Origin: Bigelowiella natans CCMP2755
Taxonomy: Eukaryota; Protista; Cercozoa
Reading direction: 5' to 3'
Assembly: GCA_000320545.1 (NCBI GenBank)
Contig: ADNK01001014.1
Coordinates: 1 to 64,000, forward strand
DNA: 64,000 nucleotides
Program-made: the position numbers and the translations under genes
The notes under the pieces: generated by a model
Database searches by the model: none
Seen by the model: only the letters and a program-made list of their open reading frames with translations
What the model was told of the DNA's origin: nothing
Shown: in pieces, positions 1 to 64,000 of the stretch
Numbering within the stretch: position 1 is the stretch's first letter
Layout of the letters: each line of letters opens with the position of its first letter

Positions 1-176
1 CATCCTAACCCCTAAGATTTGGGTATCAACTCAATGCCATTTTTAATATCTGGTCCACCGAAAAAATAAGCCATATTCCCTTTTTCCATCCCCCCCCCCC
101 CCCCCCCCCCCCCTTCCTCCTGCAATTCTGTTCCACACAATGAATTCTTGATATCGTGATATACACTTGATCACAG

Positions 177-3100
177 TCTTATCCTTTGGACTCAAACGCC
201 ATCACGATGATCGTGGTCATGAGCATCCTCGGTGCCGCCGTTGTAGGCGCATCGGTCTACGTGTACATTAATGCGACTTGTCGTAGCACCAACCGCGAGG
301 AGGAGGAGGATGGCGAGGAGACCATTGAGAATAGTAAATTTAGCAGCATCACCGAGTATGCGACGGGAGGCAAGGGAGACAGTGAATACAACTTTGACGA
401 TGAGAATAGCTATGGCGGATATGTCTCAGAGGCCAAGGAGGATCAATCTATGAGCCAGCCGATCAACAGCATGAAGAGGGAGGTGGGAAGTGGCGATGGT
501 TGGAAAGAGGGAGGGAGGATGATAATGATGATGATGATGATGATGATGATCTTGAAATGAAGCCATTAATTACTAGGATACCAAATGACACAAACAACAT
601 TATTACCATTGCATTCTCCCCCCTGTATCTTACTACCACTTCTTCTTCTTCTTTCTTCTTCTTCTTCTTCTAGAATCCACCTGTCGGTAGAACTGCGTCA
701 GACACTACTTCCATATGGACCAAGATACTGACTTCTATCTCCCTAACAAGCTCCTACACATCATTCATCACGCTCCGAAAATCAACAGGAACAGGTCATG
801 CGGTTGGCTATGGTGGACGTAGCTCGAAGTAGAGGCTTCTGCTGCTGCTGGTGGTGGTGGTGGTGGTGGTGGTGGTGGCGGTGGCGGCGGTGGTAGTGGT
901 AGTGGTTTTGATGATGGATGATGATGATAGTTGACCATGTATTCTCCCTCTGTTACCGACCGCTCTTTGACTCTTATTATCAGTCTTTTGAGCGGCAGCA
1001 GCAGCAGCCGCCACCACAACGTGGCTTTACGCGTGTGGATTATGCAATACGACTCTTGAACGTGCAAGTAAAGTATGATGCTTTTTCGCAGAGGCCATGG
1101 ACGGTGTGCGCGTATTCTCGATGTTATGGGTGATCTTCGGGCATACGTATCTTTGGCCTTTCATTGGCCGTAATCTTCCCGGGTCGGTGACTGTTTCATT
1201 TACGATTATCATGGATCCTCGTCAATCTAATTTCCTCCAATTTCTCTCTTCTCACTTCCACCCCCCCCCCCCCCCACCCACCTCCATCACTAGGTACTCG
1301 AATCTAACGAGCATCGTCCCATTCGACGATAGCAAAGACGCGTTTATGTCCACTTGGGAGGGGCAGGTGTTGCCGTCAGCAGAGTTCTCGGTGGATACCT
1401 TCTTCTTCATGAGCGGATTTCTTGCCGCTTACGTGTCCCTAAAGAAGTTCCGCGGCAAAGAACCTCGAGACGCTGTGATGTCCGCGCCATATCTGTCAGT
1501 CTCCAACAAAACACAAAATTACGCCTAGCATGATCGCAAAACTATTGTGTGTGTGTGTGTGTGTGTGTGTTTGCGAAGAAGTGACCACCGCCATGACGAC
1601 GATGTCTATTGAAGTGTGAGCTCCACGCCCCAAGTTCATTATTTGTCCCTGTTTATATTCTCCACGTACTTCGTATCGATCTTTCACTCAATCATTACCT
1701 TGCTTATTTCCCATCATCATCGTCGTCATTATCGTCATCATCAACAACAATAACAGGTATCTCCATCGCTGGCTGCGACTAACACCGGTGTACATGCTGA
1801 TCATATGGTTTTACACCTATATCATCCCCCAAACGATGAAGGGGCCTTTCTTCAACATGAGTGGCGAGATACAAGCGTGTCAGGAGAACTGGTGGGCGCC
1901 CGCTTTACACTTTAACATGTTGCTCTGCTGCCATTGCTTGATGATGCTGAGGATGATGAGGGTGGGGATGATAATGAGGATAATAGTGGGAACGATGTAT
2001 GCAAACATTTTCTATTACTACGTATATTCTCCTCTTTGCCTTCCATTATTCTTCTTCCTCCCCTCCCCCCCCCCGGATGTTCGCGCTCTTCGTCCCGTCG
2101 TTGTTGTCACCCTCTCCTCCCCTCTAACCATATCTTCTTCTTGGGACACCTGCCCAGGTACTACAATTTTCTGTACGTGCAAACGGTGTTCCCTGACAAA
2201 CCAGAGCGAGCTGGATGCTACGGCGTTTCGTGGTATCTTGCAGACGATATGATGTTCTTTTGGGCGACGCCTTGGTTGCTTGCTGTCTTCCTATGGAACA
2301 AGGTGATCGGCGTGCTCTTCCCTCTGCTGCTCTGTGTTGGCAGCATTACTGCGGCCTGGATTGTGGCCTGGAAGAAGGTGATTGACTTGGACGATGATGA
2401 AGAGGAGGAGGAGGAGGAGGGAGGAGGATGAGGATATTGATGATAACGATGCGCAAACTTTGGATAGAGAAGCGAAGATTATCATGTTTTGTATTGATCG
2501 AAGACAAGTAGAATGCATATGTTCAGCATGTGGTAATTAATACTATTTGCTAGTTTTCCCGATCAACCCCTGTATTATTATATCTGCTACTACTGCTCCC
2601 ACTCGAGTTCCCCTTCAAGTTGCCGTACCGTTGTTGTCATCTCACCCGCCCATTGCTATTCTTCTACGCATTTCTCCTCCTTCTCCTCCTCCTCCTCCAC
2701 CACCTCCTCCTCTTCCCTACACGTATGTAGCAACTGCGAGTGGGCACATTTGATTCAAGCCCCTACCACGACTTTTACTATAACCCACCATGGATGCGAG
2801 CCCCCGCTTACCTCATCGGTGTCATCCTGGGAATGGGCTACTTCGAGTGGCGGCAGCGCAAGCTCTCCATCCCAAAGGAGTATCGTTTCCACGTGCAAAA
2901 CCTCATGGCTATAGTCGTCGCGGTCTTGTTTGGCAGCACCGTGTGGGGAGCGCAGAAGGCCAACGACGGCATTCCGTCATCCATGAGCTACAGCGACAAC
3001 AACGCCTACATCGCCCTATCCAAGCCAGCATGGTCAATAGGTGTGGGGATGATGCTGCTGATGTGCTTTGAGGGACTGGGTGGGCCGGTGGGGTGGCTGC

Positions 3101-3471
3101 TCTCACGTCCGTTGTTCAGCTACATTGCAAAGCTTACGTTCTTGATGTATCTCCTCCATCCTATGGTACTGGCTCTGATGTTCTTTAACAAACTCACGCC
3201 GATTCACTACTCGGCGGTCAACTTCTCCTTCAACTACATCGCCGCTGTGTTTGCGACGATGGCAATTGCGTTCCTAGCGCATCTCTTCGTCGAGCTGCCG
3301 CTCGCCGCCCTGCAGACCTTGCTGATGGCCAAGTTGTTTGGCCGCGAAATGGGGGGCGGGGGTAGCAAGAAGGCGGCGACGGCCAAGAAAGGAATGTTCA
3401 TGTCTACTGAGAGGAAGGGGGAGTATAGGCAGATTGGTGGGGACAATGGAGAGGTGGAGGAAGGGAAGTAG
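177..3471 (+). CDS. Acyltransferase-3 / NRF-6 (nose-resistant-to-fluoxetine)-like membrane O-acyltransferase; multi-exon, 5' end outside or at the edge of the window
   Basis: Phase-consistent GT-AG exons 177-482, 674-794, 1092-1182, 1294-1494, 1757-1891, 2158-2377, 2731-3471. The spliced protein has family motifs AMDGVRVFSMLWVIFGHTY, FSVDTFFFMSGFL, YLHRWLRLTPVY, CYGVSWYLADDM, PWMRAPAYLIG, LSKPAWSIG, KLTFLMYLLHP and ELP. Confidence 0.9.
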
Positions 3472-4266
3472 GGTCACAGCGCTAGTCTGTGAAAGCTTTG
3501 GTGTTGTGGGGAGTGCAAGGCCGCACGCACAAACTACCTACTAAAAGCAATGTCGTGACGATCGGCTTTGTTGTGCTACTTGTGGTGAATTTCGCAAGAC
3601 GGGCAACAGTTGATGTTCACTGAACTTAAACTTCATATTTCTTCTTATTCTGCATACAACTGCTCTAATGGAATAGAAACTGTACCTCGATTACAATTTT
3701 AAGACCAACAGCAAAATTAGTGTAATAATGAACGAGCGAGTTGCGCTAACATGAACCTCCTAGTCGGCATGTGTAGTTAGCATAGTGTCGGGCGCACGCA
3801 TAATAAAGCAGAAGGGGGCGCACTGAGATGAGCAACAAAGCACGCATCGATTTGCTCACTTCATTCGACTAGTCGAGGCTAAGAAGCTTTGTGCATGCTT
3901 CATGAATTCTACGACGTGCAGGCGCGGGCTGTCTTTGTAAATGACATCGATGTAGCGAGCATATACGTGCTAGCATGTAGAAAAATAAATACCATATACA
4001 TTTTATATATCACAATGTACATGTCGTAATATCTAGATACTTGAGCGTCTAAACACATCTAACCGTGCAGCGTATACCGCTTCATGCAGTACACATGCAT
4101 GCATCGCGTGTTAGCGTGGTCACACATGTGTGTTGCACCACACGTCCATTCTAGCATTCTGTGCGTGTTGTGACTGCATGTAGCAAGCTGTAATCACTAG
4201 CTATGTCTGTCGTGATGCGATGAATTCACAATGCTACATCCGAACGGCTATATATCGTATAGTAGA

Positions 4267-5376
4267 TCATTTAACTTTGTATTTTATTCTAGCCGTTTTG
4301 CTCTGCTCGTTAGTCTCTTGATGACGATCCTTAGAAACAACTGACTGTCCACCTACCCCATTTCCAAAATTCTCACCGGCTTTATTTCGGATATCAAGAT
4401 CGACCAATGCCCACTCACAGGCAAAAGCGCCGATTAACATAGCTATCACCGATGCGTCGCCGAAGATTGCCTTCGATGTTCCCCGAGGCAACTTGTATCG
4501 TGCCGAACCATGGTAGATCTTGATACAAGTTACCAAAGCAAATAAACAGAGGCGCTGAAGTGCAACCCCAAGCCCACAAATTGCGTGACGAGCGATCCAT
4601 CGCTGATGCGAGTATACATCACGGCGCTTCACAAATCCACATATTCGGAAGGAAACAATGGCATAGAGTGCCTGAATGCCTGTCCAGATAAATACAAGGG
4701 CTGCAGGGAGAGCTTCCGAGGGAATATGGTTTGGGAGGAACAAAGAGGCTGATTCGCTGGGCTGAAATTCTGGGAAGTCGTATTTATAATGCGAGAGTCC
4801 ACGTGCTTCTAGTTGCCATAGGCCGATTATAATAAGGGTGGATATCGCCAGGAATATTTTCCCCGTGATTCGATGCACGACACGCAACCGTTGAGAGGAG
4901 CTAGATGCAGGATGAAACTGGAACGGGATGAGTAACGACCACAGGGCTGCCGGAAGAATATGTGTGTAGCACACGAAACGATGGTTCACGTATTTTGATA
5001 TGATGGTAGTTGGCACGCCACTCCGGATCTCGCACTCTTCCTGAAATTCGCTATTATCCGCTGCCGTAACAAGAGGAGATTTCGAGATGCCAAGTTGGTG
5101 ACGACATGATCCTGGCATGAAGATGATCCACATTATCATCATGGAGCACAGCCCTGTGAGTGCTGCGTACCACACTCTAAGACGGAGCTCGATCTGCTCG
5201 TTCTTGTGGAAGACTGTTCCGAAGTAACGACCTAGCATTGCCCCTCCAAACATTGTGGTGAATCCAACCACAAGTGCAGGCCCATGAAGGAGAATCCACG
5301 ATGACATCGCTCGTGAGCCAGGGAGGGGGTATTCGGTGCTATCGATTGTCGAGTTGGCCTTTTCCCCCTGCGACAT
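4267..5376 (-). CDS. DUF2306-like predicted membrane protein (intronless)
   Basis: Lies within the 518-aa ORF 4267-5823; the likely start is MSQGEK at 5376. It has several TM segments and the pattern HILPAALWSLLIPFQF...HRITGKIF...HQRWIARHAICGLGVALQRL, typical of DUF2306 (H..G..Y/F; H..WM.R). Confidence 0.7.
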   Translation of the reverse strand: MSQGEKANSTIDSTEYPLPGSRAMSSWILLHGPALVVGFTTMFGGAMLGRYFGTVFHKNEQIELRLRVWYAALTGLCSMMIMWIIFMPGSCRHQLGISKSPLVTAADNSEFQEECEIRSGVPTTIISKYVNHRFVCYTHILPAALWSLLIPFQFHPASSSSQRLRVVHRITGKIFLAISTLIIIGLWQLEARGLSHYKYDFPEFQPSESASLFLPNHIPSEALPAALVFIWTGIQALYAIVSFRICGFVKRRDVYSHQRWIARHAICGLGVALQRLCLFALVTCIKIYHGSARYKLPRGTSKAIFGDASVIAMLIGAFACEWALVDLDIRNKAGENFGNGVGGQSVVSKDRHQETNEQSKTARIKYKVK

Positions 5377-5508
5377 GAAATAAGCGATGATTTCTTGCCC
5401 AAATTGGCTGTGTTTTCCTTGTCGCAGGTGACTACTTGTTTTGCCATTGTGAACTGTGAAGAAGCACCACCAGCAGCACGCAGAGAACCGAACGGCACCA
5501 ACGACGAT
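5377..5508. promoter_or_regulatory. Putative 132-bp bidirectional promoter/5'UTR region between divergent DUF2306-like and ABA4-like genes
   Basis: Inferred only from the head-to-head ATG positions (5376 on minus, 5509 on plus). Confidence 0.4.
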
Positions 5509-6061
5509 ATGCCGATTCCCTTGCTTCATGAGTATTCCGACGATGACATATTTCCGTTGCTGAATGGGGTCGTCATTGGCTGGGGCCTTCTTGCTTTTCT
5601 TCCGAGTTGGCGTCACACCCCTTTCCTCGTTCTTGTCGTCTCCTTCATCTACGCAGTATTGTATGCATTGCTTATTGGGAATTGCATGTTTGGCGGTCTT
5701 GAGGGAGAGCCGAAAGGTTATTAGTTTTAAAAATACAACGAAATATTCTTGTAATGAAAGTCTATAGCACAATCTAAATTTTTGTGTAGGTGCTGGTTTC
5801 AATTCACTGGAGGAAGTCGCCACTCTTTTTTCTTGGAGGCCAGCTGTGTTTGCAGGATGGGTGCACTATATTTCCTTCGACCTCCTCATTGGGAGATACA
5901 TTGTACTAGATGCACAGCAATGCGGGATACCCCACCTCCTTATCGTATGGTGCCTACCACTCACGTTGTTGTTTGGTCCAGTCGGATTTGCCTGCTATGT
6001 ACTTATAAAGACATTGTGGCAGTTGTGTTGCGGAAAAAAGGAAAAAAAACATCAAAGTTAA
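5509..6061 (+). CDS. ABA4-like / DUF4281 membrane protein (neoxanthin-synthesis-associated family)
   Basis: Exons 5509-5716 and 5790-6061, joined in phase 1 (PKG|AGFNSLEEVATLF). Motifs GWGLLAFLPSW, AGWVHYISFDLLIGRYIVLDA and CLPLTLLFGPVG match the family consensus GWxHYLAFDLFVG / LTLxFGPxG. Confidence 0.85.
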
Positions 6062-6931
6062 AAAGGACTTCGTGACTCTCTCTTCAAAACTTACATTAAT
6101 CAAATTCACATGCTTTTGCGATATGATGATAAGCTACAGATCAATAAATTATATTACACACATAAGCCTATCCATGCAATTTAGCATACAAGCTAGCAAG
6201 TGTAAATGTGCCTGCATTTATGTTTGTAGGGCTGACTGCATGCTTACAGGTAGCATTATTTCGAGCACATGATACAAGGGGGTGCTATCAAGATGAACCT
6301 GGAATATGTCTGACCATGTCTGATTATACACATGTGCACACATGCACACATGTGTGCTGTATGTGGTGTCACAAAAGACATGCATCTCCTTCAATGCGAC
6401 GCATGTGCGCAGACCACTTATACAACTGAGACTACGAAACCAATTATATTAGCTGCTCTATCGATCATAGCGGATCGCAGCTCGCATAGAGCTTACAGGG
6501 CTATGAGGCAGTGACGACACCAAACGATTGACAACAACTGAAAGAGAAGCACGCACGCACTGCGCTGCGCGACATCGCTAGATATCGACGACAGCTAGCA
6601 TGGATGCTTTTGCTAACATGAAGCAAATATTACAGTAGCAGAAACAAACCGACACAACACGAACGCTGCTTTTCACAGCTAGATTGGGACTAGGGATGAC
6701 CATTTAGTGTATATTTAATCACATCATTAAATCCGTCTCATGTGAGCAGACACGATGACATCAAGCACATGAGTGATCCAATTGAGCGCTGTGGTTCCGA
6801 TTTTGCACTGACAGACCCCAATGGTTGTCACGGAGCACAGCTGTAAAATGTGCACAAAGTAGAGCATGAAATTTCATCGCACAGTGAATTTGAACGAACC
6901 CCATTTGTGGTTTCAATGTGAACTGGTGAAT

Positions 6932-7180
6932 CTAATCCCGGGACTTCCTGTCGGACTTTGCTGCCTTGTATGCTGCAATAGTAGCCCTCTTGGTAGCATC
7001 TTCTGCACTCTTCAGATGACTGCTAGCGTCTATGAGAGTGCTATCTCTTTTCTTGATCGATCCCATGAGTTTGGTGTGACTCGAGACTGAAGAAGTCTCC
7101 TTCACAACTGTTTTTTTAAGTTTTTTTTTTGATGCACCCTTGAGAACTTTGGTGATGTCAGGCTTCTTGATTTCTGACAT
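6932..7180 (-). CDS. 82-aa beta-thymosin/actobindin (WH2)-like putative actin-monomer-binding protein
   Basis: Intronless ORF MSEIKKPDITKVLKGASKKKLKKTVVKETSSV...LMGSIKK...HLKSAE. It resembles thymosin-beta4 [26 protein letters not shown] and the actobindin HELKHAE repeat. Confidence 0.55.
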   Translation of the reverse strand: MSEIKKPDITKVLKGASKKKLKKTVVKETSSVSSHTKLMGSIKKRDSTLIDASSHLKSAEDATKRATIAAYKAAKSDRKSRD

Positions 7181-7938
7181 CTTTTCTAAGATATAACAAT
7201 ATATGTATGAGTACATAATGAAGCGTTCATCTCACAAAAGAGTGAAAAATTAGAAAAAGGCACAGAGAAGGGCTAGATATTAATGTTGAGCAAGTAGATT
7301 GAGAAACTTTATAAGCAATTCCTTCAGACTGTATGTGTAAGCTATATTGGTGGCCGATGCAACTAACGAAGCACACTTTTTCTTCTGCCGGAAATTCTCA
7401 CCGGATGAGGTAAATAGAGGAAATGCTCGAAGCCGAGGGGTTGGGGTCTGTTCCTCTGTCCTTCAAGTTTCTATAAAACGGAGGTCAATTAAGGGTTGCG
7501 ATATCCAATTCAAACCGAAAATGATCAAAATCCACCAGCCCCAGGATCGCGAAACAGCGAAACATCAATGGCCCAGATCTTTTCTCTATTAGACAGAATG
7601 ACTTCTATCAGAGATAAATAATGATCGATTTTATGGGGAAAATGTACCATACTCTTTGTATCAATCAGAAAGTAGCATTTATTTAATGATTTTCTTTCTT
7701 TGTTTTCACTTGATATGAGGATTAGATTTTTTATCCGAAACTACAGAAGCTGTTGGTCCAGCACGTGCCAAACTATGGAACAAAACTTGAACGGGTGATT
7801 TCCGTAAAATCTCCTTTATCTGTGGGACTGCGACATCCAATTTGTTGAGATTTTCTAATTACAGCTCTCACCACATCCTTCGAGCATCCCGAGCTCCCAA
7901 GGTCCCGAGCTCGCAAGAGGGGAGGAGGAGTGACCATC

Positions 7939-8610
7939 ATGGTGCTCGCCACTATCATCACAATCTTGGTAACAGCAAAGTGGTCAGTTCGTAGGGGTAT
8001 GCTTGGGGAAGAGGGTGGTGAAGTCATCCTTCCATTTCCATTCGTTGCCGATGCCGTCCCCAAATCATTCCTGCTCACATCAGGTGGGTATGGCGACAAT
8101 GTGCGCGGTCGTGTGGTTTTCGATCCGCCCCGGGATCGAGCGAATTAGGAAACGGAAGAAGAGGATGATGGAGATCCTTCGGACGTATGAGAAAAGAAAA
8201 AAGAAAACGCGGAAGAATGCGACTGTGTGCAATGTGTTGTGAAATTATGTGGCGGTGCGTTGAGCTCTCATATAATATTGTTGATGTTCCTACCTTGTTT
8301 TCTCCTGTAGGAGAAGGCCTTGGGAATATATGGTCGTGTCAGGGTAGAATTTACAAATCTGCATCTGCCTTCGGCGTTGGTCCGGTCCCAAAGGATCACG
8401 CGCCTTTTCTTCGTTGTTGCACACGTTGCCGTGTAGCTCACACTACTATCCTGATTTATATTGCTTTTTTATTGCACATGTTGTTGTAAGGTCAACAGAA
8501 ACGCCCTCGGATGCGTTACATGAATATGCAAAGGTGGGATTAATAGCATGAATATTCGATGCATACTTTCGGGGTCGTTAGACGTGCAAATACAGCCGTA
8601 ATACGCAACC

Positions 8611-8663
<53 letters not shown>

Positions 8664-9789
8664 ATATATAAATATATATAATGTATACATGCACAAAAAT
8701 GCTGTGCTCAGTGTAGCTAGTTACTGCTGCAAGTTGGTATTACCATTATCTATCCTCAGAGTGGATCAGAGAAGGACCTACGAGAATGCATCGCACGCGA
8801 GGGCTTCCATGTCTGTAATCTTTCGAAATCACTCGTTGTTAATGAAACATATTACACAATCCATGTCTGTAATCTTTCGAAATCACTCGTTGTTAATGAA
8901 ACATATTACATAATCCATGTCTGTAATCTTTCGAAATCATCTCGTTGTTAATGAAGCATTTTACATGAACGTGGATAAAGACGAGCGACAACAGCAGTAC
9001 GTCTTCACTCCCTACTACTTAACCTCCCCCCCCCGCTTATAGATCGACCGTGAGAACAAAAACGGCGAAACCTGCTTGATGGTAGCCGTGCGTCAAAACC
9101 GACCGAACATCATCAAGGTTATAGTGGCCTCATGCTACCAACTACTAAATAGTGGAGTGTGGAGATATAATAAATGCCCCACGCATAAAGACACAAAAAT
9201 AGACACCCCATTCTAGTTCTTTCTGATCTCCCCTCCACCCCCTTACCTTTCCGATAGAAAATACGCGACTCAATATGAATGATTTCTTATGCTGGCCGTT
9301 CGACGTGATTGCCATCATCGTCGTCTTTCTGTGGTGTGTGGATAGGTCATCATCAACCTGAAGGCTCGGATTGACGCATATGGAAAAGCTGGCACCACCG
9401 CACTACATATGAGGTGTGGTTATGATAGTTGATTGTCTCTATAATCATCTTCGCTGCAAGCAATGGAACAAGGAACTTTCGGAATAAATAATCGCTGGAA
9501 AGTTGTGAATCAAGCCATTGTAAAAACCGATCTTTTTTGGTCTTGAGTCGCTCTTAGACCGGTCGTAATCTATCCCCCCTTCCCCCTCCCTCCTCCTCTC
9601 TTTCCTTCTCGTCTTTCCCTTAATATCTCAGTGCTATGATGGGCCGTGTGGATGCTGCAAAGCTCTTGATCGAAGCGAAAGCAGGTGATATGATGCTTTG
9701 TGACTCCGCACTTCGTAATCCAGAGCTTGATTGCTAACAAGAGAAAGCATTGTTTTCTTGCACTGGAGAATGCAACGACCCCCCCCCCT

Positions 9790-9837
<48 letters not shown>

Positions 9838-10273
9838 CCTCTGTGCACACAACAGAAAGTAGTTGTCTTACTGTAGGAGGACAGGAAGCTGATCAATAAG
9901 TCTAAAAAGTCATTAATTGATTCATTGATTTGCCTCCCCCCCTCTGCGTCTGCAGATCTTGCTGTGACTATGGCAAATGTAGACGACAAAGATAGCGCAC
10001 ACGACGTGCAACTTCCCCTGGTATTCACTCGATACGATACAATACGATACAATACGATAGCAGTTGCAACGTTTCATCAAACAAAGTGATCAAGACACAC
10101 AAATGCAAATGTTCCAGTAGTTTTTCGCATGTTGCTGCTCAATACTAGGAAAGAAATGTTTCCTTCATAATCATTATTGAGATGCCGCTGATGCTGCTGC
10201 TGCTGCTGTATGTTTATCATCATCGTAGATATATTTTATATCACTCAAGAGAAGGAGAATTAGTTAGGAATAG

Positions 10274-10312
<39 letters not shown>

Positions 10313-10662
10313 CCCTCCTCTCTCTCTCGCGCGCGTTTTTTACCTTCCTCTCGTTGGGTCTCTGAATAGCTCTCGCTGTGGAAACGTATCCAAATCCTTA
10401 TCTCAGCATGATTACTATCACCTTAGATCGTCGTCGTCATCGATATCATCATCATCATCATTCACTCTATCTAACTACAGAACGCTTTGGTGTTGAGCTT
10501 AATGCACGGCCAATCAGCGATGGCCCGTCTCCTCCTTGAATCGAAAGCTGAGTAAGACTATCAAAAATCCTTCTTCTTATTTTGTTGGCAAAGTCCTTCC
10601 TCTTGCATTCTTCTTAACTAGTCCTCCTGTAGTACTCATACTGAAATGACATGCAAATGATA

Positions 10663-10700
<38 letters not shown>

Positions 10701-11990
10701 GTGAGTCTGTGTGTTTGAGTTTTGCATCGCATGCAATCAACATTCTTGCAGTGTTTCTTTCCTTGCTGTTGCTTTTCGTCATCTCACGCTACCTTTCATT
10801 GCTCCAGTCATCATTATCATCATCATTATTACCATCATTATCAATATCATCATCACTATCATTGCCATCATCCTTTTCATTATCATCATCCACAGTTCAA
10901 ACTCTGCTGGCGGCAAGGACACTAATGAGTCCCTCCTCCCTTCTTCGTCAATGTCCCCTGTTCATTTTGCTGTAAGAGGGGGAAGCATCAACAGCGTCCT
11001 ACTGCTAGTAGAATACAGTACGTGCCAATTAGAGCTGCCCAGTGCGAGATAATGATGATGATGATGATAATGATGATGATGATGATGATGATACATCCCC
11101 CCCCCCCCCCTCCCCTTGCGTGTCCCTTTCTACTCCCTCTCTTTTCCAATATTTCACTTCCCTGATATTTTAAGAGGCCAATCTGGAAGATAGCGGCGAA
11201 ATTTTGGATGGCAATACACCGTTAGGTCGATACCCTATCAAGAGGCGAAGAACAGAGAGTTTGTGGGGAAGGGGAGGGGGGGGGGTGGGGGGAGGGAGAG
11301 AGAAATAAAGAGAAATAGGGGGAAATGAAATAATCCGATGACCATTCAACGAATACTTGCCTCATCCTTGTCTCTTCTTTCTCTTTAAAAGAGCATTATG
11401 AGCATGAGCGTTTGTGGATTTGTCTATATTGCTTGCAGGCTATGCTTCGAGAATCGGGAAAATGAAACTCGTAAAGGTGCTGCTGCAATGTAAGGCGGAT
11501 CCCAACGCTGCGACAAAAACCGCTCGCCACACTGGAATGAAACCCCTGCACTTCGCTGCCCTTGGCAACCATCCAGATGTGATGAGGCTTCTTATTGAGC
11601 ATGGTGAATGCTAGTACAGAAACAAAACCGTCTTTAACATAACCGCACTACGACGAATGTTGAGCCTACTATTGACTAAAAACGCTTACGTAAAGATCTC
11701 TGAAGTGAAAAATATTTTGCGCTTTTGAGCAAACTAATGGTTAGGTGCTGGAGTATCTCTAGTTTATAGCACAACCTCTTCCTACGCTATTTTGCCCCTG
11801 CCTCAATCTCTTCCTTCTCATTATCGAAACTTTTCCCGACCGTGTGGTTTTGCTACTCGTAGGTGCGGATAGAACCGCCAAGGATGGAAATGGTAAGCAT
11901 GCTGTGGACTTCGCGATCGAGAGTGGGAGCTATGAAGCAACAAAAATCCTTGACCCTTCGCAGGTGTACGCCTCCTCTTGTAATGAATGA
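7939..11990 (+). CDS. Ankyrin-repeat protein, probably with an N-terminal membrane anchor
   Basis: Phase-consistent exons 8760-8810, 9043-9117, 9346-9413, 9632-9684, 9956-10020, 10481-10551, 10896-11017, 11175-11225, 11439-11603, 11863-11990 give ankyrin motifs GETCLMVAV, GTTALHMSA, SPVHFAVRGG, GNTPLGYAS, GMKPLHFAA and GADRTAKDGNGKHAVDFA. The 5' exons 7939-7968, 8084-8184 and 8311-8332 are less certain. Confidence 0.85.
8806..8966 (+). repeat. 54-bp tandem repeat, three copies
   Basis: Unit TCCATGTCTGTAATCTTTCGAAATCACTCGTTGTTAATGAAACATATTACACAA starts at 8806, 8860 and 8914; the third copy is slightly diverged. Confidence 0.95.
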
Positions 11991-12099
11991 CTAACAGTTG
12001 CATCAAGCAAGTAAGGTGGCGCATTGCATACGGCTTGTTGACAGACTGCAAATGTAAGATGATGGTTTTATGTACTGCCTTAGCCGTGCTTGAAAGCAG

Positions 12100-12560
12100 C
12101 CCCGGCTAGTCGGCGTGATTGCGTTGATGTCGTTAGCAGACGTTAAGCGCGTGCGCACATGGACCACATGCTATAGCTAGCATGTCATAGTGTCGTACAC
12201 GATCGGCGAGCGCAGCATGCTAGCATGCGACAGCGCGGCACAGATTATAATCACATCACGTACATGTGTGCTAGTAGGTATTAACTGCACTAGTGCGTTT
12301 AGATGTAGTAGGTGCATGGCAAAAAATGGCAGATCAGTATATCGTTCATACATTATATGGTAGTATGTTAGATGTACTTAGTGATGTGACTGCGAGCGCT
12401 GCACAGCTATATGACAAGCTAGTGTGTAGGGCTAACAACATACAGTTTACTAGTGATAGAGCGTTTATCGTTTGCACACTTAAGATCATACGCTAGGGGA
12501 TGATAAGACTGCTAGCTAACTAGACTGCGTCACACGTACCACGCAAATTTTAATATTAAA
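12100..12560. other. Representative intergenic block rich in CTAG/CATG/TGCA palindromes and purine-pyrimidine alternation (similar blocks behind most gene 3' ends)
   Basis: 10 CTAG counted by eye in about 430 bp (about 1.7 expected at uniform composition). Similar blocks occur at about 3750-4260, 6150-6700, 15490-16070, 21840-22260, 31250-31950, 37500-37900, 45500-46100 and 48850-49400. Confidence 0.7.
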
Positions 12561-12700
12561 AAAATGTTGCATATGCATATTAGAACGCTTTTACAATATT
12601 GTCTGTCTAGCTGGAAAAAAGAGCATGGAGTTCTGCTATCAATAGAATGTGCACGCAGACTACACACATCCATATGTATAGCACCGTGGCGAGAGCCAAC

Positions 12701-12740
<40 letters not shown>

Positions 12741-12902
12741 AATTTGCATGGTGCAACGCGCAGGCAGCACGTATATGATTGAATATGACATTGAATTGCT
12801 AGCTACCAGTTCCATTTTCAAGCAGGAGTTTGCGTTGAACTGTGTGCATTACGTCCCTACTCTTCGTATTCCTTTCTGGTTCGATTGTCACCAGTTGTAC
12901 GC

Positions 12903-14179
12903 CTAAGCAATCTCCTTCGCTTCAACCCTCTTCCCCTCGGCAGTATTCTCGTCCCTGTGTAAACACACGCACGCACACACACACACACACACACACACAT
13001 ACGTATGCCCTCACTCACTTAAAGACTAACTTATCTCTTCCTCCATGCATAAATAAATGGTACATGTTGCTTGCTTGAAGCCACAGCAGCAGCAGCAGCA
13101 GCAACAGCAGATAGAGGTGATAAGAAATCTCCTTCATCATCGTGTCTCTGCACATCTGGTTACCTTTCTTCGTCATTGTGCTTCACATCTTTGGCTGCAG
13201 AAGCTGCACTCACCAGAAAGTCAGGGACCTCTTCTTGCTGCTCCTCCTCCTCCTAAGACACAGTTGAGGTTCATCCAATGCTTCAGTTAGGAGAGGCTTA
13301 CCACGCACACGCACGCACACAGCAAAAACGTCTTCTGAGCTGATTTTCCAAAATGATTTTCGCCATTATTTTGTGCGGAATCGTAGTGCAACCACCATCC
13401 TCCTCCTCCTCCTCCTCCTCCTCCTCTCAAAGGGTTATTACTGCACACTCATATTACATATATTACTTCTTCAAACTCGTCCTCAAGAGTATCAAGCTCA
13501 TCCATGAGCTCATCATCGTCTAGTTCCTCGGGAACGCCATATGTTCTTCCCATGATCTCGTTGATTTCTTCCGTATCATCAAGAAGCTGGCAAAGGCAGG
13601 TGATGGGTGAAATCAAAACTCAACGATGAGAAACGACAGGAGAAATAGAAGGGGATTTTTGGTCAGTGAGAAGATGATGATAATGATGACGATAATAATT
13701 GATAAAGATGTTCAAAAGGATACCAGACCTCGTCCATATCGTCATGCAGGTCTTCTATTTCGTCGATGTTCGTGTCCTCCAGGCCAACCTACGCACACAG
13801 CGGAAAAAAAGAAGAGGATGATAATGGTGGTGATGATGAAAATATTCGACTTGTCCATTGCCAAAAAGCAGGCTACATGATACACGACATTTCATAAATT
13901 GCTCTCATATCAATATACGTCATTCGACTGCTACGTGTTCCTCCGTCTCTTATCGCTACCATACTACCTTCAATTCTGCTTTGGCGCTCTTCATCGCGCT
14001 GACCATTTCTTTCGTGTTTTTGATATTTTCTGTAGCAAACCGAGTCTGCTCCACGTTGAATTGCTGGTTCATGAGGTGGTCACGATTCTTCGCGTACATG
14101 TTACGCTGCCTTATCAGTTGCCGGGCTTTGTTCGACAGAGTTCTCCTGGTAGATTGTCACAGAGACGGTGGGTATTTGT

Positions 14180-14221
<42 letters not shown>

Positions 14222-14266
14222 GGGGAGAGGAGGGGGAGAGGAGAGAGAGGAGAACATATACAATTT

Positions 14267-14321
<55 letters not shown>

Positions 14322-14961
14322 TATATTTATGTATGTGTGTGTGTGTGTGTGTGTGTATACCTTGAGCTCGAGTTTGGCTTGGTTTTTTTAATTTTCAATT
14401 TTATAGCTCGAAGTTGCTGCATCATTCCAACACAAAGAAGTCAAAAGAAGAAAGGCTGAGGAATCATGGCTGCCCGTGGATCGGAAAAATGGAGCAACCG
14501 TAGCCATATTTTATCGCAACGCTGGAGCAAGGGCATCTTTTTCGTAAGAAAATGAAACAGAAGTAGAGTGGAGAGCACCTTTTCTATTTTGCTGATCTTC
14601 GTCTCAATCTCATCACCTCGTGTCTGAATAGTCAGTGTATGTGCTCTGCGTTATGGAATCCGCATCTCAATTACTTTCTGGGAGTCATGTCTAACCTCAA
14701 GACCCTTGGAGACGTCGCCAAGGTCAACCTTCGGGGTCTCTTCCTTCTTCTTTTTGCGCCCTGTATGAAGGAAGAAAAAGAAGCAGCAAACTTGAGTGAG
14801 CGATGAACAAGAGAGACAATGGGCGGAATTGATGCTGCTCAGATCAAGTTGTAACCAGATTTCATAATTTATCAACAGCTCGCTCTCTTTCCAACCCCGC
14901 TTGCTGCACTCCCCTCACCCCACCCCCGATTCTAGTGTTGAGCACCAAAAAATCGATGCAT
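12903..14961 (-). CDS. CHMP5: ESCRT-III subunit CHMP5/Vps60 (Snf7 family)
   Basis: Spliced protein MHRFFG|RKKKKEETPKVDLGDVSKGLE|TRGDEIETKISKIEK|QLRAIKLKIKK..|RTLSNKARQLIRQRNMYAKNRDHLMNQQFNVEQ...|NIDEIEDLHDDMDE|LLDDTEEINEIMGRTYGVPEELDDDELMDELD matches CHMP5 hallmark motifs (QQSFNMEQ, SRSYGTPELDEDDLEAELD). Confidence 0.92.
14173..14357. repeat. Representative compound intronic microsatellite (GA)n/(TA)n/(GT)n; many similar arrays occur in introns across the window
   Basis: Directly visible dinucleotide and trinucleotide arrays. These generate the spurious RERE, YIYI, VCVC, THTH and poly-S/M/H ORFs in the ORF track. Confidence 0.95.
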
Positions 14962-15589
14962 CGGCTTCTGAGAAAATGAGTTTTCAGACCAATGATCGTC
15001 CATGCTGATGGACAGAATTACGAAATGTAAGCTAATTTGTTGGTACTCCTCGTCCAATAAGGAAAATAATGATCAAACGCAAAGCGTTTAAGAGGAGCTT
15101 CCATCACATCGTACAAGATGTTTTCCGAAAAAAAAACTAGTGCTATATTTGCACTCAAAAGGTTCTTGCGACAACTCAACATTGTTGTCGCATAAAAGTA
15201 TTTCTATACAAATCCCTAGATTTTTATCATGCGACTATATTATATCAAAGACGTAGTGCTGAAAATTGATGGAGCTTTCTTCTCTTTCATCCGAGCCGCC
15301 TTCTCCTAGCGTCCAAAGTGTCCCATGATCCTTTCAACCGCTCCAACGGAATCACTTTGTTCATTCATTCATCTGTCATCATTGTCTGTTTCAACGTATT
15401 GCCTTCATTCCATTCGCTCCAACTGCACAGATGCGAATGAGCACATTGCCGGCGTTAGGTTCTTTTGTCATTTCGAAGATCCAATCCAGCACGCTAGCAC
15501 GTGCGAATCAAATTTGAGTGCATCTGCTGCAGTGTTCCTGAGGACAAGAGGAGGTGCTCATCGCGAAAATGAAAAGTCGTGACTTGGAC

Positions 15590-15790
15590 TTGTGATGATG
15601 CAGTGGCCGTCGAATGAATGCATTCATCACTTGCCATGCTTGTGATCTTGCGGCGCAGCGGCCGCGTCGAATGAATGTGCACATCACTTGCTAGCTTGCC
15701 ATCTAGCCTGTCAAGCCATGCTGTGATGCAGAAGCAGTCGTCGAATGAATGTGCTGTGTGTTCATCCCTTGCCATGCTGTGATGAAAGCG
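15590..15790 (+). repeat. Degenerate tandem repeat, about three units
   Basis: GTCGAATGAATG occurs at 15609, 15666 and 15740, each followed by a (T)TGCCATGC(T)TGTGAT-like segment. Confidence 0.7.
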
Positions 15791-16073
15791 GCGATCTGGA
15801 TCACGTGTGTCATCATGTGCTCTGTCGTAGTGTTGTGAGAGGCAGCCTAGCAGCCATGCTTCCATCCCAACAGCTGATGTTGGATGCACACTGCGTGGAC
15901 CATGTGCAATCTCTAGCGTGCTAGATCTAGTGCAATGTGAGCCAACGTCAGCCACTCAAAGCAAACATGCAAGCAGACAGCGGCGTGGGGATAGCTAGAT
16001 AGGCTGGTGGGCGTGGCGACGAGGGTGCCGAGACAAGTGATTGCATGTCATGTTTCGCTTCTAGCTGTGATGA

Positions 16074-17205
16074 TCACGTCATGACTGTCATTGCTGTCCA
16101 CATCATGCATTTTCGCCGAATATTCTGTCGCATTTCACTGTCGAAGCTATGGACGTGGCTTTTACGACTACGATCGTTCGCATCGTTGGTGGTGGCGTCG
16201 TGTTCTCTCATCTTGAAGCCGCTCTCCCTTCTGCCCCCTTTTTTCGTGCACTCTACACGGCCAAACGATGGATGAAGGGGTTGGTCCCAGCGCTCCACAT
16301 GCAATATACCCCCTTCTTTGTTTATCATGCAAAAAGGCTTCCCTGAAAGAAGCGACGGGTATGATGCTGAAGACGAGGACGCTGTTGCACTTTTCTGTGG
16401 ACCTTGGTGGTAGTTTTCGCTTCCATGGCCGCTACCATCATCGTCATCAATAGCATTGATATTGTCGCCCTCATCTTCATTAATGGCATTGTCCGTTTTT
16501 CTCGCAAAAATGATCTTCCACTTCGCGCTTGGACATTCATCAGGCACGTTTTCCATTGCCAATACGCCACCACCACCACCACCACACTTGGCAGTAAGTC
16601 GAGTGTGAGGGTACCTGGATGCAGAAGCAGAACAGGAGAGATGAAATGGGAGAATTAGGAGCAATATTGCGGTACTGGAAACAAAGAAACATCGTGGAGA
16701 AAGAAACAGAAGAAAAAGAGAAGAGGCAAAAATAAGACTATCCTTTGTCCCCCCTTCTTCCGCATGTATCAATTAAGTTTGTTGAATTACAAATGGCAAC
16801 GAGGGGCTACGCAATCATAGTACCATCGGTTTACGATGTGCTTCCATTCGCCGTCTCCACTGTCAACGAATGCCCACTCCGTTGCTTTTTGGTCGGAGCA
16901 TTCGCGAAGAGGCCCGAAACGCACGCAATGAGCACTTATGTGACGCTGCTTTTCTAAGGGCTGCTGCTAGCACATAAACACAGACATAAACACACACACA
17001 CACACACTCACTCACTCACCCGGGATGAATGTAAAAAAAACTGAAAATAAATACATTTAATTACACTTTTACTGTGTATTACACACAATCTCACCACACA
17101 CACAGCATTGCCTACATGCGACATCCACACGCACTCGTACACATGCATTAACATTCGCTGTTCTAATGATGTGAAATATTGGTGTTGTAGTGGCACAATT
17201 ATTTG

Positions 17206-17246
<41 letters not shown>

Positions 17247-17733
17247 CACAAAGCAGTAGCTCCGCATGATATTCAAGAGTAGCTGCCAAACAACCGAAGG
17301 GGCAACCTGCTGAGACATTATCTTCGCAGGTCCATCAATATGCAGCCCATACGGTTCCTTCTTGTCTTCCACCTTCTGCTTCTTGCCATCATTCTTCTTC
17401 TCTTTTCTCGTCATCGTTCCCCCATCCTCCCTTTGCACGTTATATGCGGTTCGAAGCTGCAAATAGCTTCTGTGACGTCGTCGGAAAGGCATCATCTGGG
17501 CGAACCTATTTGGAAGTTTTCCCTTGATACGCGCCATAAAATCACGCGCCTCACGGATACACGCCCCTCGTACACACGGAAGCCGAGCACTCCGGAGCAA
17601 GGCTGTCAGGAACTTTGCGTCGTTTTCAATGTCTAAGGGGAGGAGAGAGTTAACGTTGAGACGATAATAGAGGAAGCGATGAATGACCATTACATATTTT
17701 TTGGCTGTTGCTGCTGCTGCTGCTGCTGCTAAT

Positions 17734-17768
<35 letters not shown>

Positions 17769-18144
17769 TGTGGAGAATAATAAACTATACAACCACATGG
17801 AAATTTTAAACTTTCTTTCTTTCTTTCTTTCTTTCTCTTGGCCCACCCTCCATTTTTAGTCCCCTACCCCATCATCTTACTTCCTGCGCCTTCATCGCCG
17901 CCGTATGCTGGGAGGGGTCTCACTGTAGTTGCGTTGGGAAGCACAGATTTGAATAGCATAATCGATCGTGGCAGATGACCCAACCCAGATACGACAAATA
18001 CATGAAGATTCTTCAAACAATGCAGCGGTAAAGAGGATGACGATGATGACGAGGGGGGGGAGGAATCATGCCGAATCCTAGATGATATAGGAGTACGGGT
18101 GAGTGTATGCTGGTGCATTCCAATACATTATTTAAACACCTCGT

Positions 18145-18194
<50 letters not shown>

Positions 18195-18710
18195 GTGCAT
18201 CAACCGTAGCTTTCCATCGCCGTCATTGTCTTGCATAGGTGGCGCCATCGGCACGCAGCGACACAACCAGGCGTTCTCAACAGTGGTTCGCGAATTCGTT
18301 TCCATGTGAATCAACGATGCAGCGCGAGAGGGATCCAGACCAGCTTTTGCAAAACACAAAAGTAACCACATGTTGTTGTCGTTGTTGTTGCTGTTATTAT
18401 TGTTGTTGTTGTCGTCCTCAACATCCGCCATCATCTCCATAATTCGTGTCCACATTGTGTGCTAACATCCTTCCAACTATTATGCGGTACCCTGATCGAG
18501 TCGGAACCTGGCTCTTTTAGCCATTAATTTTGCTTCATCAAACGCTCCTGTAAATAGCAGCCTGGCTTGCTTTCCTTGCTGCATCAGTGACAGCAAAGCC
18601 TCGATGCCTTCACGATTGACGTCAAAAAGAAAAATATCATATTGTGATACGAAAGAAAAGGAAATGGAGACAGCAACGACCTGCATCTGCTCTCCTTTCA
18701 AGCCGCGATC
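16074..18710 (-). CDS. YdcF-like (DUF218) domain protein with an uncharacterised C-terminal extension; 5' exons unresolved (probably extend to about 19300-19800)
   Basis: Exons give SRLERRADA|GIEALL...LLFTGAFDEAKLMAKRA...|AGLDPSRAASLIHMETNSRTTVENAWLC...|NLHVFVVSGLGHLPRSIMLFKSVLP. These match DUF218 motifs (LxxR; SGG...EAxxM; ExxSxxTxENA; VTSxxHxxRA). The 3' exon structure from 16074 to 17620 is tentative. Confidence 0.6.
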
Positions 18711-19868
18711 CTGCATATATGCTGCATTAATCATAAGGACAACCCCCACACGCTCCTCCTTTCCCACTAGCGTACAAGTGCTCATATAGTACACACACTT
18801 TTAACAGACGTATATTTTCTGTGTAATACGTGTGAGTGTGTGCGCACGCGCGTGTGTGTCATTAAAATAATCACATATTCTTAGATATAGCTGAATATAT
18901 ATAGTGTAACTAGCAGATAATTAAAAAGGGAGATAATACACGTATATAAAGATGTATAGGTGTAGGAGTTCGTGCACAAGCAAGTAAGAGATGTTTAGAA
19001 CCCACCAGCCATTTGGAAGCCGGGTCGCTCACTCGGCTTTCCGCATCCAAGAACAACGATCAAGTACAGTGATAGATTTATACGAGCAGCTTCTTTTACA
19101 CTAATCATAAAACATGCGTGCATCTAATTCGTGCATTCCACATCTTTTTGTGTGGTTTCGGGTGTGGCTTTACCTGCGACGGTCAGCGGTCGGTGATATT
19201 TCCTGCTGTGCCTTCCAAACGATGATGCAAAGGAGTATCATTTCCATACCAGTGCGGGTATTTTTGGTTCTCGGGAAGGGAGAAAAGGAGCTCTTACCCG
19301 CGTGTGTGCCGATCCTGAGTGGCCCATCTGTTTTCTTCTCGCGAATGTCGCTCAGACTTGCTGGAAGAGGCGTACGTTATAACATGCTGTTTGAGAAAAG
19401 GCACAAGCACATTGTCATATGCATCTCAGTCGAGATTCTACGAGGACGCACACCAGCAGCGGAGAGGTGAAATGAACGAATGCTCGTGCAGCGCAACGAT
19501 GCTCGTTTTGACCAAACGCGACTGGATCTGCTCGAAACTTGATTCACTGTGGAAATTTCTGGGCAATTCCCTGAACATGCACATGAGCCATTTCTCGCCT
19601 GCGACAGGCTCTTTGTATGTCTTCACAGCTCAATTCGCCGGCACTTCAAGACGTAGGTGCGCCTGCGGTTCCGAGGAGGAAAGAAAGAACCCGTTTGAAC
19701 ACAGGCGAATTTTGGGTGTTGAGGGCTTGGTGAGGTTGTCGCAGGTGGGAAATGATAACTGCTCGGCTGAAGGTCTTATCAGAAGCATGAGTCGTCGCAA
19801 GACCGAGGTGAGGAGAATTCACACAATCCAAAACGAACAGAGAGACGAGAATACAAGTAGACGAGATC

Positions 19869-21662
19869 ATGGCATTTGCGTTCGCGAGCAATCAGGGCGT
19901 AATGAATCAGTTCGGTGACCACAACGGCGGTGGCCACAACAACTGCAACAACAACAGCAACCCGTTCGGTTCCTGGAATAATGGCAATCCCAGCTTTTCA
20001 TCGGGAAACGGGTTTCCGAAGAGCAGTTTCGACGAGGCAGACCCTTTCAGAAATTCCTGGAATGATGACAACACAAGCTTTACTACAACAAGAAGTCAGT
20101 TCGAGAAGAACGGATTTGAGACAAAAAATTCATGGAATGATAACAGCTCTACATTCGGAAATACGCTTGGCAGCGGTTTTGGGGCCGAAACCTTTTCTGT
20201 GAACAACTCATTTACGAGTCAACAGCCCCAAAACAAGACCAAATCTCCCTGGGATAATAATGGCGCGAGCTTAAACTCATTTACGAACCAACAGCCCCAA
20301 AACAAGACCAAATCTCCCTGGGATAATAATGGCGCGAGCTTTAGCAAAGCGTCTTTTACGGATAATGCATTTTCAAACCAGCAGTCAGAAATTGCGACTA
20401 CGTTTGATTTTAATTCCAACCAAGATGGCTTCAACAATGGCTTTAACAACAGCTTCAATAATGGCTTCAACAATTTCGCTAGCAAAGAAACTAAGAGCAA
20501 TGACAAAAAAGATACAAATGAATGGCAATGGAACCAGTCATCACCCTTTCAAAACAGCAGCAGTAGCAACCAGACCTCTCAGGGCAACGCTCAGAGCAGC
20601 TTTCATACAAAGGAAGATGACAAGCAATTCACGTTTGCTGCAGATCAGCCCGCTAGCAATAAGTCATCTTGGTCTTGGGGATCAGATTTCAAACTCGATT
20701 CGACGGACCTCAACGCTGATCCGAAAACCAGAAATGATCCGCTTGTGAATTGGGCAAGTTTTCCTGAGAAGAGTGATGCAGACGCAGGTAAAGAGTCGTC
20801 TTTCGATTGGCCATCGTCGAAACAGGATCACAAGCATGGCACTCAAGATCATAAGCATAGTTCTTCTTCACAAGCTACATTCAAATCTAATTCTCAAGCC
20901 CCGACAATGGATAACCTGGAAAGAGGAAAAGAAACCGAAGACCCAATAGTTTCCATGAATTTCATTCCTGCACTTAAGGAGCCCGTAAAACCGGTTCGTA
21001 AGATAAAGCCTCTTCCCCCTCTTCGTCCCAAGAAGACGTTCTGCTGGAAGAATCCAAGAAGTTTTGCACGTCGAAAATTATATGATTCCTTCTCCGAAGG
21101 GATTGAAAATAGTGGAAGAGCGTGTCAATTGAACATGCTTCAGTTGATGGCGACAAGACCAAGAGCATTATCAGCTGAAGATCTCATGGACGACCTCCTT
21201 ACCGAAGAAACTTTGGACAGCTATGACAGTACTGATGAAAGTGAGAATGAAGAGGAAGAGGATCCTATTGCGTTGGATCCCAAGTGGAACATTCATGCCG
21301 ATGGACGGAGGGTGGATCCCGCTCATACGAAACTTCCGTGCACGTTTAGTAACCTATGCGTGCTCCATCCTGAATTTGGCAGTGTTGAATGGCTTGTCCC
21401 TGTCACTTTGTGCTCTTGGAACGACATCAAAAAGAATGTGCACTTCGGTAAAGGCAGAGTCATTCTTTATCCGAATCGGGAAACGGTTCCAGATGTGGGG
21501 AAAGGATTGAATGTCCATGCCCGCATGTCAGTCTTCAATGTCTCCTCCAAAAACAAACTACGCATGGAGAAGAAGCTTCGTAAGGTGTGCGCAGATGTCG
21601 GGGCTAAGTTTGTTGAGTACACCGAGAACGGAGTGTGGATCATGGAAGTAAATTCCAGCTGA
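19869..21662 (+). CDS. Nup98/Nup100/Nup116-like nucleoporin: F/W-N-rich disordered N-terminus plus C-terminal autoproteolysis-type (peptidase S59) domain lacking HFS; intronless
   Basis: 597-aa ORF. The C-terminus FGSVEW...VILYPNRETVPDVGKGLNVHARMSV...GAKFVEYTENGVWIMEV matches the Nup98 APD pattern VYP...P.VG.GLN.PA.ITL...G.W.F.V. Confidence 0.8.
   Translation: MAFAFASNQGVMNQFGDHNGGGHNNCNNNSNPFGSWNNGNPSFSSGNGFPKSSFDEADPFRNSWNDDNTSFTTTRSQFEKNGFETKNSWNDNSSTFGNTLGSGFGAETFSVNNSFTSQQPQNKTKSPWDNNGASLNSFTNQQPQNKTKSPWDNNGASFSKASFTDNAFSNQQSEIATTFDFNSNQDGFNNGFNNSFNNGFNNFASKETKSNDKKDTNEWQWNQSSPFQNSSSSNQTSQGNAQSSFHTKEDDKQFTFAADQPASNKSSWSWGSDFKLDSTDLNADPKTRNDPLVNWASFPEKSDADAGKESSFDWPSSKQDHKHGTQDHKHSSSSQATFKSNSQAPTMDNLERGKETEDPIVSMNFIPALKEPVKPVRKIKPLPPLRPKKTFCWKNPRSFARRKLYDSFSEGIENSGRACQLNMLQLMATRPRALSAEDLMDDLLTEETLDSYDSTDESENEEEEDPIALDPKWNIHADGRRVDPAHTKLPCTFSNLCVLHPEFGSVEWLVPVTLCSWNDIKKNVHFGKGRVILYPNRETVPDVGKGLNVHARMSVFNVSSKNKLRMEKKLRKVCADVGAKFVEYTENGVWIMEVNSS
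20205..20342 (+). repeat. 69-bp (23-codon) in-frame tandem duplication inside the Nup98-like ORF
   Basis: NSFT(S/N)QQPQNKTKSPWDNNGAS occurs twice; the DNA copies start at 20205 and 20274. Confidence 0.95.
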
Positions 21663-22410
21663 AACGTGGAGATATTATGATTCAATTTTAACCAAGAATA
21701 ACTAGTGATGAGAGAGAAAAATGCAAAAACAACAATGATGAAGTAATTAATCCAGTTAGAAAATAAGATTGTATGAATTTATAGTTTTTTAAAAATACAA
21801 AGCATCAACCTTGCATTTTGTCATAAAAATTAAGACTTTATTTGCGCAACTATACAGCACATTCAGCGCGCTACCCGCCATGCGTGCTGCTTGCCAACTC
21901 AAAGACGTGCATGCATGACAACGCATCAGCGCAAGTGTCAAGATATTTGGTGGTTTTCATCAATCTGGACACCACCGCAACAATTGCATGCTGCGTACAC
22001 ACATGTGCGCCCGCAGTAGTCGTTGTCTGGTTTAGTGGTAGGCGCAGACGCTTATACACTATTCCCAGGTATTCAGGGGACAAATTTGCCAAGCTAGCAA
22101 GGCCAGCGCAACAAATGCACAGACAACACGCTAGCACGCCATGCTAGCATGCTAGCATGCTCTAGTGCTACCACACCATTGCAGAGAATTGAGGTTTTGC
22201 TTGTGTGCATGGAAACACACACACACATGCACATGTGTGCAAGTACATATATGTGTTTACACATGTGTAGCCATTTGATAGCACATTATATTGTTAATCA
22301 ATGATCGCACATTGGCAGGCGACACATAGCAGACAACGTTCCCCTTGTCATGCATTCCATTTTTAGCAAAACCAGCTGTTTTCATGATGTTTACGGTACT
22401 GCCATGATGT

Positions 22411-22677
22411 TTACGGTACTGCTTCACCGCCATCACCTCCAACTCTCTCCCCCTCCTCGTTTTTAGCATTCCCTTCACTTCTTCCGGTGCTATATTTGTC
22501 GTTGTCGTTGCTATAGTCAGCCATCCCATCACCATCTAAGTCGCTTGGGTTATCGAGACGGCGTTTGACGTACGATGTTAGTGTGTTGCCGTTCAGATAG
22601 TCATCCAGATCTGCAGACCACAGCCCTGCGAGTAGCAAGTAGTATATAAGAAGTCTGGTGATATGTAGAAGGCTAAT

Positions 22678-22766
<89 letters not shown>

Positions 22767-23499
22767 CGCACACACGCACACACGCACACACGCACACACG
22801 CACACACGCAAATATATGATGTTTCCAATTACACACCTGCACCGCCGAGGCCACGGCTTAGCACAAGATTAACCTTCCGCTTCAGCGTCATCTCCGCCTC
22901 AAACGATACGAATTGGGAGTAGAAGGTCAGGTACAAGCTTTGCGAGCCTGGATCCAACAGGGTCCGTGCACCCGCTAGCAGCAGCATATACACAACCATC
23001 ATCTCTCACGAAAGCATCGTATTGAACTCGATGATAATATAGGCATTATGTTGTGTTGGGATGTAGCAGCAAGGTATTCAGCAGCAGCAGCAGCTGCAGC
23101 AAGATGTAAGATCGCTGCTCGTGGACAATTCTAACATTATTTACGTATGGTGGTGCAGGCCCTCACGCCACTGGAGAAACACCAGTGATTATTCTGAAAA
23201 AGAATGATAGCTATGCTCGCTGCTCTGCGGAGATCATGCGCCTGATTTGTGCATGGTTTCCGCGGAGCATTGACTCCTAATCAACTTGTATTTTTGTGTC
23301 GCATCCTCCCTCTCTGCTGTCGTACATTTGATAAGCTCAACGATTTCGTAATAGGCTAGCAGTCCTGGTTCCCGTGTCCACTGATATCGTACAATCATTG
23401 TCACCATTTCATTCCCACATAACGACGACGATGATGATGATGATGGTGGTGGTGATGAGGATGAGTAGGAACACTTACACACTCTTAAAAACACACACG

Positions 23500-23534
<35 letters not shown>

Positions 23535-25729
23535 CTGCCCTGGTACGCCGCACCATCCGTAAGACGTGCCGAGCATGATATCGGAGCTTGCACTAGTCCA
23601 ACTCCTGCCACATGTTACATTTGCATGCATGTATGCGTGGGGGTGGGTAATCATCATAGTGATGTGCGACATATGCGTTATACACGTGATGATCTTAGAA
23701 CAGCGATATATCCTCCTCCTCCTCCTCCTCCTCCTCCTCCTCCTTTCCCCTCATATTCCCTCTATACTACCGGCCAAAGACGCCCATATTGAGAACTATC
23801 TTGTGGTAGGGGACACCGTGCTTTTTGCGCCAACGCTGCAATGAGTTTCGGACTGATGAGTAGCCTAGAAATGCCTGATGACGGGTATGGTGATAAAATA
23901 ACAATGTGTGTGTGTGTTTGTGTGTGTATGTGTGCGCGCGCGCGCTCGCGTACACGCAACATCTTAATGACGATTGTATAGCAAACATATCACCAATCGG
24001 TGCTTGAAGTCTGCTGCAGATTCTTCCTCCCACTCGTCGTTAGCGTAATGATATAGGTCATCGTCATTGTCCAGGTTGCTTGTGGTGGCTCTTCTGTGCG
24101 CGTTGTCGTAGCTAAGAGGCACGTGAGATGCCATCCTCGACTGCCAGCAGCCCGACCGATCATACACAATCATCCCAACATATGAGAATATCTTCCAACG
24201 CGAAAGAACCTGTGATGATGATGATGATGATGATGATGATGACGATGACGGGAGTATTAGCAAATTGATGTTTTGCTCAGTAGACGTAGGGAAGAATGAA
24301 GAATGGTGTTGCAAGTAATTATATCACGACGTTAGTTTTGTTAGATGATGAAGCAACACTTCATCATTTATCATTGGCATCGCCGTTGTATGCGGAAAGA
24401 CAGCAAAGGAATCACGCTCCTATCATCGTCTCAACGACGTAGGAAAAGGTATGAACGATGATCCAGCAGCGCGTCCATTATTACCACGACATCATTATCA
24501 TCATCATCATCATCATCATCATCTTGAATCAATCTGTTCTTCTCATCATCGTCGTTGTCAGGTGCTTGTCACGACATTATCTTCAAGGTTTAAGGAGCCA
24601 GCACCAATAGCCACCCCTAGCTCGAAGTTTGCCCGCCTTTCGCAGTGTGGAAAGAAGGGAACAGATTAGGCATGATTGGCACGAACAACACTAGTTACTA
24701 TTCTCTCTCACACACGCACACACGCGCACACGCGCCAAAAACAAGCTAGTTATATCTGCTATGCTGCTGCTGCTGCTGTAGTAGTAGCAGCATTGGCATT
24801 GCGTTTTGAATCACCACCACCACCACCAGCATCACCACCACCTCTGCCTGATGTTCTTCGGATCTTGGCTCAGACGATGAGGGCGCCAGTGTTCCAAAAC
24901 AGCACTAAAAGCGTCTATCAGCGTGCCCAACCCTGACACATCGCCATCGGCGGCGGCTTCATTGTCGTTGTTGTTTCTTGCTGCGCCTTTGCTTTTCTTT
25001 CCTCTCCTTCTTCCCCTTCTTCTGCCTTCATGGCCGCTACTAGCCGGTGGTGCTGCGGGATGATGTGTGAGTTGTTGGCGGTTAGTAATAACGCCATCAG
25101 GCTTTTTAAAAAAAAGGTATTTGTATATTTGTATACTGAATAGTACGGCATGCAGTGGCCATTTTAAAATTTGACTAAGATATATCCGCAGTAGTAGTTC
25201 ATCGACCCTCACCGTCGGTAGCAGCATCACCAGAGGCTGGAGATTCCTTTTCCAAAGCCGTGAAGGAGGAGGAGGAGGATGAGGAAGAGGAGGAGGAAGA
25301 GAGGAAGACATATGGCTTGGCGGGGGGGGGTACGTTGAAATGTAGTTCTAATCCGTCGAATCCATTGTAAAGCGCATAGTCCAGCTAATAGTTGGCAATA
25401 AGGGGGGGGGGGGGGAGAAAACGAAAAAAGAATAAGGAGGAGGAGGAGGAGGAAGAATAAGATATTGCTGTCTCTATTCTTCTTGTCGTTGATGATGAGT
25501 GACGATGATAGTGTACTGCATGTTGCTTTGATCCATAAGGTTAAGAACGAATCAACAAGCACGCACGGCATCTTCTCCAACTATGATTTATTTTCTTGTT
25601 GTGGGCTTTTCATTGCTTTGAGCACCGCTGATTGAGCAAATCTTCGCGCTCGGACAGGGTCATGAGACCATGATAATGCCTCGTGCCTGTTTCGTATACA
25701 GTTCCACACGCACACACACACACACACAC

Positions 25730-25764
<35 letters not shown>

Positions 25765-25789
25765 AAGCAAACTGTGAACATATATACTG

Positions 25790-25824
<35 letters not shown>

Positions 25825-26471
25825 GCTTCTACTATTATCTACCACTACTTACTACTACATTGACAATATCAACCACATCTTTCATCATTGAACAAGCGAA
25901 TCATAAGATTTACCAATATCACGTTTTAGTAGGAAAAAATATCATTATTCCTCAAATCTCCCTCCTTGCCTACCCCCCTCACACACACTCTCACACAAAC
26001 ACGCACAAGCACACCTACCGTCGGTCGCCAGCGCCTATGTCTTGACCATCTTTGTTCTCCTCCTCCTCCTTCTTCTTCTTCTTCTTCTCCAGCTCTCCGT
26101 CATCATCGTCATCATTGTCATCATCATCATCGCCATCATCATGGTGGTAGTGGTGCCTTCGGTGAAACCGTTGATCAAACATTCTCGAGACGTTGGGGCA
26201 CTTCTTCACGTAGCTCAGTTCCCCGATATCCGAGGGTATTATTCTTGACTGCGCACGCCGGATGGTGTACGCTCTTTGTTCCGACGGCTCCTTCCTCTCG
26301 CTATCACGTGATGGTGATGTGGAGGAGGAGGAGGAGGAGGAGGAGGAAGATGTGCCCCCCCTTGCTGCTGGCAAGGATGTGTTTTGGTGAGGAGAATGTT
26401 TCGTCTTCTCGCCGTTGCAATCGGTTGTGATTGTGTCGTTCTTAACGCACATGCCTTCAGGAACTAAAACA

Positions 26472-26521
<50 letters not shown>

Positions 26522-27279
26522 GTACATAGATGATGATGATGATGATGATGATGATGACGAAAACGATGATGACAACTTCGTCGACTCTAGGCTTGCAACG
26601 ATGATGGTGATGATGGTGATGACGATGATGACGATATCGATATATAGCTATAATTTTCTTTTTCTTTTTTTCTTCTTCTTCTTCCTATTCTCTCTTCGGA
26701 CCAATACAAGTATTACTACTACTACTTCTTGTTGTTGCCCTTCTTCTTCTTCTTCTTCTTCTTCTTCTTCTTCATCATCTGCTACTTCTAGTAACCTGGT
26801 CCTGAAGTAATTCCCCCACAAGAATCAGCCAAACTCCAGCACATCTGAGAATCCATCGTTTCAGTCAGAAATCGCTTTATTTATCACCATTTATCGTCAT
26901 ATGCAAGGATGCTGCTGCTGATGATGATGATACAACGCTTGCCAACACACTACTTCTCGCCATTGATCGATTCTGATCCAACCTCCATTATTATCACCAT
27001 GCCATCGTCATCTCAAAAATCCAAATACATTGGGGCTCTCTTCTACAGCAGGATTCAGCTAGACCGTTCCGAAGCAAGAAACAAAAACAATCCCCCCCCC
27101 CCCCCTCCCCCTTCCTTCCCTCCCTCCCCAATAACGCCATCAAGACCCTTGCTGCGGCCTCCAAACTTCCGTAGTACGTAGGGGGGGAGGGTGCCGTGGC
27201 GTGAGTTGAAGGCAGTTCTGCATGGCCTTCGATCAAACCCTCGATAGGCCCATGGAACCTTTTGTTGCATCATATCGTG

Positions 27280-27318
<39 letters not shown>

Positions 27319-28460
27319 CAAGATATAAGTAGTATGAACAATTTCCGAGCAATGAATGAGTGCTATGGTAAAGAGGATGATGGAGAGAGTTGATGACGGC
27401 GGAGATCGGATTGATGATTCTGAGCAACTATCGACGGGTTTTGGCCGCCAACGACAAAGCTGGGGAACCAAACAGCATCGATGGTTTTTATCGGATGATC
27501 AAAGAAATTGCATCCTCGGAAAACAACCTCTTGATTTTAGTCAAATATAGTGCAGCTTCGTGTCGTTAAAGATGACGAATGGTGTTTAACGTGTGATGTC
27601 GTCAAAATCTGACTGCTGCTGTTGCGGCTGCGGCGTGCTATATGATGATATTGTGCAACTTACGAGCAGTCTCTCTGAGAGGAAGGATTGGACCCCAGAG
27701 CAAGCAGAACTTTGATGCTGTGGGAATGGAAAAGTAATGATGATGATGATGATGATGATGTACGTTAATGTTGGTCGCACAGACACGTAGACACGCAGGC
27801 ACGAACGCATTTGTATGTTTTTGTGTACTTGCTCGTGTATTATGTATAAAATTAAAATTACTCCTTCGCATATGCCTCTTCTTCTTCTTCTAACTAAATC
27901 ATGCTTCATACGAGTATTAACCGTGGGTTTTGCCGTCGCAGATGTTTTTGCAAGCGCCGGTACATTGCCATATCGTTCCACTGCGAGCAGTATTAACAAC
28001 ATAAGGATGATCAGCGATTACTGGAAAGTGCGGAGTGTAATACACGTATCGCATCCGCAAGTTCCGTAGCAGGATGGATTATGAACACCCTGGGTTTATC
28101 TAGGCAGTGGTAATATCCTTTGTTGACTATTAGTACAAATGTGCTGCTACTGCTACTACTACTATTACGCACCATTGCTGCAGCACTACACTACTACTAC
28201 AACTAGTACTATATGGGGAGGGGGAACATTATGGCGCATATGTTGGCACTACTATTACTACTACTACTACTACTACAACAAGTACTCTTGTTCTTCTACC
28301 TCCATCGGTTCGAGTGTGAGTCTCTTGGCATTGACAGTAGCGTAACAGAATACAACATGTGTGTATAGGGACGCATTCATGCCCTCGGGCTGAAATCTAG
28401 GAGGGTCATCATCAAATAAAGGCCGTAGATTATCCACAGTCAGCGCCCGTAACACACACA

Positions 28461-28491
<31 letters not shown>

Positions 28492-29066
28492 GTATACACG
28501 CACATATCATGTATCTGCACATATAATGTTAACCTGCCAGCCAGCGTTACGTATCATGCTACCAACATCCACCACCATCATCTTTATCATCCACCATTAT
28601 CATCATCATTATCATCATCATCGTCGTCGTCATCATCATCGTGATTTGACTTCTATCCTCTCAACACAGCTCATTCTAAAGCATCATCAACATCATCATC
28701 ACCACCATCATCATCCGCATGCAAGTGAATCGTTCATCATCATCTATTACGAGGCTGGGTCTGGACGGTATTGTGACCAGTTGGTATAGTATCCTATCAT
28801 CTTCTTCGCAGCAAAAGATACCTAATTGTGGACAGCCAACCAAATATGACAATAATCACAACACTCCTAAGAGAGGGTGTGGGAAAGCGCATCGTGATTA
28901 TCTTTCTCAAATCATGTCTGAAACTTCCAATCGTCCATTCTTCTTATCTTCCTGCGGTTTTACTGTACAATACGGGCTTTACTTGAGGAAGAGCAAAGAT
29001 GAATCCCAGGATCACAAGCCTTTGGACCCAGCGATGATGGCGCTGATGATGGATGGTCACAGCCAT
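22411..29066 (-). CDS. Secreted GH18 chitinase-like protein (chitotriosidase/AMCase type) with a degenerate catalytic motif
   Basis: Signal peptide (RLVILGFIFALPQ|VSFA), then GYYTNWSQYRPDPAS|FQPEG...LYTHVVFCYA...E|WNDMAMY...NPR|IKVLLALG, ARRFAQSA|LDYALYNGFDGLELHFN, VYDRSGCW, KIVLNMGVFGR, GVPGQ|WTREPGLLAYYEI, SQFVSFE and GLGGA|GLWSADLDDY. These are all GH18 landmarks in the correct order. Confidence 0.9.
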
Positions 29067-29487
29067 CGGAGCTTTGCTTTCTCTTGCTCGCTTGCTGATT
29101 TGCAATCGAGGCCGATGGAGGAGGTAAACAAGAAGAAGAAGAAGGAAAGGACGGAGAAGAAGGGGGATGAGAGTAAGGTCTATATGACTCGTTTTCCAAT
29201 ATCCGCCACCACTTTCCCCCTCCCTGGTTCCCGATAATCGGGAGAGTGGTGATCTCTTGCAATGGCACGATCAGTTGCAGTCGAAATTGGTGTTTTTGCT
29301 GTGGCAGTTTAACGGTGATTTCTGTGAGTGCGTCTGGCCTGTTTCCTTGTCGTACTTACTGAATCGGTGGGACAAGCAGCAGACAGGAAGGTGTTCTCTT
29401 GTGGTGATTTTCCGTATGCGTCCTGCCTATTTTCTTGTCGCACCTTATTATCGGATCAGAGTCAACGAACGATCAACAGAGCCGACA

Positions 29488-29806
29488 ATGGTGCCACGCT
29501 CGGGGCACAAGCGAAGGCGAACGCAAATAGGTGCGATGATATCCACGCTTTTGGAGGACGAAGAGGTCATCATGTCGAAGAATCTTCTTAGTGATAGCCA
29601 TATAATCGAAATCGTGGATACATCCAATATCAAATAGGCGCGCGAGGCAATGGTGCAGCATCTAGCCGCTTCTGGGCTCTCGATCGATGCAACACAGCAT
29701 CTCTTTACGACATTTATTCGCAGTTGGACACCACCGGACGACCTACGGTCATCAAAATCCAAATGAATCTTCGAATCGTCAACCTAACACTTGTTTATTT
29801 TTATGT

Positions 29807-29850
<44 letters not shown>

Positions 29851-30444
29851 GTGGCGTGTGTTCTCATAACTACACAGTTCATGTATCGTGTTGAACCAAG
29901 AACGCAACGAGCAGGTGCTGTTCTTTGGATGGTCGTCGAAACTATCCCGGCAGCATGTGGACTTCATCCAGACTCACTGTAAGAATGCTTCGGCTGGCTT
30001 CATAGAACTCGGCGCTGGTGTGACATAACGCTACGCAAATGTCTATACATGCACGTTAACCTCTCCCCTGTCCCCCCTCCCCCCTCACCAACTTTCACGT
30101 TATAGTACATACCAACTGTGCGTCTAAATTCGCACACAAGCGTAAATTATGATGAAGTGATGATATTGATCGCGGCGATGATGGTTGTGATTCAGGAAGC
30201 GGATGGCTTGCTTACCTCCTGCGAGACCGTGGCTGTAAGATAGAGGCATATGATTCCAAAAAGGTGATTGTACCAAACGATATCACTCATAATCCGTCAC
30301 AAGGACTTCCCTGATCTTTGTACCCCCTCGTTTGACTGCCAATACAAAGGGTTCTACATTCGTACAATACTGGACTCGTCTGCCGTGGTTTGATCTAGTT
30401 CAATCCGGCTCTATCGATAGGTTGTCGCTGTCCAACCAGCAACA

Positions 30445-30484
<40 letters not shown>

Positions 30485-31199
30485 AATATCCAAGGATCAG
30501 AGCATGAGCAAAAGAATGTCGATCTTCGTACGCTACTTCTCTGCTGGCCTGAGCTGGACTCGTCGTTTGCAGCTGATGCGTTGAAGGCATTTCGGTGTGT
30601 TTGCGTGTTTGCGTGTTGATATCGCTATCTTCATCCCCCCCTCCCTGTCTTCATCGTCGTGGTCGTCGCTATTATCACCTTGCTATCCCCGCTGTCGTTG
30701 CGCTTCTTCGTCGTTCATTACTTCACCGAACTACACTGCTATTGGTGCTACCTCTACCCAATACCTTCTGGATTTCTTCTTTCTCTTTCTGTATTCAGAG
30801 GGTCCCGACTCGTGTACATAGGAGAAGGAAGGGGAGGGGCTACAGCGAGGAAAGGTAGATAACGATAGTAGTTTTTGGCCTCTTGCTGCTGCCGACTGGT
30901 GTTGTGATTGGTCATGATAATGTTCTCGCCTGTTACGTGCTGTATTCTCAGATTTCTTCGATTTGCTGGCGAAGGAGTGGACCGTCGCCGCACAGATGGG
31001 TTTGAAGGAAAGTAGCAGCGATAGAGGTGACACAATGGTTACTAGCAGCGGCACTACCAAAGGGAGTCCTTCTTTTTCGGCTGAAGGTAACGACGTTAGC
31101 GGTACGAGTGAAGAAAAAGAGGGAACAGTCCGTCGGCGACATCACAACTCAGAAGAAGAAATTTTGGACGATGGTGTATGGGTATATGAGCGCAAGTAA
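29488..31199 (+). CDS. Class I SAM-dependent methyltransferase-like protein of unknown substrate
   Basis: Phase-consistent exons 29488-29613, 29659-29747, 29878-30017, 30196-30263, 30350-30594, 30799-30854, 30952-31199. Motifs: motif I FIELGAG|SGWLAYLLRDRG, then IEAYD, LLLCWPE, LVYIGEGRGGATA and FFDLLAKEW. Confidence 0.8.
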
Positions 31200-32146
31200 G
31201 TAGTGTCGATAGTTACGCCTAGAACGACGACTCCCACGTGCAACTCAACACTACAAACATGGCAGCATCTGTACAGCCATTTATGCTGCAGCCCGGGTGT
31301 ATCGATTGATTATAACCATGGCGCGGTTTAAGCCTGCAATGATGAGTACACAAAGTTCGGGTGGCCCATTATGAGCAAAAGTGCAGACTCGGCTCATAAT
31401 CAAAGCGGAGATACAGAGCGCATAGCGCAGCGCTATAGCTAGGCGATAAGCCATACAACAGCTGTGAGAAAATAGACAAGATAGGCTCGGCTCCACATCC
31501 AGCGTACTAGCGTACTACTACATATAACGTAGAGCGTAAGCACAGTCGTAGCCAATTAACTTTTTCGTCAATTTGATACACGATGAGCATATTAAACGCG
31601 CGTGACACGTACCTTGACACACGTGCCAATCTAGCAATGCATGAGACGGATATAATGAAATGTTTAAATTTTTTCAATGTACCATCACTACTTTCTTGCA
31701 CACCGCTAGACCGCCCCTCTAGCCCTATGTGCGCGGCGGGCATAGCATTGCATCGTGTTGCAAAGAGTTGCGACTGCCCCACAAGCGAGTCCATGTTGCT
31801 GCTATCTTATTGAGCCGAAACAACTTCATGTGCACTACTAGACCGTGTCATGCTGATGGGGTGTAAGTCACAGCTGCACATTCGGTCATTGTAGAATGTG
31901 CTTCACACAACGTCGTCGCTTATTGCGCTCGCATCATAACCCCAGAAAACTAGATGCATGTATGTACGCTAATTGTTAAGAGTTCATTTTTATTAATCAT
32001 AATAACAACCATCTATCGTTTAATTTATGAGTTAATTCGGCTCTCACTTCTGGTTGTATCTATGTCATATATACTTGGCTTATATATGACGCCACTGCTA
32101 AGTACGAGTCTCATCATCGCCGTATATTCTTTGGCTATTATGTGCA

Positions 32147-32870
32147 TTATTCAAGCGCACGTCCTTTTGTCCTGATTGGAAGCATTGCCATGAACGCCGT
32201 GGATGCCTGTTATGTACCATAACGACCCGGTAATTGTACCAGCAATGATGCATTACGGCGAGTGCAACAAAACAAAATTGCGCTATAACGACACCGAATG
32301 CGATATGCACGGTTAGATATAGGAGGGTGGGAAGATAGGAGAAAACACGTCATTTGTGTTAGTATCTCTTGACCGTCATAAGCACGAAGTTGACAAATAC
32401 GATCAATGCCACTCCAGCTGGTAGCACGAGTAGCCCGCTACAAACGAGGGGGGCTAGCACACCCGACACTCTGCTGAGACCGCTCGCTATCCCCACACCC
32501 TGATGTGCGAAGAAGCGGTAGATTATAGATTGCCTTTAATATCATGTTAGTCTTACAGTTGAGTATTACGACCTCCGTATCCACGATTAAATAAGAACAA
32601 AAACGGAGAATTTTAACGAAATTTGTAAGTGAATGATTCAACTCGAAAGGCACTAAAATTGTGTTACAACGACCGTTCCCCTGACACTGGTTTTGTACAC
32701 TTCTGGCGTATACGTGTAGTAAGCCTGATGAAACAATATTGGGGTGTTTGAAAAAGACGAACACTCCTCCACCCCCTCCTCTCCACCCCCCCCCCCCTTT
32801 TTCTCGTACGTGCACACAAACACACACACACACACACACGCACACACACTCACAAAACACAAAGAGTAAG

Positions 32871-32916
<46 letters not shown>

Positions 32917-33070
32917 GAGGTAAGTATAGAGAGTCACGGATGCTGCATGTTGTTCGTGCTTCTGTTGTGAAAAGTACCGCAAACATCACCATTGACGCAA
33001 CATTAATAAGACAAGACATAGCGATAACCTAATGACACACACACACACACACACACATATCAATATATTG

Positions 33071-33117
<47 letters not shown>

Positions 33118-33390
33118 ATCAAACATCCAATAAGTTCATCACCATCATCACCATAATCATCATCATCATCGTCGTCGTCGTTTTCCCAACCACCGCCGTT
33201 GCTCGCAATACTGTCACGCTAGCACTGTTATCGTTCTTGTCATCAGGATCATGGCTTATCACTACCTCCGCCTCGTTATTGACGAGATAGAAGAGCATCA
33301 TACAACAGGCAGTGATCCCCGTGCTAATCACCTGCAGCACAAGTATACAGAGGAGGAATAATACGATCGGTAGCTAAATATGATAAAAGT

Positions 33391-33421
<31 letters not shown>

Positions 33422-35809
33422 CCACAAACGCAGATTTATTGTCGCATCCTCTCGGCCACCACATCCCATAAGTCCTATGAGTCACACTGCTGTGAGTTTC
33501 TACACTACCACCGCCACAACAAACACACGCTCTCTTTTGCTTGGTTCTCGGTCATACGACTATTTTGGCTTCTTCTCTCTGCTGCTGCTGCTCTCCTTCG
33601 CTGTACCATCGTCCATTTTCTCCCAAGAGCGGACTCAACGAGACGTGATCCCATTAGCGAACCTGGTACACCAGCCGCTGAGTAGAGAAGCGCATCTCGA
33701 TACACGTTGCTTGTGGTTATGTTCTTAGCCTGACGACGAAAGAAGGGTAAAGAGAGAGTGGGTGGGGGGGGGGGGGGATGGAGAGAAGATGTCAACCGAC
33801 AGGCGATCATCATAGGAAATCATTCGTGAGCGTCACGTCACGTACAGATGCACTAGCGAGTGAGAAAAAATGCGTACACCTCGAGAAGCCTTGTAAGGAA
33901 GACATTAAAGCCCGTATAAGCGTATGTTGTACAGAACCATATCCCCCACAGCAGCAACGTCGTCCGGTACATATGTCTTCCCTCGAACAACTTCTTCACG
34001 CTCGCTAAGCACTGGTGGCATGAAGAAGATGACGATGATGCAGACGACGCCTCCTGTCGTATTTATGTGCGGTGTCACGTAAGAGATTGACCGGATGGCC
34101 ATGTGTAGTCAGCAGCAGACAAGAACACGTGATGACTGACTACGGCTTTTCATTTCGTAAAACGTGCTCGAATGAAAAACTGAAACACTTACTCAAACAC
34201 ACACACACACACACACACACACTCGATAGAACGAAGAGAGAGAGGGGGGGGGGGGGGCAGGGAGGGGGCGGACCTTAATTCCGAGTTCTTGATTTTCCTT
34301 AATCTCTTCGGTGAGATTTTGAATTAAGGCCCGTACTTGTGGCCCAACGTCATTCTGCCTTGCCATGTACCTTAGCACCTCCTGAGCTCCCTCAACGTCG
34401 CCGGAGAGAAGCAAGAAAGCAGGTGTCTGCGAGGCACGATGGAGACGCCAAATAAAATCACCAACACAACTTTTCCATCATAATTTTTTCCAATATTCTT
34501 ATTAAACATGAGTACACAGTCAGAACAAATAATGCAGTAGGGATAGATTGGTCTACCTCTGGAAGGCCTACTCTGAGCATGACGGTGACGATATTTAACA
34601 CACCGAAAGATCCTACAACAAGACGCCAGCCCATGTTGGCGTGCCAAGGGCACGCACCATTCTTTGCACAGCTATAGGAGTTGATGTTCTTTATTTAGTA
34701 GCGGCAATGGTGGTAGCCAAGGCTGCAGTGACGACAATAACCACCACCACCACCACGATAATAATCATCACTAGCATCATTATCATCATCATCATCATCA
34801 TTGATCAGTACCTGTTCGAAGGGATTAATGCCCATGCTATTAGCGACACGAGGAACCCTCCCAAAGACCAAAAAACGGACAGTGCTACCAGCAAGCGTCC
34901 CCGGGCTAAACGCGGCGTAAACTCGGCGAACATCGCACCATCGACTGGCAAATTGCCTCCAACCTTCATATGATAGTTCGTTAGGTTGTTGTCCGCTATA
35001 TTTCTTCCTTTCAAGGTGCACTTTCGAACAACGCACATATTCTATAAGTAAAAACGCGCGCGCGCGTGTGTATGTGCGGCGTGTGCATGACGCAGACGAC
35101 ATTTCTTCGTGACTACTCACCCCGGTCCCAAGGGTGAAATAAAGGGCGATGAGCATCGGAAAGTTGACAGACATCGAGGCAGCCAGGCCGAAAACTCCAG
35201 CAATGAGCAATGTAGTGTTGAAAGCGAATTTTCGGCCAGTCGCATCCGCCCATCGTCCCCAAAAGTGTGATCCCACCTTAATTATCCACAGGATATCGAT
35301 AGTCGTCAAGAAACAGAGAAGAATATCAAAATCATGACAGAATAACTGACCGCCATTCCAATGAAAAGCGATGACGCTAAGAAGCCCGCTTGCCAGTCTT
35401 TCACTCCGAACTCCCTTTGTACAGAGGGAATGATTAGCGGTATTGTTTGCGTCCAGCCGTTATCAGCAGTCCATCCAGCGCCACATATCGCCATTAGCTT
35501 CCAGTGAAAATTCCCCACTCCGATCTTGGTCATAATCTTGTCGAGGCTCTGAGGAGTCTTGTTTACCATTAGAGGTTCAGAGACTTCTGGGAGAATTTAA
35601 GGAGGCAAGGGATGGGAAAGAGAAGGGGGAGAAGGAGGAGGAAAATGCCATTTACTCAACGTCAAACTCTGTCATGCTGAAAAGATACCTTCGGAAGTCG
35701 TTTCGGCTTTTTGGTCTTCTCCGGAAAAATACAGTGAGCCGTGGTCGATTTTACCGATGCTTCTCTGCGTATCAGTCTCGTTTATGATAGTCTGGCCATC
35801 ATTTTCCAT
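32147..35809 (-). CDS. MFS transporter, SV2-related/SVOP-like
   Basis: Exons give IGVGNFHWKLMAICGAGWTADNG, WGRWADATGRK, GGNLPVDGAMFAEFTP..RG, GWRLVV, TPAFLL, LGRKWTM, YTYTPEVYKTSVRGT, GLSRVSGVLAP and LPIRTKGRALE. An upstream exon (MENDGQ...TTSE|EVSEPLM) sets the start at 35809; further 5' exons up to about 36380 are possible. Confidence 0.88.
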
Positions 35810-36744
35810 AACGAAAGTGTCAGTTGCAAGCAGCCGCTTGCAACGACGGCCCGAGCGAAATCTACGAGTATGGACTGGTTATCTTCATAGTTATCTGCAA
35901 TATCATGTCGCGATATAAAAATAGTATGTTATTTTCCACCATCTCACTCATCTATGCGGGCAGGATTTAATCGGGAATTTGACCTGTGCAAAGGCATTTT
36001 TTTTAATAATTTAATAAATTCCCTCTATATCACAGTAAAGACATCGATGTCACGATGTAGAAACATTGAATTTCCCTCGTTATTCGCTCTGGCTTTTGTG
36101 GATTTCATATCAGATTAACATATGTTCCAATTTTTCTGAATTCTATTATAAAAAGAGAGAAAACAGTAATTTGATATTGTCGCTAATTGACTAAAAAGAC
36201 CAATTTCTAAATTTAAGTTCATTTCTGAGATTAAAGCCTATCTTAATTTTCGAAGAAGATTTTATGCAGTTTTGCTGTGTCGTTATATCAAAAATAGGCT
36301 GATTTACCTGGAAATTTTAGACTTGAAATCGCCGCCCCCCGTAACCTATTGCGTTAGCCTTTTTGAGTGGGGGGTCACCATTTTGTTTGTGTTTGATGGA
36401 ATGGAGAAGTTCCTCTTCCTTCAAACTGTCACAAATCAATTTTACCCCCTTTCCTCTCATAGTTACCATTTTGAGACAATAAAATCGAGAGGTTTTTTCC
36501 TTCCTCCCTCTTTCGGTTTTGCTGTTGAGGCTTGAGATTCCAGTAACATGGTCAAACCTGGAAAAATACGTTTCCATGGATGTGGCCATTGAAAAAAAGG
36601 GATAAAATCAGACTGTTTTTTTCGTTTATGTGAGGGAAAGCGCAATCAACCCCTTGTGTTAAAGGATGAAAATATTGTTCTCACTACCATCTTGTCCCCA
36701 TCCGAATGAAATTAAAATTAAAAATTATCAGGCCTGCAAATATC

Positions 36745-37185
36745 ATGTCATCCTACTGGGCTCAAGCTGGATTTTCTTACCTTAAGTACCTGAACCGTGC
36801 AACCAGCGTGATGCGCCAGGCCGTGAAGGAGCCTCTCAAATCTAAGGTGGATCGAATTTTATCCTTGAATGTAACGTACACGAATTAGCATAATGATAGA
36901 CTTCTCCTGAAAATCAAAACCTCAAGACATCGAGATCTAAAAATCTTAAATCAAGATCGAAATCATGTCGGAGAAGCAATTTTATCACCAACCCTAATCT
37001 CAATGTGGTCACAAACATGATGTAGCTTTTGGAGCGCGAGCGAGTTATTCTCAAGAAGTTCAAGATCGTGGAAGGAGAAGAAGTCTCAGGTTAAGTTTGC
37101 AAGTCTCGATTATATTTACCATCCCAATAATATTGAATATTTTCTCTCAGAAACTATCAACAAGGTTGCGAACTCTGCAAGTTGA
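36745..37185 (+). CDS. ATP5F1E: Mitochondrial F1-ATP synthase epsilon subunit
   Basis: Three exons giving MSSYWAQAGFSYLKYLNRATSVMRQAVKEPLKSK|LLERERVILKKFKIVEGEEVS|ETINKVANSAS. The family signature is W..AG.SY..Y.......R.A.KE. Confidence 0.88.
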
Positions 37186-38000
37186 GACTAGACTCTTGGG
37201 GAGGAATTCATGGTCTTCATGCCATCTGCAGAAAACGGTGGGAGAATGCCACCAGTCATCCGTCTGTGCATTTTCTGCCTTTAGGATAGTGATAAGATTT
37301 GATAGCGTATTACGTTACAATTTCCTAAGTAGCGCAGATGTTCACACTCGAGAAGGCATATAATACGAGTTAATGAAACGCACGAAACAGCAGTTGTGCT
37401 CTTTCATTGAACTTACATTTTAAATATACCTCATTGAACTTAACATCTTAAATATGCTATGTGCCTTATTTGAAAATCATATGTATGTTTTTGTTACATG
37501 CCTTGTATCATCCCCCATGTAAATCGCGGTAAGCATGCTATGCATGTGATGCGCAGACACAGCCACTACATGCATGTAGAATAGCGACGTAGTGCACGCT
37601 TGTCTATAAGCACTGTGGCATCAAGCGAGAATTTCATGGCATTCGATTATTCCAGATTGCTTCGCTCACCACATGTCACAGCTAGACAGGCCTGACAAGG
37701 CCTAGCTAAGGGCACCGTCGCATCTGAGCTCCATGCATGTCGGCTTAGCAATGACGTACGCATCGATTTGAGCGAATGAAACTGGTGCTCGCGCCCGCAG
37801 TTTTCACCGCAAACCGTGACCGCATGGAAGTCTAGAAGTAATGCGCCATGCATGGAGCCTCTCTAACGATGGAATGCTGTTGCCATCATTATTCCACATA
37901 CAGACCGGGGCTGCGGGGCCTGCGTACGAACATTGATCTGGACTTTGAAACATTTAGTTATTATATCCATTTTCGTTCATGATAAGTCAAAATATCTTTC

Positions 38001-39488
38001 TCAGAGAAATTCCCGGTTTTCGCTATTTTCGGCTTGTTTTCTGTTCCAGACGCGCATGTTCCTAGGATCCTTGGTCACATCTTCGTTCCATGAGCCTCTG
38101 CGGCGGGTTTTGCATTTCAGAACATAATTTTTAGAATGGGGCCTGTTCAGCCTATATGTCAGAGTCTTGACTACCTCATGTAACACAGATCTATCCTTTT
38201 TCTTGTGCGTCTTATTCTTATCCTTCTTGCTGTCATCATCATCTTCATAACTTATCGTTGTCGAAGGTCCATATATCCCCACACGCAAAGCTTTGGCGCC
38301 TTGATACCCCGTAGGCACAAACTTAAGAAATCGAAACATGGACGGATTTTTGAAGGTGGAGGCGATAGGATTCACGACTTCGCTCACGCAGTCGGAATTG
38401 CCATTGAAAGTTCCGAGAAAGATCCACGAGCGCCCACCTTCTCTACGTCCGAAGAGCTTGTACCGTGTAACGAAATTATTAGGGATTGAGCCCTTTATGA
38501 CCCAGATAAAATTTGTGCAGCTGCAGGGTAAAGTACACTTTGAGGAGAGACATGACCGATAGACTTCCACGCTCTGACCCATGGTGCTGACGTGCGTAAC
38601 CTCTCGCTCGCGCCCAAGGTCGGCTATGAGACAGTCTGTGGGGCGCTCCGTCTTCCCCTCCGGTGGCAGCCAGTAGGAGTCACCTCGCATCGGTCCATTA
38701 CGACTGATGAGAGCGTGTTGTATCTTTAAGCCAGCTTTGGATCTAGGGGATTTAGTAACGGCAGGCAACATGGAAACTCCCTCGGGGAGGTCCGGAAATG
38801 ACCAGCGCGACACAGGCCGATAAGTTCCTCTTCCCGTTCTTGTATGCAGTATGTGCCAGTCAAGCTCGTAGCGCACCCCATTGTAAGTGATCTCTTTAGA
38901 TCTTTGCGGGAACGCCAGGCGCATATGCCGTTCCACTTTCGACTTAGCTGATCTGCACTTATAGCATCGACAACGATCAGGGCAAAAGCGACCGTAGTCA
39001 TCCCCTGTGTTACCATCACTGGCGTAGTTGAGATGACGAATCTCGTCGGCCTGAACCTGCCGACCTGATGCTACTCTTGTTTGTACATGTCCGATGATCG
39101 GGATATCATACTCAAATATCTCACGGCTTCGATTCTCTCTATCTGTGACTTTTCTGGACTGTACAGCCAATTGCTGCAGCGCCGCCTCAACCTCCCAAGA
39201 GTCCTGCTTTTTCAGTTTGCGAGTGAATCTTTTTCCCAACTGGAAACTACCCATCTCGATGGAATACTCGGACAATATATCAGCTGGGTCAGTTTCAAGG
39301 CACCCACACCAATCTTTCCTCGGGAAGCATCGATAATTCTTGATGCTCTTCAGGTAGGTTATGTCACCATCAGTCACCAAGGATACACCCTCATTTACGG
39401 GCTGGCGGCGCCTACGACGACGATGGAAGTCAATGATCGTTACTGGAATTATGCTGCAGCCGTCACGGTAATCAACATTGCGTGCCAC
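38001..39488 (-). CDS. F5/8 type C (discoidin)-domain protein, intronless, 495 aa
   Basis: YWLP...LIADLGREREVTHVSTMG...FVTRYKLFGRREGGRSWIFLGTFNGNSD...EVVN...RFLKFVP..YQGAKALRVGIYG matches the discoidin fold pattern (IDLG..V..V.TQG...VT.Y...W....F.GN.D...LR.E.YG). Confidence 0.75.
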   Translation of the reverse strand: MARNVDYRDGCSIIPVTIIDFHRRRRRRQPVNEGVSLVTDGDITYLKSIKNYRCFPRKDWCGCLETDPADILSEYSIEMGSFQLGKRFTRKLKKQDSWEVEAALQQLAVQSRKVTDRENRSREIFEYDIPIIGHVQTRVASGRQVQADEIRHLNYASDGNTGDDYGRFCPDRCRCYKCRSAKSKVERHMRLAFPQRSKEITYNGVRYELDWHILHTRTGRGTYRPVSRWSFPDLPEGVSMLPAVTKSPRSKAGLKIQHALISRNGPMRGDSYWLPPEGKTERPTDCLIADLGREREVTHVSTMGQSVEVYRSCLSSKCTLPCSCTNFIWVIKGSIPNNFVTRYKLFGRREGGRSWIFLGTFNGNSDCVSEVVNPIASTFKNPSMFRFLKFVPTGYQGAKALRVGIYGPSTTISYEDDDDSKKDKNKTHKKKDRSVLHEVVKTLTYRLNRPHSKNYVLKCKTRRRGSWNEDVTKDPRNMRVWNRKQAENSENREFL

Positions 39489-40280
39489 TTCGATGTATAT
39501 GGATTGGTCATCCCAAAAAAGTCGATCCCTGGAGGTAGAAGCAATTAAGTGTTTAGCACAATTTACTCAGCATGTGAGGGCAGATAATATACTCAGTTTG
39601 TGAGGGCTAGCTATGCAATGCTGCACATTTTTGAGAAACACGTGGTACATGTACACCAACGCGGATATATACATATATATGTACACATATATTATATTTA
39701 TAAACTCATATTCATATATGTGAATACTCATTCACCTACATATGGCATGTAAATTTTGACAAAATGTGCATATGTTGGCGCACAACCTCGCTGTGTGTCC
39801 GGTCGGCATGTGTTTGTAGCTGGCTGCTGCGCATCGAGAGATGTCCCTAGATTTGCGGGTGAGCGGAAACTCTAGACAAGTTTCTCGATCACTATTACTC
39901 GGCACGGAAGACCGAATCGTCTTCACAGAGGAGGACTGAGGCATGAGGACCTATCTGCAGGTCGGGTGGAGGAGGAATCCAATTGAGCTCTGGGATCCTT
40001 TTCGAAAGAAATCAGGAAATCTATGAGAAATATGAGAGAGGAAGAGATGAAGAAAGGCAACGTCGACTTTCTGAGCTAGAATAAAGCGAGAATCAGGCAA
40101 GAATCGTTGTCGTTGTGGGAAAACACAAGGCAATATCCACAGCATGTAGAGACCACTTTGCCGATTTATTATTACCGGGACTACTTCGGACTTTTTCCTG
40201 GAACATTCCTGGACGCACCCCTCCCTGTCAGGAGCACCCGTAGCCGACCTCCGGGGTGGTGAGCAGAGGTTTTGTCCACG

Positions 40281-40802
40281 ATGGTCGTATCTCCTATGAG
40301 GAGGCCGGGTGGGAGGAAGTTCAAGAAAGCGTGGTGGTTGGCGACAGTTGCAGCGGTCTTGATCGTACTCAATTTCGATGGGGCGAGGTAATACGGGGGG
40401 GTCATACGGGGAAGGAGGGAACAGACGGAGAATTCATGTCTTCTTACTTCCACATCACCTCTCCCTGTCCGAAAGGCGCGAACGCGGCGGACGACGATAC
40501 GTCCAAATGGCGGCAGGTGCTCCCACTGGTAAAAGATCACCACTTAAATAATGCGAAGAAGATGGATGATGTCGTTGATACACGATACGAAACAAATCCC
40601 CAGCGCCGGAGAACCATCTCTAACCATGTCCTCCTCTATCGTCCTCTCACATTCACTTGGACTACCCATTCAATAGAGATGTCCCGACCGAAGCAGCAAC
40701 AGCATACGGCAGGTTTCTTTCAAAAGGCCACGGAAGCCGTGATGGCAACGTCAGAGAGGATGCCAGATGGCTCACTTCCGGTGCGTGTGTGTGTAAGTGT
40801 GT

Positions 40803-40852
<50 letters not shown>

Positions 40853-41348
40853 CTGTACGTCCGTCATCGTTGTTGACACAGACCATACATATGCTGCGAA
40901 GCTTTCCTATGTACGATGCTCATGCACACTGAACCGATCGGCAGCACCACCATACCAATCTATCTATCGACCATTGTCCTTGGGTTTGCTGGGTGGTAGG
41001 TGCGTGGATACGATTTCAACAATGGCGTCAACCACAGCCAGCTGCTCCGTTCCTTCAAGGCCCATGGGTTTCAAGTGAGGAAAAAACAATGACTCCCATA
41101 GTCGACAACTACAAAGCTACATGCACCAACAAACATTACCAGCGGTGTCATATCCTGCTGCGGCTGTTGTTGTACAGCAACGTCTGCGCAAGCAATAGCA
41201 GCACGATTCATAGTAGTGTGAAATACTTTCCAGGCGAACAGCATTGCTCTTGCAATTGAGGAGATAAACAAAATGATCAAAAAAGGGCCAAATTGCACGA
41301 TTTTCCTTGGATATACTTCCAACATGGTCATTAACTTTGCAATTTTTC

Positions 41349-41389
<41 letters not shown>

Positions 41390-42042
41390 TTAATATGACC
41401 ATATGCTTATCTGGTAAAATTGTTTTTGCGCGTTACCAACCAACATATTCTTTGTGTGTTGTAAAACGACAGATATCTTGCGGAAATAGAGAGATTATTC
41501 GCTACCTGGTGGAGCACAATATGGTAGAACATCACGCACACATATACACGCACACATACACATACGTACACACACGCGCACACACATTCACGCGCGCAAG
41601 GTTTTATATTATATTTCTTAATTGCAGAGCGCGTATGCAAGCGCGTATGTCCTTCTAGTGTACTCACCTCCGCTCCTTAGTCTCTTCCCTCCTCCCTTCT
41701 CGTTGTATCTTCTTCCCCCCATCATCTTCCTCTTCCATGGACGACAGGTTGATGCTATCGTCACCACGGCAGGGGGCATTGAAGAGGTAGCTTAACGCAT
41801 ATCCATATTCATCCTTCCACCCTCACTGCTGTGCACGCATTGAGCATGTATGCGAGGTTAGGAACGTACCGTTCTGCGATTTCCCTCGTTAGGATTTATT
41901 ATCCCCTTATTATTATCATCATCGTCATCTCCCAAAGGACATCATGAAATGCATGGCCCCACACTACATTGGCTCGTTCGAGCTGGCAGGAAGGATGCTT
42001 CGGAGGAAAGGACACAATCGCATCGGCAATCTTATTGTACTG

Positions 42043-42076
<34 letters not shown>

Positions 42077-44356
42077 ATGAAAGAAAGTAGAGAAGTAGAA
42101 GATATTAACGTTGTCATCATCATCATCATCATCATCATCGTCATCATCATCATCATCAATTTTTAGGTACCGAATGAAAACTACGTACTGTTTGAGAAAT
42201 GGATGCAGCCGTTTCTGGATGATCTTGCAACTGAGTTCTCTACATCAACCCTAAAGACGATATCGGTGCTGCAAAATAGCATCTAATCATAGTAGAAGAG
42301 TATCATTTCTGTAACTGCTATTTACCTCTCGCATTCTTTCAGGCAAGACTGAATTATTTTGTGCTAAATCCTTTTCCTTCTACCCTCTCTGGAGATGTGA
42401 TAATGTGTCGCTACTATCGTTATCATCATCATCATCACTATCATCATCATTATCATCACAATTCCGCAAGGTACCGACGTCGGAGCTTATTTTTCAAAGC
42501 ATCGAAGCACGCAGCGATGTAGCGAATGCTGCAAGCGAGAAGACAGGAGGAGGAGAAGAGAAGAGACTTCAGCAAGGTCTTAATGCCACCCCCCTCTCCA
42601 CCACCAAAAACTGGCAAATTATGAGATGTGCTCGCCACTCGTCATGAGCCTTTACTCGCTTCTTCAGTAAACGTGCAGTGGGCCCCAATGGAGGAGCGCG
42701 ACACATTCTCAATAGACGCGAAACCACCAAGAACGTAGTCGTTAATCTGCAGAAGAAGAAGAAGAAGATGATGATGATGATGATGAATGAGCATATTTTG
42801 AATGAATTAATCGATCGGATGATGAACATACACTCACACACTCACATATGCTGCACTATTGAGCCAAGGTAAATCAAAGGGCGAGAAATACCATTGCCAT
42901 GTTGAAGCTATAAGCTACAGTCACCATCACCACCACCACCACTACCATTGTTGCTATCGGTATTTTCTCGGAGAAAGGATACCATCATCATCATCATCGT
43001 CATCATCATCATCATCATCATCATTTTCATTACTAAAATGGATCTAATATACATGTAGTGTCGTCGGAATCGAAGGGAGATTGCTCTCACAAATTACCAA
43101 CGTGAGGAAGTAGTACAGGCTGTTTTCTTCAGGAGAAGTAGCTGATGCCGTTGTTCTTCTTCCTTTTCTTCTTCTTCATTTTAAATTATTTGGAAGTTAA
43201 CCTTGATAATGAATTCCTATGTAGACTTCAGCAGCGGCGGCGGCGGTGGTGGTGGGGGGGGATATATGAATATGAAGCAATGATGATGGTGATGATGATA
43301 CCATATTTATTAGGTGTCATCCTTCCTTGATGATGTAATCCGTAAAAAGGGAGGTGAAGGAGGAGGAGGAGGAGGAGGAGGAGGAGGAGGAGGAAAAAGT
43401 AGGAATCGGGGGGAAGAAAGTGCAAAAGTTCAGATAACATACGTCCAGCAACCTAATCCTCTCACGCCGTCGCGAGTAAGCTAGCCACAATCATAAAAGA
43501 GGAGAGACATTTTATGTATATATAAAATATATATACAGAATACAAACATGTATATGCATATGGGCCGTTTTTTGTGTTCTGCTGCGACATGGCTGCAGGA
43601 TGGCAATGACCTTTCTTTTTTCTCTTGCAGTTGCTTCTTACTATTATTGACTGATGACACCAACCAAAGATGATTGAACGGATGGGTCTGCGAGTCAACG
43701 ACAACTCGTCGGTGCTGTTCCACGCGGCGAAGAATGGCATTCCCATCTTCTGTCCTGCACTAACGGATGGATCGGTTGGTGATATGGTACTGCTAGTTAG
43801 CACTGCCCCTCCCTCTCACAGAAGCGCATTAATAGTAGAAAGCAAACGTACGTTGATCTTTCATGTGTACTCGTGCTTTTATGCGACGTTAATAGTATTA
43901 GCCTCGTCTTTCTTCGAATAGTGAAGCTGCGCTGTTTGATCATTAACCATTCGTGTGTGATGATGGTGTCATTCGTCCTTCTCTTACTGTCGTTTTGCAT
44001 TCCTCCCCCCCCTCTCCCTTCTTCTTCTTCTTGTTCTTCTCCTCCTCTTCTGGCGCCTCTACCACTACTACTTTCACTTCTTCTTGTTCTTGCTTCTCAC
44101 AGATGTTCTTCCACTCGTATCGTAAACCGCCTGGCATTGTGCTGGATATTGCGCGTGATCTCCGGAGACTCAACGAAATGGCCATGGCCGCTAATAATAC
44201 AGGTAATTGAATGCAACAAAGCAGGTGAAAGCACGCCGTTAGGGTGATGCTAACACACGTGACGTCGAGGGTGATTTTGGCCAATCAACCTAGTATTATA
44301 GATTGCTCTCTTGCTTTTCGTTGCTTCGATGCCATATTACTTTTGCGATACGATAT

Positions 44357-44411
<55 letters not shown>

Positions 44412-44855
44412 ATGCATTTTTTGTTCTGCTTATATTTAGTAGTATATTCGTCGCAATTTTAGTAGACTAGACATCTATTGATCGCCTCAACGTGTCCTTC
44501 CTTGAGCAATGCATTTATCGGTGTGTAATGAATGTTGCTATATTTTCTTCCTGTCGTCATGAAAGGCATGATCATCCTTGGAGGGGGCGTCGTAAAACAC
44601 CACATCTGCAATGCAAATCTTATGCGGAATGGCGCGGATTTCTCGGTCCTCCACATGCCATCCTTTTCACTGGAAGTGAATCAGGATGATATTTTAATTC
44701 ACTCCGCGTATCTTAAGAATAATGATGTAGGAAGTTTTCCATCCTCGTGACGTTCGTATGCGTATGTGCGATGCTTCTTTCCCTTCTTCTTCTTCTTCTC
44801 TAATTTGCCAGGTGTTTGTGAATACGGCATGTGATTTCGACGGCAGTGACGCTGG

Positions 44856-44906
<51 letters not shown>

Positions 44907-44909
44907 AAT

Positions 44910-44953
<44 letters not shown>

Positions 44954-45419
44954 TGCGCGAATATCCCTTTCCAGTGTACACCAGAATGTGATCATCACCC
45001 AAGAAAAATATGGTTGTTTGTATCTTCTTCTTCTCCGTCTTTCTTCGTCGTCTGTCTTTGTTTCGCTACTGCCAATGCCACGCTTCCCTTCCCTTGTAGG
45101 CGCCAAGCCTGATGAGGCCATCTCGTGGGGAAAGATCAAGATGGATGCAGAGCCCGTCAAGGTAATAGAAAAGAGTTATCAATCACAATAGTAGTTATAA
45201 TAGTTATAGTAGTAGCAGTAGGAGGAGGAGTAGTAGTATTTGTAGTACGAACTCATGGATTTCTATGTACCGTTTATCTTCGTGAGGATCAATTTTTAAT
45301 ATTGTGAAACCTCAATTTTCTTTGATTAGGTGTACGGGGATGCATCTTTCATATTCCCTCTTTTAGTGGCTGAGACCTTTGCCATATTAAGTCGAAACAC
45401 CAGTAACAATGATGCTTAA
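40281..45419 (+). CDS. DHPS: Deoxyhypusine synthase with a putative N-terminal hydrophobic leader (alternative start at 40679)
   Basis: Exons give [24 protein letters not shown]|[17 protein letters not shown]|DIMKC, NRIGNLI|VPNENY, TPSR|[50 protein letters not shown]|[12 protein letters not shown] (catalytic Lys present) and [17 protein letters not shown]. Confidence 0.95.
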
Positions 45420-47189
45420 TGGCAATGATGATGATGACAGTGTAGGTGCAATTTGGTACGATGTGCAGACAAATGCATTAGATCTGGGCGGCATGAGTAT
45501 CTTTTACATCAACACTGCGCTACTACTGGCAAACTTGTGCAGAAACTTCAAAGTCTTCGCATTATGTGGCTTCTAATGATCAAAAACTTGAGATGCATGA
45601 TGAAGCGACCTCAAGTAGATCATCTTTGAGATGGATTGCACAAAGCTAGAAAGCTTAGACATGAATGAACAAGATCAAAGATGAGCATTTGCACTTGCCG
45701 ATATGGCGGGTCGTGGCTGCGCTTTCTGGACAGAGAATTCATTCATACGCTTGAAACTGCATGTCACCTCCTGGGCACCTTGCATCAGGCTAGCTCAGAG
45801 CTAGCTAGGCAAACGAGTCATGGACGCGCTCTTATCACGTCACTGACAAGCCTTTTCGCAAAGCACCGAAAGAAATTGCAACAGACGCATGCTGAGTTAG
45901 CGTTCTCGCCTCCCCGGACAGGGAGCCCGAAGACTTGGACTGGTGTGCGGATGCCATGTGCACAGCTAGACAGGGATGGCAACTAGGGCTGTGCACTTCT
46001 GTGAATTGAATTGAGGCAGTCTAGCAGTGCGCACGTGACAGTGACGACCAGACTCAACATGCGCAATGCAGCGTTGTTGCGCAGGGCATCAAGAGCCCTC
46101 GCGACAGCTTTCATTGGAGGTGCGACTGCACACGTTTGCGAAGTGCAACCTTTTTCCCGACCGAAGTGGTTCTCGCGCACGCCCAGATCGTTAGCAGGTG
46201 CATTCATGCGCCTCCGACTGCAACCATCAGGCTTCTCCAAAACATTGTGAGCCCACTGACTACGTCACGATTTTCCGAGGAGCATTTCCCACGCAAATTG
46301 AAAGTGCACTCTGTTCCAAAGTGTTCATGATGGGAGAATGCTCACTCGAATCAGTCTGCAGTGGATGTGAGAATGAGAATGTGGGAGGACAATGAGCAAG
46401 TAGAAGAAGAAGAAGTTGAGCAGTGACAGTGAATGAAGTGTCAGTGCTTGTCACGCTTGTGATTGAACTTTCAAAGTGTGATTCCAACGGTGCAACAGAA
46501 AGGATCATGGGACACACACGCACACTGATCCGTGCCCTCCGTGTGGCGACAATGAGAACAATGAGAACAATGATGAAAAACTGCGTTTCCAAAGTGTGAC
46601 AAGACACTTGCAATGTGCGAAGTGCAGTGCCTCGAACTGTTTTCAGTGAGGACTGGCTAGCAACCTAGCGGGGTTCATGCAAATTGGCACAAACCAAACA
46701 TTGAATGCATCACAACTAGCAGCCAAATGACGACGACGCAAAGCATCCATCCTGAGCAGGAACTTCCTGACAGCCACGTCCACACGGAGATCAACGTTGG
46801 GGACAACCGAGGGGGCGCCGAGCAAGACTCTGGTCTTGACAGAGTCAGGAGCATCAAAAAATGAAGAGCAAGCAGCAGATGCGACATCTGGACAAAAAAT
46901 GACAGAAAAAAATGTTCTAAAAAAAGAAAATGTCGGCATTCTAAGTGTTGGGAGAGCCGGTTCAATAGACAGACCGTGAGCGTTGCAACTCGAGCATCAA
47001 GAGGAGACATTCAGAGCAAGAGCAAGCTTGGAGGCGGTGCTGCTGTTTTTAGTTCTTTCAATGTTCAATGTTCAATGTAAGCGCATGTGTAGGGAGTGCC
47101 TGCATCAATGCGAAGTTCAATGAGTTCAACATGTTGAAGTAAATGTAACTCCAATGTAGTTTTTCATCATTGTTTCATTGTTTCCATCC

Positions 47190-48820
47190 ATGGTTATCCC
47201 CCCAGAAACAATGGTGTCGAATGAGAATCGGAAGTTGTTAGACAAGATCTTCAACAAATACGACACTAATGGAGATGGGGTTCTTAGCCTCGATGAACTC
47301 GAGGAGATGGTTGACAACCTCCCCGGAAACTGGACCAGTGTCATGAAAAAGGTAGGTCGAAAAAACCCAATCTAGGACACAAAATCAAATGCTTATGAAC
47401 CACCCTGAATGCTGGCACTGAAGTGTTCTTAAGTTTAACTTTCTCGATTAATACGCCCCTCAGGACTTAATCTCAATCGTCGATTCGGACGCCGACGGAG
47501 AGATCACTCCTGCCGAGTTTGAGAGCGCGTTCGCACTTATTTGCGCCGAGAAGAAATCTGATGGGCAATCCTCTCCACTTAAGAAAGCAGAGGGGGGAAT
47601 TCCAGTAGAGCATTCTAAGACGATAATGCGGAAGATTCTGAGACCAGAGAATTGCAATTCCAGTGGTATCGTTGAGATCGGCGAAGTGCTTAAGTGGATA
47701 GATCTAGCATCGCTGGCGACCAGCTGGAAGCATGCAGGTTCTCAAGGGATTTTTTAATAGTTGTCTTCTTCCTTCTCTCTTCTCAAAAAAAAAATAAAAA
47801 ATCTGAACAAAAGTATTTAACATCAACTTCTTATTTATCTGATGTATGCTCGCACAAGCATGCGCGCATGTCTGATATGTTGTATGTTTATTCTTTCATT
47901 CACGTGTGCTTGTTCGTGCGTGCGCGCTTGTGTATTAATCGATCGAAGGAGGCAATTCCGTCACGAGCCGTATCGACCAGATCCATTTCTCCCCAGAGCT
48001 CCCAAGATTGGGAGACATCGTCATTCTTAACACCAAACTCATAAGAGTGTACGGCTACAAAATGGAGATCGTTGTCAAGGTTAGTTACAACTCCAAGCAG
48101 TCGAAAGAGCAAAAACCACTGTGCACCGCATATAGTGTGTTCGTTGCTCTGGACTTTGATGTTCCGAATATATCCAACAACCCCCCGGTCTTCAAGCCCA
48201 CTCCCCGTAGCATTCCTCCACTGAAACTCTCTACCGACGAGGAAAGGAAGATGTACAAGCTTTCCGTCCTTCATCAGGCACAAAGAAGAGAAAAATATTT
48301 ACTGATGAAGAAGAGCAAGAAGACTGAGGGAAAACATGCAGCAGAAGGGTCCAAATGGAAGACCACGACGACGGAGATCGTACTGCCGCAATACGCGAAT
48401 CCTTACCAAACGTGCTTCGGCGGCCAGCAAATGGCCTGGCTTGTTGACGCTTGTGTTGTCTGCGCGGGCAATCTGATGTCTGAAGGTAGCATTGAGGATT
48501 TGCGTGTGAGTTGCATTGAGGAAGTATTTTTCAAAGCCCCAGTCTTCCTCGGACAGATGGTCGAGATTTTGGCGCAACCCACGAGAATGTGCGGTGAAGA
48601 CTCAGTTGAGATCGAAGTTACTCTCTTCTCTACATGCCGTTTTACCAAAAAAAGAACTCGGTGCAGCCAAACATTCGTCACCCTTAAATCGAAAAGGGGT
48701 CTTCAGTACAAGCCAGCCACTGAGGGAGAGAAAGCGAGGGAAGAAGAATCGCAGAATCGATGGAAACTTCGGCTCAAGCAACGAGTGGAAGACCTGGCGC
48801 AGTCTCTTAACAGCATGTAA
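47190..48820 (+). CDS. EF-hand pair fused to a double-hotdog cytosolic-type acyl-CoA thioesterase (ACOT7/11/12-like)
   Basis: Exons 47190-47351, 47464-47737 and 47949-48820 are phase-consistent (0, then 1). EF loops DTNGDGVLSLDE and DSDADGEITPAE. Hotdog 1: RPENCNSSG...LKWIDLA...VTSRIDQIHF...LGDIV. Hotdog 2: VLPQYANPYQTCFGGQQMAW...IEEVFFKAPVFLGQMV. Confidence 0.85.
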
Positions 48821-49510
48821 GAAATTGAGGGATGAATGTATCGTATCGTATCTAGCTTACTCGTGGTTTCATCATTTAGAGTGCTGCTATGTGCGTGCAC
48901 AAGGGATCTGCTAGTTTTACGTGTGGCGACCAGTGCTCGCACATGTCAAAATAGCAATGTTGACGAGCGACGTTTTGCATGTCATCGTCGATCACTCGCA
49001 AATGCATCATGATCATAAATGCCCTGCGATGCGAGTGAAACTTGGGAGGACTAGCTAGTAACATGTAGCCATGTTTTGGCATGTCTGCGTGCCAGACTTG
49101 CTGCGCATGTGCATGCGCATTACATCATCATTACGAACACACAAAAACAGAGTCGATCAGAGATCGCATGGCGTTTGCCACGTGTGCATTCCACCGCTGT
49201 GACATTTCACATGATCTCGCTTGCTGCACTTGTTACATACAACTACTGCGGCAAGCAGGGGATGACCTAGCTTGCACGCCGACACATCGTTCGTCGTCGC
49301 CGATCGATGCAACGTTGACAAATCCGGCCCGAGCTTGTGTAGTGATTTGCGCGTGCGGCGCGTACATAGCTAGCTAGATAGGCGCTCTCAGTGCCACCAA
49401 GAATAGCATAAAAACATGCAGCAGTCCCTTTCCACCGGATCATTTTGTAGCGATGATGTATGGTATAATTGCTTTGGTAGACATATTTTGACGAAGAGGA
49501 TTGTTCCCCA

Positions 49511-52500
49511 TTAATCATTCAATTGACATAATATTGCCGCACCTTTAAGAACCCAATATCTGGATTTCCGGGTCGAGGGTAAATCGATTGCTAAGACAAA
49601 ATTGGTGGACTGGCCAGTCGTTGACAACGTGCCTGAAAAGAGAAGATGTTTAAAAATATACTCCGAGGACTTTCAAAAATATCAAATCACATACATCAAT
49701 CACACACGCTAACACACACATTTTTTTTACCGGCTCGCACACTTGTCTTGTAGCAAGGGGCTTCGTAATCCGAGGGATTGCGTTTATAGTTCTCCTTTGG
49801 AATGAAATGGATGAGCGGCAGCGTATCGTACAGCTCTCCAAGCTTCGAATCCTCGACACACTTGGCCTCGGGATCCCAACGAGCGCCATCAAAAAATAGC
49901 CCGTACACGTACACGCCGTCTTCCGGCGCTTCTTTAATATCATCCTTGTTGTACTGAGGCAGTACTTTAAACGAGAAGTTGAGCGAGTCGATAGGCACCA
50001 TATACTTTCGGGCGAAGTTTTGCAGCGTTCCCGTGAGGAAGCCTTGCGGATAGAAGAACCCAGGTACCCAGTAGGACGATGGGGGGCCCTTCGTCAACCA
50101 CCCGCGCAGAAATTCGATGCGCAAGTAAAGGTCTTCGTTCCAAGAGCTTAGCGGTTTGAGCGACGGGTAGGCAATATCTTCCCATAGCTTTGGCACCTGG
50201 TTGTTCAGGATGGAGGTAAACATGCGATCGAGCTCCGCCGACATAACAACCTCCCCGCGGATAGCCTTCTGCACCTCCTCAAGAGTGAACCGGACCCGCT
50301 TTAGAAGCCTGTTGAATCGGTCCATTTCCTGGAGCAGCACGGTTGTCAGCGAGTCAAGAACGCCCTTCTTCTTCTTGAAGATTATTGGATGAGCGCTCTT
50401 GCGATTTAGTAGCTTAGGAACTTTATCCTCCATCATCTTGGCAGCTTCAGCGACTACCTCGTCGCTAGTCTTGCCACCATCACCTCCGCCACCAACATTA
50501 GGTTGTATCGAGAGTACTGTCGCTAAGATACGATCTGTTTCTCTTCTCTGGAAGGACAAGTTGGCGTTCTCGTGCATGCCAAATATCTCGGGATCGGCTT
50601 GCAGTGGGAGATTCTGCAAGTAATCTATGGTCTCTTGGTAAGTGCCTTCTGTCGGAGAATAATACAGCCCACTATCTGAGAATTTGTAACCGTCCTTGAG
50701 GATATCCGGAGTGTAGAATTTACTCAGGATGTTCATGAGGCAGCGACGGTCCCAATCGTCGGTCACACGCCCTCCATAGTTAATTTGTCCAGCTACATAC
50801 CTATCAATGGTTAGAATAGTGTTGGGGGTTGTTTTAAGATTACAAACAAACAAAAAACAAGCTAAATTGCATGAAAACTTAAGTTTCTTTCTAGTTGCAC
50901 CGCCCATCCTCCCCTGATTTCATCTCTTCCTCCTATTACGTGAGGGCATCAAAAGGAATTTTCTTCTGCTCCTCGAGGAACATCTGCAAGACTTGCATCG
51001 ATGTTTCCAGGTCCGAGTCGTTGAAACCATACATGATGTTCCAGCCAAGCGGACCGAATTTGCACCTCTCTTGCACTGTTGCATGGAAGAAACACAGTCC
51101 GAACAGCATTTTCTTCCACTCACGTTTCTTGGTGCAGTTCTCGTACTTCTCTGGGTTCACAACGTTGGCAAAGGATCGCAGCAAGTTTGCCCGGAGGCCT
51201 TTGGGGGGTTCGTTCGTCAGTTTGATGCCTTTTTGAAGAACAGGGACTGGGAAGTAGTCGCACGGCATGGATGTGAGCCACAACCGGAAATTGTCGTGAA
51301 TTGAGTCCTCTTCCTCGCTGAGCGAGTGGATGACCTTCTCAAGCCCCGGCATCCAAGACTTGGCAAGATGGCAGTTTTGGAGGCACACCCAGGTTCCTTT
51401 CTTCCTAGCTTCTTTGATCAGTCGTTCAGCAATTGGCCCTTGTCCTTGTCCTAGGGAGCGCATCTCAAGCTTGTTAGAGAACTTCATATCCTTCGCAAAC
51501 CGGAGCAGCATACCCGTAGGGTCCGCCCCGCTGGAAAGGACAAAGATTACTGGTGTAGTTTTGTCAGTGTCCTTGTACACGTCTGCAAGCTTGATGTTCT
51601 GCACCTCCACATACTCCTTGCCCATTTCCTTCACTACGAAGTCGGAGAACGCGAAGACTAGCTTCTCTGTCGAAACGACCTTGAGTAGCAGCAGCTGCTG
51701 GAAGTTACTGAGCTTTGTGCCCCACTCGCCTGGTAATTTTTCCTGATGCGTGTTGCCAGAAGATATGTATGCCGTCCAACTCTTGCTGTCCTCGCCCATG
51801 TCACCGATGATTCCTTTGAATTCAGGAATTGTAGCCTCGATGCCCTGCAGCAGTGCAAAGTTCTTCTCAGTTATCAAATCTGGGAACGGATTTTTGACTT
51901 CTTCTTCTTCTTCTCCATCCTCAGCCTTAGCCTGTGAATCAACAGAAAGTCGATGGAAATAAGGAAAGGCTCAATTGAGTTTATTTGACCAAGTGGCAAA
52001 TTGAAGAACGTACCTTTGGCGGTACGCCTCGAAGTAAGATATTCCATTCGTCAAAGGCAATCTTGCGAGCGTTTCTCATTATGCTGCAGCAGATGAGAAA
52101 CGAGTACATTAGCTTATGGACCTCAAACAAACCACGGCAGATGTTGTTGTAGACGAACATCGTCAAGTAGCTGAGGTATAACATAAAATAAAGCAAGAAG
52201 ACCCATCAGACATATGATAAGAACGGTACAAAAAAAAAGACCAGAATAATGAATTCTCCCTGTACATACTTTGCACTGTCTACCGTTTTTGCTCGTGCAA
52301 TTTGTGTAGTGGTATTTACCTTAGCAGGTTCTCCACGCGCTGCTGGACCTTCTTACTCTTCGGAGCGTTGTCGAGACATTTCATAAACAAGTTGGAAAAG
52401 TAATCTAGAGAATATTGGTACATCGGATCGACATTGCCCATATCCGAAATGACAAAGTACAGCAGGGAGCCACGCGTCGCCACTGGACGATAAACCTCCC

Positions 52501-55500
52501 GGATCGTGTCGATCTTTTCATTCGTCACGTTGGCTATCTCAATACGCTTATTGATTTCTTCAGAAGTCGTTTTACTGATCTCGAGGGTCTCGATCAGATC
52601 AACATCGTCCAGAATGTTGTCATCTGATTCAGAAAGCATCTTGAGGATCTTTACTTCGAGCATCTTCTTCTCCTTTTGGTCGTTGGCCATCGAGACGACA
52701 AGTTCTTGCCGCTGCCTTTCCACGTCGGAGCGCTCTGCTTTGACAACGAAGCCTAGCAGCTGGTCCTCCAACCCGTCCTGTGTGACCGTGAAGTTGAGCA
52801 GCGTCACTTTGATGCATATTTCGGGCATGTAGTGTGGGTTCGGTAGCTTGGTCGTCATGAACAGCTTGAAGCCAGGGTCCCAGTTGACCTCGTTGTCTCC
52901 CAGCCTGAGCATCCTGCCGCCACCAACCTGCTCCCTTGTCTGCTTTAGTAGTACAGGGTCAATCGACGCGTCAACCGACTCATCAAGATCTTCTATCAGC
53001 ATAGGCCTTCCGTTGCTCACGGCTGTCTCTAACGTTGGAAGCAGCTTTGGATTCCGGAAGGTCGTGATGATCATGTCGTCTTTCTTGTACATCGTCTTGA
53101 TCCAGTTATTAGCTTGCGACTGAGGGTCAATCATAAGTGGATATCTCTCGGCGCGCTCCACAACTACCGCTGAGTCGATCGAAACCGCATCGGTTGGAAG
53201 TCCATCAATGTTCCATTGTCGAATATCAGTCGGCTTTCCGAGCGAACTTTGGAGCGAGAAATCTTCGCCAATAGGCAGCTTCAGCTCCCGCATTCTCTCC
53301 ATCCATCCTTTGACGCATTCGTTGCGCCAAACGCCAGTGAAAGGGCCGTAATACGAGATACACGCGGCAGATAGGAACACGTCACCGACCAAGTTATCGA
53401 GCTTTATCTGTGCGAGAAGTGAGTAATGAGACAACAGCATATTGTGAAATACATAAAATTTGACAGATGCATACATTCATTACACTGAACTATTGAAAAG
53501 GTTTGGCGTTGTACTTCGTCACTCTTAGTCGTAATATTAATCATACTCACCCCGAGAGTCTTGGAGTCTTCAGTCCATCTTACCTGCTCGCTTCCCAGCA
53601 AGCTGGTCAGTTTCTCGGCGTTGTTCAGGCGCTGCTGCGTCTGCTTCTGCTGATCATCAAGCTTTTGCTTTTGCTCCATAGTCTCACTACACTTCTTATC
53701 GAGATCTGCTACTTTATCTTGAACGGCTTTCAGCTCCTTCATCTTCCCGGAAAGAGCCTTGTTGGCCGCCTTTAATTCTGCATTCAGACCTGCTACTTTC
53801 TGACGAAGTGGCTCGACTGTCTTGTTTACTTGTGAGTAAAGCACCATCGCACGACACCACGCACACAATCCTGAGCAAGCACTGGAGATGCTCATCATTG
53901 CCTCCGGAGTGAAGGCTTCCATTTTCATGTACTTCTCCATCTTCTTGCACATCTTATCGTTGACAGTGTCCTTTGGGTAGGTGAGCAGCTGCTGTAAAAA
54001 GTTACTCTGTCCCATCATCTTCTTGGATGTGTCCCACGATGGTTTTCCTGGGAACTTGAGCAGCACGCTCACAGCTTCCATAACGACCCTCACCATCTCG
54101 GGCGGAGATTTGAGGCCCTTAGCCGTAGCAATATCCGACTTTGTGATCGCATCTAGCGCCTTCATGGCCTTTTTAAGGGCAGGGAGAGCCTTTCCAAGCT
54201 CCGCATCTGCGGCTTCTTTGAGTTCATTGGCCTTGGCCTGCTGAGCTCCTACTTTCTTCGACTCAGCGCCAACACGCTTCTCAATAATAGCAGCAGCAGC
54301 CTTCTCTTTTTTGACCTGTTTAAGCAACTCGGCGGTATCTTTGGCAGCCTTGGCAAGCTGTGGCTTCATCTTCGCCATAATCTGAGTCAGCTCTGCTACC
54401 TTTTTGTTCGTTTCCTCTAGCTTATCTAATCCAACGAGTAATCGATCGCGGCTCTCTGACACATCCTGCCGCCTCTCTCCTAGCAGCACCATATACATCT
54501 GGATCATGTCTAGGTAACTCTTTGGCGTGGTATAGACCCGTCGGCGGAGGTTCTTGTAGAAGCGTTCGCATGTTTCAACCATAGAGATGTGAACATGCAC
54601 GGCGGCTTCTGCAAGAGCAGAACGGATCTCGTCACTCTTCAGCGAGACTTTTGCCAAGAACTTATTCGCAACTGATCGAAGCGCCTCCTCGGGCCATCGG
54701 TTGTACCAATCTATCTGCGTGCAGTTGATTAGAGAAGGAAACTTCCTGCACCGTGTGCGAAAAGAGTCACCGACAGGCGACATCGTAAGCACGATGTGTA
54801 GATTCTCCTGGACAAGTTCCACAAAAGTTGCCCACGCCTGTGGCTTGGTTTGGGGTAGTTTACGGGCTTCCAGGATCGGCATCATATCCTCGATGAGCCC
54901 CGAAAGGTCATCTGCCTGCCACAGGTTTGGAACCTCCCCGGAGTTCAGAATGTTGTTTACATCCTCTAAGAATCTCTCTTCCAAAATCTGGTTTTCGGTG
55001 AAAAGGAAGGCGACCGACTTTTCTTCAACAGAGGCAATACGCATCATCTGTCGCACATTGTCCTGGAACGAGGAATAGTCGAATCCTCTCGTGAGCTCGA
55101 TCTCGTAGCACGTGTACTCGGCGATGGAGGCAGCTAGGCGTGTCATACTCTGTCGTCCTGACCCACCGAGTCCAACCAAAAGTGCATTTCCTCGGGGAAG
55201 CTGCATTATTCTCGCAACGCGAGCAAGGTGCTCAACTGCATCGTTAAAGAAGACTAGCTCCATCCTAGGGTTGGACGAGTCTTCATGGTATTCCTCGAGC
55301 TTTTCGGTACACACTCGCTCGAGTGTGCCCATTTTCTTGAAGTCAAACTCTGTGTATCCAGCCCCACCGACCCAGTTGCCAAAGATGAGAGGCTTCTCCT
55401 CAAACAGCTCTTTGTGCTGATAGCTGCCTGGAAAGTTTGAGGACAGCATCTTAACAACCTGCTCTGTGAACCAGCGCTTATCTTGCTGATTGATCAGACG

Positions 55501-58500
55501 GTCATGGAAGCAGCGGCACACCTCGTGCACCCAGAGCCGTGTGACTTGCTCGGGCTGCTTGTATGTGAAACTTTCTGCCTGCAGAACGCCCTGGAAGACC
55601 TTCGAGACATCGCGCAGATTGAAGGTGTAATGACTCTTTGCGGGTGTAGGAAGCATGGTGCTAGTGAGCGCGTAGTAGAGAGATACTGTCGATCTAACTA
55701 TAGGGGCGGTGAGCTTGGGGATGGGATCTTTGAAACCCTTATTCAAGAATCCACCGCAAATCGAGGTGAATATTTTAATCATCGTGTCCTCGTCGGGAGG
55801 AGAGATGCACATCATATTGAAGTGACGAGTAAATCGAGGCGTCATATCAGCTCGCCCACCTCCGGGAGGAGCTGCAGCTGCCACAAGCACCGTACGACAA
55901 ATGTTTTTCCAGAGATTCATGACCTCTCTGTCCCAGAAGCCCTTGTAATCACAGAACTGACGCAGTAATTCAACCGGGGGTTGCGCCCCGTACTCCTCCA
56001 CCTCTGGCATGTTAATGTCGTCCACGAATATTACCAGCTTCTTGTTCGCAGGTGCCCCCCTGAGGAATAAGGAAAACCAATGATGGACATGATACCCGAA
56101 AAAATGAGATATGTGTTAGAAATTCAGAGGAAAGAATATGGCAGTAAGGATGAAATATTAAGACTACTATTGCTGCTACTACTGCCTGCCACTTACAGAA
56201 GAGTTCTTCCGAGCTTGAGCAGCTTGGATTCGATGGTACTCTGCGTTTGTAGAGACTGTGTGCCTCCGGAAAAGTTGAGAATAACACTATCGACACCCTC
56301 CTCCTGCATACCATCTAGCGTGTCCCTCACAATCACAGACTTTCCGACCCCTGTTAATCCTGTGAAGAAGGTGGACTTTTGGCCGCGAATGAGGTGTTGC
56401 AGCAGCCAGGAGTATCGGACCGTGTCACGGGTTGGTACAACCATGGAGAAGAACGGCGCTTCCTTGTCATACTTGAAGGGGCTGACGATCGAATCCCATT
56501 TCTTGTAGGATGCGCCGTCTTTCATGTCAACAAAAGCGCCGAAGCAGTCAGGGTTTGGGGCCTTATTTTTGAACGTGTCCTTGATGAACTGAGCGAATTT
56601 GACCTTGGACTTTGAGTACACGGACGCGCCAGCACTCCAGATCACGGCGAAGACGAAGACGTTGTCCGTCATTTGGTTGAGTTTTTTCTCGTCTAGTGTT
56701 GGATCGACGTACTGGGCAGTGATAAGCGTTTCAAATATGTTACACACGCTGGTCACGATCTGGATGTCTGCCGTCGCAATGGGCTCCTCGCATTCGTTGC
56801 GTAGGAACTTGATTATTGCTGGCATGTAGTTGATAAAGAGCAACTTGATGTGCTTAATGACGGCCTCGGGCAACACGAGCGTCTCCTGTGCGGGCACAGG
56901 CACCCCTTTCGGTGTTTCAATGTAGATGTCTTTCTCCTCGTAGCGATGAATCCACGAGTGCATATATGGTAGATAACCAAGCTGTGATGGAGCACAGTAG
57001 ACGATACCAACGCGACTGACAGTAGCAGGTGAAGCCACCTCGAGATCCTGCACTTCAAACAGCATGCGCAGCTCTGTTTTCAGCTTGATCCGCTCCCCGT
57101 TGGAGAGACACAAGGTCATGTTGTCGTCCAATACGGTGTTCATATTTTCGATCCACAGCGCGTCTACGGGACCATCAAAGGTGACCCAGTGCTTGTCTTC
57201 GGTCTCATCCTTGATCGCTTCGCGCATGATAGTCGATGCCAGTCCGTTGCGCCACTCCTGCGTAATCGGGTGGACTTCACCGTACAGCTCTCCCATGGTC
57301 ACGCATTTGGGGTTGAGCACGTGCGTGAAAACCTTCTGGAAACGTTCATCGTCGATTCCTTGATCACGGAGATCTGTCATCACCTTCTGTAGCGTCTTAT
57401 AGATAGTGGACTTCCCACCGCCAGAGGGCCCAACCAGCATCACACCAAAACGCACGTTGAACGTCTCGAATAGCTGGATTATCTTGTTGATGAACGTTGG
57501 AACAAGCTCCTTCTGGAACCCAGTGAGTACAGCCTTTATGGCGTTCTCCAACTGACCGTATTCCTTCTGGGGTACCACAGCACGAGGGAAGAGATCCTTG
57601 ACGATCGCATTGAAGAGAGGCAGGTCGTCGTCAAGGTACTTTGGCAAGTTGGCATCTTTCATCGCTCCAATCAGGATGACATCCTCGGATAGATCCGGCC
57701 GTGATCGCTTCGCTTCACCGGCCATAACCAGCACAGATTTCACAGCTCGAAGACCGAAATCATAGTGACGTTGCTGGGAGAGCTGTTCAGATGACAGCTT
57801 ATACAGCTTCGTCATTTTTCGTGCCAGGATTGTGGCTTCATTGAACCCCTCAGCGTACAACATGATCTCAGCAATCAAAGCGTAGTCGGGAATCATCATC
57901 GCCACGGGACGGAAGAGGACTTTCAGATTGTCTGGCAGTTCGGTACGGCCAGCATAACCTGGGTTCATCGTAATCATAACGCCAAAACGGCCCTTCAGTT
58001 TGATGTCGTCGCCCTGGAACTTAAACGATTGTCCAGGCTTCTTCTCAAGCAACGCAACACGAATTTGCAGCAGTTGCTGAGCAATGACAGACAACACTTC
58101 AATGTCGATACGGTTGAATTCGTCGAGGCAAGTCCATGCCCCGGCCTGTGCAAGACCTGCAAAGTGCTTGGCCATCATCTTGAAAGTAATCTGGTCGGAA
58201 CAGTTAAAAACGACGCAGTAAATTCCCATTGCTTTGGCCAAGTCCTTCGTACTCTCTGTTTTCCCTGTTCCAGCGGGACCGGCAGGGGCGCATCCGAACT
58301 TGAGGTGCAAGGCGCCCGTAATGGTCATCCAACACCGGTCGGTTAACGGTGTGATGACCAATCGGCTCGCCATGCCCATATACTCATACCCGTACTCCAT
58401 CACAGCGTTTGCCTGCTTCACAATGCAGTCGCTGTCCCAGTAGAATCTGAGCTGCTGCTGCCAAAGGAAGGTGCTGGTGGTGTCAACACCATCCTTCAGC

Positions 58501-61500
58501 AGCTTCATCGTCACGTCTCGTGCATGTACGTCGGTGGTGACGAGAGTAACGATCTTGCGACGCTGTAACTTAGGCAGCTTTCCGCGAACTAGAACCAGAA
58601 GCTTCAGCAGCTGGTCCTTCTGCGTGTCGAGCCATGCCTGAAGCTTGCCTTCCTGTATCGCCTTCTCCGAGGAAGCGGACCACACGATCTGGCTGATGGT
58701 CATAACGATTTGTCCGTAAGACTCCTGGATCCACTCCAAGCGCTCATCAGCTCCTTCCTTGTAGGAATGCACCCCCTCTTTCATGAGCTTCTGCAGGGTC
58801 ACAGCCACTTCCTTCTCGAGATCTGTGAGCCACATCTCTACGCCATGGTTGGAGCGGATAGTTAGCGGCTTATGCAGCTTGATATTCTCGCCTTTGGGAG
58901 AGGTGAATGACATAACGTTGATACCGCCAGGCGCATCCTTGAACTCGAGACGGTAGACAGCTTCGAAGCACTTCTTCAAGTTCGCTTGTACTTTGCTAAG
59001 GTCCTCTGCGTTGGCAAGGATCTCAAGCAGCTCGTCGTTAGACAGGAAGTAGAAGCGAGGGAACTTCTTCCGCTTGGTGGTTAGGTACTCTTCAAGCTGC
59101 TTCTGGACGTTGTCGAGGATCTTGTTGTTCTTGACGATGTTCTCTAGAAGTTTTTTCTGCGTGCCAGCCTCTAAGGCGTTTGCAGCCTCGCTCGCCTGCT
59201 TCATCATATCTTTCCAGTACAAATCGACCTGGGTGAAGGACTTTGTTGCCATGGGCAGCTGCCGGCGGATATCCTGTGCTTGGAAAATGTTCTCTAGGTA
59301 CATCCACTGCCGCATGAGGATGATCCACTCGTCAATCGTTTCCTGGAATTTGAGAAGTTTTCTAGACATTTCCTCTGCCTGAGGGCGGATAGGTTTGACA
59401 TAACGAGAGCCGAGAATCTGGTTGATCTTGACCATTGAGTCATCGAGGGTCGTAAGGATCTCTTCAAGGCTACCAAGGACCAAGATGTCCTTCTGACCCT
59501 TGTGAGGCTCCACAGGAAGAGGTATCCTCTTCCAGTCGTCTGTGAGCGTTTGTAGGTCGTTTGCGACCACGCTCTCCTGACGAGCACGACCTGCGATCGC
59601 GCCGATGTGGTCCTTGTGTTCCATAGCGTTGATCTCTATCAGCTTCTTCAAGTTGAGCTCGCCCTTGGCCATGTCCTCCTTCCACTTTGCATTATTCAGC
59701 AATTTGGCGATTTCCTGCTCATGCTCCCTGGTTAGGAATTCGCATCCAAGCGCAGTGACAATGGGGAGCGTGTTGTTCATACGCTTAACTGCGCTCTTGA
59801 GCGTTGTCGCAACTTCCGTTTGTTTGCCGTCGATCATCCATCGTCGACCAAGCTTTGAAACAATTTTATTGAATTCAGACGCAGCGCTCTGTACGGACCT
59901 AACAGATAAATTCTCGAAGGCTGTTTCCAGCCATTTGGCTTCCTTGTCAGTCCACTGCTTCAACTTAGACCAGAGGGTTAATTTGACATCCAAGTCACGG
60001 CGTGTCTCGCACACATGCTCGAATTCATCAGGGTCCAGGTCCATCTCAAGCTGCCACTTTTTATACGTCTCAGCGCGCTGCTCGATCTCAACGAGTTTCT
60101 TCTGCTCATGCTCGAGAGCCTCGATAGTGTCTTCGATGCCTGTCTCCGGGATGGATCCGAGCTTAGGGTCATTGAGCATCTCCTGCATTTTCTCTGTGTC
60201 TGTCTCAAGGTCTTTCGTAAGCTTGCCCTCAAGTTGCTCTGTGAATTCCTTCATGTACACGTCCATCTTGGTCTCCACCGTAAGCATCGTCTTTGACAGT
60301 TCCTCCTTCATCCTCGCAAGAGTCTCCATCTCATCCCTATCGTCATCCTCGATATCGATCTTGTGAGTCTCCATGAGAACATGAAGCTCTTGGATCTCGT
60401 GGTACCTCTGCATCATCTTATCGTGTCCGTCTTGTACACTCTTCACATGGCCTCGCGTGATCACGAACTCGCCGACATCTTTGGGAGTATACGAAATCTG
60501 CGTGTTGGAAAGTTGGACGTACTTGATAAGAGCATGCACCTTGTCGCGAACGATGCGCGGCACCAGCTCGTGCATGTCGGCGAGCTTTTCTTCTGGGGAT
60601 GGTAGGTATTTCTCCTTGAGGGCCTCAGAGTCGACCGCAATGACACCGACGTTTTGAAGAGTGTTGATATCATTGAAAACCTTGATTTGATCGCGATACT
60701 TGCTGAGCAGTTTATCGAGCGTTTCCTCGTCGGCGTCGTAGAAGCTCTGGACTTGAGTCTTTCTGTTCTCCTCATAGATCTTATTGAACTCGTCCAGACT
60801 CTGCGAGTACGTTTTGGCTTTTCCAAAGGCTGAAGTAAGGGCTTCCTCAATTTGTCGTTGTGTATCAATGATTGAGCGTTCATCGAGAAGAGCGTCACGC
60901 TGTTCAATCTCTGTGTCCTCCTCCTCGAATCTTTCCTCGGGAACGGAGCCTTTAGTGTACTTCATCAACTCCGGGTGTGTGATGAGACGTTGGAAAGACA
61001 TTGCAACTTCGATTGCGCCCACCATAGCTTCGCGGATAGCTTCCTGGAAGTCGTCAACCTGCGGAGTGAATGACAGCTCTTTAGTCTCCTCGTCCTGGAC
61101 AACTTCCACGCTGAATAGCGGTGTGATGTCTGATTCAGGCTCCTCTTTTGTGTCTTCTTGCACCACGTTCTCCAAATCCTCCGCTTCCCCTTCGCCTTCG
61201 CCCTCCTCCTCTTTCTCGGCCTTGCGTTTAGCCTCTTTGGCTGCGATACGTTCGAGCTCCTCTGCCATCCGCAGCGGATTTATCTGCTCCAACACTAGGG
61301 TGAATATTGGGTCTGGTTTTTTAACTTCCTTCTTTTCCTCGAGTGGGTCGATGGTGGCTTCTTCGTCTTTTTCCTCCTCTTCTTCAGGCTCCGGATACTC
61401 AACGTCGGATGCTGCTATCCAGCCTCTGCCATCTTCAAGTTTGAGAAATAGCTGCTTGCCCACGTGCTTACGCTCCACCACTTTTTCGAAATCACGGCCC

Positions 61501-62089
61501 TCCTTCTCTGTTACAGAACAGGCAATCTCTCCAGTGCTTTTGGCGTCCATCGTAGGCGATTCTAGAACCTCGCGGTGTACTGCTTCAGAGCCCTCCTCGA
61601 TACGGTAGTACCACGCCTGCGGGGCCCTCAGATTAGGATCGTTTGTTCTAACTGTCTTTCGGCGTGGAAAGTCGTTGGCAAGGTATTCGACCTCAACCCA
61701 CTTGCGTTTTCCCTCCCGAATGATCCCGCTCACGACCTGGCCCAAGAACCAGCGACCTTTCAAGGATCTTGACTTCACTTCGCATAGATCACCTTTCTCC
61801 CACTCCTTCGCCTTATAGTCGTGGTGCAAATCGTCGACGATGAGGGGGAACTCAATGAGTTCGTCCTCATTCACCGCAGGTTGCTGCGCAAGAGACTCTA
61901 AGACCTCGTTGGAACGTTCTTTGCAGAGAGAAATCAAAGTATCCATCACGAAAAAGTCGACAAGCTGGATGTACTTGGTAAGCTGTCGGCATCTAAGTTT
62001 GGAAACACAAAAATCAATCAAGGAAGATACACATAAAGGCACACACACATAAAGGCACACACACACACACACACACATATTTACTCAAC

Positions 62090-62134
<45 letters not shown>

Positions 62135-63896
62135 CACGTGCACACTGTATGTATTATACTTCGTCCGTTTGGCAGCATGTTCAGCATGGCTGGGCTTCTC
62201 CTCTTTTTTCCTGAAGTTGTTCTGGATCAAGAAGTTCTTGAGGTCATCAGCGCACGCCTTGGTAACAATAGAGCGAACTTTTGCCATCTGCCCGTCAAGT
62301 ACCTTTCCAACTGCTTGCAGCATTTTTTCCTGGCGTTTTTTGAACATTTTGAGCGGCATTGCTTCTATTTCGCCACCATTCTGTTCCTGCATGTAATCTA
62401 TTGGGAACAGTGACATGCGAGAGATATTGAAGCAAAGGAGCTGCAGTTCGGAGAGGGACGGCCGCAAGTGCTTATTCAGCATGTATAGGTTGTTTTTGAG
62501 GAAAGCACGACACTTGTCGTTCTTCTGCTTTCGAATGAACTTGTTCCAGAAATAGAAAACCTTCCATACCTGGAACTGCTTGAAAAATTGGATCTGCTTG
62601 ATTTCCATAAACAAGAAAAATTCACGCTCCCACTGCTGAAGAGAGATGAACTCTGTCTCGCCGTGGTAAAAGTGCGCGACGCCGCGCTTCGACATTGTAA
62701 AGTAGTTGGTGGGGTCAACATGATCGTGTTTGGCGATCTTTAGGTCGTATGGGCCGTGCGACTTAAGGTATACAAAGTCGGTCGACGAAGGGTTCTTGAT
62801 GAGTTTATTAATAAAGTGGAAAGGACTACTTTTGGACATATCCACCTTAGGATACCTGAGGGGAAAAGAAGTAATTCTCACGAAACAGCAATGGAGAGCG
62901 GGAGCCTTGTGAATCTATATAGCTGCAGGTTTTTTGATTGAAAAACTTAGCAGAAATGTTGACAAAAAAAAAATCTTTCCTTTTTACCCTGCAATAAACA
63001 TACACACTATGCACGCACCCTAGCTTCTCGTCGGAGGCCTTGATGGCTGTTTCGTCCTCCGGGAACAAAAGACCGTGCTGGCCATATGTGGCTGTGGGGC
63101 TTGCATCATTTGATTGTAATGATGATTTCGGAGACTTGGAAATAATGTTTTTAATCGACTGCATTCTCTGGAGCGGTCCAAGACCATCAAATCGACTTTC
63201 GAGACGCTTCATTGCAGGTCTCCCATCAAACGACGACGACGACGACGACGAAGATGTAGTAACTGCTTTCTTACTAATAGAACCAATCTTTGTTTCTATT
63301 GGATTAATGGTTGGTCCTAAGAGCGGTTGCAAGCTCCTCGTAACCTAAGGGGTAAAGGGGTGAAAATTCACGTTTTTGTTTTACAATTATTCCTTTCGTA
63401 CCGCCATGATTATTTCGCTAATGGCCAAATCGTATCACGTCACATTACCTGAAGCTCACTGTCCCTCGATGAGTCCTTTTTGTCTCCCGTTGATGATGTG
63501 GGTTTGCCTTCACTCGTTTTGAGTGTCATCTCTTTCTGAGCTTGTTCATTCATGCTACCAGTGCCGCCCCGTCTTGCTGGCTTTCGCATGAAGGTTGCTC
63601 CAGGAGTGAAGTGCTTCCCATGCGTCCTATGTAGGCGCTTGAGAAGTGTGTCGGGGCCTGATGACCCATCCTCCCCATGCGGGGGGCCTTGGCCTGCAGA
63701 GAAGATCTCATATAAGTTATAACTGCCACTTTATGTTATGTTGATGTTATTTCACAGCTCAATCATCTCTGCTTTGAGCCCGCATATCGAATAAGGAATT
63801 TCTCAAGGATGGTCAGATAATAATTTGGAAAAAACAGGATTGGGGTGTAGGGAGCGAGGTGGAATCCGGCGGGGGAGGGCATCGGTTACCAGACAT
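49511..63896 (-). CDS. DNAH6: Axonemal inner-arm dynein heavy chain, DNAH6-like
   Basis: P-loops AAA1 GPAGTGKT, AAA2 GPSGGGKS, AAA3 FTGLTGVGKSVI (DNAH6-type) and AAA4 GLGGSGRQS, then stalk and MTBD. C-terminal GFFYPQGFLTGTLQNFARK and YKTSVRAG|TLSTTGQSTNFV. N-terminal FVYL..GPYDL...YFTMS..GV...QWERE. The 5' exons 63890-63896, 63449-63693, 63019-63344 and from 62855 downward are phase-consistent; the exact start is less certain. Confidence 0.95.
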
Positions 63897-64000
63897 CCCT
63901 CGATGGACGTTTCTATTTTCAAAATCAGATAACACCGATAGATTTAAAATCCGTTTTAGAATCCTACGTCAGGAAATAATGAATGTAAATAGTTTAGAAT

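Follow-up and report, generated by a model that had tools for sequence, protein, structure and literature searches.

The locus described here raises the question of whether a single gene in the nuclear DNA of the chlorarachniophyte Bigelowiella natans joins a calcium-binding module to an acyl-CoA thioesterase and, if so, whether Ca2+ might act on the hydrolysis of fatty-acyl-CoA, as a preliminary description of the window (the whole stretch of 64,000 nucleotides that was analyzed) had proposed. Our data give a direct answer to the first part, as a single mRNA encodes an N-terminal EF-hand pair and then two hotdog domains. Judged by sequence comparison, the predicted protein joins a calmodulin-like module to an ACOT12-like acyl-CoA thioesterase. 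With respect to the second part, the domain layout suggests Ca2+ control of fatty-acyl-CoA hydrolysis. The best explanation overall, which we regard as on balance somewhat probable, is that of a single gene for an EF-hand pair and a thioesterase core, in which the EF-hand pair would be a Ca2+-responsive regulatory module.

Exon-by-exon translation followed by a search showed that the conceptual splice of three exons is identical to a database protein of 428 residues (P0001), and clustering at 90% identity groups the encoded protein with the JGI model Bigna1 87457 (EukProt EP00466), referred to here as P0003. P0001 is encoded on a cDNA-derived JGI contig of 1,587 bases (L002), which matches the genome at 100% identity in the blocks 46964-47036, 47172-47352, 47462-47738, and 47947-48969. 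Since the coding-region introns are missing from this contig, it must derive from spliced RNA, and the junctions 47351/47464 and 47737/47949, which the preliminary description had put forward from the DNA letters, are therefore real. The features of the gene are collected in Table 1.

Table 1. Features of the thioesterase gene, in window coordinates, with the evidence for each
Feature	Position	Strand	Evidence
Upstream 5' exon, either an untranslated leader or, by the JGI model, coding sequence	46964..47036	+	L002 bases 1-73 at 100%, joined directly to 47206
5' intron, GT..AG, contains ATG 47190	47037..47205	+	Removed in one L002 form, kept in the second piece
First coding exon from the likeliest start, holds EF-hand 1 (loop DTNGDGVLSLDE)	47211..47351	+	P0001 residues 1-47 match 100%
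Coding intron 1, GT..AG	47352..47463	+	Absent from L002
Exon with EF-hand 2 (loop DSDADGEITPAE), low-confidence linker, and first half of hotdog 1 with Asp127 (WID)	47464..47737	+	Translation, L002, model, alignment
Coding intron 2, GT..AG, phase 1	47738..47948	+	Absent from L002
Last coding exon: rest of hotdog 1, inter-domain helix, hotdog 2 (Asn289, FGG295-297, Val304), long C-terminal helix	47949..48820	+	P0001 match, model, alignment
TAA stop	48818-48820	+	End of the last coding exon
3' untranslated region, at least to 48969	48821..48969	+	L002 match 100%

The two 12-residue EF loops, one in each of the first two coding exons, both fit PROSITE pattern PS00018, in that positions 1, 3, 5, and 12 hold the ligand residues and position 6 is Gly. 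Pfam scores on P0001 lie above the cut-offs as well, both for EF-hand_1 (44.8 bits, cut-off 25.4) and for the EF-hand_7 pair (PF13499; 33.9 bits, cut-off 30), the latter indicating two EF hands paired in one lobe, and the earlier reading of both loops as canonical is thereby borne out. When the first 95 residues were searched, residues 11-72 matched the calmodulin N-lobe (E values of 1e-12 to 1e-10), and in the AlphaFold2 model, helices 4-17/27-35 and 43-56/63-78 flank the EF loops. By these matches, residues 1-80 are one calmodulin-lobe-like EF-hand pair with two canonical predicted Ca2+ loops, and a short flexible linker comes next. A scan with NCBIfam returned sub-threshold matches only, to XopAW (via EF-hand similarity) and to YciA, and a protein atlas search returned nothing of use.

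Beyond the linker, the chain holds two tandem 4HBT-type hotdogs, which places it in the ACOT7/11/12 tandem-hotdog class; a START domain was absent from P0001, P0002 (an environmental orthologue, see below), and P0003 in Pfam searches, and the protein thus falls outside a strict ACOT11/ACOT12 subfamily. Pfam detects 4HBT at 33.9 bits, in two stretches, residues 85-428 align with human ACOT12 at an E value of 6e-21 as a single sequence, and a three-sequence family profile aligns with ACOT12 end to end over both hotdogs (E value of 1e-36). In the ESM Atlas, an ACOT11 cluster matches residues 94-428. The AlphaFold2 monomer model, for which 85 relatives served as input, reached a mean pLDDT of 90.4 and a pTM of 0.88, with pLDDT values below 50 only at linker residues 82-86, and Foldseek with this predicted model returned ACOT12 first (TMt 0.81-0.90) and then ACOT7. 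By domain identity, residues 95-428 are a predicted acyl-CoA thioesterase of the ACOT12/ACOT7 tandem hotdog type. ACOT12 (3B7K) forms a trimer of double hotdogs (PMC2698920), and the B. natans protein would probably assemble in the same way as these relatives. No targeting leader is recognizable in the ~428-residue protein.

To see how far this architecture extends, we compared a profile exhaustively with 1.84 billion cluster representatives; of the 4,229 matches, the best 150 were examined. P0002 and P0001 were the only two to exceed 700 bits, the match ranked after them reaching 171 bits. P0002, recovered by a word-index search, is a full-length environmental orthologue of 485 residues with 44% identity, in which both loops are canonical. 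Its gene is intronless: a contig of 12 kb in an NCBI assembly carries it as a single uninterrupted open reading frame (ORF), and three further environmental contigs hold a near-identical copy. The genes on the P0002 contig look intronless and tightly packed, unlike B. natans genes. A Skp1-like gene (L001 547-1134) adjoins P0002, and its best named match is from the chlorarachniophyte Amorphochlora amoebiformis (68% identity), a weak hint as to the organism from which P0002 may come.

Other relatives carry EF hands in several states. A partial protein, P0018, has an N-terminal EF pair ahead of a hotdog 1 of this clade, with both 12-residue loops canonical. P0005 and P0115 retain the aligned N-terminal domain and have lost the Ca2+ ligands in both loops; the P0005 locus (L003 3001-4494) is GC-rich (65%). 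In P0029 and P0092 (L011 1726-3039), which like P0018 and P0115 are among the best 150 of the 4,229 matches, the EF pair stands at the C terminus; P0154 and P0155 also belong to this C-terminal-EF double-hotdog group, whose members come from protist or environmental data. A tree computed from the hotdog columns alone puts the four proteins of the N-terminal EF type on one side of a branch with an SH-aLRT support of 93; the two of the C-terminal type make up a pair of their own elsewhere on it, with strong support (99). This separate position of the C-terminal EF clade indicates two independent EF-hand fusions to ACOT-type double hotdogs.

The existence of relatives with N-terminal EF pairs and of an independent C-terminal-EF clade means that the EF-hand-led architecture is not unique, but by the sequences compared here it is rare. 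The preliminary description had treated an EF-hand-led version as something unusual, and this holds, as EF hands are appended in 5 of the 85 relatives and START in 24. A scan of JGI metagenomes returned 3 distant loci, none with EF loops. Searching the B. natans genome with P0001 did not detect a second double-hotdog paralogue, and elsewhere in that genome there were only three small 4HBT matches.

What, then, might the EF-hand pair do? By analogy with ACOT11/12, it may fill the regulatory role that START plays in those enzymes, and Ca2+ binding, to judge from the anatomy of the protein, may alter activity, assembly, or location. Canonical Ca2+ ligands are kept in three lineages otherwise only 28% to 45% identical to B. 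natans, and Ca2+ gating is plausible for this reason. Alternatively, the pair may be a constitutive structural or docking module that caps the core, aids oligomerization, or tethers the enzyme to a partner or membrane, with hydrolysis being independent of Ca2+. Many EF-hand pairs are structural, and the persistence of the aligned N-terminal domain in P0005 and P0115 despite degenerate loops implies that this domain can be maintained without Ca2+ binding, which weakens the case for gating. Furthermore, the high pTM for the whole chain implies a confidently placed N-terminal domain and suggests that the EF pair is docked on the hotdog core, a predicted arrangement compatible both with a switch and with a structural role. 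Against a purely structural module stand the loops, which are fully canonical in both B. natans and P0002, and canonical also in P0018; that they remain so at an overall identity of 44% argues for selection on the Ca2+ ligands. We rate a constitutive structural role as rather unlikely and continue to favor a Ca2+-responsive regulatory module.

The state of the active sites bears on whether there is an enzymatic activity to regulate. In mouse ACOT7, the residues used in catalysis, Asp213 and Asn24, lie in different hotdog domains (PMC2698920). The B. natans protein holds a composite site of this kind, site 1, to which hotdog 1 contributes Asp127, the WID Asp, and hotdog 2 contributes Asn289 together with Phe295-Gly296-Gly297. 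At the equivalent columns in an alignment of 85 relatives, Asp127 is conserved in 84 of 85 and Asn289 in 83 of 83, and the Phe-Gly-Gly motif is invariant among the aligned sequences. Site 1, with Asp127 facing Asn289 and Gly296/Gly297, is thus complete here and is the predicted live site. Site 2 is degenerate here, as in most relatives, and by the same alignment is variable across the whole clade: Asn112 of hotdog 1 occupies a column with Asp in 39 and Asn in 23 of the 85, Ile119 of hotdog 1 stands where Gly or Ala is usual, and the acid position of hotdog 2 is Val304, in a column with Glu in 45, Val in 9, and Asp in 8 of the 85.

These counts agree with the earlier proposal that only one of the two composite sites may function, since site 1 is kept and site 2 is degenerate, and they refine its details. 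The Asn of hotdog 2 and the WID Asp of hotdog 1 are indeed kept, but the Asn of hotdog 1, which had been listed with them, varies even among the closest relatives. Likewise, the WLVD motif noted in hotdog 2 is present, but not as an insertion; Val304 is a substitution at a position that is Glu or Asp in most relatives. Only one of the two sites of ACOT7 is functional, and one live site is the norm for this enzyme class and no peculiarity of the B. natans gene. By family resemblance, the enzyme would hydrolyze acyl-CoA to free acid and CoA at the Asp127/Asn289 site.

A different scenario would have the tandem hotdog act as an acyl-CoA- or lipid-binding sensor rather than as a hydrolase, and the EF pair would couple this sensor to Ca2+ signaling. 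The clade of N-terminal EF proteins has long branches on the hotdog tree and shows clade-specific changes in hotdog 1 where residues are otherwise conserved, namely, Ser176 to Lys and Ser146 to Arg, and the low Pfam 4HBT score of P0001 would also fit a core that has departed from catalysis. However, the set of Asp127 with Asn289 and Phe-Gly-Gly is intact, its members being invariant or nearly so in the relatives examined, and a sensor that has given up hydrolysis appears improbable to us. The preferred reading remains that of a thioesterase under Ca2+ influence. The state of residue 176 (window ~48057-48059) also counts against that reading: it is Ser in 79 of the 85 relatives and Lys in the B. 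natans protein, and the four N-terminal EF proteins carry Lys, Lys, Arg, and Asp there.

Lastly, the idea that the fusion is an artefact of the gene model or assembly, with the EF-hand protein and the thioesterase being separate products, can be rejected as highly improbable. The L002 scaffold does consist of two pieces with N between them, and its 5' end has two forms, but this gap precedes the coding region, and the 47172-48969 piece is continuous over both coding junctions. In addition, one exon carries both EF-hand 2 and the beginning of hotdog 1, and the layout recurs in P0002, where four environmental contigs, independent of one another, show it as a single ORF. The preliminary description had pointed to that shared exon, 47464-47737, which is also seen in the exon translation, and had concluded that the fusion is not an artefact of splicing; with one spliced transcript at hand and the layout uninterrupted in an orthologue, this conclusion stands.

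The two forms of the 5' end also bear on where translation begins. In the L002 scaffold (bases 1-160 compared with window 46964-47234), the forms are separated by N. The first piece has the exon ending at 47036 spliced straight to 47206, defining the 5' intron, while the second piece starts at 47172, inside that intron, which suggests that transcripts may either retain the intron or start at a second site. The earliest base with transcript support is 46964, whereas the JGI model has the upstream exon start at 46946; the frame through this exon is open but without an ATG. The first ATG common to both transcript forms is at 47211, and because homologues start only 15 to 30 residues ahead of the first EF helix, it is the most likely translation start. 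It is also preferred over the ATG at 47190, from which the gene had previously been read and which falls within the 5' intron that is spliced out in one form, so that the earlier choice of start is not upheld. Translation might instead begin at 47190, where the 5' intron is retained, or at an ATG farther upstream, as the JGI model P0003 (499 residues) has it. P0003 adds 71 N-terminal residues from two upstream exons (window 46727-47036), and we did not adopt this extension, a counterpart of which is absent from every homologue.

In the neighboring DNA, a minus-strand ORF of 403 amino acids (49696-50907) resembles, by eye, the C-terminal part of a dynein heavy chain, and this dynein-like gene converges on the 3' end of the thioesterase gene. 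The region between the converging genes, 48840-49400, is rich in short CTAG, CATG, and TGCA palindromes, such as those in the gctagctagat stretch close to 49370.

Regulation of hotdog acyl-CoA thioesterases is known via START domains, nucleotides, and oligomerization. EF hands are among the most promiscuous of eukaryotic domains, and an EF-hand fusion alone is for this reason only moderately surprising. In the literature searched, no EF-hand acyl-CoA thioesterase or hydrolase and no Ca2+-sensing member of the hotdog family has been described, and EF-hand content is absent from a paper on a diatom hotdog thioesterase (PMC6231261). The B. natans protein is already in public databases as an uncharacterized model with precomputed EF-hand and 4HBT domains, and its architecture has thus been visible but unstudied.

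If the proposed role is correct, Ca2+ signaling would be linked directly to the pools of acyl-CoA and free fatty acids, and in an alga with a secondary plastid this input would give those pools a new point of control. A broader and more tentative hypothesis is possible in our view but short of probable. In this scenario, ACOT-type thioesterases would have gained Ca2+ control at least twice in protists, by an N-terminal EF pair here and by a C-terminal one elsewhere, in place of the START regulation of animals, and a rise in cytosolic Ca2+ would directly switch acyl-CoA hydrolysis in B. natans. The two independent fusions offer a natural comparison, and as the protein is small and soluble-looking and its model is confident, the idea is cheap to test.

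Among known systems, human ACOT12, a cytosolic acetyl-CoA hydrolase (PDB 3B7K, 4MOB, and 4MOC), is similar in that its tandem hotdogs align end to end with those of the B. natans protein, although at an identity of only 21% to 23%, and in that the live site has the same order, with the Asp in hotdog 1 and the Asn and Phe-Gly-Gly in hotdog 2, while the second site is degenerate. What is appended differs, however: a START domain at the C terminus of ACOT12, which has no EF hands, and an EF pair at the N terminus of the B. natans protein, which lacks START. Mouse and human ACOT7 (BACH; PDB 4ZV3, 6VFY, 2Q2B, 2V1O, and 2QQ2) share the double hotdog and the Asp and Asn drawn from different domains, but there the two catalytic residues come from the domains in the opposite order, hotdog 1 here aligning best with the ACOT7 C-domain and hotdog 2 with its N-domain, and ACOT7 is without an added regulatory domain.

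Another parallel is the ACOT11 (BFIT/THEM1) type, a double hotdog with START, wherein a thioesterase core likewise bears one appended regulatory domain; there it is a START, and in the B. natans protein it is an EF-hand pair at the opposite end. LPCAT1 and LPCAT2 are acyl-CoA-dependent acyltransferases that also carry EF-hand motifs, although with an unrelated catalytic fold and reaction, and the likeness is one of analogy only. The uncharacterized protist double hotdogs P0029, P0092, P0154, and P0155, in turn, combine an EF pair with an ACOT11/12-like core just as the B. natans protein does, but with the EF pair at the C terminus, where START sits in ACOT11/12.
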